A stretch of 46,827 nt of DNA from Actinomycetota bacterium (GTDB lineage: Bacteria; Actinomycetota; Acidimicrobiia; Spongiisociales; UBA4744), in the NCBI GenBank assembly GCA_013152275.1, contig JAADGS010000090.1, forward strand, positions 62,001 through 108,827, read 5' to 3'. The notes beneath the pieces are model-generated. The model saw nothing but the letters and a program-made list of their open reading frames with translations, was not told the origin of the DNA and made no database searches. Made by a program: the position numbers and the translations under genes. Positions 1 through 46,827 of this stretch are shown here, piece by piece (the first letter of the stretch is position 1; each line of letters begins with the position of its first letter).

Positions 1-16
1 CCGTACAATCACCGGC

Positions 17-1420
17 ATGCACATCGCGTTTCTCAACCCGCAAGGGAATTTCGATCCACAGGATCGGTACTGGACCCAGCACCCCGACTTCGGTGGTCAG
101 CTCGTGTACGTCAAGCAGGTGGCCAACGCGCTCACCGCCCAAGGACATACCGTCGATATCCTCACTCGCCGCATCGTCGATCCCCGATGGCCCGGCTTCG
201 AAAGCAGGCAGGACGCCTACCCCGCCGGCGCCCGAATCGTGCGGCTCCACGCGGGACCGAACGACCGGTTCGTACCCAAGGAGGACCTTTGGCCTCTGCT
301 CGGCTCGGACTGGGTGCCCGACATCCTCGCCTTCTATGGTGGAGACCTCCCCCACGTGTTCACGGCGCACTACGGCGACGGCGGCATCAGTGCCGCACTC
401 CTTCGATCGATAACGGGCATTCCGTACACGTTCACGGCACATTCGCTCGGTGCCCAGAAACGCGACGGCCTCCTCGCCGCCGGCGAATCCATCGACGAAG
501 ACCGGTACCACTTCACACGACGCCTCGAGGCCGAACGCGTCGCCATGAACCACGCCGGCATCGTGATCACCTCGACGAACCAAGAGCGCTACGCCCAGTA
601 CGGCCATTCCGCCTACGCAGGGGCCATCGACCCGAATGACGACCGACGATTCGCCGTCGTCCCACCAGGGGTCGACCAAACCGTCTTCTACCCGGGGGAC
701 GCCGACGACAGCACTGCTCGACAGATTCGTGCTTTCCTGAAGAGAGATCTCGAAACGTCTCGGATCGAGCTCCCCGCCGTTGTGTCGTCGAGCAGACTCG
801 ACCCGAAGAAGAACCATCGCGTCCTCATCGATGCCTTCGGTCACAGTGAGGAGCTCCGATCTCGTGCGAATCTGGTACTCATCACGGGAGCGATCGAAGA
901 TCCCCTGCACGACGACGGTCCCGCCTCACGATCCGAGCGGCGTGTCCTCGCCGGCTTGCGTGAAGCAATCACCGCGTACGATCTGGGCGGAGCCGTGTCG
1001 GGTTTCGCCATCGGCAACCAACGATCTCTCGCCGACGCATATCGATTCTTTGCCGCCCGAACATCCGTCTTCGCTCTCACGGCGCTGTACGAACCGTTCG
1101 GACTTGCCCCCCTCGAGGCCGCGTCGACCGGACTCCCTGTCGTGGTGACCCGCAACGGTGGACCCGCCGAGAGTTTGCGTGACGAACGCGGGGAGTATGG
1201 AGTTCTGGTCGACCCATCCGATCCGGACGACGTCGCGAGCGGTCTCCTGAGGGCGCTCGACCAATGGCACCACTTCGCCCGAGAAGGCAGGCGCCGCGTC
1301 CTCGAACGCTACACGTGGGACCGCACCGCACAGGGATACGTCGCCGCCATCGAACGGGCCCTCACGGTTCCGGTCCACCCCACGGAGCCCATCCCGGCGT
1401 GGTGCTCTCTCAGGAGCTGA
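17..1420 (+). CDS. Sucrose-phosphate synthase-like glycosyltransferase (GT4, glycosyltransferase domain only, no SPP/HAD domain)
   Basis: N-terminus HIAFLNPQGNFDP...WTQHPDFGGQLVYVK and VDILTR match the Halothermothrix orenii-type SPS as recalled. Also FTAHSLGAQK, SSRLDPKKNH, ALYEPFGLAPLEA and TRNGGPAE GT4 motifs. TACAAT lies 7 nt before the ATG. Confidence 0.82.
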   Translation: MHIAFLNPQGNFDPQDRYWTQHPDFGGQLVYVKQVANALTAQGHTVDILTRRIVDPRWPGFESRQDAYPAGARIVRLHAGPNDRFVPKEDLWPLLGSDWVPDILAFYGGDLPHVFTAHYGDGGISAALLRSITGIPYTFTAHSLGAQKRDGLLAAGESIDEDRYHFTRRLEAERVAMNHAGIVITSTNQERYAQYGHSAYAGAIDPNDDRRFAVVPPGVDQTVFYPGDADDSTARQIRAFLKRDLETSRIELPAVVSSSRLDPKKNHRVLIDAFGHSEELRSRANLVLITGAIEDPLHDDGPASRSERRVLAGLREAITAYDLGGAVSGFAIGNQRSLADAYRFFAARTSVFALTALYEPFGLAPLEAASTGLPVVVTRNGGPAESLRDERGEYGVLVDPSDPDDVASGLLRALDQWHHFAREGRRRVLERYTWDRTAQGYVAAIERALTVPVHPTEPIPAWCSLRS

Positions 1421-1502
1421 CGATCCTGCGCCTCCGCTCGGTGAACAGGTCCGCCACACCGACGGCGAACAGCGGAAGGAGTGGCCGGAACGACGACGCA
1501 TT

Positions 1503-2825
1503 TCAGATTGCGTGTTCTTGCCCTTGAAGCCGATCCGTCAGATAGGTGACCAGCTGATCAATGGACACGCGATCCTGCTCCATGGAGTCGCGATCACGCA
1601 CCGTGACGGCACGATCTTCGAGTGACTCGAAGTCGAACGTGATCGCGTATGGAGTACCGATCTCGTCGTGGCGCCGATACCTGCGGCCGATCGACTGGGT
1701 GATGTCGAGTTCCAACATGAAGTGAGGACGGAGCATGTCGGCAACCTTCTCGGCCTCCGCCACAAGGTGCGGTTTCTTGGACAGCGGCAGTACTGCAACC
1801 TGATAGGGAGCCAGCCTCGGGTCCAGTCGTAAGACCACCCGTTTCTCCCCCCGGACCTCCTCCTCATGGTATGCGTCCATGAGAAACGCGAACGTGGTTC
1901 TGGTTGCACCCGCCGCCGGCTCGATGACGTAGGGAAAGAACCGTTCCCCGGACTCGTCGTCGAAGTAGCTGAGGTCCTGGCCGCTGGCCTCGGTATGCGC
2001 CCGCAGGTCGAAGTCGGTCCGGTTGGCGATCCCCTCGAGTTCGTCCCAACCCCACGGATACCGATACTCGACGTCCGAGCACGCCGCGGCGTAGTGCGCC
2101 AACTCGTCGTGGCCGTGTGGCCGAAGACGGATGTTCTCTTCGGACAAGCCGAGATCCAGATACCAGCGGTGACGTTCGCGCGACCAGTAGCGGTACCACT
2201 CGTCCGCCTCCTCTGGACGGCAGAAGAACTCCATCTCCATTTGCTCGAACTCGCGAGTCCGAAACACGAACTGCCCCGGGGTGATTTCGTTGCGAAACGT
2301 CTTACCGATCTGGGCAATGCCGAACGGAAGCTTCATTCGTGCCGTACGGCGCACGTTCTCGTAGTTGATGAAGATTCCCTGCGCCGTCTCCGGGCGCAGA
2401 TACACGAGACCCGCATCGTTCTCCACCGGGCCCATGAACGTCTTGAACATCAGGTTGAACTGACGCGGCTCACCAAACGTGCCCCGCTGACCGCAGTGCG
2501 GACACAGATCCTGGTCTTCGAGCTTGTCCAGCCGGTAGCGGGTATGACAGCTCGAACACTCGACCAGCGGGTCCGTGAACGAAGCCTCATGTCCCGAGGC
2601 GGCCCAGACTTGGCGTGCCTGAAGGATCGCCGAGTCGAGTCCGACGATGTCCCCGCGTAGCTGCACCATCGAACGCCACCACTCGTCCTTGACGTTCCGC
2701 AGCACCTGGACACCCAGCGGACCGTAGTCGTAGGCCGAGCGCAGACCCCCGTAGATCTCCGAGGAAGGGAATACGAAGCCCCGCCGCTTTGCGAGGTTGA
2801 CGATGGTGTCGAGCGTGGCGGGCAT
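1503..2825 (-). CDS. glyQS: Glycine--tRNA ligase, dimeric (alpha2) type
   Basis: [72 protein letters not shown] and the anticodon domain [14 protein letters not shown]. Start moved to ATG 2825 (MPATLDTIV); the track's longer N-terminus translates intergenic repeats. Confidence 0.96.
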
Positions 2826-2875
2826 GATTGGCTGCGTCCTCTGGTCGTGATGGGAACGCGCAGATACTAGGAGAC

Positions 2876-2995
2876 CGTATCTCGTATTTCGTACTTCGTA
2901 TTCGGACTTGGCAGCAAAGCGACAGCCGGCCCACTGGAGGGTCGCGTCACAGTACGAAGTACAAGGCACAAGATAGGGCGAGCGAAGCGAGCCCG
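2876..2995. repeat. Intergenic composite repeat: (CGTAYTY)x4, an inverted degenerate array, and a GCGAGCGAAGCGAGCC motif
   Basis: cgtatct cgtattt cgtactt cgtattc (2876-2903); agtacga agtacaa ggcacaa (2951-2971); gcgagcgaagcgagcc (2978-2993). Confidence 0.8.
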
Positions 2996-2996
2996 G

Positions 2997-3725
2997 CTAC
3001 GCACTCCCGAAGCGCCGCTTGCGACGTTGATACTCGGCGATCGCTGCGACGAGATCCTCCCGGGAGAAGTCGGGCCAGAGAACTTCCGGGAATACGAACT
3101 CGGCATAGGCCGCCTGCCACAGCAGAAAGTTCGACAGGCGCATCTCGCCCGAAGTTCTGATGACAAGGTCCACATCGGGCATCTCCGGCACGTAGAGCTG
3201 TCCTGCGAACACCGACGGATCGATCCGCTCAGGATCCAGCTCGCCACGCCGAACGAGCAGAGCGAGGCGTCTGGCGGCGTCGGCGATCTCTACCCTGCTT
3301 CCGTAGTTGAAGGCGAACACGAGACGCATGCCGTCGTTCGCAGCCGTCATTGCCGATGTCTCCACCATTCGGGCCCGGTTCCGCTCGGGAATGCGGGGGT
3401 CGTCCAGATCACCGGCGAAATAGATGCGAATCCCTTGCGCGTCGAGTTCGTCGCGCCGCCGCAGCAGGAGGTCCTCGTTGAAGAACATGAGAAACTCCAC
3501 CTCGTCCTCGGACCGGGACCAGTTCTCGGTCGAGAACGTGAAGGCACTGAGCCACGCCACCCCGAGTTTCCGAGCCGACTCGATGGTGGCAAACAACGCG
3601 GCCTCCCCTGCAGCATGTCCTGCGGTACGCGGGAGATCTCGCTGCTCGGCCCAACGTCCGTTGCCGTCGAGGATGAGTCCGACGTGCGTTGGGATCCGAT
3701 CCGGGTCGAGGTGCGGCTCACTCAT
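2997..3725 (-). CDS. uppS: Polyprenyl diphosphate synthase (cis-prenyltransferase)
   Basis: HVGLILDGNGRWA, GH..G, FSTENW.R, FNYGSR.EI and DLVIRTSGE.RLSNFLLWQ.AYAE motifs. Confidence 0.95.
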   Translation of the reverse strand: MSEPHLDPDRIPTHVGLILDGNGRWAEQRDLPRTAGHAAGEAALFATIESARKLGVAWLSAFTFSTENWSRSEDEVEFLMFFNEDLLLRRRDELDAQGIRIYFAGDLDDPRIPERNRARMVETSAMTAANDGMRLVFAFNYGSRVEIADAARRLALLVRRGELDPERIDPSVFAGQLYVPEMPDVDLVIRTSGEMRLSNFLLWQAAYAEFVFPEVLWPDFSREDLVAAIAEYQRRKRRFGSA

Positions 3726-4437
3726 GCATCACCGCCAGGGAGGACAGCCTCCGCTCCAGATGGTATTCGAGGAATCTCCTCGTGAGCCCGAGCGCTTCGC
3801 CCGAGAAGGCGCGGTCCTCTGGAGGAAGCTTGTCGAGATCCGAAGTGGCGAGGCCCACCAGGTAGCCGGTCAGGCCCGGACGCAGCAGGATCGTCCCACT
3901 CGGCCGGCACGAGGTGCACACGGCCCCGCCTGCCGAAAGACTGAATCGGAGGGGAACATCTGCTCTTCCACAGCCGGCACAATGATCGAGCGCCGGAGCG
4001 AACCCGACGACGTCGGTGAGTTTCAGCAAGAAGGAGGTCACGAGATCAGGTCCTTCACCGTGTCGATCGAGAGCCCTGAGACCTCGCTGGAGCAGCAGGA
4101 AGAGTCGGAGCGAAGGATCGCCCTCCCTCGCCACCGCATCGACGACCTCGACCATCGTGCCGGCTGCGAGTACCCGATCCAGATCCAACCGGACATTTGG
4201 GAATGCTTCGATCGCCGAAGCCTGGGTAATCGTATCCAGGTTACGCCCCTCGTACAGGACCAGATCGACGTGCGTGAATGGTTCGAGCCGGCCGCCGAAG
4301 CGGCTCTTCGTTTTGCGGACTCCTTTTGCGACCGTCCTGAGCTTGCCGTTGTTGGGGCTCAGGATGACCACGACGCGGTCCGCTTCCCCGAACGGAAAGC
4401 TGCGGAGCACGATCCCCTGATCGCTGCGAAGACCCAT
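3718..4437 (-). CDS. recO: DNA repair protein RecO
   Basis: GIVLRS.PFGEADRVV, AKGVRKTKSRFGGRLEPF and the zinc motif CAGC...CTSC. Start set to ATG 4437, which has TACCAT 7 nt upstream. Confidence 0.95.
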   Translation of the reverse strand: MGLRSDQGIVLRSFPFGEADRVVVILSPNNGKLRTVAKGVRKTKSRFGGRLEPFTHVDLVLYEGRNLDTITQASAIEAFPNVRLDLDRVLAAGTMVEVVDAVAREGDPSLRLFLLLQRGLRALDRHGEGPDLVTSFLLKLTDVVGFAPALDHCAGCGRADVPLRFSLSAGGAVCTSCRPSGTILLRPGLTGYLVGLATSDLDKLPPEDRAFSGEALGLTRRFLEYHLERRLSSLAVMHE

Positions 4438-4471
4438 GGGTGAGATGGTAACGGTCGGACTGCGACCTGAC

Positions 4472-4506
4472 GGTACTTCGTACTTCGTATTCCGTACTTC
4501 GTACTG
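4472..4506. repeat. Heptamer tandem array (CGTACTT-like x5)
   Basis: ggtactt cgtactt cgtattc cgtactt cgtactg between era and recO. Confidence 0.85.
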
Positions 4507-4562
4507 CAGCCGGAATCGCTGCAAGGCCACGCTACCAAGTCCCGAGAGCTGCCAAGTACGTC

Positions 4563-5447
4563 CTAATGAAATCCGAATCGATCCAGCATCTGAGGTTTGC
4601 GCTGCCAGTTCTTCTCGACCCGGACACGCAGATCGAGATAGACCCGCGTTCCGAACAGCCGCTCCAAATCCGTGCGAGCCTCAGATCCTGCGTCGCGAAG
4701 CAGAATCCCGCCCTTGCCGATGACGATGCCCTTCTGCGAAGTGCGCTCCACGATGATGCGGGCGTCGACGTACACCGAACCGTCGGGACGCTGCTCGATG
4801 TCGCGAACGTCGACGACGAGTGAATGAGGAAGCTCATCTCGGAGGCGGGCAAGGAACTTCTCTCTGATCAATTCGCCCGCGAGAAAGGACTCCGGCTGAT
4901 CGGTGACCGCATCCGCCGGAAAATACTGCGGACCTTCGGGCAGGAGTTTGCCCAACTCGCTCAGGATCGAGTCCAAGCCCTCCCCGCGCAGCGCGCTCAC
5001 CGGCACATATGCGGCAAACTCCCACACCGCCGCCTCGGCCAGACGTTCGGGTATCTGCCCTCTCCTCGCAGCGTCGGTCTTGTTGACAACGACGATCACG
5101 GGCGATCCCGCCTTCGTGAGCCGCTGCGCGATCAGGCGGTCGCCGGGACCGACCGCGGCGGTCGCGTCGAGGAGAAAGAGGACCGCGTCTGCCTCGGCAA
5201 GCGTTCCGTAGACGAGCCGATTGAGTCGTTCACCCAAGGCGTTGCGTGGTTTGTGAAGGCCCGGAGTGTCGACCAGAACTGCCTGGAACTCGGGCTCTTC
5301 GGTCACGGTCACGACGCCGCGCACGACGTTGCGTGTCGTCTGCGGACGAGGAGACGTGATCACCACCTTGTGCCCGACCAGTGCGTTGACCAGCGTCGAC
5401 TTGCCCACATTCGGACGTCCAACGACCGGCACGAACCCCGACCTCAT
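4563..5447 (-). CDS. era: GTPase Era
   Basis: GRPNVGKSTL, PQTTR, DTPG, NKTD, and a KH domain (ELPHS...SQKGIVIGKGG). Confidence 0.97.
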   Translation of the reverse strand: MRSGFVPVVGRPNVGKSTLVNALVGHKVVITSPRPQTTRNVVRGVVTVTEEPEFQAVLVDTPGLHKPRNALGERLNRLVYGTLAEADAVLFLLDATAAVGPGDRLIAQRLTKAGSPVIVVVNKTDAARRGQIPERLAEAAVWEFAAYVPVSALRGEGLDSILSELGKLLPEGPQYFPADAVTDQPESFLAGELIREKFLARLRDELPHSLVVDVRDIEQRPDGSVYVDARIIVERTSQKGIVIGKGGILLRDAGSEARTDLERLFGTRVYLDLRVRVEKNWQRKPQMLDRFGFH

Positions 5448-6610
5448 GTGGTCGTCAGGCGGGTCGCACGAACCTGGATCACCCTCCGCCCCTGTACTTT
5501 GACGACGACGAAGCGGACACCGTATCCCTCGAAGGCCTCCCCCTCATACGGAACCCGGCCGGCGAGGTCCAGGAGCAGGCCGCCGACCGTGTCCCATTCG
5601 TCGTGCGCCAACTCGACATCGAGCGCGTCTTCCAGGTCCTCGACAGGGAACCGGCCGTCGACGAGATAGGTACCGCTCTCCTCTTCGATGAAGAGCGGGT
5701 CCTCCGTGTCGTATTCGTCGATGATCTCCCCGACGAGTTCCTCCAGAAGATCCTCGATGGTCACCAGACCGGCCGTCCCCCCGAACTCGTCCACCACGAT
5801 CGCCATGTGCTGCTGTCGTGCCTGCATGTCCCGAAGCAAGTCGGAGATACGCTTGGTCTCGGGTACGAAATAGACCGGCCGCATGATGCGCGTCACGGGC
5901 TCCGAACCACCGCCGCGATCCATGATGATCAGCAGGTCTTTGGCGTACACGAAACCGACGATGTCATCGGGACTCTCCCCCACGACGGGAATCCTCGAGA
6001 AACCCTCCTCGATCACGATGTCGAGCGCCTTGTCTGTCGTCTCTTCCCGGTCGATCGTCACCATGTCAGGACGAGGAACCATCACCTCGCGTACGAGCGT
6101 GTCCGAGAACTCGAGGACGGAACTGATCAGCTTCAGCTCCTCTTCCTCGTCCTCGTCGGGCACATCGTCTTCTTCCGGCTCTTCGATCAGCAGGTCACCC
6201 GTCCGCCGGCCAAGCCCGGCCACGAAGGAGAGCAGTCCTGAGAAACGGTACGCGAGTGTGGCCGGATGCCCCCGTCCATAAGCTCGCGGGAGTATGTCCC
6301 CCACGAGGAGGATCACGGCCGCAAGACCGACGAGCGCGCCCAAGAGCGCCCAACCTGACAGGGAGATCGTGAGCGCCCACGTGGCCGGGACCGCAGCGGC
6401 CACCAGGATCCCTGAATGGACCATCCCGATGGACGGCTGGAGCCCCACCCGATCTTCGAGGAGAACCGCGACGGTGCCGGCGCCCCCTACGTCCTCCGCT
6501 CCATCTCTCATGGCGTCCGCACGCGCCGTCAACATCAACGAGACGGCGGCTGCACGGACAACGCCGGCAAGCACCAGAAACAGCAGCGACGCCGCGAAAC
6601 CGAGGATCAT
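5444..6610 (-). CDS. Hemolysin/CNNM-family membrane protein (DUF21 + CBS pair + CorC)
   Basis: Hydrophobic N-terminus, VREVMVPRPDM, FSRIPV, HMAIVVDEFGGTAGLVTIEDLLEELVGEI.DE and TVGGL. Typical position between ybeY and era. Confidence 0.9.
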   Translation of the reverse strand: MILGFAASLLFLVLAGVVRAAAVSLMLTARADAMRDGAEDVGGAGTVAVLLEDRVGLQPSIGMVHSGILVAAAVPATWALTISLSGWALLGALVGLAAVILLVGDILPRAYGRGHPATLAYRFSGLLSFVAGLGRRTGDLLIEEPEEDDVPDEDEEEELKLISSVLEFSDTLVREVMVPRPDMVTIDREETTDKALDIVIEEGFSRIPVVGESPDDIVGFVYAKDLLIIMDRGGGSEPVTRIMRPVYFVPETKRISDLLRDMQARQQHMAIVVDEFGGTAGLVTIEDLLEELVGEIIDEYDTEDPLFIEEESGTYLVDGRFPVEDLEDALDVELAHDEWDTVGGLLLDLAGRVPYEGEAFEGYGVRFVVVKVQGRRVIQVRATRLTTT

Positions 6611-6677
6611 GTGTGGCCCCCGAACCAGGAGCCCGACCCGACGTGCCCGCTACGAAGAGCGAAGAAGCACGGGCTGG

Positions 6678-7142
6678 TCATGGCCATCGCCTTCCGGCTT
6701 TCTTCAAGAGCGCCCTCTCGCGGGCTTCCATTCGCTCTGCGTCCTCGTCATTCATGTGGTCGTACCCGAGCAGGTGGAGGATGCCATGCACGACCATGAG
6801 CGCCAGTTCATCTTCGAACGACACCCCCATCTGGTCGGCCTGTTCTCGCACATACTTGGGAGCGATCACGACGTCCCCCAGATTCAACGGCGGCTCTCCC
6901 GGACCGGGATTGGGATACTCCCCTGGAGAGAGGTGCTCGAGAGGAAACGCCAGGACGTCGGTCGGTCCCTTTCGTTCCATGAAGCGATCGTTGTACTCGG
7001 TCATCTGGTCGAGACCGACGAGCATCAGCGTCAGGTCGGCTTGACGCGGAAGGCCTTCTTCCTCGAGCACGGTCGCGGCAAGCCGCCGGAGCGGCTCGGC
7101 TTCGACCGGATCATCCTGTTCGTCGGCCAGGAAGACGCTCAT
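6678..7142 (-). CDS. ybeY: rRNA maturation endoribonuclease YbeY
   Basis: PTDVLAFP, LGDVVI and the HGILHLLGYDH metal motif. Confidence 0.96.
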   Translation of the reverse strand: MSVFLADEQDDPVEAEPLRRLAATVLEEEGLPRQADLTLMLVGLDQMTEYNDRFMERKGPTDVLAFPLEHLSPGEYPNPGPGEPPLNLGDVVIAPKYVREQADQMGVSFEDELALMVVHGILHLLGYDHMNDEDAERMEARERALLKKAGRRWP

Positions 7143-9718
7143 CAGATCGCCTTGGGTGTCGTGATCGGCGGTGATTCGGCAGGCGAATCCGGGAAGCCCG
7201 GGTAGGGAATCCGTTGGTGGTAATAGCCAACGAGCGAATCGACGAATGCGGCCTTGACCCTCGTGAGCTCGCCAAGCGTGAGGTCGCTCTCCCCCAGTTG
7301 CCCATCGGCGACCTTCTCACCGACGACCTGTTCCACGATCTCCTCGATCCGATCCGGCGTCGGGTCCTTGTCGGCAAACACCGCCCTCGCCGCACTCTCC
7401 AGGGCATCGGCCATCATGAGGATCGCCATCTCCTTCGACTGGGGCTTGTGCCCGTAATGGCGATAGTCGTCCACGTCGACGTTGTCGACGCCATAACGCT
7501 CACACGCCTTGTGATAGAAGTACCGCATGATTCCGTCACCGTGGTGAGACACTATTCCGTCCGCCACCGCCGTCGGTATCCGATACCGTTTCGCCAACTC
7601 GACACCCTTGGAAACGTGATCGCGAATGATCGCGGCAGATTCCTCCGGCGGAAGACTGTCATGCGGGTTGGAGATACCGAACTGGTTCTCGATGAAGAAC
7701 TGAGGATTCTGTGTCTTGCCGAGGTCGTGATAGTACGCGGCTGCCCTTGCGAGCAGGTTGTTGGCGCCGATCGCCTTCGCGGCCTTGTCGGCGAGCGTCC
7801 CGACCATCAACGAATGGTTGAACGTACCCCGGGCCTCCTCTTCCATCATCTGGAGTGCCGGATGGTTGCGATCCGTCAGGTCCAGAAGTCGGAGCGTCGT
7901 CGTCACGTCGAACATGATCTCGAGGAACGAAACGGCGGCCACGCCAATCAACCCGGACAGGAACAACCCGTTTGCGAACCCGTACAGTCCTGCCGTAACC
8001 GCACCGTCCCAGCCGTTGAAGAACCAAGCGATTCCCGCGGCCATGGGGAACATCACCAGGGCGGTGTACACGATCGCCTTGCGCAGGTCTCCTCGGGCAG
8101 AAATGGAGGAGACGAAGGGGATGGGTGTCATCGCGGAGAGCAGGGCGAAGAGGGTGAGGCCGGCGTCGCGAGTTGCGAGACCGGTCAGCGCCCCGACCGC
8201 CATCGCCATGACGACACCGATTCGCGCATCGAACAGGATCGCGGCCATGAATCCGAACATCGCCGCCGGAAGCAGGAATCCGACCGCAGGCTGATCCGCA
8301 GGTGTCAGGATCGCCACGCCGCGAGCGACCAGCGCCGCCAGCACGATGAGAAGCCCGAACAAGAGCACTCTTCGCGTGTGCGCCCAGAACTGGGCGCGGA
8401 ACCGAGCCAGGTAGAAGATCAACATGCCGACAACCAGGACGACGACGAGCAACATGGCTGCCTGCTCGGGCACCGTTTGGCGCAACAGACTGAGTTGTTC
8501 GATGGCGGCGAGTTGAACCTCGGTCACCGGGGTGCCGACGCCCACGATCTTCTCGCCCTGCTTGTACTCCACCTCGGTATCGGCCACCGCGTCCCTGGCC
8601 TCTTGCTTGAGTTGTTCGGTCTTGGCCTCGTCTTTGAACTTGTTGATCTGGAGCAACGCGGAAACGACATCGCCGGCCGCCTTGCTCGCGTCGAAGTCGA
8701 GACTTCCGTCCAAGCTGACGGTGGGTGGCATCTGCGCGAGACCCGCCCGAGCGGTGGCGAGGTCGTCGGCATTCGCCAGGCCCTGCTGCAGCAACGTTGT
8801 TGCGCGATCGAGCGCTGCCGCACGGATCTCGGCAAGGTATGGAACACGGCCGGTGACAAGGCGCATCACGTCTCCGGTGGCCACCGAGACGAGGAGCTTT
8901 CGGGTCTCGGGCTGCAACGTCGGATACTCTGCTTCGAGCAACTGGATCTGCGTTTCGATGTCGCTCAGCTGCGGCGCGAAGCCGATCGGATCCACCTCGA
9001 GCACCTTGCCCTCTCGAGCAGTGAACGACTGAGGATTACCGATCGTCGAGAGCGCGAAGTGTTTGGGAATCGTCGAAGTATCGACATCGACGACGACGGT
9101 CCCGACTTCCACGCCCGTGGCCCGATACCGGCCTTCCTGATCGGTCTCCACCTCTTGAACGGCTCCGTCATTGCCCGTGATCACGACCGTCGCACCGGCT
9201 TTCGGGTAATCCCCTGCCTCGGTGTCGAACACGCCGTTCCCGTCCGCATCGAGAAAGACGATCCCTGTGACCTCGGTGGTCGCGGGAGCCTGCGTCGTCG
9301 TGGTCGTCGATCCTTCGCCGCCGGCCACCGTCGTGGTCGGGGCCGTAGTCGTGATCTCGGGCTCCGTGACCGTCGTCGTCGTGGAAGTCACAGGTTCGGG
9401 CTCAGGCAGGAACACGGCTGCCGCGACGGTATCGAAGAGCTGTCCGATCCCGACGAGCACCTCCTGGCTTCGTTCAGGATCCGGTGAATACACCGTTTCG
9501 ATCTTGTCGGCCGCCGCATTCTTATCCTCGGCCGTCGTGACAGGATCGACGACCGTGACGGACCGATCGGCGAAGAAGTCTTGTGGTGACGGCTCCCCGA
9601 CGGTGACCGTCACGGCGGCGGTCTGCTGTCCGATCATCAGCGCCCCCCACGTCAGTGCGACGGTGGCGACGACGATCAGCAGGCGCACTACGGTGGCCCT
9701 TGTCAGGTATCTACTCAT
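7142..9718 (-). CDS. 7TM-HD (HDIG) membrane phosphohydrolase, PgpH-like cyclic di-AMP phosphodiesterase family, with an inserted Thr-rich linker and SdrD-B-like domain
   Basis: N-terminal TM, large extracellular region, about 7 TM helices, then HPALQ..EEARGTFNHSLMV, AYYHDLGK...P.FFIENQ, SHHG and ILMMADALES. Lies between phoH and ybeY like pgpH/yqfF. Start ATG 9718 overlaps the phoH end. Confidence 0.88.
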   Translation of the reverse strand: MSRYLTRATVVRLLIVVATVALTWGALMIGQQTAAVTVTVGEPSPQDFFADRSVTVVDPVTTAEDKNAAADKIETVYSPDPERSQEVLVGIGQLFDTVAAAVFLPEPEPVTSTTTTVTEPEITTTAPTTTVAGGEGSTTTTTQAPATTEVTGIVFLDADGNGVFDTEAGDYPKAGATVVITGNDGAVQEVETDQEGRYRATGVEVGTVVVDVDTSTIPKHFALSTIGNPQSFTAREGKVLEVDPIGFAPQLSDIETQIQLLEAEYPTLQPETRKLLVSVATGDVMRLVTGRVPYLAEIRAAALDRATTLLQQGLANADDLATARAGLAQMPPTVSLDGSLDFDASKAAGDVVSALLQINKFKDEAKTEQLKQEARDAVADTEVEYKQGEKIVGVGTPVTEVQLAAIEQLSLLRQTVPEQAAMLLVVVLVVGMLIFYLARFRAQFWAHTRRVLLFGLLIVLAALVARGVAILTPADQPAVGFLLPAAMFGFMAAILFDARIGVVMAMAVGALTGLATRDAGLTLFALLSAMTPIPFVSSISARGDLRKAIVYTALVMFPMAAGIAWFFNGWDGAVTAGLYGFANGLFLSGLIGVAAVSFLEIMFDVTTTLRLLDLTDRNHPALQMMEEEARGTFNHSLMVGTLADKAAKAIGANNLLARAAAYYHDLGKTQNPQFFIENQFGISNPHDSLPPEESAAIIRDHVSKGVELAKRYRIPTAVADGIVSHHGDGIMRYFYHKACERYGVDNVDVDDYRHYGHKPQSKEMAILMMADALESAARAVFADKDPTPDRIEEIVEQVVGEKVADGQLGESDLTLGELTRVKAAFVDSLVGYYHQRIPYPGFPDSPAESPPITTPKAI

Positions 9719-10703
9719 GGGAGCGCTGGTCCTCATACCGCTGGTACGCGTCCACGATCGCCGCAACGATGCGATGACGGACGACATCCCTCGAGGTGAG
9801 TTCCACGAACGCGACACCGGGGATTCCCCGGAGAACGTGGCGGGCTATCCGAAGGCCTGAGCCTCTCCCCGTCGGCAGGTCGACCTGGGTGATGTCTCCG
9901 GTGACGATCATCTTCGAATTGAACCCGAGTCGAGTGAGAAACATCTTCATCTGCTCCGGTGATGTGTTCTGCGCCTCGTCGAGGACCACGCATGCGTCGT
10001 TCAATGTTCGCCCGCGCATGTACGCCAGCGGAGCGATCTCTATGGTTCCCCGATCCATCAACCTGCCGGTCTCTTCGGGTCCGAGCATCTCATAGAGGGC
10101 GTCGTTGAGCGGTCGCAGGTAGGGGTCGATCTTGGCCGCGAGATCGCCGGGAAGGAACCCCAGGCGCTCGCCGGCCTCCACGGCGGGCCTCGTCAACAAG
10201 ATTCTGCTGACCGCACCGGTCTTCAACGATTCGACGGCGGCAGCCATGGCAAGATAGGTCTTCCCTGTCCCAGCGGGTCCGACGGCGAAGACCATGGTGT
10301 TCTCACGGATCGCGGCGATGTATCTGCTCTGGCCGACCGTCTTCGGTCTCACCACCTTGCCACGCCCGACAGGAACTCCTTCGGTGAGTATTCCGGAGGG
10401 ACTCGGGACATCCTCTCCGACCATCTGGATGACCCGGCGAACGCGGTCTGCGTCGAGGGTTTGGCCCTCTTGGACCAGGATCAGAAGCTCTTCGAGGACG
10501 GTACGCACCTCTTCGGCCCCGTCGCCGGCGAGCATGAATTCGTTCCCTCGGGCGATCACCTGGACGTTCGGATAGGCGCTCTCCAGGGATCGCAAGTGCG
10601 CGTCTCGCTCACCCACCAGTTCGAGCATCAAGTGGTTGGACGGAACGCGAAGGTGCACGCGAGCATCAGGGGTACTGAGCAGAGAGTCCTCATTCAGAGG
10701 CAT
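9711..10703 (-). CDS. phoH: PhoH family ATPase
   Basis: GPAGTGKTYLAMA, LTRPAVEAGERLGFLPG, APLAYMRGRTL, LDEAQNT, GDITQVDL and DVVRH. Start approximate (ATG 10703). Confidence 0.94.
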   Translation of the reverse strand: MPLNEDSLLSTPDARVHLRVPSNHLMLELVGERDAHLRSLESAYPNVQVIARGNEFMLAGDGAEEVRTVLEELLILVQEGQTLDADRVRRVIQMVGEDVPSPSGILTEGVPVGRGKVVRPKTVGQSRYIAAIRENTMVFAVGPAGTGKTYLAMAAAVESLKTGAVSRILLTRPAVEAGERLGFLPGDLAAKIDPYLRPLNDALYEMLGPEETGRLMDRGTIEIAPLAYMRGRTLNDACVVLDEAQNTSPEQMKMFLTRLGFNSKMIVTGDITQVDLPTGRGSGLRIARHVLRGIPGVAFVELTSRDVVRHRIVAAIVDAYQRYEDQRSHE

Positions 10704-10743
10704 AGGCCATAAGAGTATAGATGCGAGCGTGACCTGAGGGGAA

Positions 10744-10855
10744 CCGTCGGTCGACGGCCGGTCATCAGCTACGAACTGCACGTCGTCGCGTGTCTTACCG
10801 AAAACTGATGACTGAGAACTGATAACCGAGAACTGACGACCGAAAACTGAGAACT
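10744..10855. repeat. Heptamer arrays: short CGTCGGT-like array facing an (ACYGANN)x8 array
   Basis: accgaaa actgatg actgaga actgata accgaga actgacg accgaaa actgaga (10797-10852), with a degenerate complementary array at about 10744-10768. Confidence 0.85.
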
Positions 10856-10857
10856 CT

Positions 10858-12060
10858 CTACTCCCAGGTGCGCCGATCGTCGATGATGCCATCGCCGGGC
10901 AGATCACCGACGACCTGCACATCGACGCGAAACCGCAGCGCCGATCTGATCTTCTGCTCGACTGCCTCGGAGAGGGCCGATTCGTCGATTCCTTCCTCGG
11001 CAACGATTTCGCAGCGCAACTCATCACGATGCTCGACCCGGTCGATCACGAACCTGAATGAGTCCAGCCCGGGAGTCTCCGCGAGCGCCCGCTCGGCCTG
11101 AGCCGGATGGAGGAACATTCCCCGAACCTTCACGGCATCACCGACACGACCCAGCCATCCGGCGAGACGCGGTGTCGCACGCCGACAGCCACAGGGCTCG
11201 ACGATGAACCTGGAGAGGTCTCCCGTCCCGAATCGAACCAGCGGATAGTCTTCCTCGAAGAGCGTGACAACGACCTGTCCCTCTTCTCCATTCCAAAGCG
11301 GCTCGCCGCCGACCGGATCGCAGACCTGCACGAGCGCGTCGTCGGGAACGTGGAGACCTTCGGCCCGTTCACACTCGTAACCGAGGTTTCCCGTCTCGGC
11401 CGTTCCATATCCCTGCCGCACGGACGACACGCGTTCCTCGAGCCAGGACCGCAGAGAGGGAGGGAGCGGCTCGGCGGTTACGAACGCGTGGTGAATCTGC
11501 AGATCGACACCGATCGCCTCGGCTTTCTCGAGCAGTGCCTTGAGGTAGCTCGGAAGTCCTATGAATGCCGTGATCCCCAGGTCGGCACATGCCTGCACCT
11601 GCAGGTCCATGTTTCCGACTCCCCCGGGCAGAACCGCGCATCCAACGGCGCGGGCGCCCTCTTCGAACATCGCTCCCGCCGGAGACAGGTGGTAGCCGAA
11701 CGCGTTGAGCACGATGTCGTTGGATTCGAAACCGGCGGCACGAAGCGCCGGCGCCCACCTCCACGGGTCGGTCCGATCCAGTTCCGGTTCGTAGAGAGGC
11801 CCCGGCGACTGGAAGAGGCGTCGCACCGCGGCGCCTTCGGCGAGCAAGCCCCCGAAGGGACGTTCCATGATCTGTAATTGAAGGAGATCGTCCTTGGAGA
11901 GCACGGGCAGCCGGCTCAGGTCCTGGACGGTTCGCATCTCTGCGGCTACCAGGCCTGCGCTCTCGAGCCGCTCGAAAAACGCCGTCGATTTCGCCGCCGC
12001 AGCTTCCACGAATGCGCCGACCACGCTATCGAGACCGCGGCCGTATTCTTCAGGTGTCAT
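10858..12060 (-). CDS. Phenylacetate--CoA ligase family (PaaK-like) AMP-binding enzyme
   Basis: LSRLPVLSK, FQSPGPLYEP, GLPSYLKALLE, QGYGTAETG, YPLVRFGTGD and GRVGDAVKVRGMFLHP. Confidence 0.85.
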   Translation of the reverse strand: MTPEEYGRGLDSVVGAFVEAAAAKSTAFFERLESAGLVAAEMRTVQDLSRLPVLSKDDLLQLQIMERPFGGLLAEGAAVRRLFQSPGPLYEPELDRTDPWRWAPALRAAGFESNDIVLNAFGYHLSPAGAMFEEGARAVGCAVLPGGVGNMDLQVQACADLGITAFIGLPSYLKALLEKAEAIGVDLQIHHAFVTAEPLPPSLRSWLEERVSSVRQGYGTAETGNLGYECERAEGLHVPDDALVQVCDPVGGEPLWNGEEGQVVVTLFEEDYPLVRFGTGDLSRFIVEPCGCRRATPRLAGWLGRVGDAVKVRGMFLHPAQAERALAETPGLDSFRFVIDRVEHRDELRCEIVAEEGIDESALSEAVEQKIRSALRFRVDVQVVGDLPGDGIIDDRRTWE

Positions 12061-12078
12061 CGCTTGTCTCCTCGAGCC

Positions 12079-12933
12079 TCAGAGCCAGCGTTTCCGTCGC
12101 TTGTAGTGCTTGACGTCGCGGTAGCTCTTGCGTTCACCCGACTCGCTGATTCCCAGATAGAACTCCTGCACGTCGGGGTTCTCCGCCAATTCGCCTGCCG
12201 GTCCCTCGAGCACGATTCGGCCGTTCTCCATGATGTAGCCATGGTCGGCAATGTTCAATGCCAGCCTGGCGTTCTGCTCGACGAGAAGAACCGTCGTCCC
12301 GAGATCTCGATGCAGCCTCTGGATGATGGCGAAGATCTCTCGCACGAGGATCGGAGCGAGTCCGAGCGACGGCTCGTCGAGCATGAGCAGCTTCGGCCGC
12401 TGCATGAGGGCACGTCCCATCGCCAGCATCTGCTGCTCACCTCCCGACAGGTAACCGGCCACCTGATTGGATCGCTCCTCGAGCTGTGGAAAGTACTCGT
12501 ACACCAGCCGGAACTCATCGGACACGTTGCCTTCCCGCCAGCGCGAATACGCCGCGGCGATCAGGTTTTCGTGCACGGTCAAGTGCTCGAAGACCCTCCT
12601 TCCCTCCATGACGAGCGAGATCCCCGACCGAACGATATGGGCCGGATCGAACTCGGTGATCTCCATGCCGTCGAAGCTGATGTGCCCTTCGCTGATCTCG
12701 CCGTCTTCGGACGGCAGCAAGCCCATGATCGCTTTGAGGGTCGTGGACTTGCCGGCCCCGTTCGCACCGAGCAGGGCGATGAGATCGCCACGTTTCACCT
12801 GCAGGGAGAGGCCGCGTAGCACGAGGATCACCTCGTCGTAGATCACCTCGACGTTGTTGACATCGAGAAGCACGCCGGTGGCAGGGGCGGTTCCCGCCGC
12901 CCCTGCCCAGTCGCCCGTGGCCGTCGTCGTCAC
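12079..12933 (-). CDS. Branched-chain amino acid-type ABC transporter ATP-binding protein (LivF-like)
   Basis: GANGAGKSTT, LSGGEQQMLAMGRAL, LDEPSLGLAP, VEQNA and the C-terminal YRDVKHYKRRKRWL typical of this acyl-CoA-ligase-linked subfamily. Confidence 0.92.
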   Translation of the reverse strand: MTTTATGDWAGAAGTAPATGVLLDVNNVEVIYDEVILVLRGLSLQVKRGDLIALLGANGAGKSTTLKAIMGLLPSEDGEISEGHISFDGMEITEFDPAHIVRSGISLVMEGRRVFEHLTVHENLIAAAYSRWREGNVSDEFRLVYEYFPQLEERSNQVAGYLSGGEQQMLAMGRALMQRPKLLMLDEPSLGLAPILVREIFAIIQRLHRDLGTTVLLVEQNARLALNIADHGYIMENGRIVLEGPAGELAENPDVQEFYLGISESGERKSYRDVKHYKRRKRWL

Positions 12934-14108
12934 TACGGAGTCATCTCCGATATGACACGCGTCCAGACTCCGTTCTCCACCTTGTAGATACCGGCACCTG
13001 CCATACCTTTGTGACTGGTTTTCGAGAACCCGATGGGAACGCTGACGCCTCCCGTATCGAAGTTCGATATCGACTCGAGGGCGCTCTTGATCGCCGGACC
13101 CGTCACGTCGTCGCCGGCATCGACGACATTCTTGATGGCCTGGGCCATCACAGCCATCGTGTACCAGCCCTGCGTGTAATGCAGGCCCTCGTCCGTCAGG
13201 GTCTTACCCTGCGACTTCAGGAACTCGCTCGGTGCCTTGAAACCGGGATCATCCGACTGCACCGACGCCCACGGCAACACACCCATGACGCCTTCGGCCG
13301 CGTCACCGGCCAGGTTCACGAAGCCTTCGTCCGCACACCAGTTCAGACAGATCATCGTGACGTCGAGACCCTGACCCTTGACATCACGAGCCAGCAAGGC
13401 GGCAGGACTCGACACGTTCTGCACGATGATGTGCGTCACACCCTGAGCCTTCGCCTTCGTCAACTCGGCCAGATAATCGGTGGCACCACCAGGCATCGCA
13501 TAGTCCGCGTATCCCATGTCCAGTCCCTTGGACTGGATGTACGCGGCACCGTCGGCAACCGGTGAGAGCCCGAACGGGCTGTCATGGTGGAACACGGCGA
13601 TCTCTGCACGACCGCTGTAGTTCTCACTGATCCATTTCAACGCGATCCGCATCTGATCCGAGTAGCTCGTCGCCACGACGAAGTTGTACGGCGTGTCGGC
13701 GGGGTTCGTGAGCGCTTCCGAGTAGGAAGCCGACATGAACGGGATCTTGTCTTCGGTGATCCGAGTCCTCAAAGCCTCCGTGTCACCGGTGCCCCAGCCC
13801 ATGAACGCGACGATTCCCTCAGAGACATACTGAGAGTACAGCTGCTCGGCGGTGTCCACCTTGTACTGATAGTCCTGCCACTTGAGGTCGATCTGGCGTC
13901 CGTCGATCCCACCCTTCGCGTTCAACCAGTCGACGTAGCCGCGAACGCCGTCGGCATACGGCGTCCCCACGTCTCCGGTTGGTCCCGTCAGGTCGAAGAT
14001 CGCGCCCACCTTGATCGGCTCGCTGCTGCTCGAACCACCACCTCCACAGGCGGCTACCAGCAGGGCCAGCACCATTCCCAAGGCAAGATAGATTGCGGTT
14101 CTCTTCAT
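12933..14108 (-). CDS. ABC transporter substrate-binding lipoprotein (LivK/periplasmic binding protein type 1)
   Basis: Lipobox LVAAC after MKRTAIYLALG, then IKVGAIFDLTGPT, NAKGGIDGRQI and GWGTGDTEAL. Start ATG 14108 with a GGAGGA-like RBS. Confidence 0.9.
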   Translation of the reverse strand: MKRTAIYLALGMVLALLVAACGGGGSSSSEPIKVGAIFDLTGPTGDVGTPYADGVRGYVDWLNAKGGIDGRQIDLKWQDYQYKVDTAEQLYSQYVSEGIVAFMGWGTGDTEALRTRITEDKIPFMSASYSEALTNPADTPYNFVVATSYSDQMRIALKWISENYSGRAEIAVFHHDSPFGLSPVADGAAYIQSKGLDMGYADYAMPGGATDYLAELTKAKAQGVTHIIVQNVSSPAALLARDVKGQGLDVTMICLNWCADEGFVNLAGDAAEGVMGVLPWASVQSDDPGFKAPSEFLKSQGKTLTDEGLHYTQGWYTMAVMAQAIKNVVDAGDDVTGPAIKSALESISNFDTGGVSVPIGFSKTSHKGMAGAGIYKVENGVWTRVISEMTP

Positions 14109-14121
14109 GGCCTTCCTCCTC

Positions 14122-15171
14122 TCAATATCTGAATGGCCACAGTCGGAAGTAGTCACGGATGCGTTCCCATATCCGTGCAAGCCCTCGAGGCTCGAAAATC
14201 AGAAACAGAATGATGACAAGCCCGAATACACCAAGCTGGATCGCGGGGAGCTGTTGGGACAGGGCCGGCAGCACGCCCTGGATCGACTGCCCCGCACGCT
14301 GGATCAGTGCGGGGACCACCGTCATGAATCCGGCCCCATAGATGGCCCCGGCGACACTGCCGAGCCCACCGACGATGATCATCGCCAGGTAGGTGATCGA
14401 CACGTCGAAGGTGAAGCGCTCCCAGGTGACGATGCTCCGATAGGAGGCGAGCAGGGCTCCGGCAAGACCTACGAACCCCGAAGATATCGCGAAGGACCAC
14501 AGCTTGTACTTCCAGACGGTGACCCCGATCACATCCGCGGCGATGTCCTGATCTCGAATGGCCACGAAGGACCTGCCGAGACCCGTCCGGAACAGATTGA
14601 GCGCCGCAAGTGTCGCGAGGACGACGAGCGCCAGGATGATCCAATACCAGATGAACTCGGACCTGATCTCCGTCTTGAAGGCAACCGGTCGGGGAACCAC
14701 GAGCGACTCCACGCCACCGGTGACCACGTCCCACGTCCGAACGACATAGATGATGATCACTTGCGCGGCCAACGTGGCGATCGCCAGGTAGAGCCCCTTG
14801 AGGCGGACTGCCGGAAGCCCGATCACCGCTCCGACGGCCGCGGTGACGAGCACGGCGGCAGCGATCCCCAGTGGCGTCGGCCAGTGCAATCGTGCGATCA
14901 GAATGCCGGCCGTATACGCGCCGACGGCAAGGAAGCCTCCCTGCCCGAGACTGATCAATCCCGTGAAACCGGTGAGGATGTTCAGCCCGATGGCTCCGAT
15001 TGCGGCAATGCCGACCATATTGAGGATTGTGAGCCAGTACGAAGAGGCAACGAACGGAACGACACCGAGGAACACGAGGAGCACCGACAGCCGGATCCAG
15101 TCCGCCTTGGTCTGGCGAAGTGCCAGATCTTGACTGTATTTGGTGTGATAGATACCCGTTGCTATCGCCAT
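14122..15171 (-). CDS. Branched-chain ABC transporter permease (LivM-like)
   Basis: GLNILTGFTGLISLGQGGF, RLKGLYLAIATLA, GRSFVAIRD and MIIVGGLGS. Confidence 0.92.
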   Translation of the reverse strand: MAIATGIYHTKYSQDLALRQTKADWIRLSVLLVFLGVVPFVASSYWLTILNMVGIAAIGAIGLNILTGFTGLISLGQGGFLAVGAYTAGILIARLHWPTPLGIAAAVLVTAAVGAVIGLPAVRLKGLYLAIATLAAQVIIIYVVRTWDVVTGGVESLVVPRPVAFKTEIRSEFIWYWIILALVVLATLAALNLFRTGLGRSFVAIRDQDIAADVIGVTVWKYKLWSFAISSGFVGLAGALLASYRSIVTWERFTFDVSITYLAMIIVGGLGSVAGAIYGAGFMTVVPALIQRAGQSIQGVLPALSQQLPAIQLGVFGLVIILFLIFEPRGLARIWERIRDYFRLWPFRY

Positions 15172-15174
15172 CGC

Positions 15175-16047
15175 CTACACCCTCTCGATCCGCACTTCGC
15201 CGAACATTCCGTACGGCTTGATGAGCAGCACGAGGACGAGCACCAGGTAGGGGACGACTTCGCCGAGTCCGGCGCTCACGTAGCCGGCAACGTACTGACG
15301 AGTCAGCCCGATGATCAGCCCTCCGATGAGAGCGCCCGCGATCGAATCCAGCCCTCCGACGATCACGACCGCGAAGACGAGCAAGCCGAACGAAGCCACA
15401 CCGATGGAAACGCCGATCATGATCGCCACGAGGACACCGCCAAAGACGGCGCTGACGGCAGCCAGCGCCCAGGACAATGCGAAGATTCTGCGAACACTGA
15501 TCCCCATCACCATGGCGGCCTGCTGATCGTCTGCCACCGCCCGCATCGCCACACCGAAGTGGGACTTTCGGAAGAAGAGAGCGAAGGCCGCCAACGCGAC
15601 GAGAGCGATACCGATCGCCCACAGCCGGTTCTCTGGAAGCGGCGCGCCGAAGAGGACGACAGAGACATCCGGAATGATCGTCGGCATCTTGCGTAGGTTC
15701 GTCCCCCAGATCCCCTGCACGAGTGACCTGAGCACCGCCGAGAGGCCGATCGTGACCATGATCACCGCAATCGCGGACTCCCCGACCATCGGCCGAAGCA
15801 CGGATCGTTCGATGGCCACCCCCATACCGATGGCGACGACGATTCCCAGGAGCACGGCCAGAGGCCACGCCAGCCCAAAGGTCACCATCCCGGCCCAGAC
15901 CACATAGGCGCCGATGAGGAGGAACTCTCCTTGCGCGAAGTTGATGACGCCGGTCGCTTTGAAGATCAGGACGAACCCGAGTGCCGCAAGGGCGAGAATC
16001 GCCCCGTTTGCCAGACCGTTGACCGTCAGCTGGATAAAGGTGCTCAT
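15175..16047 (-). CDS. Branched-chain ABC transporter permease (LivH-like)
   Basis: LGFVLIFKATGVINFAQGEF, GVAMRAVADD, GGLDSIAGA and KPYGMFG. Confidence 0.92.
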   Translation of the reverse strand: MSTFIQLTVNGLANGAILALAALGFVLIFKATGVINFAQGEFLLIGAYVVWAGMVTFGLAWPLAVLLGIVVAIGMGVAIERSVLRPMVGESAIAVIMVTIGLSAVLRSLVQGIWGTNLRKMPTIIPDVSVVLFGAPLPENRLWAIGIALVALAAFALFFRKSHFGVAMRAVADDQQAAMVMGISVRRIFALSWALAAVSAVFGGVLVAIMIGVSIGVASFGLLVFAVVIVGGLDSIAGALIGGLIIGLTRQYVAGYVSAGLGEVVPYLVLVLVLLIKPYGMFGEVRIERV

Positions 16048-17984
16048 CGTCCGGTGCTCCATGCGTAGCGACGACGCTTGCCCGAGGGTGTGAACGTCTC
16101 CATGTCGAAGATCCTCAGACGAACCTCACGATCAACCGTCGTCCCGTCTTGATAGGTGATCGTACTGGTAATCGTGACTGCCTCTCTCTCGGGCGTGTAG
16201 AGAGCCTCGATGAGGTCCGCATACCGGGTGGCAATCGTTCCCCGGCGGACCTTGCGGGTCCTGGTGATTTCGTCGTCATCCGGATCGAACTGCTTGTGCA
16301 GGATGAGGAACCGCCGCACGCGAGCGCCGGGCGGCAGGTCCTGATTCGCCTTGGCAATGTCCTCCGCGACCAGTGTGTACACCTCGTCCATCTGTGACAA
16401 GTCCGTGTAGGTCGTGTATGCGAGATGCTCTCGCTCCGCCCATGCACCGACGGTCTGGCCGTCGATGGTGATGATGGCAGCGATGTACGGATGGTCTCCG
16501 CCGAAAGTCACGGCCTCTTCGACGAACTGTGAGAACTTCATCTTGTTCTCGATGAATGCGGGAGAGAATGCCGTACCGTCAGGAAGGTGCATGACGTCTT
16601 TGGCCCGGTCGATGACGACAAGTTGTCCGTCCTCGTCGATGAAACCGGCGTCGCCCGTATGCAACCATCCGTCGGCTTCGAGAGCACTCTCCGTTGCTTC
16701 CGGATTGCGGTAGTAGCCCTGGAACACAGCCGGAGAGCGCAACAGGATCTCTCCATCGTCTGCGATGCGCATCTCGGTTCCGGCAATCGGGGTACCCACC
16801 GTGTTGAACTTGATGTCTCCATCCCGGTGAACGACGGCGATGCCACAGATCTCCGTCTGCCCATAGATCTGTTTGAGGTTCACTCCGATCGAGTGGAAGA
16901 AACGAAACACGTCGGGTCCGAGCGGTGCACCCCCTGTGTAGGCGCGTTTGATGCGAGTGAGGCCGAGCTGATCGCGTACCGGTCTCAACGCGACCACATC
17001 CGCGATCGCCAGCCGGTACCGCAAACCCGGCGGAAGCTGCTCGCCTCGCACGAGGAGATCCGCGGCTTCCTCCCCGACGTCGAATCCCCACGAGAAGACG
17101 TGTTTCTTGAGCCAACCGGCTTCACCAATGCGCACCTGCACCGTTGACAGCATCGACTCCCAGATCCTCGGCGGCGCAAACATGACGTTCGGCCCTATCT
17201 CACGCATGTCGGACTGGACCGTTTCGGCCTCTTCAGGAAAGCTGATGGTGAACCCCGCCTGGAATCCACAGGCCAACGCCATCATCTGCTCCCCCACCCA
17301 CGCAAACGGAAGAAAACTCACGAAGCGGTCCTCGGCGTCGAGCGGATCTGCCTCCATGAGGTTCCTCCCCATGGAAAGGAGGTTGCGGTGACTCAGCATC
17401 GCCAGCTTGGGCAGGCCGGTCGTGCCGCTGGTCGTACACAGCACGGCGGTGTCCTCACCCGAGCCCAGGTCGATCTGTTCGTCGATCCAGTCCGGGTGCT
17501 CGGCCTCGAACACCCGCCCGAGTTCTTCGACCTTGGTGAACTCGATCAGTTTCGGATCGTCGTAGAGTTCCAGACCCTGCGGGTCGTAGTAGATGATCTT
17601 CTCGATCGTCGAAGGAAGATCGATCAGCTTGTCCACCTGCTCCTGATCTTCTGCAACGATCAGCCTGATTCCGGCATGTGTGATGATGTGGACGATCTCC
17701 TCGCCGATAGAGGTCGGGTAGATCCCCACCGACATGCCCCCAAGCGCCTGGACACCGAGCTCGGCGATCAGCCACTCGGGACGGTTGTCGCCGAGAACGG
17801 CGATGACGTCTCCTCGACCGACCCCCATCGTCGAGATGCCCTGAGCAAAGGCTCGAACCCGCCCGTTGAACTCCGCCCAGTTCTCCGCCTGCCAGATCCC
17901 ATAGCGTTTCTCCTGCAAGGCGATTCGATCACCCATGGTTGCTGCCATGTGCCGAAGCACCTTGGGGAACGTGTCCGGCGTCAA
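16044..17984 (-). CDS. Long-chain fatty acid--CoA ligase (AMP-binding)
   Basis: TTSGTTGLPK, SFLPFAWVGE, QIYGQTE, GWLHTGDAG, IDRAKD and EITRTRKVRR. TTG start overlaps the upstream stop. Confidence 0.9.
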   Translation of the reverse strand: MTPDTFPKVLRHMAATMGDRIALQEKRYGIWQAENWAEFNGRVRAFAQGISTMGVGRGDVIAVLGDNRPEWLIAELGVQALGGMSVGIYPTSIGEEIVHIITHAGIRLIVAEDQEQVDKLIDLPSTIEKIIYYDPQGLELYDDPKLIEFTKVEELGRVFEAEHPDWIDEQIDLGSGEDTAVLCTTSGTTGLPKLAMLSHRNLLSMGRNLMEADPLDAEDRFVSFLPFAWVGEQMMALACGFQAGFTISFPEEAETVQSDMREIGPNVMFAPPRIWESMLSTVQVRIGEAGWLKKHVFSWGFDVGEEAADLLVRGEQLPPGLRYRLAIADVVALRPVRDQLGLTRIKRAYTGGAPLGPDVFRFFHSIGVNLKQIYGQTEICGIAVVHRDGDIKFNTVGTPIAGTEMRIADDGEILLRSPAVFQGYYRNPEATESALEADGWLHTGDAGFIDEDGQLVVIDRAKDVMHLPDGTAFSPAFIENKMKFSQFVEEAVTFGGDHPYIAAIITIDGQTVGAWAEREHLAYTTYTDLSQMDEVYTLVAEDIAKANQDLPPGARVRRFLILHKQFDPDDDEITRTRKVRRGTIATRYADLIEALYTPEREAVTITSTITYQDGTTVDREVRLRIFDMETFTPSGKRRRYAWSTGR

Positions 17985-18811
17985 CTCTGATCCTCCCCGA
18001 GGTACGCCTCGATCACCGCCGGATTCCTCGACACCTCCGCCGGAGACCCGGAGGCCACGAGCTGGCCGAAATCGAGAACACTGACCGAGTCCGAAATGTC
18101 CATGACGACGCCCATGTCGTGCTCGATGAGAATAGTGCTGATACCGGCAAGCTGATTCACATCGAGGATGTAGCGCGCCATGTCCTCCTTCTCCTCGGCG
18201 TTCATGCCGGCCATCGGCTCGTCCAGCAACAGGAGCGCAGGCTGCATGGCCAGCGCGCGTCCCAACTCGACACGCTTCTGAAAACCGTAGGCAAGGGAGC
18301 CGACAGCCTGGGACCGCACCGATTGAATCTCGAGGAGATCGATGACCTCTTCGACGAGTTCCCTGTGTTCGATCTCCTGACGCCGGGCAGGTCCGACGAA
18401 CAGCATGGACCGCCAGACACGATGACGCATGTGCACATGGCGTCCGAGCATGAGGTTGTCGAGCACCGTCATGTGCTGAAAGAGCTCGATGTTCTGGAAG
18501 GTGCGGGCAACACCCCAGCGTGCCGTCTCACTCGGAGCAGCTTTGGTCAACTCGTGTAGCGTCTCGCCGTCGTTGAGAGTGATGCTCCCCCGCTGCGGCC
18601 GATACAGACCACTGATGCAGTTCAGCAGCGACGTCTTGCCTGCACCGTTGGGTCCGATGATGGCATGAATCTCTCCCTGACGGACGCCGTCCGAGACGTC
18701 GCGTAGAGCCTGCACACCACCAAACGCGAGGCTCACATCTTTGATCTCGAGCTGCGGCGTTCCCGGTGACAGCCGGCTGCCATTCAGTGTGAATCGGTAC
18801 TCTCTCGACAT
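17981..18811 (-). CDS. Branched-chain ABC transporter ATP-binding protein (LivG-like)
   Basis: FGGVQAL, IIGPNGAGKTS, ARTFQNIELF, QKRVELGRAL, LDEPMAGM, IEHDM and AYLG. Start moved to ATG 18811. Confidence 0.92.
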   Translation of the reverse strand: MSREYRFTLNGSRLSPGTPQLEIKDVSLAFGGVQALRDVSDGVRQGEIHAIIGPNGAGKTSLLNCISGLYRPQRGSITLNDGETLHELTKAAPSETARWGVARTFQNIELFQHMTVLDNLMLGRHVHMRHRVWRSMLFVGPARRQEIEHRELVEEVIDLLEIQSVRSQAVGSLAYGFQKRVELGRALAMQPALLLLDEPMAGMNAEEKEDMARYILDVNQLAGISTILIEHDMGVVMDISDSVSVLDFGQLVASGSPAEVSRNPAVIEAYLGEDQS

Positions 18812-18886
18812 GACGATGTTGGAGAGCGTACCAAGGCGACGACCACCGATGTCGTGGGAACCGCGAAAAAGGTCGATACCTGAGAA

Positions 18887-18939
18887 GGTACCTGGTACCC
18901 CGCCCGTACCCGGTGCCTCGTACCAGGACCCTGGACCAC
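18887..18939. repeat. Degenerate heptamer array (GGTACCY/CGTACCN-like, about 7 units)
   Basis: ggtacct ggtaccc cgcc cgtaccc ggtgcct cgtacca ggaccct ggaccac immediately after the HIT stop. Confidence 0.65.
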
Positions 18940-19278
18940 TCAACGTTGCGGCTCGGCCCATCCGCCCATGAGATGGAAATGCAGATGGAAGACCGTCTGC
19001 CCCGCTGCGGGACCGACGTTCGTGACAACGCGCCACCCCTGATCGAGCTGCCTCTCGCGAGCGATACCTGCCGCCGTGATGAAGATCTCCGCCAGCAGAC
19101 CACCTTCGGCACTCGTGATCTCCCCCGCAGAGTCGGCAACGTGCCGCTTGGGGATGATCAGAACGTGGGTCGGGGCCACGGGATTGATGTCGTTGAAGGC
19201 GAGAACATGGTCGGTCTCCGCGACAACATCCGCAGGGATCGAGCCTTCAACGATCTTGCAGAAGAGGCAGTCCTTCAA
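18940..19278 (-). CDS. Histidine triad (HIT) nucleotide-binding protein
   Basis: DCLFCKIV, AFNDINPVAPTHVLIIPK and AGQTVFHLHFHLMGG. Confidence 0.95.
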   Translation of the reverse strand: MKDCLFCKIVEGSIPADVVAETDHVLAFNDINPVAPTHVLIIPKRHVADSAGEITSAEGGLLAEIFITAAGIARERQLDQGWRVVTNVGPAAGQTVFHLHFHLMGGWAEPQR

Positions 19279-20527
19279 CGAGCGCTCCTTTCAGGTGTTC
19301 CTTCCCCGTCGAGGCTACCAACACGGGCGCCACGCCACCGACGAGGCTCGCAGCGCCTCGGAACGTCACTCGCGCATAGGTGTCGGTGTATCCACTCAAG
19401 CGGGCCTCCCCGGTCGTTGCCTCCGGCACGGCCTTCTCGACAAGCACGTGCACGGTCCGACCTTGGTGACGCGCGAGCCAACGCCGTCGGATGCCGGCGC
19501 CGAGTGCCCGTAGCGTGCGGGATCGTTCTCGCTTGACCGAAGCATCGACCTGCCGGGGGTCGTCCGCCGCAGGTGTCCCCTCTCTCGGCGAGAAACGGAA
19601 GACGTGCAGCTTCTCGAACCCTACGGCCTCGACGACCTGGAGAGTCCTGGAGAAAGCCGCATCATCTTCGCCCGGAAAGCCGACCATCACATCGGTGGTG
19701 ATCGCCACACCGTCGATTTGGGATCGTGCCGCTTCCACAACCTCCAGGAAGAGATCCAGCGTTCCTGGCCGTCGCATCGCCTGCCACAGGTCTGGATCCC
19801 CTGTCTGCAAGGGGATGTGAAGATGCCGGCAGAGTTTCGGCTCGGAAGCGATCATGTCGAGAAGGGAATCGTCCACCTGTGAGGCCTCGATGGAGGAGAG
19901 ACGGATCCGCTTCAGTCCCGTGAGCGCCGCGAGGTCGCCGAGGAGCGCACGCAGCGCGCCCCGCTTGCCGACGTCGTACCCGTACTTTCCCAGATGTACG
20001 CCCGTGAGAGTCAGTTCCCGAACTCCGAGGTTCACCAGCCTGCGGGCGCGTGACAACACCTCGTCACCGTCCGTGCTGTGCAACGTTCCCCTGGTCCGGG
20101 GAACGATGCAGAACGTGCAGTGCTCGTCGCATCCCGTTTGCACCTTGAGGTTCCTGCGCGGACTCGGAAAGAGGACCGGGACAGGCGCACCGGCACCGAT
20201 GTACTCGGCGACACGGCCGGCGAGGCCGTCTTTGACCGGCAGCACCGCATCAACGCCCTCCATGGCGGCAACATCTGCCGATCGGGCGACCGCATAGCAA
20301 CCGGTGACGACCACGGTGGCATCCGGGAACTCTCGTACGGACCGCCGGATCAGTTTGCGAGATGCGGACGATGCCTCCGAGGTGACGGTGCACGTGTTGA
20401 CCACGACGACGTCCGGTGTCGAGCCACCGGTGCCGATACCACGATCGGCGAGAGCGAGAAGGATCTGATCACTCTCGGCCTGGTTGAGCCGGCACCCGAG
20501 CGTTCTGAGCACTCCAGTTCGTCCCAT
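19247..20527 (-). CDS. mtaB: tRNA methylthiotransferase MtaB (radical SAM, MiaB/MtaB family)
   Basis: TLGCRLNQAES, NTCTVT, VTGCYA, KVQTGCDEHCTFCIVP..RG, HLHIPLQ, TTDVMVGFPGE and HVFRFSPREGTPA. Synteny rsmE-mtaB-HIT. Confidence 0.88.
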   Translation of the reverse strand: MGRTGVLRTLGCRLNQAESDQILLALADRGIGTGGSTPDVVVVNTCTVTSEASSASRKLIRRSVREFPDATVVVTGCYAVARSADVAAMEGVDAVLPVKDGLAGRVAEYIGAGAPVPVLFPSPRRNLKVQTGCDEHCTFCIVPRTRGTLHSTDGDEVLSRARRLVNLGVRELTLTGVHLGKYGYDVGKRGALRALLGDLAALTGLKRIRLSSIEASQVDDSLLDMIASEPKLCRHLHIPLQTGDPDLWQAMRRPGTLDLFLEVVEAARSQIDGVAITTDVMVGFPGEDDAAFSRTLQVVEAVGFEKLHVFRFSPREGTPAADDPRQVDASVKRERSRTLRALGAGIRRRWLARHQGRTVHVLVEKAVPEATTGEARLSGYTDTYARVTFRGAASLVGGVAPVLVASTGKEHLKGALVEGLPLLQDR

Positions 20528-20549
20528 GAGGTGGTGAGGGTACACGCGT

Positions 20550-20594
20550 GGCTCGCTTCGCGAGCCCGCCTGGCGTTGCGTATTTCGTAACGCG
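20550..20594. repeat. GGCTCGC-TTC-GCGAGCC hairpin plus a CGTATTTCGTAAC heptamer remnant (relative of the 2941-2995 and 27333-27378 elements)
   Basis: Perfect 7-bp stem at 20550-20566, then cgtatttcgtaacgcg at 20579-20594. Confidence 0.6.
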
Positions 20595-20683
20595 GCCCCT
20601 ATGTGGACCCGATGCCGAGGGGGCGAGCGTCACGGCTCTTGCCGGTCACTGATAGCTCGCAGTCGGAAACCGGCCGCTGGAAG

Positions 20684-21160
20684 CTAGGCCGAGTCTCCCA
20701 ATCCGAGCTCGCTGAGGACGCTCGTGATACCGTCTTCGGTGTTCTCGAGAAGCCCTCCGAGGATCTGAAGATCGCTGCGACGCAGGGTCAAGACGCGTCC
20801 ATTGAAGTCCTGGCGCATCAACTGAATGGCACGAAGAAAACGCTCGACGATGTCTCCGGTCTGCCCGTCCGAGTGCTCGACCTTCTCCAGGTCGATCGTG
20901 ACGCCCCCACTACTCCACGATGTCGCTCCGGTTCGCTCGGCCTCCGGCAGGAGTTGCTCGATCGGAACACCGTAGACGGCCGCGAGCCGGTGCATACGCG
21001 GAAGCGACAGGCTCCGCTCCCCGCGCTCGTAGGCGCCGAGAACAGATGCCTTGAACTCGAATGCAGACAGCTCTTCCACATCCTGTAGGGAAAGCCTCTT
21101 CTGGCGTCGAATCGCCCTCAGCCTTCGACCAACAGACTGGTTATATGTCGCCTCCGTCAT
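20684..21160 (-). CDS. bldD: BldD-like XRE transcriptional regulator with a C-terminal c-di-GMP-binding domain
   Basis: VGRRLRAIRRQKRLSLQDVEE...KASVLGAYERGER...YGVPIEQLLP parallels Streptomyces BldD (LGAKLRAIRTQQGLSLHGVEE...YERGDR...YGVPVQELLP, from memory). C-terminal RQDFNGRVLTLRRSD fits RxD-X8-RxxD. Start ATG 21160 with a GGAGGG RBS. Confidence 0.85.
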   Translation of the reverse strand: MTEATYNQSVGRRLRAIRRQKRLSLQDVEELSAFEFKASVLGAYERGERSLSLPRMHRLAAVYGVPIEQLLPEAERTGATSWSSGGVTIDLEKVEHSDGQTGDIVERFLRAIQLMRQDFNGRVLTLRRSDLQILGGLLENTEDGITSVLSELGLGDSA

Positions 21161-21191
21161 CAGCCAGACTCCCTCCGAACAACACCCCCGA

Positions 21192-21212
21192 AGTGTCACT
21201 CTCAGTGACACT
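21192..21212. promoter_or_regulatory. Perfect palindrome AGTGTCACT-CTC-AGTGACACT containing a BldD box (putative bldD autoregulatory operator)
   Basis: Core GTCACTCTCAGTGAC (21195-21209) differs at one position from the BldD consensus NTNACNCWGNGTNAN. It overlaps a TAGAGT -10-like hexamer (minus strand 21215-21210). Confidence 0.72.
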
Positions 21213-21893
21213 CTACCCGGTGGCGACCCTTTTGTCACCCCTCTGCGTGGTGTTTGTTCGGAGAAGTGCCGCACCGACGATTGCTGCCGTCTCGACTCTC
21301 AGAATCCGGCCACCCAGACTGACCGGCGAACCGGGGACCTCTCCGGCGACGAACCCTCCTTCGGGCCCGATCAACAGGGTCACATCGCCCTGAGCAGGCG
21401 AAATCGGTTCACCGCCGGGATCTGCCACAAGGAGTCTGCCCTCCAGGTCTTCAACGTCGACGAGACCGTCCTGGATCTCCATCAACCATGCTCCTCTGCT
21501 CTGTTCGAGAGCGGACCGGGCCCACGAACGTACCTTGTCCACTTTGGGCGCTCGTGTATTGCCGTGCACGGTGCGAAGCCAGACCAGCCGTCCGATGCCC
21601 AGCTCACCGAGCTTCTCGACAAGGAATCTCGTCCGTTCGCTCGAACGCGGTGGTGCAACGGCAATGGTGATGGCGGCAGCCGGAGAGCCGACGCCGACTT
21701 CTTCACCTCGCAGTACCGCTCCGCTCGAGAGCGTCCCTTCACCGGTTCTTCCCCTGCCATCGGTGTAGGAGACCGTTGCCCCATCGCCAAGGCGCACGAC
21801 GTCGTACAAATGGTGCCTGGCCGCTTCGGACATCGGAATCGTCGAGCCGCTCCACGGCGGTTCCAGCAACAGGTGCGGCACGTGTCGCATCAC
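21213..21893 (-). CDS. rsmE: 16S rRNA m3U1498 methyltransferase RsmE
   Basis: HHLYDVVRL, VEKLGELGI, ALEQS and LLIGPEGGF...SLGGRILRVETAAI. Follows dnaJ. Confidence 0.93.
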   Translation of the reverse strand: MMRHVPHLLLEPPWSGSTIPMSEAARHHLYDVVRLGDGATVSYTDGRGRTGEGTLSSGAVLRGEEVGVGSPAAAITIAVAPPRSSERTRFLVEKLGELGIGRLVWLRTVHGNTRAPKVDKVRSWARSALEQSRGAWLMEIQDGLVDVEDLEGRLLVADPGGEPISPAQGDVTLLIGPEGGFVAGEVPGSPVSLGGRILRVETAAIVGAALLRTNTTQRGDKRVATG

Positions 21894-22960
21894 CGAAAGC
21901 GCCGTCTGGAGCGGACCGCATCCCCGCGAAGCTCGGCGAATTCGCGGAGCACCCGCTCTTCCTCTTTGGAAAGGCGCTCCGGAACGACGACCTCGACGAC
22001 AACGTTGAGGTTGCCTCGTCCCCGTCTTCCCAGCCGCCCCATCCCCTCGCCGGAAATCGTGATCGTCTGCCCTGGTTGCGTTCCTGGTGGAATCGTCACG
22101 TTCATCGATTCGCCTTCGATCAGCGGAACCGAGACCTCGGTACCGAGTGCAGCTTGTGCGATGTCGATGGGAACGACGCAGGTGAGATCGTCACCATCCC
22201 TGACGAATCTCGGGTCGGCCTGGACCCGGATCTCTACGTAGAGGTCACCTGCCTGGGCGCCATGAGGAGCAGCTTCCCCGCGTCCCGCCAGCCTCAACCG
22301 AGTTCCGGTCGACACCCCCTGGGGAATCTCGACACTCACGGTGTGTTCCTCCCGGACGACTCCTCGACCGCCACACACACGACACGGCTCTGCCACGAGA
22401 CGACCGCTGCCATGGCACAGGTCGCAGGTCGTCAGTGTCATCATCTGACCGAAGATGGAACGTCGTGCGACCTGCATCGAGCCCGTGCCGTGGCATTGGC
22501 GGCACGTCTCTACCGACGTTCCGGGAGCGGCGCCGACCCCGGCGCATTCCCTACACGTCGACAGCGCCCGGAACTTCAGCTCCGACGTCGTCCCAAAGGC
22601 GGCATCGGCCAGGCTGATGCGTGCCTCGACGGCAACGTCTCTGCCTCTGGCCGGCCTTCGCTGTCCTCCAAAACCGAAGGCGCCACCGTTTCCGAACACC
22701 GATCGAAGCAGATCGTCGAATCCGCCCATCAGCAAGTCGCCGAGGTCGATCGTTTCTCCGTGGTCGAACGCCCGACGTCGATCAGGATTGGAGAGCACCT
22801 CGTACGCCTCGGCCACCTCTCGGAAACGGGCGTCGGCGCCCGGATCGTCCGGGTTGGCATCGGGATGGGTCTCTCGAGCCAGCCGGCGGAACGCCCTCTT
22901 GATCTCGTCCTGGTCGGCGTCCTGAGAGACACCCAGGATGGAGTAGTAGTCCTTACGCAT
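21890..22960 (-). CDS. dnaJ: Chaperone DnaJ
   Basis: J-domain with HPD, four CxxCxGxG repeats, and GDLYVEI and GTQPG in the C-terminal domain. Confidence 0.96.
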   Translation of the reverse strand: MRKDYYSILGVSQDADQDEIKRAFRRLARETHPDANPDDPGADARFREVAEAYEVLSNPDRRRAFDHGETIDLGDLLMGGFDDLLRSVFGNGGAFGFGGQRRPARGRDVAVEARISLADAAFGTTSELKFRALSTCRECAGVGAAPGTSVETCRQCHGTGSMQVARRSIFGQMMTLTTCDLCHGSGRLVAEPCRVCGGRGVVREEHTVSVEIPQGVSTGTRLRLAGRGEAAPHGAQAGDLYVEIRVQADPRFVRDGDDLTCVVPIDIAQAALGTEVSVPLIEGESMNVTIPPGTQPGQTITISGEGMGRLGRRGRGNLNVVVEVVVPERLSKEEERVLREFAELRGDAVRSRRRFR

Positions 22961-22989
22961 GGAATCTCAGTGCGGTGATTTGATGTTGT

Positions 22990-23988
22990 TCACGAGGAGC
23001 CCAAACTCTCCTCGAGTGTCTCGCCGACTTCTTCCACGGCGCAGATTGCCCGACGGTAGTCCATACGCATCGGTCCGAGAACTCCGACACTGCCCACACC
23101 GGATTCACCGAGCTTGAACGTTGTCGAGACGACGGCGAGGTTCAGGTCATCACCGATGTCGAGTTCATCGCCGATCTGGATGCCGGTGCCTCCCTTCGAC
23201 AAGATCGAGAGCACCATCGCTTCACGCTCGAGCAACTCGAGGATACTGCGAACCGCCACCAGATCCTCCCAAACGTTCGTCATCTGCGCGGTTCCGGAGA
23301 CGTACACCTCTCTCGATCCGCGTTCGATCCTTCCGACGGCACTCATCACCTCGCGGACCAATCCGGCGACGGGCTCTCGCAAGTGCAACGACTCCTCGAC
23401 ACCCTCGGCGAGTGCTTCATCGACAGATTCGTGCTCGAACAGGTCGCCAAGCACACGCTCGGCTGCAATCACCTCACGCGGATCGACGGGCTTCTCGAGC
23501 CTGATCAATTCCTGAGTCACACGACCCCGGTTGGAAACGAGCACGAGCAGCAGCACCTGAGGAGCGAGCGGCACGACGTGAACGCCGCGAACGCGCTCCA
23601 TGGCGACACCGGGACCGGCCACGATCGCCGGGTAGTGGGTGATATCGCTCAGAAGTTCCGTAGTGGACTTGAGCAGCTCCGAGAGACCCTGATGAAACGA
23701 TGAGAAGAACGACTGAATCCTGAGCCGAGTCTGTGAATGAAGGCGCGCAGGCGAACAGTGGTCTACGTAGTACCGGTACCCCTTGCCGGTCGGGGCACGT
23801 CCAGCAGAAGTGTGCGGCTGAACGACAAAGCCATCGGATTCGAGCGCGGACAGATCATTGCGAATCGTCGCCGAAGAGACATTCAATCCCGACAGGTCGA
23901 GCACGGTTTTCGATGACACCGGTTCTCCGGTGCGAATGTACTCCTCGACGAGCGCTCGCAAGACCTCGGACTTCCGCTCGCTGAGCAT
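22990..23988 (-). CDS. hrcA: Heat-inducible transcription repressor HrcA
   Basis: YIRTGEPVSS, VSSATIRNDL..LE..G...QPHTSAGR.PT.KGYRYYVD and GVLGPMRMDY. Confidence 0.96.
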   Translation of the reverse strand: MLSERKSEVLRALVEEYIRTGEPVSSKTVLDLSGLNVSSATIRNDLSALESDGFVVQPHTSAGRAPTGKGYRYYVDHCSPARLHSQTRLRIQSFFSSFHQGLSELLKSTTELLSDITHYPAIVAGPGVAMERVRGVHVVPLAPQVLLLVLVSNRGRVTQELIRLEKPVDPREVIAAERVLGDLFEHESVDEALAEGVEESLHLREPVAGLVREVMSAVGRIERGSREVYVSGTAQMTNVWEDLVAVRSILELLEREAMVLSILSKGGTGIQIGDELDIGDDLNLAVVSTTFKLGESGVGSVGVLGPMRMDYRRAICAVEEVGETLEESLGSS

Positions 23989-23997
23989 CCCCTCAGG

Positions 23998-24024
23998 TTA
24001 GCAGTCGCACCCGGAGAGTGCTAA
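23998..24024. promoter_or_regulatory. CIRCE element (HrcA operator) upstream of hrcA, inside the last codons of hemW
   Basis: TTAGCAGTC-GCACCCGGA-GAGTGCTAA against consensus TTAGCACTC-N9-GAGTGCTAA (1 mismatch). It overlaps the TAACCT -10 located 6 nt before the hrcA ATG. Confidence 0.93.
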
Positions 24025-25167
24025 AACCGCTCGACTCACCTCATCGGTCAGCAGGGGGCGACGGACACGTAGCCGGCTCCCCTCCAGGTCGATCACACCG
24101 GCGTGTTCCAGGCGGGTCCCCCATGCGGATTCGAGGAGGTGGATGCCACCGTCACCCGCCTCGACCCCGGCGGTCCTCCGAAGCCCGAGCAGGAGGCGTT
24201 CCTGTTCGCGTCCCCACGGATCGAGCCGTTCGGTACCTTGCACGGGCCGGATCCCCGCTTCGACCCGGTCCAGATAGGCGTCGATCCGACGAACGTTGCG
24301 GAAACGCTCACCGTTGCGATGACCATGGGCGCCGGCCCCGAAAGCCAGGTAGTCACCTTGTGCCCAGGTGACGAGGTTGTAGACACAGGTGTGCCCCGGT
24401 CTGGCATAGTTGGAGACCTCGTAGCGCACCAACCCGGCCGCCCTGGCCGCCTTCTCGAGCGCTTCGTAGTCGTCGGCTTGCAGGTCTTCGTCGGGGGCCG
24501 GCGCTCCGGCTGCGACCGCCCGACCGAGGGCGGTCCCCCGCTCGATCGTCAGCGCGTACGCCGACACGTGGTCAGGCGCCAGTGAGAACGTCCGAGCAAC
24601 TCCGGCGATCCAGTCTGTCTTACGCTCGCCGGGTGTCCCAAAAATGAGGTCGACATTGACCGAAAAGCCCGTCAGCCGGGCAGCGCCCACCGCCGTCTCC
24701 GCCCGTTCGGGACTGTGCATCCGTCCCAGGGCGTTCAACACTTCGTGGTCAAAGCTCTGAACACCGAAGGAGACGCGTGTGAACCCCGCTTCGCGAAGCC
24801 CATCCCCCACCGCAAGGGTCCAGTCTTCGGGATTCGCCTCGAGGCTGATCTCGACGCCGGGAACGAACCCGAACCGCCGCTCCAGAGCATCGACGATGCT
24901 CGCGAGCAGCACGGGCGGTACGCGAGACGGGGTCCCACCACCGACATACACCGCATCGAGTTGCCTCCACACCGGTTCCCTCTCGATCTCGGCGACGACG
25001 GCCGAGACGTAACGCTCGATCAGATCGTCTCTGCCGACAACGACGTTGAAATCGCAGTAGGGGCAGAGACGGGCACAGAACGGGACATGCACATACGCTG
25101 CCGCCAACGAGGATGCTGCATCGGCGAGCACGGGGGAATCCGGACGCAGCGGCTCGTCAGTCGTCAT
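23998..25167 (-). CDS. hemW: Radical SAM heme chaperone HemW (HemN-like)
   Basis: [47 protein letters not shown] and YEVSNYA. Synteny lepA-hemW-hrcA. Confidence 0.92.
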
Positions 25168-26944
25168 CGTCGAGCCGCAGGGCCGAGATGAACGCCTCCG
25201 GGGGAACTTCGACGCTACCGACCATCTTCAGTCGCTTCTTGCCTTCCTTTTGGCGTTCGAGGAGTTTTCGCTTGCGGCTGACGTCGCCGCCGTAGCACTT
25301 GGCGATCACGTCCTTACGCTTCGCCTTCACGGTTTCACGAGCGATGATCCTGCTTCCGATGGCGGCCTGGATGGGAACGTCGAAGAGCTGGCGGGGAATG
25401 AGCGTGCGAAGCCGGGCCACCATCCGGCGTCCGTAGCGGTACCCCTCGTCCTTGTGGACGATGGCCGAGAACGCGTCCACCTTCTGGCCGTTGAGGAGGA
25501 TATCGACCTTGACGAGCGCGGCGGTGCAGTATCCGGCCGGTTCATAATCGAGGGATGCATACCCTCGAGTGCGCGACTTGAGCGCATCGAAGAAATCGAA
25601 TACGACCTCCGCAAGCGGGATCTCATAGGTGATCTCGACTCGCTCCGGTGTCAGATAGTGCATGTGCTGCATGGTTCCCCTGCGACTCTGCGCGAGGTCC
25701 ATGACCGTGCCGACATACTCGACGGGAACCACGATCAGGGCCTTCATCAGCGGCTCGTCGAGATGGTCGATGAGTCCTGGATCGGGTAGGTCGGCCGGAG
25801 ATCGGATCTCGACTGCGGAGCCGTCGGTGAGGTGAACCCGATAGGCGACCGATGGAGACGTTGCCACCAGATCGAGCCCGTATTCACGCTCGAGGCGCTC
25901 ACGCACGATTTCCATGTGGAGCAATCCGAGAAACCCGCAGCGGAAACCAAAACCCAGCGCCCTCGAAGTCTCGGGTTCGAACACCAACGCGGCGTCATTC
26001 AGGCGCAGCTTGTCGAGGGCCTCGCGGAGCCGTTCGAAGTCTTCCCCGTCGGACGGGAACAAGCCGGAGAACACCATCGGTTTGGGCTCCGCATAGCCGG
26101 GAAGCGGCTCGGTCTTCTCATCGAGCGTCACCGTGTCACCGACACGAATGCGACCGATGTCCTTGACGCCGGTGATCAGGTACCCCACCTCCCCGGCGTG
26201 CAGTTCGGACACCGGTTCGGCGTGCGGCGTAAGGACACCGACTTCCGCTACCGCGTGGCGTTCGTGGGTCGCGGTGAACACGACACTCTCACCTTCGCTC
26301 AACTCCCCGTCGACGACGCGGATATAGCACACGACTCCTCGGTACGCGTCGTAGTAGGAATCGAATACCAGTGCCCGCAGCGAGGCGTTCACGTCGCCCG
26401 CCGGCGGCGGTATCTCCTCCACGATCCTTTCCAGAAGCTCATCGATGCCCTCACCGGTCTTGGAGGAGACCCGCAAGATGCGAGCAGGATCGACTCCCAA
26501 CAGCGAAACGATCTCTCCCGTCACCCGATCCGGATCTGCGGCAGGCAGATCGATCTTGTTGATCACAGGGATGATTTCGATGCCTGCGTCGATGGCCAGG
26601 TAGGCGTTGGCGAGCGTTTGTGCCTGCACACCTTGGGCGGCGTCGACAAGGAGGACGGCTCCCTCACATGCCGCCAACGAACGGGAGACTTCGTAGCTGA
26701 AATCGACGTGACCCGGAGTATCGATCAGATTCAGCGTATAGGTCTGACCGTTTGGGTGCTCGTATCGAAGCCGGACCGCCTGTGCCTTGATCGTGATCCC
26801 GCGTTCTCGCTCCAAGTCCATCGAATCGAGTACCTGCTCCCGCATGTCACGCGCGCTCAACGCCCCCGTCCGTTCGAGAAAACGGTCGGCGAGCGTCGAC
26901 TTGCCATGGTCGATGTGCGCGATGATGCTGAAGTTGCGAATCAC
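25157..26944 (-). CDS. lepA: Translation elongation factor 4 (LepA)
   Basis: [44 protein letters not shown] and KCYGGD..RKRKLLE.QKEGKKR. Start placed at GTG 26944. Confidence 0.97.
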
Positions 26945-27042
26945 GAGAACGCCGCATTGTACCGGTGCACCTACGCTGCTAGGCTCCCCACGCTCGACGG
27001 AGCAGCTCTGCCCGTCATTGTCCTCAACACGAAGATTCACGC

Positions 27043-27312
27043 ATGGCCAACATCAAGTCACAGATAAAACGAAACCGTCAGAACGAGAAGCGTCGCATCG
27101 CCAACAAGGCGATGCGTTCCGAACTCAAGACTCGTGTGAAGCTGGCGGAATCCGCAGCCGACACCGGCGACGCGGCGGCGGCGGAAGAGGCGCTCATCGA
27201 CGCCCAGAGACGTATCGACATGGCTGCGGCAAAAGGCCTGATCCACAAGAACACGGCCGCCCGCAGGAAGTCACGACTCGTCAAGCAGGTCAGACGCCGC
27301 TTGGAAGGCTGA
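27043..27312 (+). CDS. rpsT: 30S ribosomal protein S20
   Basis: [18 protein letters not shown]...[22 protein letters not shown]. Confidence 0.98.
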
Positions 27313-27332
27313 GCCGGGCTCACCAGCTCACA

Positions 27333-27378
27333 GGCTCGCTTCGCTCGCTGTACCGAGTACTTCGTACCGCGACGCTAC
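27333..27378 (+). repeat. Dispersed repeat GGCTCGCTTCGCTCGC...GTACTTCGTACYGYGACGCKAC downstream of rpsT
   Basis: The 16-bp motif is identical to the reverse complement of 2978-2993. The 22-bp block is 19/22 identical to the reverse complement of 2941-2962. Confidence 0.75.
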
Positions 27379-27453
27379 ATCGATGCAAGACCGCGGGGCG
27401 GGTGTGACGGCCCAGGGAAACAGGGCACAGTCGCGCATCGTGCGAGTTCTCGG

Positions 27454-28449
27454 TCAAGCCCTTCGCGGTCCTCCGTACCAACGACAGAGCGCAACGGTCA
27501 ACCGTTCCAACGTGAGTTCGTGTGTCTCCGCCGGCCTCGTTTTCAGGATCCTGTCTGCCCGTGCAAGCGCACCGAGAGCTCGTTGCAGAGCCGAATCGGA
27601 GCTCTTCGAACGACCCTGCCAGGCTTTTCTGACCGGAAACGAGGACGACGGCTGGCCGAGCCACTCCGCGAGCGTCTCGAGGTTCGGCGCGGACGCAGCC
27701 ATTGCACGACGACGGAGATCATTCTCGAGGAAACCGAGGAGCTGGAGCGGATGCCCGTGCACGAGGAAGTCGGATAGTCGGCGTAATGCCTGACCCACGT
27801 CTCCCGCGGAGACGGCATCGGCGTAGTGCCAGATCGGCTCGTCTGGACGATTGGCGAACCTGACGTTCACCTCGTCGATGGTGACTTCATCCAGGCCGGT
27901 GAGCTGATCGAGTGCCTGAGCCATGGCGGCCACATTGGAACCGAATTTCCTGAGCAGCGCGGCCACTGCATCGGGACGGACCCGCAGGCTTCGATTCTTG
28001 ATCTCGGCGAAGAGCCAATCGTTCGCATCCTGTTCTCGAATCTTCTTGACGGTGATGACCTCACCGATGGCCTTCACCTTCTTGGCCAGCAAACTGGGCA
28101 GGCTTCCTGCCGCCACAAAGACGACCGTCACTGCCTCCGGATCCATCCGGTCCAGCAACTCGACGACAACTTCTGCCTCCGACTTCTGCAAAGACTGCGC
28201 GTCGACGACTTCAACTCCGAGCCGGTCGCCGAACAACGATCCGGACTGCAGCGCCGGGACGAGCGGCTCGACTCCAGCCCGGAGCATTCCCCCCTCACCG
28301 ACTTCTTCGGCGCCTCGCGCCGGGACATCGATGCGAACGGTATCCGAGACACCGGCCTGCTCGAGGAGGCGATGGGAGCGTTCGAGCATTTGCTGGCGCT
28401 CACCGGGTCCCGCGCCGGACGGACCTTGTACGGCGATGATCGCCTTCAC
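27454..28449 (-). CDS. holA: DNA polymerase III delta subunit
   Basis: SGSLFGDR, about 330 aa, and C-terminal LARADRILKT...LERL. Position between the comEC region and rpsT. Confidence 0.82.
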   Translation of the reverse strand: MKAIIAVQGPSGAGPGERQQMLERSHRLLEQAGVSDTVRIDVPARGAEEVGEGGMLRAGVEPLVPALQSGSLFGDRLGVEVVDAQSLQKSEAEVVVELLDRMDPEAVTVVFVAAGSLPSLLAKKVKAIGEVITVKKIREQDANDWLFAEIKNRSLRVRPDAVAALLRKFGSNVAAMAQALDQLTGLDEVTIDEVNVRFANRPDEPIWHYADAVSAGDVGQALRRLSDFLVHGHPLQLLGFLENDLRRRAMAASAPNLETLAEWLGQPSSSFPVRKAWQGRSKSSDSALQRALGALARADRILKTRPAETHELTLERLTVALCRWYGGPRRA

Positions 28450-29261
28450 GGCCCGTCCCTTCCGAAGAGTCGCACGAGGTCACACGCGTGCTCGACGTCG
28501 TGGACACGAATGATGTCGGCTCCGTACTCGAGCGCGAGCGTCACATACGCCATCACTCTCGCCAGTTCGCGTTTGCGCGGTATGGGAATCAGCACCGGAT
28601 ACCCGAGCTTACGAATCACGTCCAGGTGCCGGATGACCCGCAGTTGCTGACGTGTGTACTCCTCGTAGTCGCTCCGGTAGTTGATGGACAAGCCCGGATC
28701 GAGGATCAGATCGGTGACCCCCAGCGCCCGGAGGTCGGAGATGTGGGGAGCAAGACGTTCGGCGACCTGAGCGGCCTTGTCCTGGACGAACTCGAGGTTA
28801 CCCACCGAGAGGGGATCCTCCCCTTCCACGTAGGTGACGACCACAGGCACCGAGGTCGACCGGACAACCTCGACCATTGCTTCGTTCCGCATGCCCCCCG
28901 TGTCATTGACGATTGCCGCACCGGCATCGACGGCCCGGCGGGCGACATGAGGCTTCCATGTGTCCACCGAGACGACGAACTCCTCTGCCACGAGGAGATC
29001 GAGTGCCGGCAGCAACCGTTCGAGTTCCTCTTCCGGTGACAGTTCCACATTGTCGAAGTGAGAGGACTGGCCTCCCAGATCGATCATCGCCGCGCCATGG
29101 TCGCGATACCGGTGGGCCATCGCGAGCGCCTCCCGCGGCGAATTGGCCACCGTGTGACGGTTGTTGGACTCGGGCGAGAGATTGATAACGCCCATGACGT
29201 AGGTTCGATCGCCGGTGAAGTCGAAGCGCCGACTCCCGGCCTCAAGACTGAAGGCGCTCAC
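28446..29261 (-). CDS. folP: Dihydropteroate synthase-like pterin-binding enzyme (divergent)
   Basis: VMGVINLSPES, IDLGGQS, SVDTWK, VNDTGG, ILDPG, RK and GADIIRVHDV. GTG start at 29261 with TACGCT 7 nt upstream. The stop overlaps the holA start (GTGA). Confidence 0.8.
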   Translation of the reverse strand: MSAFSLEAGSRRFDFTGDRTYVMGVINLSPESNNRHTVANSPREALAMAHRYRDHGAAMIDLGGQSSHFDNVELSPEEELERLLPALDLLVAEEFVVSVDTWKPHVARRAVDAGAAIVNDTGGMRNEAMVEVVRSTSVPVVVTYVEGEDPLSVGNLEFVQDKAAQVAERLAPHISDLRALGVTDLILDPGLSINYRSDYEEYTRQQLRVIRHLDVIRKLGYPVLIPIPRKRELARVMAYVTLALEYGADIIRVHDVEHACDLVRLFGRDGP

Positions 29262-29293
29262 GGAACGCAGCGTAGCGTGGGCCTGCAACCAGC

Positions 29294-29384
29294 CGTCGGT
29301 CGTCGGTCGTCGGTCGTCGACGCGTTCCCAACAAGAGCACACCACGTCAACTACTGATTACTGAAGACCGATAACTGAAAACTG
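29294..29384. repeat. Inverted pair of heptamer arrays: (CGTCGGT)x3-4 and (ACYGANN)x4-5
   Basis: cgtcggt x3 + cgtcga (29294-29320); actgatt actgaag accgata actgaaa actg (29353-29384). Confidence 0.82.
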
Positions 29385-29386
29385 CC

Positions 29387-29842
29387 TCACGGCCCGACGA
29401 GCAGTGAGCCTGTCAACAGGTGAGCCCCGGGATCGAGGTGGAACACCACCGTATCGGTTCCTGTCTCCGCAGGGTCGATACGGCCGATCGCCACAGGAAT
29501 CACCATGCGGTTCAACGACAGATCAACCGTGCCCTGCCACGGATACGCCGAGTTGTTCGTGACCCGGACGGTCAGGTTGAGCCGACCATCCGATTCGGCC
29601 CGGGCCTTCAGATCCACGGCTAGGCCGCCACAAAGGCCGCTATCTTCCCCGGTCTGTCCCGTTGCCGAACTGGTAACGACCGCGCTGCCGTCTTCGGCGA
29701 CGATGACACTGAACGGTGCTGCCACGTTTTCCTCGCAGGTCAGCACGTGGGTGAGACCGCGAAGTGACGATGCTGCAATCGGGATCAAGAAGACCCCGAG
29801 TATCAACACGATCGCAACCCGCGACTTGAGGATCGATGGCAT
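29387..29842 (-). CDS. Hypothetical membrane-anchored/secreted beta-rich protein
   Basis: N-terminal hydrophobic helix (RVAIVLILGVFLIPIAA), two Cys, and beta-strand-like VRVTNNSAYPWQGTVDL. TACACT lies 6 nt before ATG 29842. Confidence 0.65.
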   Translation of the reverse strand: MPSILKSRVAIVLILGVFLIPIAASSLRGLTHVLTCEENVAAPFSVIVAEDGSAVVTSSATGQTGEDSGLCGGLAVDLKARAESDGRLNLTVRVTNNSAYPWQGTVDLSLNRMVIPVAIGRIDPAETGTDTVVFHLDPGAHLLTGSLLVGP

Positions 29843-29953
29843 GGTTCCAGTGTAAGACGCAGACACCGGCTTGCTCCCGACATCCGGCAACGACCCGCCG
29901 TAAACGGCACGCTCCGACTCTGGTCACCAGGGACTCGGCACCGGGAACTACCA

Positions 29954-29966
29954 TCACGAGCTGTGA
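29954..29966. promoter_or_regulatory. TCAC-N5-GTGA (BldD-box-like) site over the predicted transcription/translation start of the degenerate-GGDEF gene
   Basis: TCAC GAGCT GTGA, between TACCAT (29949-29954) and the GTG start at 29963. Confidence 0.35.
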
Positions 29967-30781
29967 CGAACATTCCTTATCGACGAGCACGCATCCTCCT
30001 CACCGGCGTAGGGCTGATCGTGCTCAGCCTCGTCGCCTTGATCATGTATGTGCGCAGCGTCGATCCCATCGAAGTGATCGGAACGCTGCTCTTCATCCCT
30101 GTCTTTCTCGGCTTGATGTTCTGGGGCCTTCGCGGAGGCGTGATCGTCGGTCTGGTTGCCGCCGTCGCATACGCCGCCATTCGGTCTCCCGCGATCGCAG
30201 CCGTTGGTGCCGGCCGATTCACCGGGCTGATCCTCGGCAGAGCGGCCGGATATCTGGCATTCGGGGCAATCGGTGGCTGGGCGGCGGATCAGCTGCGTGC
30301 TTCTATCGACAAGCTCGGCCTCTACGACCAGGTCGACGATGCGACGGGCCTGCTGAATGCCAGGGCGGTCCTGCAGACGATCGACATGGAACGCAGCCGT
30401 GCCCGGCGATACGAGAAAGTCTTCTCGGTGGTGCTCGTCGAAATCCCCACATCGGTGTTCGAGGGGTTGCGACGGCGCAAACGTCGCACCGTGCTGAAGG
30501 AGATCGGCCGCGATCTGGCGGCAAGCATACGGGCTGCCGATCGCTGCGGACATGCGCTGGAGGCAGACCGGCATCTGATCACCGTCATCCTCCCGGAGAC
30601 CGGCCGTCAGGGAGCCCAGAGCTTCTTGGACACGCTCCAGCTCCGCCTCGCCGAGGGCTTGCGGAATCGCGGCGCCTCCCCGGATCGGATCGTGGGAGAT
30701 CTCGTTACGTTCCCGGATGACCCCGTCGACGAGATCGAGGTGCGCCTCGGAGCGATAGCGCAACGAGAGTTCCCCGACTGA
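29963..30781 (+). CDS. Membrane protein with a degenerate GGDEF (diguanylate cyclase-like) domain
   Basis: About 4 N-terminal TM helices, then D.ATGLLNAR, ERSRARRYEKVFSVVLVEI, IRAADRCGH and VILPET...GA. No GG(D/E)EF; RxxD (RAAD) sits at the I-site position. Confidence 0.75.
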   Translation: MTNIPYRRARILLTGVGLIVLSLVALIMYVRSVDPIEVIGTLLFIPVFLGLMFWGLRGGVIVGLVAAVAYAAIRSPAIAAVGAGRFTGLILGRAAGYLAFGAIGGWAADQLRASIDKLGLYDQVDDATGLLNARAVLQTIDMERSRARRYEKVFSVVLVEIPTSVFEGLRRRKRRTVLKEIGRDLAASIRAADRCGHALEADRHLITVILPETGRQGAQSFLDTLQLRLAEGLRNRGASPDRIVGDLVTFPDDPVDEIEVRLGAIAQREFPD

Positions 30782-30785
30782 TCGT

Positions 30786-32933
30786 TCACCGGAAGGGGAC
30801 CACGATGTCGCCTTCTTCATCGGTGCGTCGCACGACCGTGCCGGCAGACTCAAAGGCCGCGATGACCTCGAGAGACGGGTGTCCGAACGTGTTTTGCCCG
30901 ACGCTGATGATCGCCTGCGTCGGTCTCGTCGAGAGAAGCCACCCGACATCCGAAGTATCGGCTCCCTGATGAGGCACTTTCAGCACATCGGTGGGGATGG
31001 GTCCGAGTTCGGACTGGGCGATCTTCTCCACGTCGCCGGGAAAGAGCATCGTCGTCCCGTAGCCCTGCACGACGAGTACGAGAGACTGGTCGTTGGGCGA
31101 TGCATAGCGTCGCAGAGGCCCTGCCACGATGATGTCGAGGTCCCCGATGGCGACCCTCTGCCCGACCGGTGGCACCAGAACAGGGACCCCTCGCCGTTCG
31201 GCCTCCGAGAGCAACTCGACGGAGGCGGGCCCGCCTTGCGGATACCCGGAGTGCCACAGTGCCCCCACGGGGAGATGCTCGAGAACGGCCAGGAGCCCCG
31301 CCGCGTGATCATCGTGTGGATGCGACAGCACCATGAGATCGATGCTGCGGACCCCGTACTCTGCAAGCTTGTGCAGGATCAGAACGGGGTCAGGCCCCCC
31401 GTCGATCAGCAGCGTCTGGCCGCCCGAACCGATGATGAGTTCCGAGTCCCCTTGTCCGACGTCCAGGAACACGGTCGACGGGCCGGCTACTCGATGTGCG
31501 GGGATGGCGACCGTGACGAACACGATCGCCCCTGCAACCACGGCGAGCAGAGGACGCAGCTTCCGTGATCGGGCAAGGAAGCCGCCTGCCGCGACCAGAA
31601 GAGCAGCCATCGGCCCGATCTGCGGCCAACTCGAGGCCGTCTTCGCGATGAACAGCACGGCGCCCGCGGCGCGCACCCCCACTTCGGTCAGGAACGGCAC
31701 GCCTGCGAGGAGTCCGATTCCTCCTGATGCCGTCGAGGTCATCACCAGTGGCGATGCGAGGAGATTGGCCAGTGGTGAGAGCAGCGGCAACGCACCGAAG
31801 TGTGCAAGGAGGACTGGAGCGACTGCTATCTGCGCTGCAACGGTCACTCCCAGGGGTGCACCGAGCCGGCGGGGTAATCGGTCCTTGAAGATGTCGGCCC
31901 CCGCCATGACCCCGATCGTCGCGGCAACGGAAAGTTGGAATCCGATATCTCCGCCGAGTTCGCCCGACACCAGCAGCAGCGCCGAAACGGACGTGCCGAG
32001 TGCGATCCACGGTGTGAGGGCGATTCCGACGGAGCGAGCCACCAACAGGAGGCCTGCCATGCCCGCGGCACGAAGGACCGAAGGCTCCCAACGGGTTATG
32101 ACCACGAACACGGCAAGGCCGACCAGGCCGGCGACCGCCCTCCGGCGAGGTCCGAAGGCGAACGGCCCGACGATGACCCACCAAAGCAGAAGGAACAGCG
32201 CAACGTTGGACCCCGAGACCGCAACGAAATGGGACAGTCCCGACCTGCGAAGCTGGTCCGAGGCCACCGGTGGCAATCGGCGAATATCACCGATCAGAAA
32301 CCCGGAGAGCAGCGCTTCCGCGGCGCCCCCGCCGTGAGCATCCAGTCCTGCCGCGATCCTTCGCCGCACGGCGTTCCCAACCGAGAACAAAGGGTCGGAG
32401 GCCGATGATACGATCGTCACGCTCGCACCCCGGATGACGCCGGCATACGGATCACCGCGCGCTCTCCCGCCTTGCGTCCGGGCGGTACCTTTCACGACCA
32501 CGCGATCCCGGGCGGCAATCTCGGTTGCCGTATCGACCGCGACGAGGATCGGAGCCCCATCCCAGACCTGCCAGGTGTGGTCATACTCGATGTGGGTCGG
32601 TTGGAAGAGGAACCAGTCGCCCGATCCGCCGGGACGGAGATCGTCGATTGCCCAGCCCGCGAGCTTGACGGGGCCGTCGACCGAGGGAGCTGTGAGCACC
32701 GACGACTCCCTTGCCGCAGACAGCGAGCCGGAGAGCGAGCCTGCCACGAGCAGCGCAGCAGCCACGACCGTCCAATCTCGACGGACGGTCACCAGAATCG
32801 TGCCTCCGACGACCACCGCCCCGGCGACCGCGGGCACGCCTACGAGCCTGCCGACGGCCACGGCACTCCACACGAGCGCTCCGGCACCCAGAGTCCAGCG
32901 TCCGGCGACGCCGGGCAGTCGCAGTCGTGTCAC
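30786..32933 (-). CDS. comEC: Competence protein ComEC/Rec2 (DNA uptake channel with metallo-beta-lactamase domain)
   Basis: GLSHFVAVSGSNV, EPSVLRA, IGFQLS, FLDVGQGDS, SHPHDDHAAG, NDQSLV, LKVPHQG and NTFGHP. Confidence 0.93.
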   Translation of the reverse strand: MTRLRLPGVAGRWTLGAGALVWSAVAVGRLVGVPAVAGAVVVGGTILVTVRRDWTVVAAALLVAGSLSGSLSAARESSVLTAPSVDGPVKLAGWAIDDLRPGGSGDWFLFQPTHIEYDHTWQVWDGAPILVAVDTATEIAARDRVVVKGTARTQGGRARGDPYAGVIRGASVTIVSSASDPLFSVGNAVRRRIAAGLDAHGGGAAEALLSGFLIGDIRRLPPVASDQLRRSGLSHFVAVSGSNVALFLLLWWVIVGPFAFGPRRRAVAGLVGLAVFVVITRWEPSVLRAAGMAGLLLVARSVGIALTPWIALGTSVSALLLVSGELGGDIGFQLSVAATIGVMAGADIFKDRLPRRLGAPLGVTVAAQIAVAPVLLAHFGALPLLSPLANLLASPLVMTSTASGGIGLLAGVPFLTEVGVRAAGAVLFIAKTASSWPQIGPMAALLVAAGGFLARSRKLRPLLAVVAGAIVFVTVAIPAHRVAGPSTVFLDVGQGDSELIIGSGGQTLLIDGGPDPVLILHKLAEYGVRSIDLMVLSHPHDDHAAGLLAVLEHLPVGALWHSGYPQGGPASVELLSEAERRGVPVLVPPVGQRVAIGDLDIIVAGPLRRYASPNDQSLVLVVQGYGTTMLFPGDVEKIAQSELGPIPTDVLKVPHQGADTSDVGWLLSTRPTQAIISVGQNTFGHPSLEVIAAFESAGTVVRRTDEEGDIVVPFR

Positions 32934-33475
32934 GGCACGATCACCGAATCACGAAGCGCCGCAAGTTTTCCTTCACCGATGCCGGGAACATCCAAGAGAT
33001 CCTCGATGGTCTCAAATGGCCCGTTGCGTTCGCGGTAGTCGAATATGCGCTTGGCGAGGACCGGTCCCACCCCCGGCAACGCTTCCAACTCTTGCGCGCC
33101 GGCGCGATTGACCGCGACCTTGCCTGCATCCACGGCCGCCGGTGACCCCTCGGCGGCGATCGAAGGTACATCGACCTGCTGCCCATCAGAGATCGGCGCG
33201 GCGAGATTGACGCCGCTCAACTGCGCATAGGGAAGGACCCCGCCTGCTCCGGCGATGGCGTCGGCCACGCGTGCCGGTGCCGAGATCTCGACGAGGCCCG
33301 GATGGAGGACCGCCCCCGACACGTAGACGGTCACCGTGTCGATCGCCTCCTCGAGACGAACGGCCGGAGGGGTCTCCACAGGAGCTGTGGCCGCGCTCGG
33401 TCTGCCGAACCAGAGGCCGGCAGCCGCTGCAAGCGCGAGCGCCCCTGCTGCAATGAGAGTGGAGAATCGAGTCAA
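32930..33475 (-). CDS. comEA: Competence DNA-binding protein ComEA (SLBB + helix-hairpin-helix)
   Basis: N-terminal TM, VYVSGAVLHPGLV...RVADAI..AGG, NLAAPISDGQQV, LEALPGVGPVLA and LLDVPGIGE. Confidence 0.93.
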   Translation of the reverse strand: MTRFSTLIAAGALALAAAAGLWFGRPSAATAPVETPPAVRLEEAIDTVTVYVSGAVLHPGLVEISAPARVADAIAGAGGVLPYAQLSGVNLAAPISDGQQVDVPSIAAEGSPAAVDAGKVAVNRAGAQELEALPGVGPVLAKRIFDYRERNGPFETIEDLLDVPGIGEGKLAALRDSVIVP

Positions 33476-33546
33476 GGATCCCTCGTCGCTCTTGTATCAC
33501 CCTGCCGCCGCCGGGTGAAGTAGGTTGTGCTCGACCAAGGAGACAC

Positions 33547-34350
33547 ATGAACCGCTATCGCGTCGAACCCGGAACCGCCGTCCGCCTCTCCGAACGGGAT
33601 CCGGCAGACACGACGGCGTTCACCGGCAAGAAGAAGGCCGGCCGCAAGAAAGCCCAGGCGTTGAATCACAGATTGGAGAATCTCCAGGAACTTCTCTACG
33701 CGGAAGGAAAACACCGACTCCTCGTCGTGCTCCAGGCGATGGACACCGGTGGCAAGGATGGAACGATCCGGCATGTCTTCGACGGCACGAACCCACAGGG
33801 TGTCAAGGTCGCCTCATTCAAGAAGCCCACGTCACGAGAGCTGGCCCACGACTACTTGTGGCGAGTCCACCCGCACACACCGGGCAACGGCGAGATCGTC
33901 ATCTTCAACCGTTCCCACTACGAGGACGTTCTTGTCGTCAGGGTGCACGGCCTCGTCCCGGCCGACGTCTGGAGCCGGCGCTACGACCAGATCAATGCCT
34001 TCGAGAAGAGACTCGCCGACGAGGGCACGACGATCCTCAAGTTCTTCCTGCACATCTCCAAGGAGGAGCAGCGACTGCGGCTGCAGGCCCGTCTGGACGA
34101 GCCGACGAAACACTGGAAGTTCTCCCGGAACGACCTCGCCGAACGGCAACGGTGGGACGCCTACGCGGAGGCGTACGAGGCCGTCCTGTCAAAGACGTCG
34201 ACTCCGTCGGCACCTTGGTACGTGGTTCCTGCAGACCGGAAGTGGTACCGCAACCTGGTGGTCTCCGAGGTGCTGGTCGACACGCTCGAACGTCTCGACA
34301 TGCGATACCCGGAGGCGGAGGAGGGTCTCGACCAGGTGGTCATCACCTGA
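33547..34350 (+). CDS. ppk2: Polyphosphate kinase 2 family (PPK2, likely class III)
   Basis: LLVVLQAMDTGGKDGTI, FKKPT..ELAHDYLWR, IFNRSHYEDVL, KFFLHISKEEQ and APWYVVPADRKWYRN. RBS AAGGAG. Confidence 0.93.
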   Translation: MNRYRVEPGTAVRLSERDPADTTAFTGKKKAGRKKAQALNHRLENLQELLYAEGKHRLLVVLQAMDTGGKDGTIRHVFDGTNPQGVKVASFKKPTSRELAHDYLWRVHPHTPGNGEIVIFNRSHYEDVLVVRVHGLVPADVWSRRYDQINAFEKRLADEGTTILKFFLHISKEEQRLRLQARLDEPTKHWKFSRNDLAERQRWDAYAEAYEAVLSKTSTPSAPWYVVPADRKWYRNLVVSEVLVDTLERLDMRYPEAEEGLDQVVIT

Positions 34351-34352
34351 AC

Positions 34353-34469
34353 GGTTTTCCTGTCAATGGCAGCGTCGGATAGCGACGCCGGCATTGACGA
34401 GAAAATGGGAGTGGTTTTTCTGTCAATGGCAGCGTCGGATAGCGACGCCAGCATTGACGAGAAAGCGGG
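34353..34469. repeat. Tandem duplication (period 60 bp) of a REP-like palindrome
   Basis: Unit GGTTTTYCTGTCAATGGCAGCGTCG-GATAG-CGACGCCRGCATTGACGAGAAA at 34353 and 34413. Confidence 0.9.
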
Positions 34470-34712
34470 TGATATCCCGCTCTCTGTGCACATCGATGTC
34501 GACGTCGTCAATCCCGCCGAAATGCCGGCCGTGAACTACCCATCGCCCGGCGGCCCGTCGCTGGATGCCGTGGCGTCGTTGTTGCGCTCGATCTCGTCGA
34601 CCGGCCGGCTGCTCGCCTGCTCATTCTCGTCCTGGAATCCTGCGCTCCCTGGAGCGGAGGCCCCTGCGGCCGCAACCGAGACACTCACCGACGCGTTGGC
34701 GTGGCTGCGCGC
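34468..34712 (+). pseudogene. C-terminal remnant of an arginase/ureohydrolase-family gene
   Basis: PLSVHIDVDVVNPAEMPAVNYPSPGGPS...SFSSWNP fits the arginase H-x-DxD...P...PGG...(E/W)NP segment. The N-terminal metal ligands are absent. Confidence 0.7.
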
Positions 34713-35525
34713 TAGCGATGCCTGTCGAACCAGGAATACGGTGAGCGCACCGATGACCACCAGTGCGGCAACGAGTTGGTTGGCCCGAAACCCGAACACG
34801 TGTGTGGCGGAGTCGGTACGGATGAACTCGAGGAGAAAACGACCGAGACCGTAGAACACCAGATACCCCATGATCATGTTGCCTCTGGCGATCTTGAACC
34901 GTTTCTCGATCAGCAGCAGCAGCGGGATCACGAGAAGCGCGTTCCACGCAGACTCGTAGAGGAACGTCGGATGAAACGTGGCCGCATCCGCATACTGAGA
35001 GGGGCGGAACTGCGGGGCGATCTGCACTGCCCATGGAAGGTTGGACGGCGTGCCGAACAGCTCCTGGTTCATGTAGTTGCCCCACCGCCCGATCGCCTGG
35101 GCGGCGGGTAACCCGATCGCCGCCGCATCTGCGAACGCGGCGACGTTCCAGAACCGCCCCTTGCCCGGAGTCCTGTGAACGAGCATGAGGACAACACCGA
35201 CGATCGCTCCGACGGTCAGTCCACCGAAGAACGCCAAACCGCCTTCCCAGATGGCGAAAACGTGCCACAACCCTCCTGAGGTCACCTCGGCCCAGCGTGG
35301 GATCACATACGCGGCCCTGGCCCCGAGCAAGCCTCCAACGACCGCCCATATGGACACGGTCTCCGCGAGGTGTGGGTCTCCCCCGTAGCGCTCGAACCGC
35401 CGCATCGTCACCCAGATCGCGACGAGCACACCGATGCCGATGAGCAGCCCGTAGTAGTGGATCGTCAGAGGACCGATCGACAACGTGTTGGTTGATGGGG
35501 AGGGAATCGACGCAAGCATCGACAT
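34536..35525 (-). CDS. lgt: Prolipoprotein diacylglyceryl transferase
   Basis: ASIPSPS...IGPLTIHYYGL, GARA.YV, IWEGGLAFFGG, AQAIGRWGNY.NQELFG and HPTFLYES. Start ATG 35525. The last ~55 aa are antisense to the arginase remnant. Confidence 0.93.
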   Translation of the reverse strand: MSMLASIPSPSTNTLSIGPLTIHYYGLLIGIGVLVAIWVTMRRFERYGGDPHLAETVSIWAVVGGLLGARAAYVIPRWAEVTSGGLWHVFAIWEGGLAFFGGLTVGAIVGVVLMLVHRTPGKGRFWNVAAFADAAAIGLPAAQAIGRWGNYMNQELFGTPSNLPWAVQIAPQFRPSQYADAATFHPTFLYESAWNALLVIPLLLLIEKRFKIARGNMIMGYLVFYGLGRFLLEFIRTDSATHVFGFRANQLVAALVVIGALTVFLVRQASLARSHANASVSVSVAAAGASAPGSAGFQDENEQASSRPVDEIERNNDATASSDGPPGDG

Positions 35526-35541
35526 GAGGCTACCGCCCTTG

Positions 35542-37986
35542 TCAGTCAACCACGATGTTGACGAGTCTCGGTGCCCGAACAACCACCCTGCGAATCATCT
35601 TGCCATCTGTCCAAGAACGAATCCGCTCCGACGCAAAGGCAACCTTTTCTGCCTCTTCCTCGGTGATGTCTGCAGGCACCCGAGCTCGGTCTCGCACCTT
35701 GCCGTTGATTTGGATGACCATGGTGATGACATCCTCGACGATCAGGGCAGGATCGAACTGTGGCCACGCTTCGGTGGCGAGCATCGTCTCATGCCCGGTC
35801 AGCTCCCACAGCTCGTGGGCCGCGTGCGGAGCCATCGGTGCGAGCATCTGCAGCAGTAGTCCGTAGACCTCGTCGAAGGTCTCTTTCCGCGCTCCGCTGC
35901 GAACGTAGGCGAGAAGAGCGTTGTTGAACTCCATGAGCGCCGCCACACCCGTGTTGAACGCGAATCGGTCGATGTCACCGGTGACCTTGGCCAGCGTACG
36001 GTGGGCTGTCTGACGGATCGCGAGGTCTGCCGGTGCCGGTTCCCTGGTTTCGAAGGAAGTCGTCTCGGTGCCGAGACGCCACACCCGGTCGAGGAACCGG
36101 GCCGTCCCTTCGACACCCCGATCGTTCCACACCGCGTCGTCGGTCGGCGGTCCGATGAACAGCTCGTACAGGCGGATGGCGTCGGCGCCATACCGCTCGT
36201 AGTACGGGTCCGGAGCGACGACATTCCCCTTCGATTTGGACATCTTCGCGCCGTCTTTGGTGAGCATTCCCTGCGTGAACAAAGCTGTGAACGGCTCCTG
36301 GAATCCGACCATGCCGAGGTCGTACAGCACCTTGGTGAAGAACCGGGCGTAGAGCAGGTGCAGCACGGCATGCTCGACTCCACCGATGTACTGGTCGATC
36401 GGCATCCAGTAGTCGACCCTGTCGCGGGCAAATGGCAGCGCGTCGTTGTGCGGATCGGTGTAGCGGAGGAAATACCAGGATGAATCGACGAACGTGTCCA
36501 TCGTGTCCGTCTCCCGTTCCGCGGGACCGCCACAGGACGGACAGGTCGTGTTCACGAAGTCGGGGTCGGCAGCCAGTGGCGATCGGCCTTTGGGTGCGTA
36601 GTCCTCGATGTCGGGCAGGAGCACCGGCAGCTCCTCGTCCGGTACGGGTACGGCGCCACAGGAAGGGCAGTGGACGATCGGGATCGGTGCCCCCCAGTAC
36701 CGCTGCCGGCTGATCAGCCAATCGCGCAGGCGAAGTTGCACGGACGCCTTGCCGATGCCCTGCTCTTCCAGCCACGCGGTGACGGCCGGTTTCCCCTCTT
36801 CGGGAGCACGCAGCCCGTCGAACGGCCCGCTGTTGACCATGACGCCGTCGCCCGTGTAGGCCTCGTCGAGATCGGAGCCGTCCCACTCTGGTGGTGCGAT
36901 CACGACAGGGATCGGCAGGCCGTGCACTTTGGCGAAAGCGAAATCACGGGTGTCGTGGGCGGGGACCGCCATGATCGCCCCGGTGCCGTAGGACATGAGA
37001 ACGTAGTCGGCGATGAAGATCGGCACCTTCTGACCGTTGGCCGGATTGATCGCGTTGGCACCCACGAATATGCCCCGCTTCTCACCATCCTTCGAGAGGC
37101 GCTCCACTTCACTTTCGCGTCGCACAAGATCGACGAACGCACGTACCTCCGCTTCATGCTCCGTGCCCCGCGCCAGCTCTTCGACGAGCGGGTGCTCCGG
37201 GGCGACCACGACGAACGTCATCCCGAAGATGGTGTCCGGTCGAGTCGTGTACACGGAGAACGCCAGGTCGGGCCGCCCCGCGACCTGCATGGTGAACTCG
37301 GCCCCCTCGGACCGCCCAATCCAGTTCTCCTGCATGGTCCGGACACGTTCCGGCCATCGATCGAGCGTCGCCAGGTCGTCGAGCAGACGCTGCGCGTAGT
37401 CGGTGATCTTGAAGAACCATTGATCCAGGTCACGATGCTCGACCGGGGTACCACAGCGTTCGCACACCCCGTCGACGACCTGCTCATTGGCCAGCACCGT
37501 CTGATCTTTCGGACACCAATTGACCGGTGCATTCTTCTTGTAGGCAAGACCCCGTTCAAAAAAGCGCAGGAACAGCCACTGGGTCCATCGGTAGTACTCG
37601 GGCGTGTGAGCGGCGACTTCCCGATCCCAGTCGTAGACCGCGCCGAGGCGCTTGAGCTGCTCGGTCATCTTTACGATCCGCTGTTCGGTGAACACCCGCG
37701 GATGAACCCCCGTCTGGATGGCAGCGTTCTCCGCCGGCAGCCCGAACGAATCCCAACCCATGGGGGCGAGGACGTTGCGCCCACGCATCTTCTGGTAGCG
37801 GGTCAGCAGGTCGGTGTACGTGTAGTTCCGCAGATGCCCCATGTGGAGATCACCCGACGGGTAGGGGTACATCTGCACGTTATAGAACTTGGGCCTCGGA
37901 TCATCATCGTCTGCGCTGAAGACCCGATCTTCCTCCCACCGCTCCTGCCACTTGTGTTCGACTGTTACGAAATCGTACGACGCCAT
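35542..37986 (-). CDS. leuS: Leucine--tRNA ligase
   Basis: PYPSGDLHMGH, MGWDSFGLPAENAA, YGTGAIMAVPAHD, WLISRQRYWG, YIGGVEHA and KMSKSKGN. Confidence 0.98.
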   Translation of the reverse strand: MASYDFVTVEHKWQERWEEDRVFSADDDDPRPKFYNVQMYPYPSGDLHMGHLRNYTYTDLLTRYQKMRGRNVLAPMGWDSFGLPAENAAIQTGVHPRVFTEQRIVKMTEQLKRLGAVYDWDREVAAHTPEYYRWTQWLFLRFFERGLAYKKNAPVNWCPKDQTVLANEQVVDGVCERCGTPVEHRDLDQWFFKITDYAQRLLDDLATLDRWPERVRTMQENWIGRSEGAEFTMQVAGRPDLAFSVYTTRPDTIFGMTFVVVAPEHPLVEELARGTEHEAEVRAFVDLVRRESEVERLSKDGEKRGIFVGANAINPANGQKVPIFIADYVLMSYGTGAIMAVPAHDTRDFAFAKVHGLPIPVVIAPPEWDGSDLDEAYTGDGVMVNSGPFDGLRAPEEGKPAVTAWLEEQGIGKASVQLRLRDWLISRQRYWGAPIPIVHCPSCGAVPVPDEELPVLLPDIEDYAPKGRSPLAADPDFVNTTCPSCGGPAERETDTMDTFVDSSWYFLRYTDPHNDALPFARDRVDYWMPIDQYIGGVEHAVLHLLYARFFTKVLYDLGMVGFQEPFTALFTQGMLTKDGAKMSKSKGNVVAPDPYYERYGADAIRLYELFIGPPTDDAVWNDRGVEGTARFLDRVWRLGTETTSFETREPAPADLAIRQTAHRTLAKVTGDIDRFAFNTGVAALMEFNNALLAYVRSGARKETFDEVYGLLLQMLAPMAPHAAHELWELTGHETMLATEAWPQFDPALIVEDVITMVIQINGKVRDRARVPADITEEEAEKVAFASERIRSWTDGKMIRRVVVRAPRLVNIVVD

Positions 37987-38084
37987 CTCACTCCTCCGGA
38001 GCAGGCAGCGTACCAGTGAGCAGACCTCCCGCCGCTCTGCCCGGTCTGCGCCAACGTACGGTGTTGGCTTTTCCCGGACCCCCA

Positions 38085-38109
38085 GGTATCTGACACGGCG
38101 TCAATTACC
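38085..38109. promoter_or_regulatory. Imperfect palindrome GGTA-TC-TGAC-ACGGC-GTCA-AT-TACC in the divergent leuS/feoA intergenic region (putative regulator site)
   Basis: Symmetric inner (TGAC/GTCA) and outer (GGTA/TACC) arms, about 20 nt upstream of TACCAT (38129-38134). Confidence 0.45.
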
Positions 38110-38145
38110 CGCCATACCGGCGGTCTTCTACCATTGAAGGCTCCA

Positions 38146-38607
38146 ATGAGTCCCGACCTCATACAACCACTGACCATCTGTCGCATCCGGTCCCTGAGCG
38201 AAGAGAATGGCCTCTCCACCCGTCTCGCCCAGATGGGAATCCTCCCTGGCGTGGAACTGCAGATCGTGCGCACCGGCCCCTTCGGCGGTGCGGTCGAAGT
38301 CGCCCTCGATCATGGTGATCTGGTGGCACTCCGATCCGATGAGATCGCGGCGATGGACTGCGATATCGTGGCCATGCCGCTCACGTCCGTGGCCGTCACG
38401 CAAAGAAGCTATCGCATCATGTCGCTGGCGGGAGGCAACGGTTTCCGAAGACGTATGGGGGAACTCGGCCTGACCGAAGGCGCCCGTATCGATGTGCTGG
38501 CAACGCACCCGGCGATCCTCGTGCGGGTGACCGGAGAGCCGGTTCGACTGGGTCGAGGCGAGGCGGACAAGATCGTGGTCGAAGAGGCCTCCGATGGCCC
38601 ACCGTGA
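38146..38607 (+). CDS. feoA: Ferrous iron transport protein A (tandem FeoA domains)
   Basis: RLAQMGILPG...PFGGAV...VALRSDE and RRMGELGLTEG...VRLGRGEA. Overlaps the feoB start. Start is ATG 38146 or TTG 38134. Confidence 0.88.
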   Translation: MSPDLIQPLTICRIRSLSEENGLSTRLAQMGILPGVELQIVRTGPFGGAVEVALDHGDLVALRSDEIAAMDCDIVAMPLTSVAVTQRSYRIMSLAGGNGFRRRMGELGLTEGARIDVLATHPAILVRVTGEPVRLGRGEADKIVVEEASDGPP

Positions 38608-40600
38608 GGTATCGGTTGCACTCGCAGCAATTCCCAACACCGGCAAGACAACACTGTTCAATCGCCTGACCGGCTCGAATCGGAAAGTCGGCAACTGGCC
38701 AGGAGTGTCCATTCAGAAGGCGGTCGGACACTTCACTCTCGGCGAATACGACGTCAAGCTCATCGATCTTCCTGGTGCCTACTCGATCACCCCGACCTCG
38801 GAAGAGGAACGCATCGTCCGTGACTTCTTCCTCAGTGACCCTCCCGAAGTGATCCTCAACATTCTCGACGCTCGCAACCTGTATCGCGGGTTGGGGTTCA
38901 CCCTCCAGATGAGCCACAGCGGTCTCCCGATGGTCGTGGCCGTCAACATGATGGATGAAGCCAGGCGTGCCGGACTCGATCTCGATCTGGAGGTACTCGG
39001 AGAGCATCTCGGCTGTCCGGTGATCCCGGTCGTCGCCAGAACCGGTGAGGGCCTCCCCTCCCTCAGGCAGGCGCTGTACGAGACGATCCGGAATCCGGAA
39101 CAGGCCCGCCCACCCCACGTGTCGTGGCCACCGGTGGTGGAAGCCGCGGTCGCCGATCTCGCCCGCGAGATCGAACGCAAGGCAGGACCGACCGATCTCG
39201 ACGAGGGATTCCTCGCCCTGCGCGTCTTGGAAGGCGACACCGTCCCGCCTCTCGAAGATCACCCTGCAATGGCCGAGATCCGGGCCAGTGCCGCCGAGTG
39301 GCGAAATCGTGTCGAAGAGACCACCGGCGCCAAGATACCGGCGGTCTGCGCACAGTGCCGTTTCAACTCGGCCCGTGGCCTGGTCCTCGAGGCGACTCAG
39401 CGCAAACCTCCGCTTCCGGACGCTCTGAGCGAGAAACTGGATCGGGTGCTCCTGCACCGGTGGCTCGGTCTCCCTCTCTTCGCGGTGATCATGCTGATCG
39501 TCTTCCAAGGTGTCTACGCCCTGGGAACACCCTTGCAGTCCTGGCTTGCCTCGCTCTTCTCCCTCATCGGAGACGGACTGTCCCAAGTGATGTCGGGCCT
39601 CCCACAGCTCCTGCGCTCGTTCATCGTCAGCGGCCTCTGGGAAGGCCTCGCGACCGTCGCCTCCTTCTTCCCGATCATCCTGCTCTTCTTTCTGTTCATG
39701 TCCATCATCGAGGACTCCGGCTACATGGCCCGTGCCGCGTTCTTGATGGACCGGCTCATGCACCGTCTCGGCCTCGACGGCAAAGGGTTCATCAACCTGC
39801 TGCTCGGCTACGGCTGCAACGTCCCCGCGGTGATGGGCACCCGGGTCCTGTCGGGGAAGCACAACCGGATCCGGGCCATGCTGCTGATCCCGTTCACCCT
39901 GTGCAGCGCCCGACTGCAGGTCTTCGTGTTCCTCTCCGCCATTCTGTTCTCGCCGCACGTCGCTCCATGGGTTGTGTTCGCCCTCTATCTCGGCAGCTTC
40001 GGTGCGGTCATCGGAGTCGGGCTGCTCCTCAAGGTGCTACAGATCGCCGGTCCACCGGAACCGTTCATCATGGAGATCCCCCCGTATCGTCTCCCGACGG
40101 CGCGGACGGTCGGCCTGCGTGCCGGGTACGAGGTCAAGGACTTCCTGTACCGGGCCGGCACCATGATCACCATCGGAGTCGTCATCGTCTGGCTGCTGAC
40201 GAACCTTCCACCGGGAGTCGACGTCGCAGGGCCGACGAGCTACGCGGGCATCCTTGGTCGGGTATTCGAGCCCCTCTTCCATCCCCTCGGCATCGGATGG
40301 CAGGAGACCGTGGCGCTGCTCTTCGGTTTCATCGCCAAGGAGATCGTCATCGGTGCCTTCGCCCTCATCTACGGTGGCGATCTCACCACACAGATCGCCG
40401 CCAACATCACCGCCCTTCAGGGCATCTCCTTCATGGTGTTCACGCTGCTCTACACACCATGTGTGGCAACGATTGCCGCCATACGGGCCGAAGCCCGCTC
40501 GTGGAAGGTCGCCGCCGGCGCACTGGGACTGGGTCTCGTCATCGCTTGGCTCGCAGCATTTCTCGTCTATCAGGGCGGGCGTCTGCTCGGCTTCTCGTAG
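38594..40600 (+). CDS. feoB: Ferrous iron transport protein B
   Basis: PNTGKTTLFN, VGNWPGV, IDLPGAYS, NMMDE, EDSGYMARAAFLMD, GYGCNVPA, PFIMEIPPYRLP and LLYTPCVAT. Confidence 0.96.
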   Translation: MAHREVSVALAAIPNTGKTTLFNRLTGSNRKVGNWPGVSIQKAVGHFTLGEYDVKLIDLPGAYSITPTSEEERIVRDFFLSDPPEVILNILDARNLYRGLGFTLQMSHSGLPMVVAVNMMDEARRAGLDLDLEVLGEHLGCPVIPVVARTGEGLPSLRQALYETIRNPEQARPPHVSWPPVVEAAVADLAREIERKAGPTDLDEGFLALRVLEGDTVPPLEDHPAMAEIRASAAEWRNRVEETTGAKIPAVCAQCRFNSARGLVLEATQRKPPLPDALSEKLDRVLLHRWLGLPLFAVIMLIVFQGVYALGTPLQSWLASLFSLIGDGLSQVMSGLPQLLRSFIVSGLWEGLATVASFFPIILLFFLFMSIIEDSGYMARAAFLMDRLMHRLGLDGKGFINLLLGYGCNVPAVMGTRVLSGKHNRIRAMLLIPFTLCSARLQVFVFLSAILFSPHVAPWVVFALYLGSFGAVIGVGLLLKVLQIAGPPEPFIMEIPPYRLPTARTVGLRAGYEVKDFLYRAGTMITIGVVIVWLLTNLPPGVDVAGPTSYAGILGRVFEPLFHPLGIGWQETVALLFGFIAKEIVIGAFALIYGGDLTTQIAANITALQGISFMVFTLLYTPCVATIAAIRAEARSWKVAAGALGLGLVIAWLAAFLVYQGGRLLGFS

Positions 40601-40705
40601 ATGGGAGGACCGGTAGGCTCGAACCACGTCCCTGTGACTTCGCGCCGCTCCTGACGCGTCCGCCAAGCCGGATCGCGGCCCCGGCCAGGCAGTAGTGTCC
40701 TGACG

Positions 40706-42526
40706 ATGACAGATCCCGCCGATCATCGCCCGCTGACACGCCTTTGGCGCTACGCCGTTGCTCACCGATCGCGCATCGTCGCAGCGACGGTGTTCTCGAT
40801 CCTGAACAAGGCATTCGACCTCGCTCCTCCCGTCCTGATCGGTGTGGCCATCGATGTCGTGGTTCGACGTCAGGATTCCTTCCTCTCCCGATTCGGCTTC
40901 TCAGACACCCGGGAACAGTTGGTCGTGCTGGCGATCTTGACCTTCGTGATCTGGGCACTCGAATCTGCTTTCGAGTACGCGTATGCCGTCACCTGGCGCA
41001 ACCTCGCTCAAGCCATCCAGCACGACCTGCGTGTCGACGGATACGCGCATGTGCAGAAACTGGACCTCGCCTACTTCGAAGACCACTCGACAGGCGGCCT
41101 CATGGCGATCCTCAACAACGACGTCAACCAACTGGAACGGTTCCTCGATGGCGGTGCAAACGACATGCTCCAGGTACTCACGACGGTGGTTCTCATCGGC
41201 GCGATGTTCTTCGCCCTCGCCCCGACCGTCGCCTGGATGGCCTTTCTGCCGATACCGTTCATCCTCTGGGGGTCGTTCCGATTCCAGCAACGCATCGCAC
41301 CACGGTACGCGGAGGTGCGCGAATACGCGGGGATGATCAACCAGCAGCTCTCCAACAATCTCACCGGGATCACCACGATCAAGAGCTTCACCGCAGAAAC
41401 GCGCGAGGAGGAACGCATCGCCGAAGCCAGCCGCCGTTATCAGGAGGCCAACCAGCGGGCGATCAAGCTCAGCTCCGCGTTCTCCCCTCTGATCCGGATC
41501 GTCATCCTCGTCGGGTTCACCGCCACGCTGATCGCAGGCGGCTTCCTCACCCTGCAAGGCGGAATCCAGGTGGGTGCCTACAGCGTGATGGTGTTCCTGA
41601 CCCAGCGACTGCTCTGGCCCCTCACCCGTCTCGGACAAACCTTCGACCTCTACCAGAGAGCGATGGCATCCACGAACCGAATCCTCGACCTTCTCGACAG
41701 TCGGGCGTCGATCGTCGATGGCCCGATGTCGCTGCCGCCGGGGTTGACCGAGAGCCACATCGAGTTCGACCACGTCGAGTTCTCCTACAACCCCGGATTC
41801 CCGGTCATCGACGATTTGAGCATCACGATCCCCGCCGGCCGTACGACCGCGATCGTCGGTGCAACCGGATCGGGCAAGACGACACTCGTCAAGCTCCTCC
41901 TCAGGTTCTACGACGTCACCGGAGGTTCGATCCGCATCGAAGGCCACGAGATTCGCGAGCTCTCCCTGACGTCCTTGCGCCAGGCCATAGGCTTGGTCAG
42001 CCAAGATGTGTACCTGTTCCACGGCACGGTGCGCGAGAACATCGCTTATGGGAAACCGGATGCGACATTCGATGAGATCGTCGCAGCCGCCAGGATCGCG
42101 GAAGCCCATGGTTTCATCCTCGAACTCCCCGACGGGTACGAATCGATCGTCGGTGAGCGCGGGCAGAAGCTGTCTGGTGGCCAGCGTCAGCGGATCTCGA
42201 TTGCCAGAGCCGTCCTGGCCGACCCGCCGATCCTCATCCTCGACGAGGCGACGTCGTCGGTCGACAATGAGACGGAGGCGGCCATCCAGCGATCTCTCGA
42301 GTTGATCACACGGAACCGTACGACGATCGCGATCGCTCATCGGCTCTCGACGATCCGCCACGCCGACCGGATCTTTCTCCTCGACCATGGGCAGGTCGTG
42401 GAGGACGGTTCGCACGATGACCTTCTCTCGATCGATGGGCTCTACGCATCCTTGTGGAAGGTGCAGACCGGACAGGCGGTCGCCTGGCACGTTGATTCCC
42501 GTTCTCGTGACGCTTCACGGGAATAA
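40706..42526 (+). CDS. ABC exporter, fused permease/ATP-binding subunit (MsbA/MdlB-like)
   Basis: Multi-TM domain, then [32 protein letters not shown] and [14 protein letters not shown] lies 7 nt before the ATG. Confidence 0.93.
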
Positions 42527-42551
42527 TCCCTTCCGAGCGTCACGAGAAGGG
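42498..42551. repeat. REP-like palindrome, copy 1
   Basis: CCCG-TTCTCGTGACGCT-TCAC-GGGA-ATAA-TCCC-TTCCG-AGCGTCACGAGAA-GGG: 13-bp perfect outer stem plus an inner hairpin. Supplies the stop codon of the ABC gene. Confidence 0.85.
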
Positions 42552-42609
42552 ATGATCGGCCCTCAACTTCCTGCGACAATGTCGGAAACGTCACGGAGGA
42601 GGACAGGAC

Positions 42610-43458
42610 ATGAAGGTTGGGATCGTCGGTTCAGGGCTGATGGGATCCGGGATCGCGGAAGCGTGTGCCCGCGCAGACCTCGACGTGGTCATATCGGAGG
42701 TCAGCGACGAACTCATCACGAAGGGTCGTGCCCGCATCGAGCGCTCACTGGACAGAGCGGTCGAGCGAGGCAAGTTGGAGGCGGCGGACCGAGATACCGT
42801 CCTGGCCAGGATCCGGTTCACTACCGATCTGGCAGACATGCACGATCGACAGATCGTGATCGAGGCCGCCACCGAACACGAGCCCACAAAACTGGGCATC
42901 TTCTCGTCGCTGGACGAGATCGTCGAGGCGACCGACGCGATCCTGGCATCGAACACGTCGTCGATTCCGATTGCGCGACTCGGTCGGGCCACCAAGCGAC
43001 CCGAGTCGGTGATCGGCATCCATTTCTTCAACCCGGTCCCGGTGATGCAACTCGTCGAGGTGACCCCTTCGATTCTGACCTCCAAGGAGACCATTGCCGG
43101 AGCCGACGCGTTCGCCGGGGATGTGCTGGGCAAGAAAGTCATCCACGCCAAGGACCAGGCGGGGTTCATCGTCAATGCGCTGCTTATCCCGATGCTGCTC
43201 AACGCCATCCGCATGGTCGAGTCGGGCCTCGCCACGGCCGAAGAGATCGATACCGGTGTGGTCGAAGGCCTTCGTCACCCGATGGGCCCGCTGACCCTCA
43301 CCGACTTCGTGGGTCTCGATACGACGAAGTACGTTGCGGACGTGCTCTACGAGGAGTTCAAGAACCCCTCGTTTGCAGCTCCACCGTTGCTGGTACGGAT
43401 GGTCGAGGCAGGCCTGCTCGGCAAGAAGAGCGGAAAGGGCTTCTACGACTACTCCTGA
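42610..43458 (+). CDS. 3-hydroxybutyryl-CoA (3-hydroxyacyl-CoA) dehydrogenase
   Basis: GIVGSGLMGSGIA, IEAATE, ILASNTSSI, GIHFFNPVPVM.LVE, HPMGPL.L.D.VGLD and GKKSGKGFY. RBS GGAGGAGG. Confidence 0.94.
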   Translation: MKVGIVGSGLMGSGIAEACARADLDVVISEVSDELITKGRARIERSLDRAVERGKLEAADRDTVLARIRFTTDLADMHDRQIVIEAATEHEPTKLGIFSSLDEIVEATDAILASNTSSIPIARLGRATKRPESVIGIHFFNPVPVMQLVEVTPSILTSKETIAGADAFAGDVLGKKVIHAKDQAGFIVNALLIPMLLNAIRMVESGLATAEEIDTGVVEGLRHPMGPLTLTDFVGLDTTKYVADVLYEEFKNPSFAAPPLLVRMVEAGLLGKKSGKGFYDYS

Positions 43459-43515
43459 CCCGTTCTCGTGACGCTTCGCGGGAATAATCCCGTCGAGACG
43501 TCACGAAAACGAGGG
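43459..43515. repeat. REP-like palindrome, copy 2 (same orientation as 42498)
   Basis: CCCGTTCTCGTGACGCTTCGCGGGAATAATCCCGTCGAGACGTCACGAAAACG. The first 33 bp match copy 1 at 32 positions. Confidence 0.85.
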
Positions 43516-43535
43516 TGGTGGGACCGGCGGAAGGC

Positions 43536-45347
43536 TCACGACTGATAGGTTCGTGGCCGCGCAGAGGCAGATCGATCTCGTGGCTTGCGAATCATCGGAG
43601 CACGCGCGGTGACGGCGGGATTCGGATCGTCGCGTTGCGGTGCCGTCACGGGCAGGGTGAGCTGGAAGATGGTCTCGCCGTCGACAAGCCGGTGAGAAAG
43701 ATCGCCACCCATGCGCTGTGCCAGCATCCGGGAGACGCTCAGGCCGAGTCCGATCGAGTCCGGTCTGCCTGCAGTGGCGTGAGAGTGATAGTACGGCTGG
43801 AAGATCTTCTCCGAGTGTTCGGGCGGTATCCCGGCTCCGTCGTCGATGACCTTGACGGCGAGCATTCCGCCGACCGGCTCGATGACCACTCTGATATTGG
43901 GGCCGCCGTAGGCAACGGCGTTGGTGACGAGATTGCGGATGATCTGGCGAACTCGCCCCGGGTCGGCCACCGCACGAGCGTCAGGGCGAGTGGCCTCGAC
44001 GGGAATCTCGCCGGCCAGGTTGAGCGCTTCGAGGACCTGCGTGGCCTGGGCTCGTAGATCGACCGGCACCGCGACCACCGTGAGCGTTCCGTGCTCCGCC
44101 CTCCCCATCACGAGAAGGTCATCGATGATCGCTGCCAGGTCAGACGCCTCATCGGCTATGGCCGCAGCCATCTCGGCCCGCTCGTCGGGGGAGAGTCTCG
44201 CCGCCTGGTCACGCAGAACTTCGGCGAAACCCAACACACCGGTGAGGGGGGTGCGCAGCTCGTGGGACACACTGGCGATGAACTGGTCCTTGGCGTCGAG
44301 TACCTCGGTCAGCGCCTCCACCTGGCGCATCGCCTCGGATCTGTGCGAGAACGCGTAGACGGCGGCGGCGGCCATCATGGCGATCGCGAGGCCGGCGAGC
44401 AGAATCCAACGGGCCTCGTAGCGGTCGGCCAGGAGGGGTGAGCCGGCCGCGGGTGTCGCGTCGATTTGCCAGATGCGACTGGCCACCTGAATCGTATCGG
44501 TGTGGACCATACCTTCCCTCAAGGGAGGCAGTAGTTGGAGGTGCAGATCGGGCGAATCCGACCCTGTGAGGTTCGGCACCTGATCGGTGATGTCGCGTAC
44601 CGTCCACTCGAGCACGTCGGCGAGGCCGCCCGGTACCCAATCCGACATCAGATCGGCAAGCACAACCGGGCTGGCGACCAGCGCTTCGACCCTTCCCGAC
44701 ATACCCACGACCGGCTTGTAAACGATGAACGCTTCTTGGCCGGTCGTCGCCAACGGCACGAGCGGTGTGGCGACGGTTCTCCCACTCGTGTACGCCTCCA
44801 TCAGGTACGGAAGTCGCCCGGGAGGCGACCCTGCATCGAGACCCTGAGGACGCCCGAGGGCGTCGGACGGCTCAAAGTACTGGATCGGGAAGTACACGTT
44901 CCGGGATTGCACCGGAACCCGGTTCCCCTCGGCATCGATCTCGAACACCCGGTAGCCAGGAACCCTCGCCGCCATCCGCTCCTCGAATGCCCCGAGATCT
45001 GCCCCATGCAGAATCGGCATATAGGCTATTCCCGCCATCCCGGCCTGCAACCCCATGTTGGAGGTGAACCGTCGGTACTCGTCGGCAGTCACGTCCTGGC
45101 TGGCTTGGAACAACCCTCCGAGAGCTGCCAGGTAGTGTTCGACATCCTCGACACCTTCCTGGATCGAGGCGACGAGCGCTTCACCGTTCAACGCCAACCG
45201 GGCCTCGATCTGACGCTCCACGAGCTGTTGAGTCACAACGGTGGCGACCAACGAAAGGACGGCCACCACCATGAAGACCACAATCGCCGGACGCCAGCCG
45301 GGAAGACGCCTCTTCCCCGCGTGCCCTGAACCGCCTCGACTTCTCAC
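43536..45347 (-). CDS. CHASE-domain membrane sensor histidine kinase (no response regulator in the window)
   Basis: TM-CHASE (VTADEYRRF...IAYMP...YFPIQYFEP...GLD)-TM, H-box SVSHELRTPLT, N-box NLVTNA, DDGAGI, IFQPY and GLGL. Confidence 0.88.
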   Translation of the reverse strand: MRSRGGSGHAGKRRLPGWRPAIVVFMVVAVLSLVATVVTQQLVERQIEARLALNGEALVASIQEGVEDVEHYLAALGGLFQASQDVTADEYRRFTSNMGLQAGMAGIAYMPILHGADLGAFEERMAARVPGYRVFEIDAEGNRVPVQSRNVYFPIQYFEPSDALGRPQGLDAGSPPGRLPYLMEAYTSGRTVATPLVPLATTGQEAFIVYKPVVGMSGRVEALVASPVVLADLMSDWVPGGLADVLEWTVRDITDQVPNLTGSDSPDLHLQLLPPLREGMVHTDTIQVASRIWQIDATPAAGSPLLADRYEARWILLAGLAIAMMAAAAVYAFSHRSEAMRQVEALTEVLDAKDQFIASVSHELRTPLTGVLGFAEVLRDQAARLSPDERAEMAAAIADEASDLAAIIDDLLVMGRAEHGTLTVVAVPVDLRAQATQVLEALNLAGEIPVEATRPDARAVADPGRVRQIIRNLVTNAVAYGGPNIRVVIEPVGGMLAVKVIDDGAGIPPEHSEKIFQPYYHSHATAGRPDSIGLGLSVSRMLAQRMGGDLSHRLVDGETIFQLTLPVTAPQRDDPNPAVTARAPMIRKPRDRSASARPRTYQS

Positions 45348-45981
45348 TATGGCCCTTTATCGACCATCACGGTCCGAGACCTGAGAGGTTTGGCACTCGG
45401 GAGTGGCTGCCAACCCGAGCCTCGCACACACATGCCCGAACGATGGGCCGATCGCGGGAACCCTGAACGACAAAGGGGATTCTGCAATACCCGGACGATC
45501 TCGAGACGGGCAACCCGGGCAGCAGGTGACGGCGGATGGGCCTGAGCGGCCGTTCTCGCCACCGAGGGCCGCTCCCCCGTTTACAGCAGGGCAACCGAAG
45601 AAACATGCCTGTTCGCCGATGGGCCGATGCACGGTCCTGGCCAACGACGGCCAACCTTGTGGACCTGAGCCATCTGCACTTCGACTCAACGACCGTGAAC
45701 GCCCTCAACTCCCAATGACTGCCTCGGAACTCGAGAAGCCACTTGTGCCGCGTCGACGCGTTCGCAGATGTGTTCTCAGACGTCTCTCGATCCGCAACAG
45801 CATCACGCCGTCCGGCCGCTCTGCGCGAGTGGGTCGAATCCGCGGCGCACGTATCAATGGAACCGACTATGTTTCTGGCTAGACCGTCGGGGGAACGGAT
45901 TACGAGGGCTCGGGAGGCCCGTATGAGCACCGTCACACACACCGGCTTTGGCGCGTCGCGCCGCCATCACGGAACGGCACC

Positions 45982-46827
45982 GTGAGTCGCACCGTGGGCC
46001 GGCACCGCGCCGGAGGCCGCCGGGTCAGCGAACGGCCGGCAGCCTTTCTCTCCGGTGGCCGACGCACCCTGATCCTCCTCGTCGCCTTCTCTCTCGTTGC
46101 TTCGCTCCTCGCCCTCCTCGGTCCCCCCATCCTCAGTGCCTCGGCCTCCCCGAGGGTGGCTGATGGTCTTGTCGCTTTGTATGAGTTTGGGGAAGGGTCC
46201 GGGTCGTCGGTGGGTGACACGTCCGGCTTCGGGACGGCCCTCGATCTGGACATTCAGGATCCGGGCGGTGTGACCTGGGGACCGGACGGACTCACCGTCG
46301 ATGCAGCCACCATCATCTCCTCGCCGGGGGCGGCCACCAAGATCATCAATGCCGTGCAGGCCTCCAACGAGATCACGGTCGAAGCCTGGGTCGACCCTGC
46401 GAACCTCACCCAGAACGGTCCGGCACGCATCGTGACGATCTCCCTCGACCTCTACAACCGCAACATGACCTTGGGTCAGGGTGTGTGGAGCACCACCGGG
46501 GACCGTATCGAGGCGCGCCTGCGTACCACGAGCACCGATGCCAGCGGTCAGCCGGCCATCCGCACCGACACCGCGACACTGCCCAACCGGTTGGTTCACG
46601 TCGTCTACACCCGCGACGCGTCCGGCCGCCGTCTACCTCGACGGCACCCTCACCGCCACCGGGACCGTGGCAGGAGACTTCTCCAACTGGGACCCGAACT
46701 ATGGTCTCGCCCTCGCCAACGAGTTCACCCAAGATCGCCCCTGGCTCGGCACCTTCTGCCTCGTCGCCCTCTACGACAAAGCCCTCACCCCCACCGAGAT
46801 CACCCAAAACTACGACGCAGGCTGCAC
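45982..46827 (+). CDS. Secreted LamG/concanavalin A-like domain protein, 3'-truncated by the window end, with an apparent frameshift near 46627
   Basis: From GTG 45982: signal/TM RRTLILLVAFSLVASLLALLG, then GLVALYEFGEGSGS.V.DTSG, ITVEAWVDP..LTQNGPARIV and HVVYTRDASG. It continues in the +1 frame as VYLDG...FSNWD..YGLALANE...PWLGT..LVALYDKALTPTEITQNYDAG. Not in the ORF track. Confidence 0.8.
   Translation, partial: MSRTVGRHRAGGRRVSERPAAFLSGGRRTLILLVAFSLVASLLALLGPPILSASASPRVADGLVALYEFGEGSGSSVGDTSGFGTALDLDIQDPGGVTWGPDGLTVDAATIISSPGAATKIINAVQASNEITVEAWVDPANLTQNGPARIVTISLDLYNRNMTLGQGVWSTTGDRIEARLRTTSTDASGQPAIRTDTATLPNRLVHVVYTRDASGRRLPRRHPHRHRDRGRRLLQLGPELWSRPRQRVHPRSPLARHLLPRRPLRQSPHPHRDHPKLRRRLH

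Follow-up and report, generated by a model that had tools for sequence, protein, structure and literature searches.

The role of BldD beyond the sporulating actinomycetes has been an open question since the early origin of its gene was noted in 2013. The window, i.e. the whole 46,827-nt stretch of DNA analysed here, raises it again, as it carries a bldD gene in what an earlier note on this DNA had taken for an Acidimicrobiia-like host and a non-sporulation setting. Both assignments were supported: 12 of 15 related records belonged to the Acidimicrobiia and five of these 12 gave proteins identical to those of host-family genomes, and no match to the sporulation gene SsgA was found in the host genome (3.07 Mb, 100% complete), compared to six matches in a Streptomyces-type control genome. 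A search of the host genome for flagellin also gave no match, and for this reason a flagellar BldD regulon was not proposed. Overall, the reading we favour, with a probability of roughly 0.58, is of a BldD that probably forms dimers with c-di-GMP and whose predicted role is repression at promoters marked by the palindrome RYCAC-nnWnn-GTGRY: that of bldD itself and those of the genes for Flp/Tad pilins, surface proteins and an FtsH-like protease.

In a first step, we established what the gene encodes (Table 1). The earlier description of a BldD homologue with an XRE N-terminus was borne out: the 158-aa protein passed the PF21179 (BldD-like_C) cut-off of 27 bits, and its nearest solved structures were the BldD domains 2EWT (the best PDB match) and 4OAY/5KHD. 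An AF2 model built from 74 rows (mean pLDDT 79.9) had BldD structures as its five best Foldseek matches, both domains superposing at rmsd 1.2–1.7 A and the C-terminal domain on 4OAZ/4OAY/5KHD at 1.2–1.3 A. The match to NF050110 (TransRegBldD) had an E value of 9e-38 but reached only 129.5 bits, below the curated cut-off of 250. Reciprocal best hits were obtained with three genomes whose BldD passes that cut-off, and a return search with one such BldD had a single match in the host, the gene at 20684..21160. Given the reciprocal best hit and the score below the cut-off, the gene is a divergent BldD orthologue outside the narrow NF050110 equivalog; judging from these searches, it is also the only BldD orthologue of the host. 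The exact RxD-X8-RxxD signature reported previously was confirmed, with an alignment of RQDFNGRVLTLRRSD to the signature of BldD in 4OAY/5KHD that needs no gap. The bare R-x-D-x8-R-x-x-D pattern is not rare, occurring in 24 of 2863 predicted host proteins (our own gene calls on the host genome), and as it means little alone, the signature is credible through its homologous position in the PF21179 domain.

Table 1 Features of the bldD locus in window coordinates.
Feature	Position	Strand	Basis
bldD orthologue, 158 aa, ATG to TAG	20684..21160	-	ORF, homology, fold
XRE helix-turn-helix DNA-binding domain, aa 11-70	20951..21130	-	PF13560/PF01381; 2EWT E 1.2e-15; Foldseek rmsd 1.3 A
BldD C-terminal c-di-GMP-binding domain, aa 87-153	20702..20902	-	PF21179 52.3 bits; Foldseek to 4OAZ/4OAY/5KHD
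RxD-X8-RxxD signature = RQDFNGRVLTLRRSD, residues 116-130 (R116, D118, R127, D130)	20771..20815	-	sequence, alignment
Ribosome-binding site GGAGGGAG of bldD	21169..21176	-	sequence
Predicted BldD operator GTCACT-GAG-AGTGAC	21195..21209	.	consensus match, conserved in relatives
Predicted sigma-70-type bldD promoter (-35 GTGACA, 17 nt, -10 TAGAGT)	21210..21238	-	within rsmE 3' end
rsmE, upstream neighbour	21213..21890	-	PF04452, TIGR00046
dnaJ, conserved synteny	21890..22960	-	context gene
MtaB-like methylthiotransferase, downstream neighbour	19247..20512	-	TIGR01579 343.8 bits, just below cut-off 357
HIT-family gene	18940..19278	-	PF01230

The ligand site was then compared residue by residue with that of Streptomyces BldD, for which nine c-di-GMP contacts are named in the available part of PMC4151990. 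Six of them are identical in the 158-aa protein (I110, R114, D116, N118, R125 and D128, Streptomyces numbering), S123 is replaced by Thr, and two phosphate contacts are altered, K84 to Gly (Gly86) and R130 to Gln (Gln132); the same part of PMC4151990 describes Lys84 and Arg130 as conserved in sporulating actinomycetes. The signature, which the earlier note had called intact, is so in its four specificity residues and not in the two phosphate contacts. D116 and D128 are required for a functional complex according to PMC5499655, which in the available portions of its main text mentions neither K84 nor R130. R114, D116, N118, R125 and D128 were invariant in 58 of 58 class rows (seven duplicates of 65 having been dropped) and in 30 of 30 rows from other classes, all selected by BldD similarity, so that degenerate copies are under-represented. 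Modelling two C-terminal domains together with four c-di-GMP molecules gave a median of 0.24 against a mark of 0.42, and this value was given no weight either way.

These replacements are an argument for an alternative explanation, namely that a true BldD sits on the boxes described below but has for the most part lost its coupling to c-di-GMP, or binds the ligand weakly, as the basic residues that bind phosphate have been lost. The modest set of host cyclases would fit this as well, with three GGDEF matches of which two are full-length (GGDEF and GGEEF) and one is partial, next to two EAL matches and HD_5 proteins. However, the guanine-reading residues are all invariant, positions 84 and 130 vary in other classes too, and position 126 is Arg in the 158-aa protein and in 42 of 58 class rows, where it may compensate for a lost phosphate contact. 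Moreover, the C-terminal domain never occurred without a GGDEF match: all 180 PF21179-positive class genomes had one, 179 of them strong (E better than 1e-25), while the 71 PF21179-negative genomes had a strong match in 17 cases, only a weak one in 22 and none in 32, although the 251 genomes of this sample are related and not independent. Family f4 bears on both sides. PF21179 was missed in 29 of its 35 genomes, only a weak GGDEF match was found in 20 of those 29, and three f4 BldD copies (L178–L180, from G022, G033 and G059) adjoin rsmE and have an intact-looking HTH but have lost RxD motif 1, which makes a natural loss of c-di-GMP control possible and provides a lineage without this signature motif as a natural control; in one f4 genome whose BldD lacks motif 1, a 16.2-bit box is still found upstream of bldD, as uncoupling would allow. 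On balance we consider uncoupling unlikely and c-di-GMP sensing by the 158-aa protein likely, and dimerisation bridged by c-di-GMP is quite probable.

A candidate operator was identified directly downstream of the bldD -10 element, over the expected transcription start. This palindrome, GTCACT-GAG-AGTGAC, agrees with eight of the nine fixed positions of the Streptomyces BldD box nTnACnC(A/T)GnGTnAn, as quoted in the available part of PMC7374567. An unseeded palindrome search of 57 class bldD upstream regions returned nnCAC-n5-GTGnn at 12.4 bits, compared to 6.0–6.3 bits in 10 shuffles, which ignore the relatedness of these non-independent sequences, and the class consensus was RYCAC-nnWnn-GTGRY. 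The same motif was recovered independently by an unseeded search of FtsH-like promoters alone, as ACCACTnnnAGTGGT, which gave 30 of the 57 bldD promoters a score of at least 10 bits, the background being 1.7%. The bldD site was the top match in the host genome at 18.9 bits, being itself within the training set; intergenic host sites of at least 16 bits numbered six, this site included, with 0.5–0.7 expected, and those of at least 13 bits numbered 25, with 9–11 expected. Whole-genome counts, which are dominated by coding background, gave no support for a genome-wide enrichment: RYCACTNWNNGTGRY did not outnumber its reversed control in 251 class genomes (host 15 vs 15), and a wider pattern exceeded its control in nine of nine close genomes (host 42 vs 27), an f4 genome having 26 vs 25. 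The boxes are also not an artefact of extended -10 elements, as one of 16 host GTG[GC]TAnnnT sites reaches 10 bits and the ftsH-like boxes lie one base off that register, which rules this explanation out.

Selected genes were next compared across relatives by footprinting (sites of 10 bits or more within 200 nt; host background 3.3–3.9%). The top host sites were found at bldD, a Flp pilin gene, a TadE/Tad cluster, a sortase gene, a lasso-peptide locus, a polysaccharide sugar transferase gene, genes for cell-wall-binding and SdrD-B proteins, an S8 peptidase gene followed by a GAF-GGDEF-EAL gene, and the gene of an FtsH-like AAA+/M41 protease. The FtsH-like gene carried a box in 27 of 30 loci (30 of 32 matches were taken as loci) and in eight of nine families, and in 15 of the 27 a TAnnnT hexamer follows the end of the box after 0–1 nt; the host box is at G000:C58:32085. 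For Flp pilin genes, counting the best locus of each genome and including the host, a box was present in 17 of 30 loci, mostly 50–62 nt before the start; at flp1 its right half-site shares bases with an extended -10 element, and at flp2 a second, stronger box lies upstream in five genomes. On the host contig G000:C71 the flp1 and flp2 boxes are near 168535 and 168178. In a wider sample, Flp boxes were present in eight of 20 loci of families f2, f9 and f12, in five of 18 loci of other orders (two of 20 loci had no called pilin) and in two of 17 f4 loci (two of 37 genes), both at atypical positions, and most f2 genomes had no flp box despite an intact BldD. TadE minor pilin loci had a box in 15 of 28 cases (240-nt window), and an SdrD-B surface protein gene in five genomes (G000, G001, G005, G006 and G009), with a further paralogue at 7.7. 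The regulon, which the earlier note had to leave unknown, can now be replaced by a predicted one made up of an operator and its target promoters.

Other candidates were set aside. The boxes at the sugar transferase, flippase and S8/GGDEF-EAL genes were common to the host and one congener only, and a REC-GGDEF cyclase gene had one in four of 22 genomes, all of one genus, so that a conserved cyclase feedback loop was rejected. Upstream of the host whiG, cpaB and stand-alone cyclase genes no box was found, the best score at whiG being 1.4 bits. The box of the class E-like sortase gene (13 of 29 at 10 bits or more vs one of 29 downstream) fell within the first codons after start correction, where protein conservation may explain it, and a box inside the coding sequence of the NarL-type regulator gene upstream of flp1 was likewise left out. 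One unpublished genome (G034) contributed one row to the relative tallies, one of the 27 FtsH-like boxes and one of the 22 cyclase loci (a negative), and four others (G277, G321, G388 and G359) entered the phylum tally given below, the first three also the tree and the 30 other-class rows; the conclusions are independent of all five.

Several observations were made alongside. The FtsH-like AAA+/M41 protein (L109:4205-5893, G000:C58) has HExxH and Walker A motifs and scores 282 bits against an FtsH cut-off of 600; its gene, found in 32 of 41 relatives, is divergent from a ComF-like gene and hpf. The sortase gene (L098:6432-9921, G000:C52) is divergent from a DUF5317 gene, a pairing that recurs in 21 of 29 loci, and lies beside genes for two HD-domain proteins, one of them HD_5-positive. 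A lasso-peptide-like locus (L099:3361-8663, G000:C86) encodes a 40-aa candidate precursor with a 16.4-bit box 87 nt upstream, PqqD, a B2 protein, an ABC transporter and a nucleotidyltransferase, and two divergent multiheme cytochrome c genes (MtrC/MtrF-like domains; L103:6070-9319, G000:C9) have a 13.4-bit box in common.

How would BldD act on these promoters? By analogy with Streptomyces BldD, a c-di-GMP tetramer would bridge two C-terminal domains and thereby turn DNA binding on. The position of the boxes, over the start site at bldD and, at the pilin and protease genes, filling the spacer between -35 and -10, suggests that bound BldD would block RNA polymerase. High c-di-GMP would then keep bldD, the Flp/Tad pilins, some surface proteins and the FtsH-like protease off, a fall in c-di-GMP would release them all, and the BldD programme would here concern the cell surface and attachment, not sporulation.

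The spacer position is also used by MerR-type activators, and high c-di-GMP usually favours attachment. It is therefore conceivable that BldD with c-di-GMP activates the spacer-site promoters (flp, tadE, ftsH-like), high c-di-GMP turning adhesion on, which would suit the tight spacing between the ftsH-like boxes and the TAnnnT hexamer; BldD has also been described as an activator in S. scabies (available part of PMC12879927). Activation is nevertheless rather unlikely, given that the bldD box covers the start site, that BldD is described as a repressor in the parts available of PMC4151990, PMC8325347 and PMC4255298, and that the flp promoters have a second conserved palindrome beside a NarL-type regulator, a more natural activator. 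This second palindrome, [AT][AG]GGTC-N4/5-GACC[CT], closely precedes many flp promoters of the order, those of f2 and f4 among them, and adjoins the genes of the NarL-type response regulator and a HisKA_3 kinase (L096:10317-12714, G000:C71; flp loci L111–L200); we regard it as a candidate activator site for Tad pili. Repression by BldD, rather than activation, is thus probable from the position of the sites.

A further possibility is that the palindrome belongs to another transcription factor, with bldD as one of its targets. The class motif departs from the Streptomyces consensus at positions 2, 3, 13 and 14; our matrix gives only 6.8 bits to three of the four Streptomyces-type bldD promoters, yet these match nine of nine published consensus positions; and many f2 genomes have BldD and no flp box. 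Against this stand the eight matching consensus positions of the host site, the class-wide presence of the motif at bldD promoters, the 14 of 30 bldD promoters from other classes that score 10 bits or more, the listing of bldD as a BldD target in S. coelicolor (available part of PMC4255298) and the fading of the boxes in f4, the family with a degenerate BldD. The HTH also departs from that of Streptomyces BldD at several residues, and the sequences point to a drift of the box and of these residues alike. Another factor is quite unlikely, and the palindrome is very probably the binding site of this Acidimicrobiia BldD.

The locus itself, with the gene order hrcA-dnaJ-rsmE-bldD-mtaB-like-hit, places the reading frame between rsmE and mtaB, as had been reported. 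The earlier claim that bldD was inserted in a housekeeping operon was not supported, since this is the normal bldD site across the class and the gene has its own predicted promoter. One promoter-like site was found upstream of bldD compared to 0.1 expected in shuffles, and its -35 and -10 elements recur in relatives of the same family. The rsmE stop codon coincides with the first three bases of the predicted -10 element (window 21210-21215). No terminator-like site was found in window positions 20400-21400, and mtaB and hit may therefore be co-transcribed from the bldD promoter by read-through. A recent horizontal insertion of a Streptomyces-like bldD, the practically negligible alternative for which one could cite that none of 30 other-class bldD loci has dnaJ, rsmE or mtaB neighbours within 1.5 kb, is refuted by class-wide synteny (dnaJ or rsmE adjoins bldD in 54 of 58 non-duplicate class loci) and further opposed by the identity of only 38% to Streptomyces-type BldD, a GC content of 0.61 and GC3 of 0.72 that match those of the neighbours, and a quick unrooted tree that groups 64 of the 65 class rows in a single clade (SH-aLRT 97). 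bldD is a long-standing resident of this locus. mtaB was the next gene after bldD in 21 of the 58 loci. Regarding distribution, bldD was found in 36 of 41 relatives, PF21179 in 180 of 251 class genomes, and NF050110 at E 1e-12 or better in 84 of 201 phylum genomes, five above the cut-off, some of the weak matches being to the HTH only. Several Acidimicrobiia genomes have two or three PF21179 matches, and five genomes of family f61 of another class (G283, G325, G339, G365 and G415) have four BldD-like paralogues each.

Compared to Streptomyces BldD (2EWT, 4OB4, 4OAY, 4OAZ, 5KHD, 5TZD; PF21179; NF050110), the protein is thus alike in its XRE HTH and winged-helix C-terminal domain, in RxD-X8-RxxD, I110 and N118, in its single copy and co-occurrence with GGDEF proteins, and in having, at the promoter of its gene, a 15-bp palindrome built on an AC-n5-GT core. 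It differs in its identity of 38%, whereas published homologues in sporulating actinomycetes share 77–99%, in its score below the NF050110 cut-off, in K84G, R130Q and S123T, in the shift of the Acidimicrobiia box to RYCAC-nnWnn-GTGRY and in its dnaJ-rsmE-bldD-mtaB locus, and also in a host with no SsgA match and no box at whiG, where the predicted targets are pilins, surface proteins and the FtsH-like protease. The presence of BldD here is not in itself new: section 9 of PMC4255298 (Chandra and Chater, 2013), in the part available, reports a convincing bldD orthologue in Acidimicrobium, a member of the same class, and places the gene in very early actinobacteria, before the sporulating actinomycetes. 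That section suggests a general stationary-phase role in simpler actinomycetes, and its available text gives no ligand residues, operator or targets. In the literature searched, which covered few subscription papers, no study turned up that addresses how an Acidimicrobiia BldD binds its ligand, or what its operator or targets are, and none among the matches listed links BldD with Flp/Tad pili.

The closest precedent comes from Rubrobacter, whose type IV pili are under the control of the RsiG-(c-di-GMP)-WhiG switch (PMC8325347; PMC12871210); the available parts of both papers hold nothing on BldD outside Streptomyces, and PMC10746217 does not mention BldD. Both cases would place a developmental c-di-GMP switch of Streptomyces on pili, in Rubrobacter in a unicellular actinobacterium, but RsiG-WhiG pairs a sigma factor with an anti-sigma factor and works on type IV pili, while BldD is here a predicted DNA-binding repressor of Flp/Tad pili. 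The host has a FliA/WhiG sigma factor scoring over the cut-off and a protein in which two RsiG-type motifs were recognised by pattern match only, at G000:C61:19332-20003 and C99:6428-6952. Sigma-28-like promoters of the form TCAA-N15/16-[GT]CCGA were seen at 20 host sites, and the same shape is conserved before the REC-GGDEF cyclase gene. From their N-terminal sequences, we take genes behind these promoters to resemble pilT, pilB and cheA.

While the BldD gene itself is an expected member of its family, what is new is the predicted operator and a predicted non-sporulation regulon built around Flp/Tad pili and the FtsH-like protease, with a possible overlap with known Streptomyces targets. An ancestral BldD circuit, as the earlier note had proposed, is unproven, given an unrooted tree and targets whose occurrence is patchy beyond the order of the host. 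We offer only as a tentative and rather doubtful idea that, before sporulation evolved, BldD acted as a c-di-GMP-dependent switch of adhesive Flp/Tad pili, surface proteins and the FtsH-like protease, beside WhiG-RsiG on type IV pili. If true, both master developmental switches of Streptomyces would have begun as regulators of surface attachment, and the Acidimicrobiia would retain the circuit. With a predicted operator and named promoters, the question of what BldD does outside sporulating actinomycetes is reduced to a few direct binding and expression tests, and if the predictions hold, they would extend the WhiG-RsiG precedent, in which actinobacterial c-di-GMP developmental switches were re-wired from pilus control.
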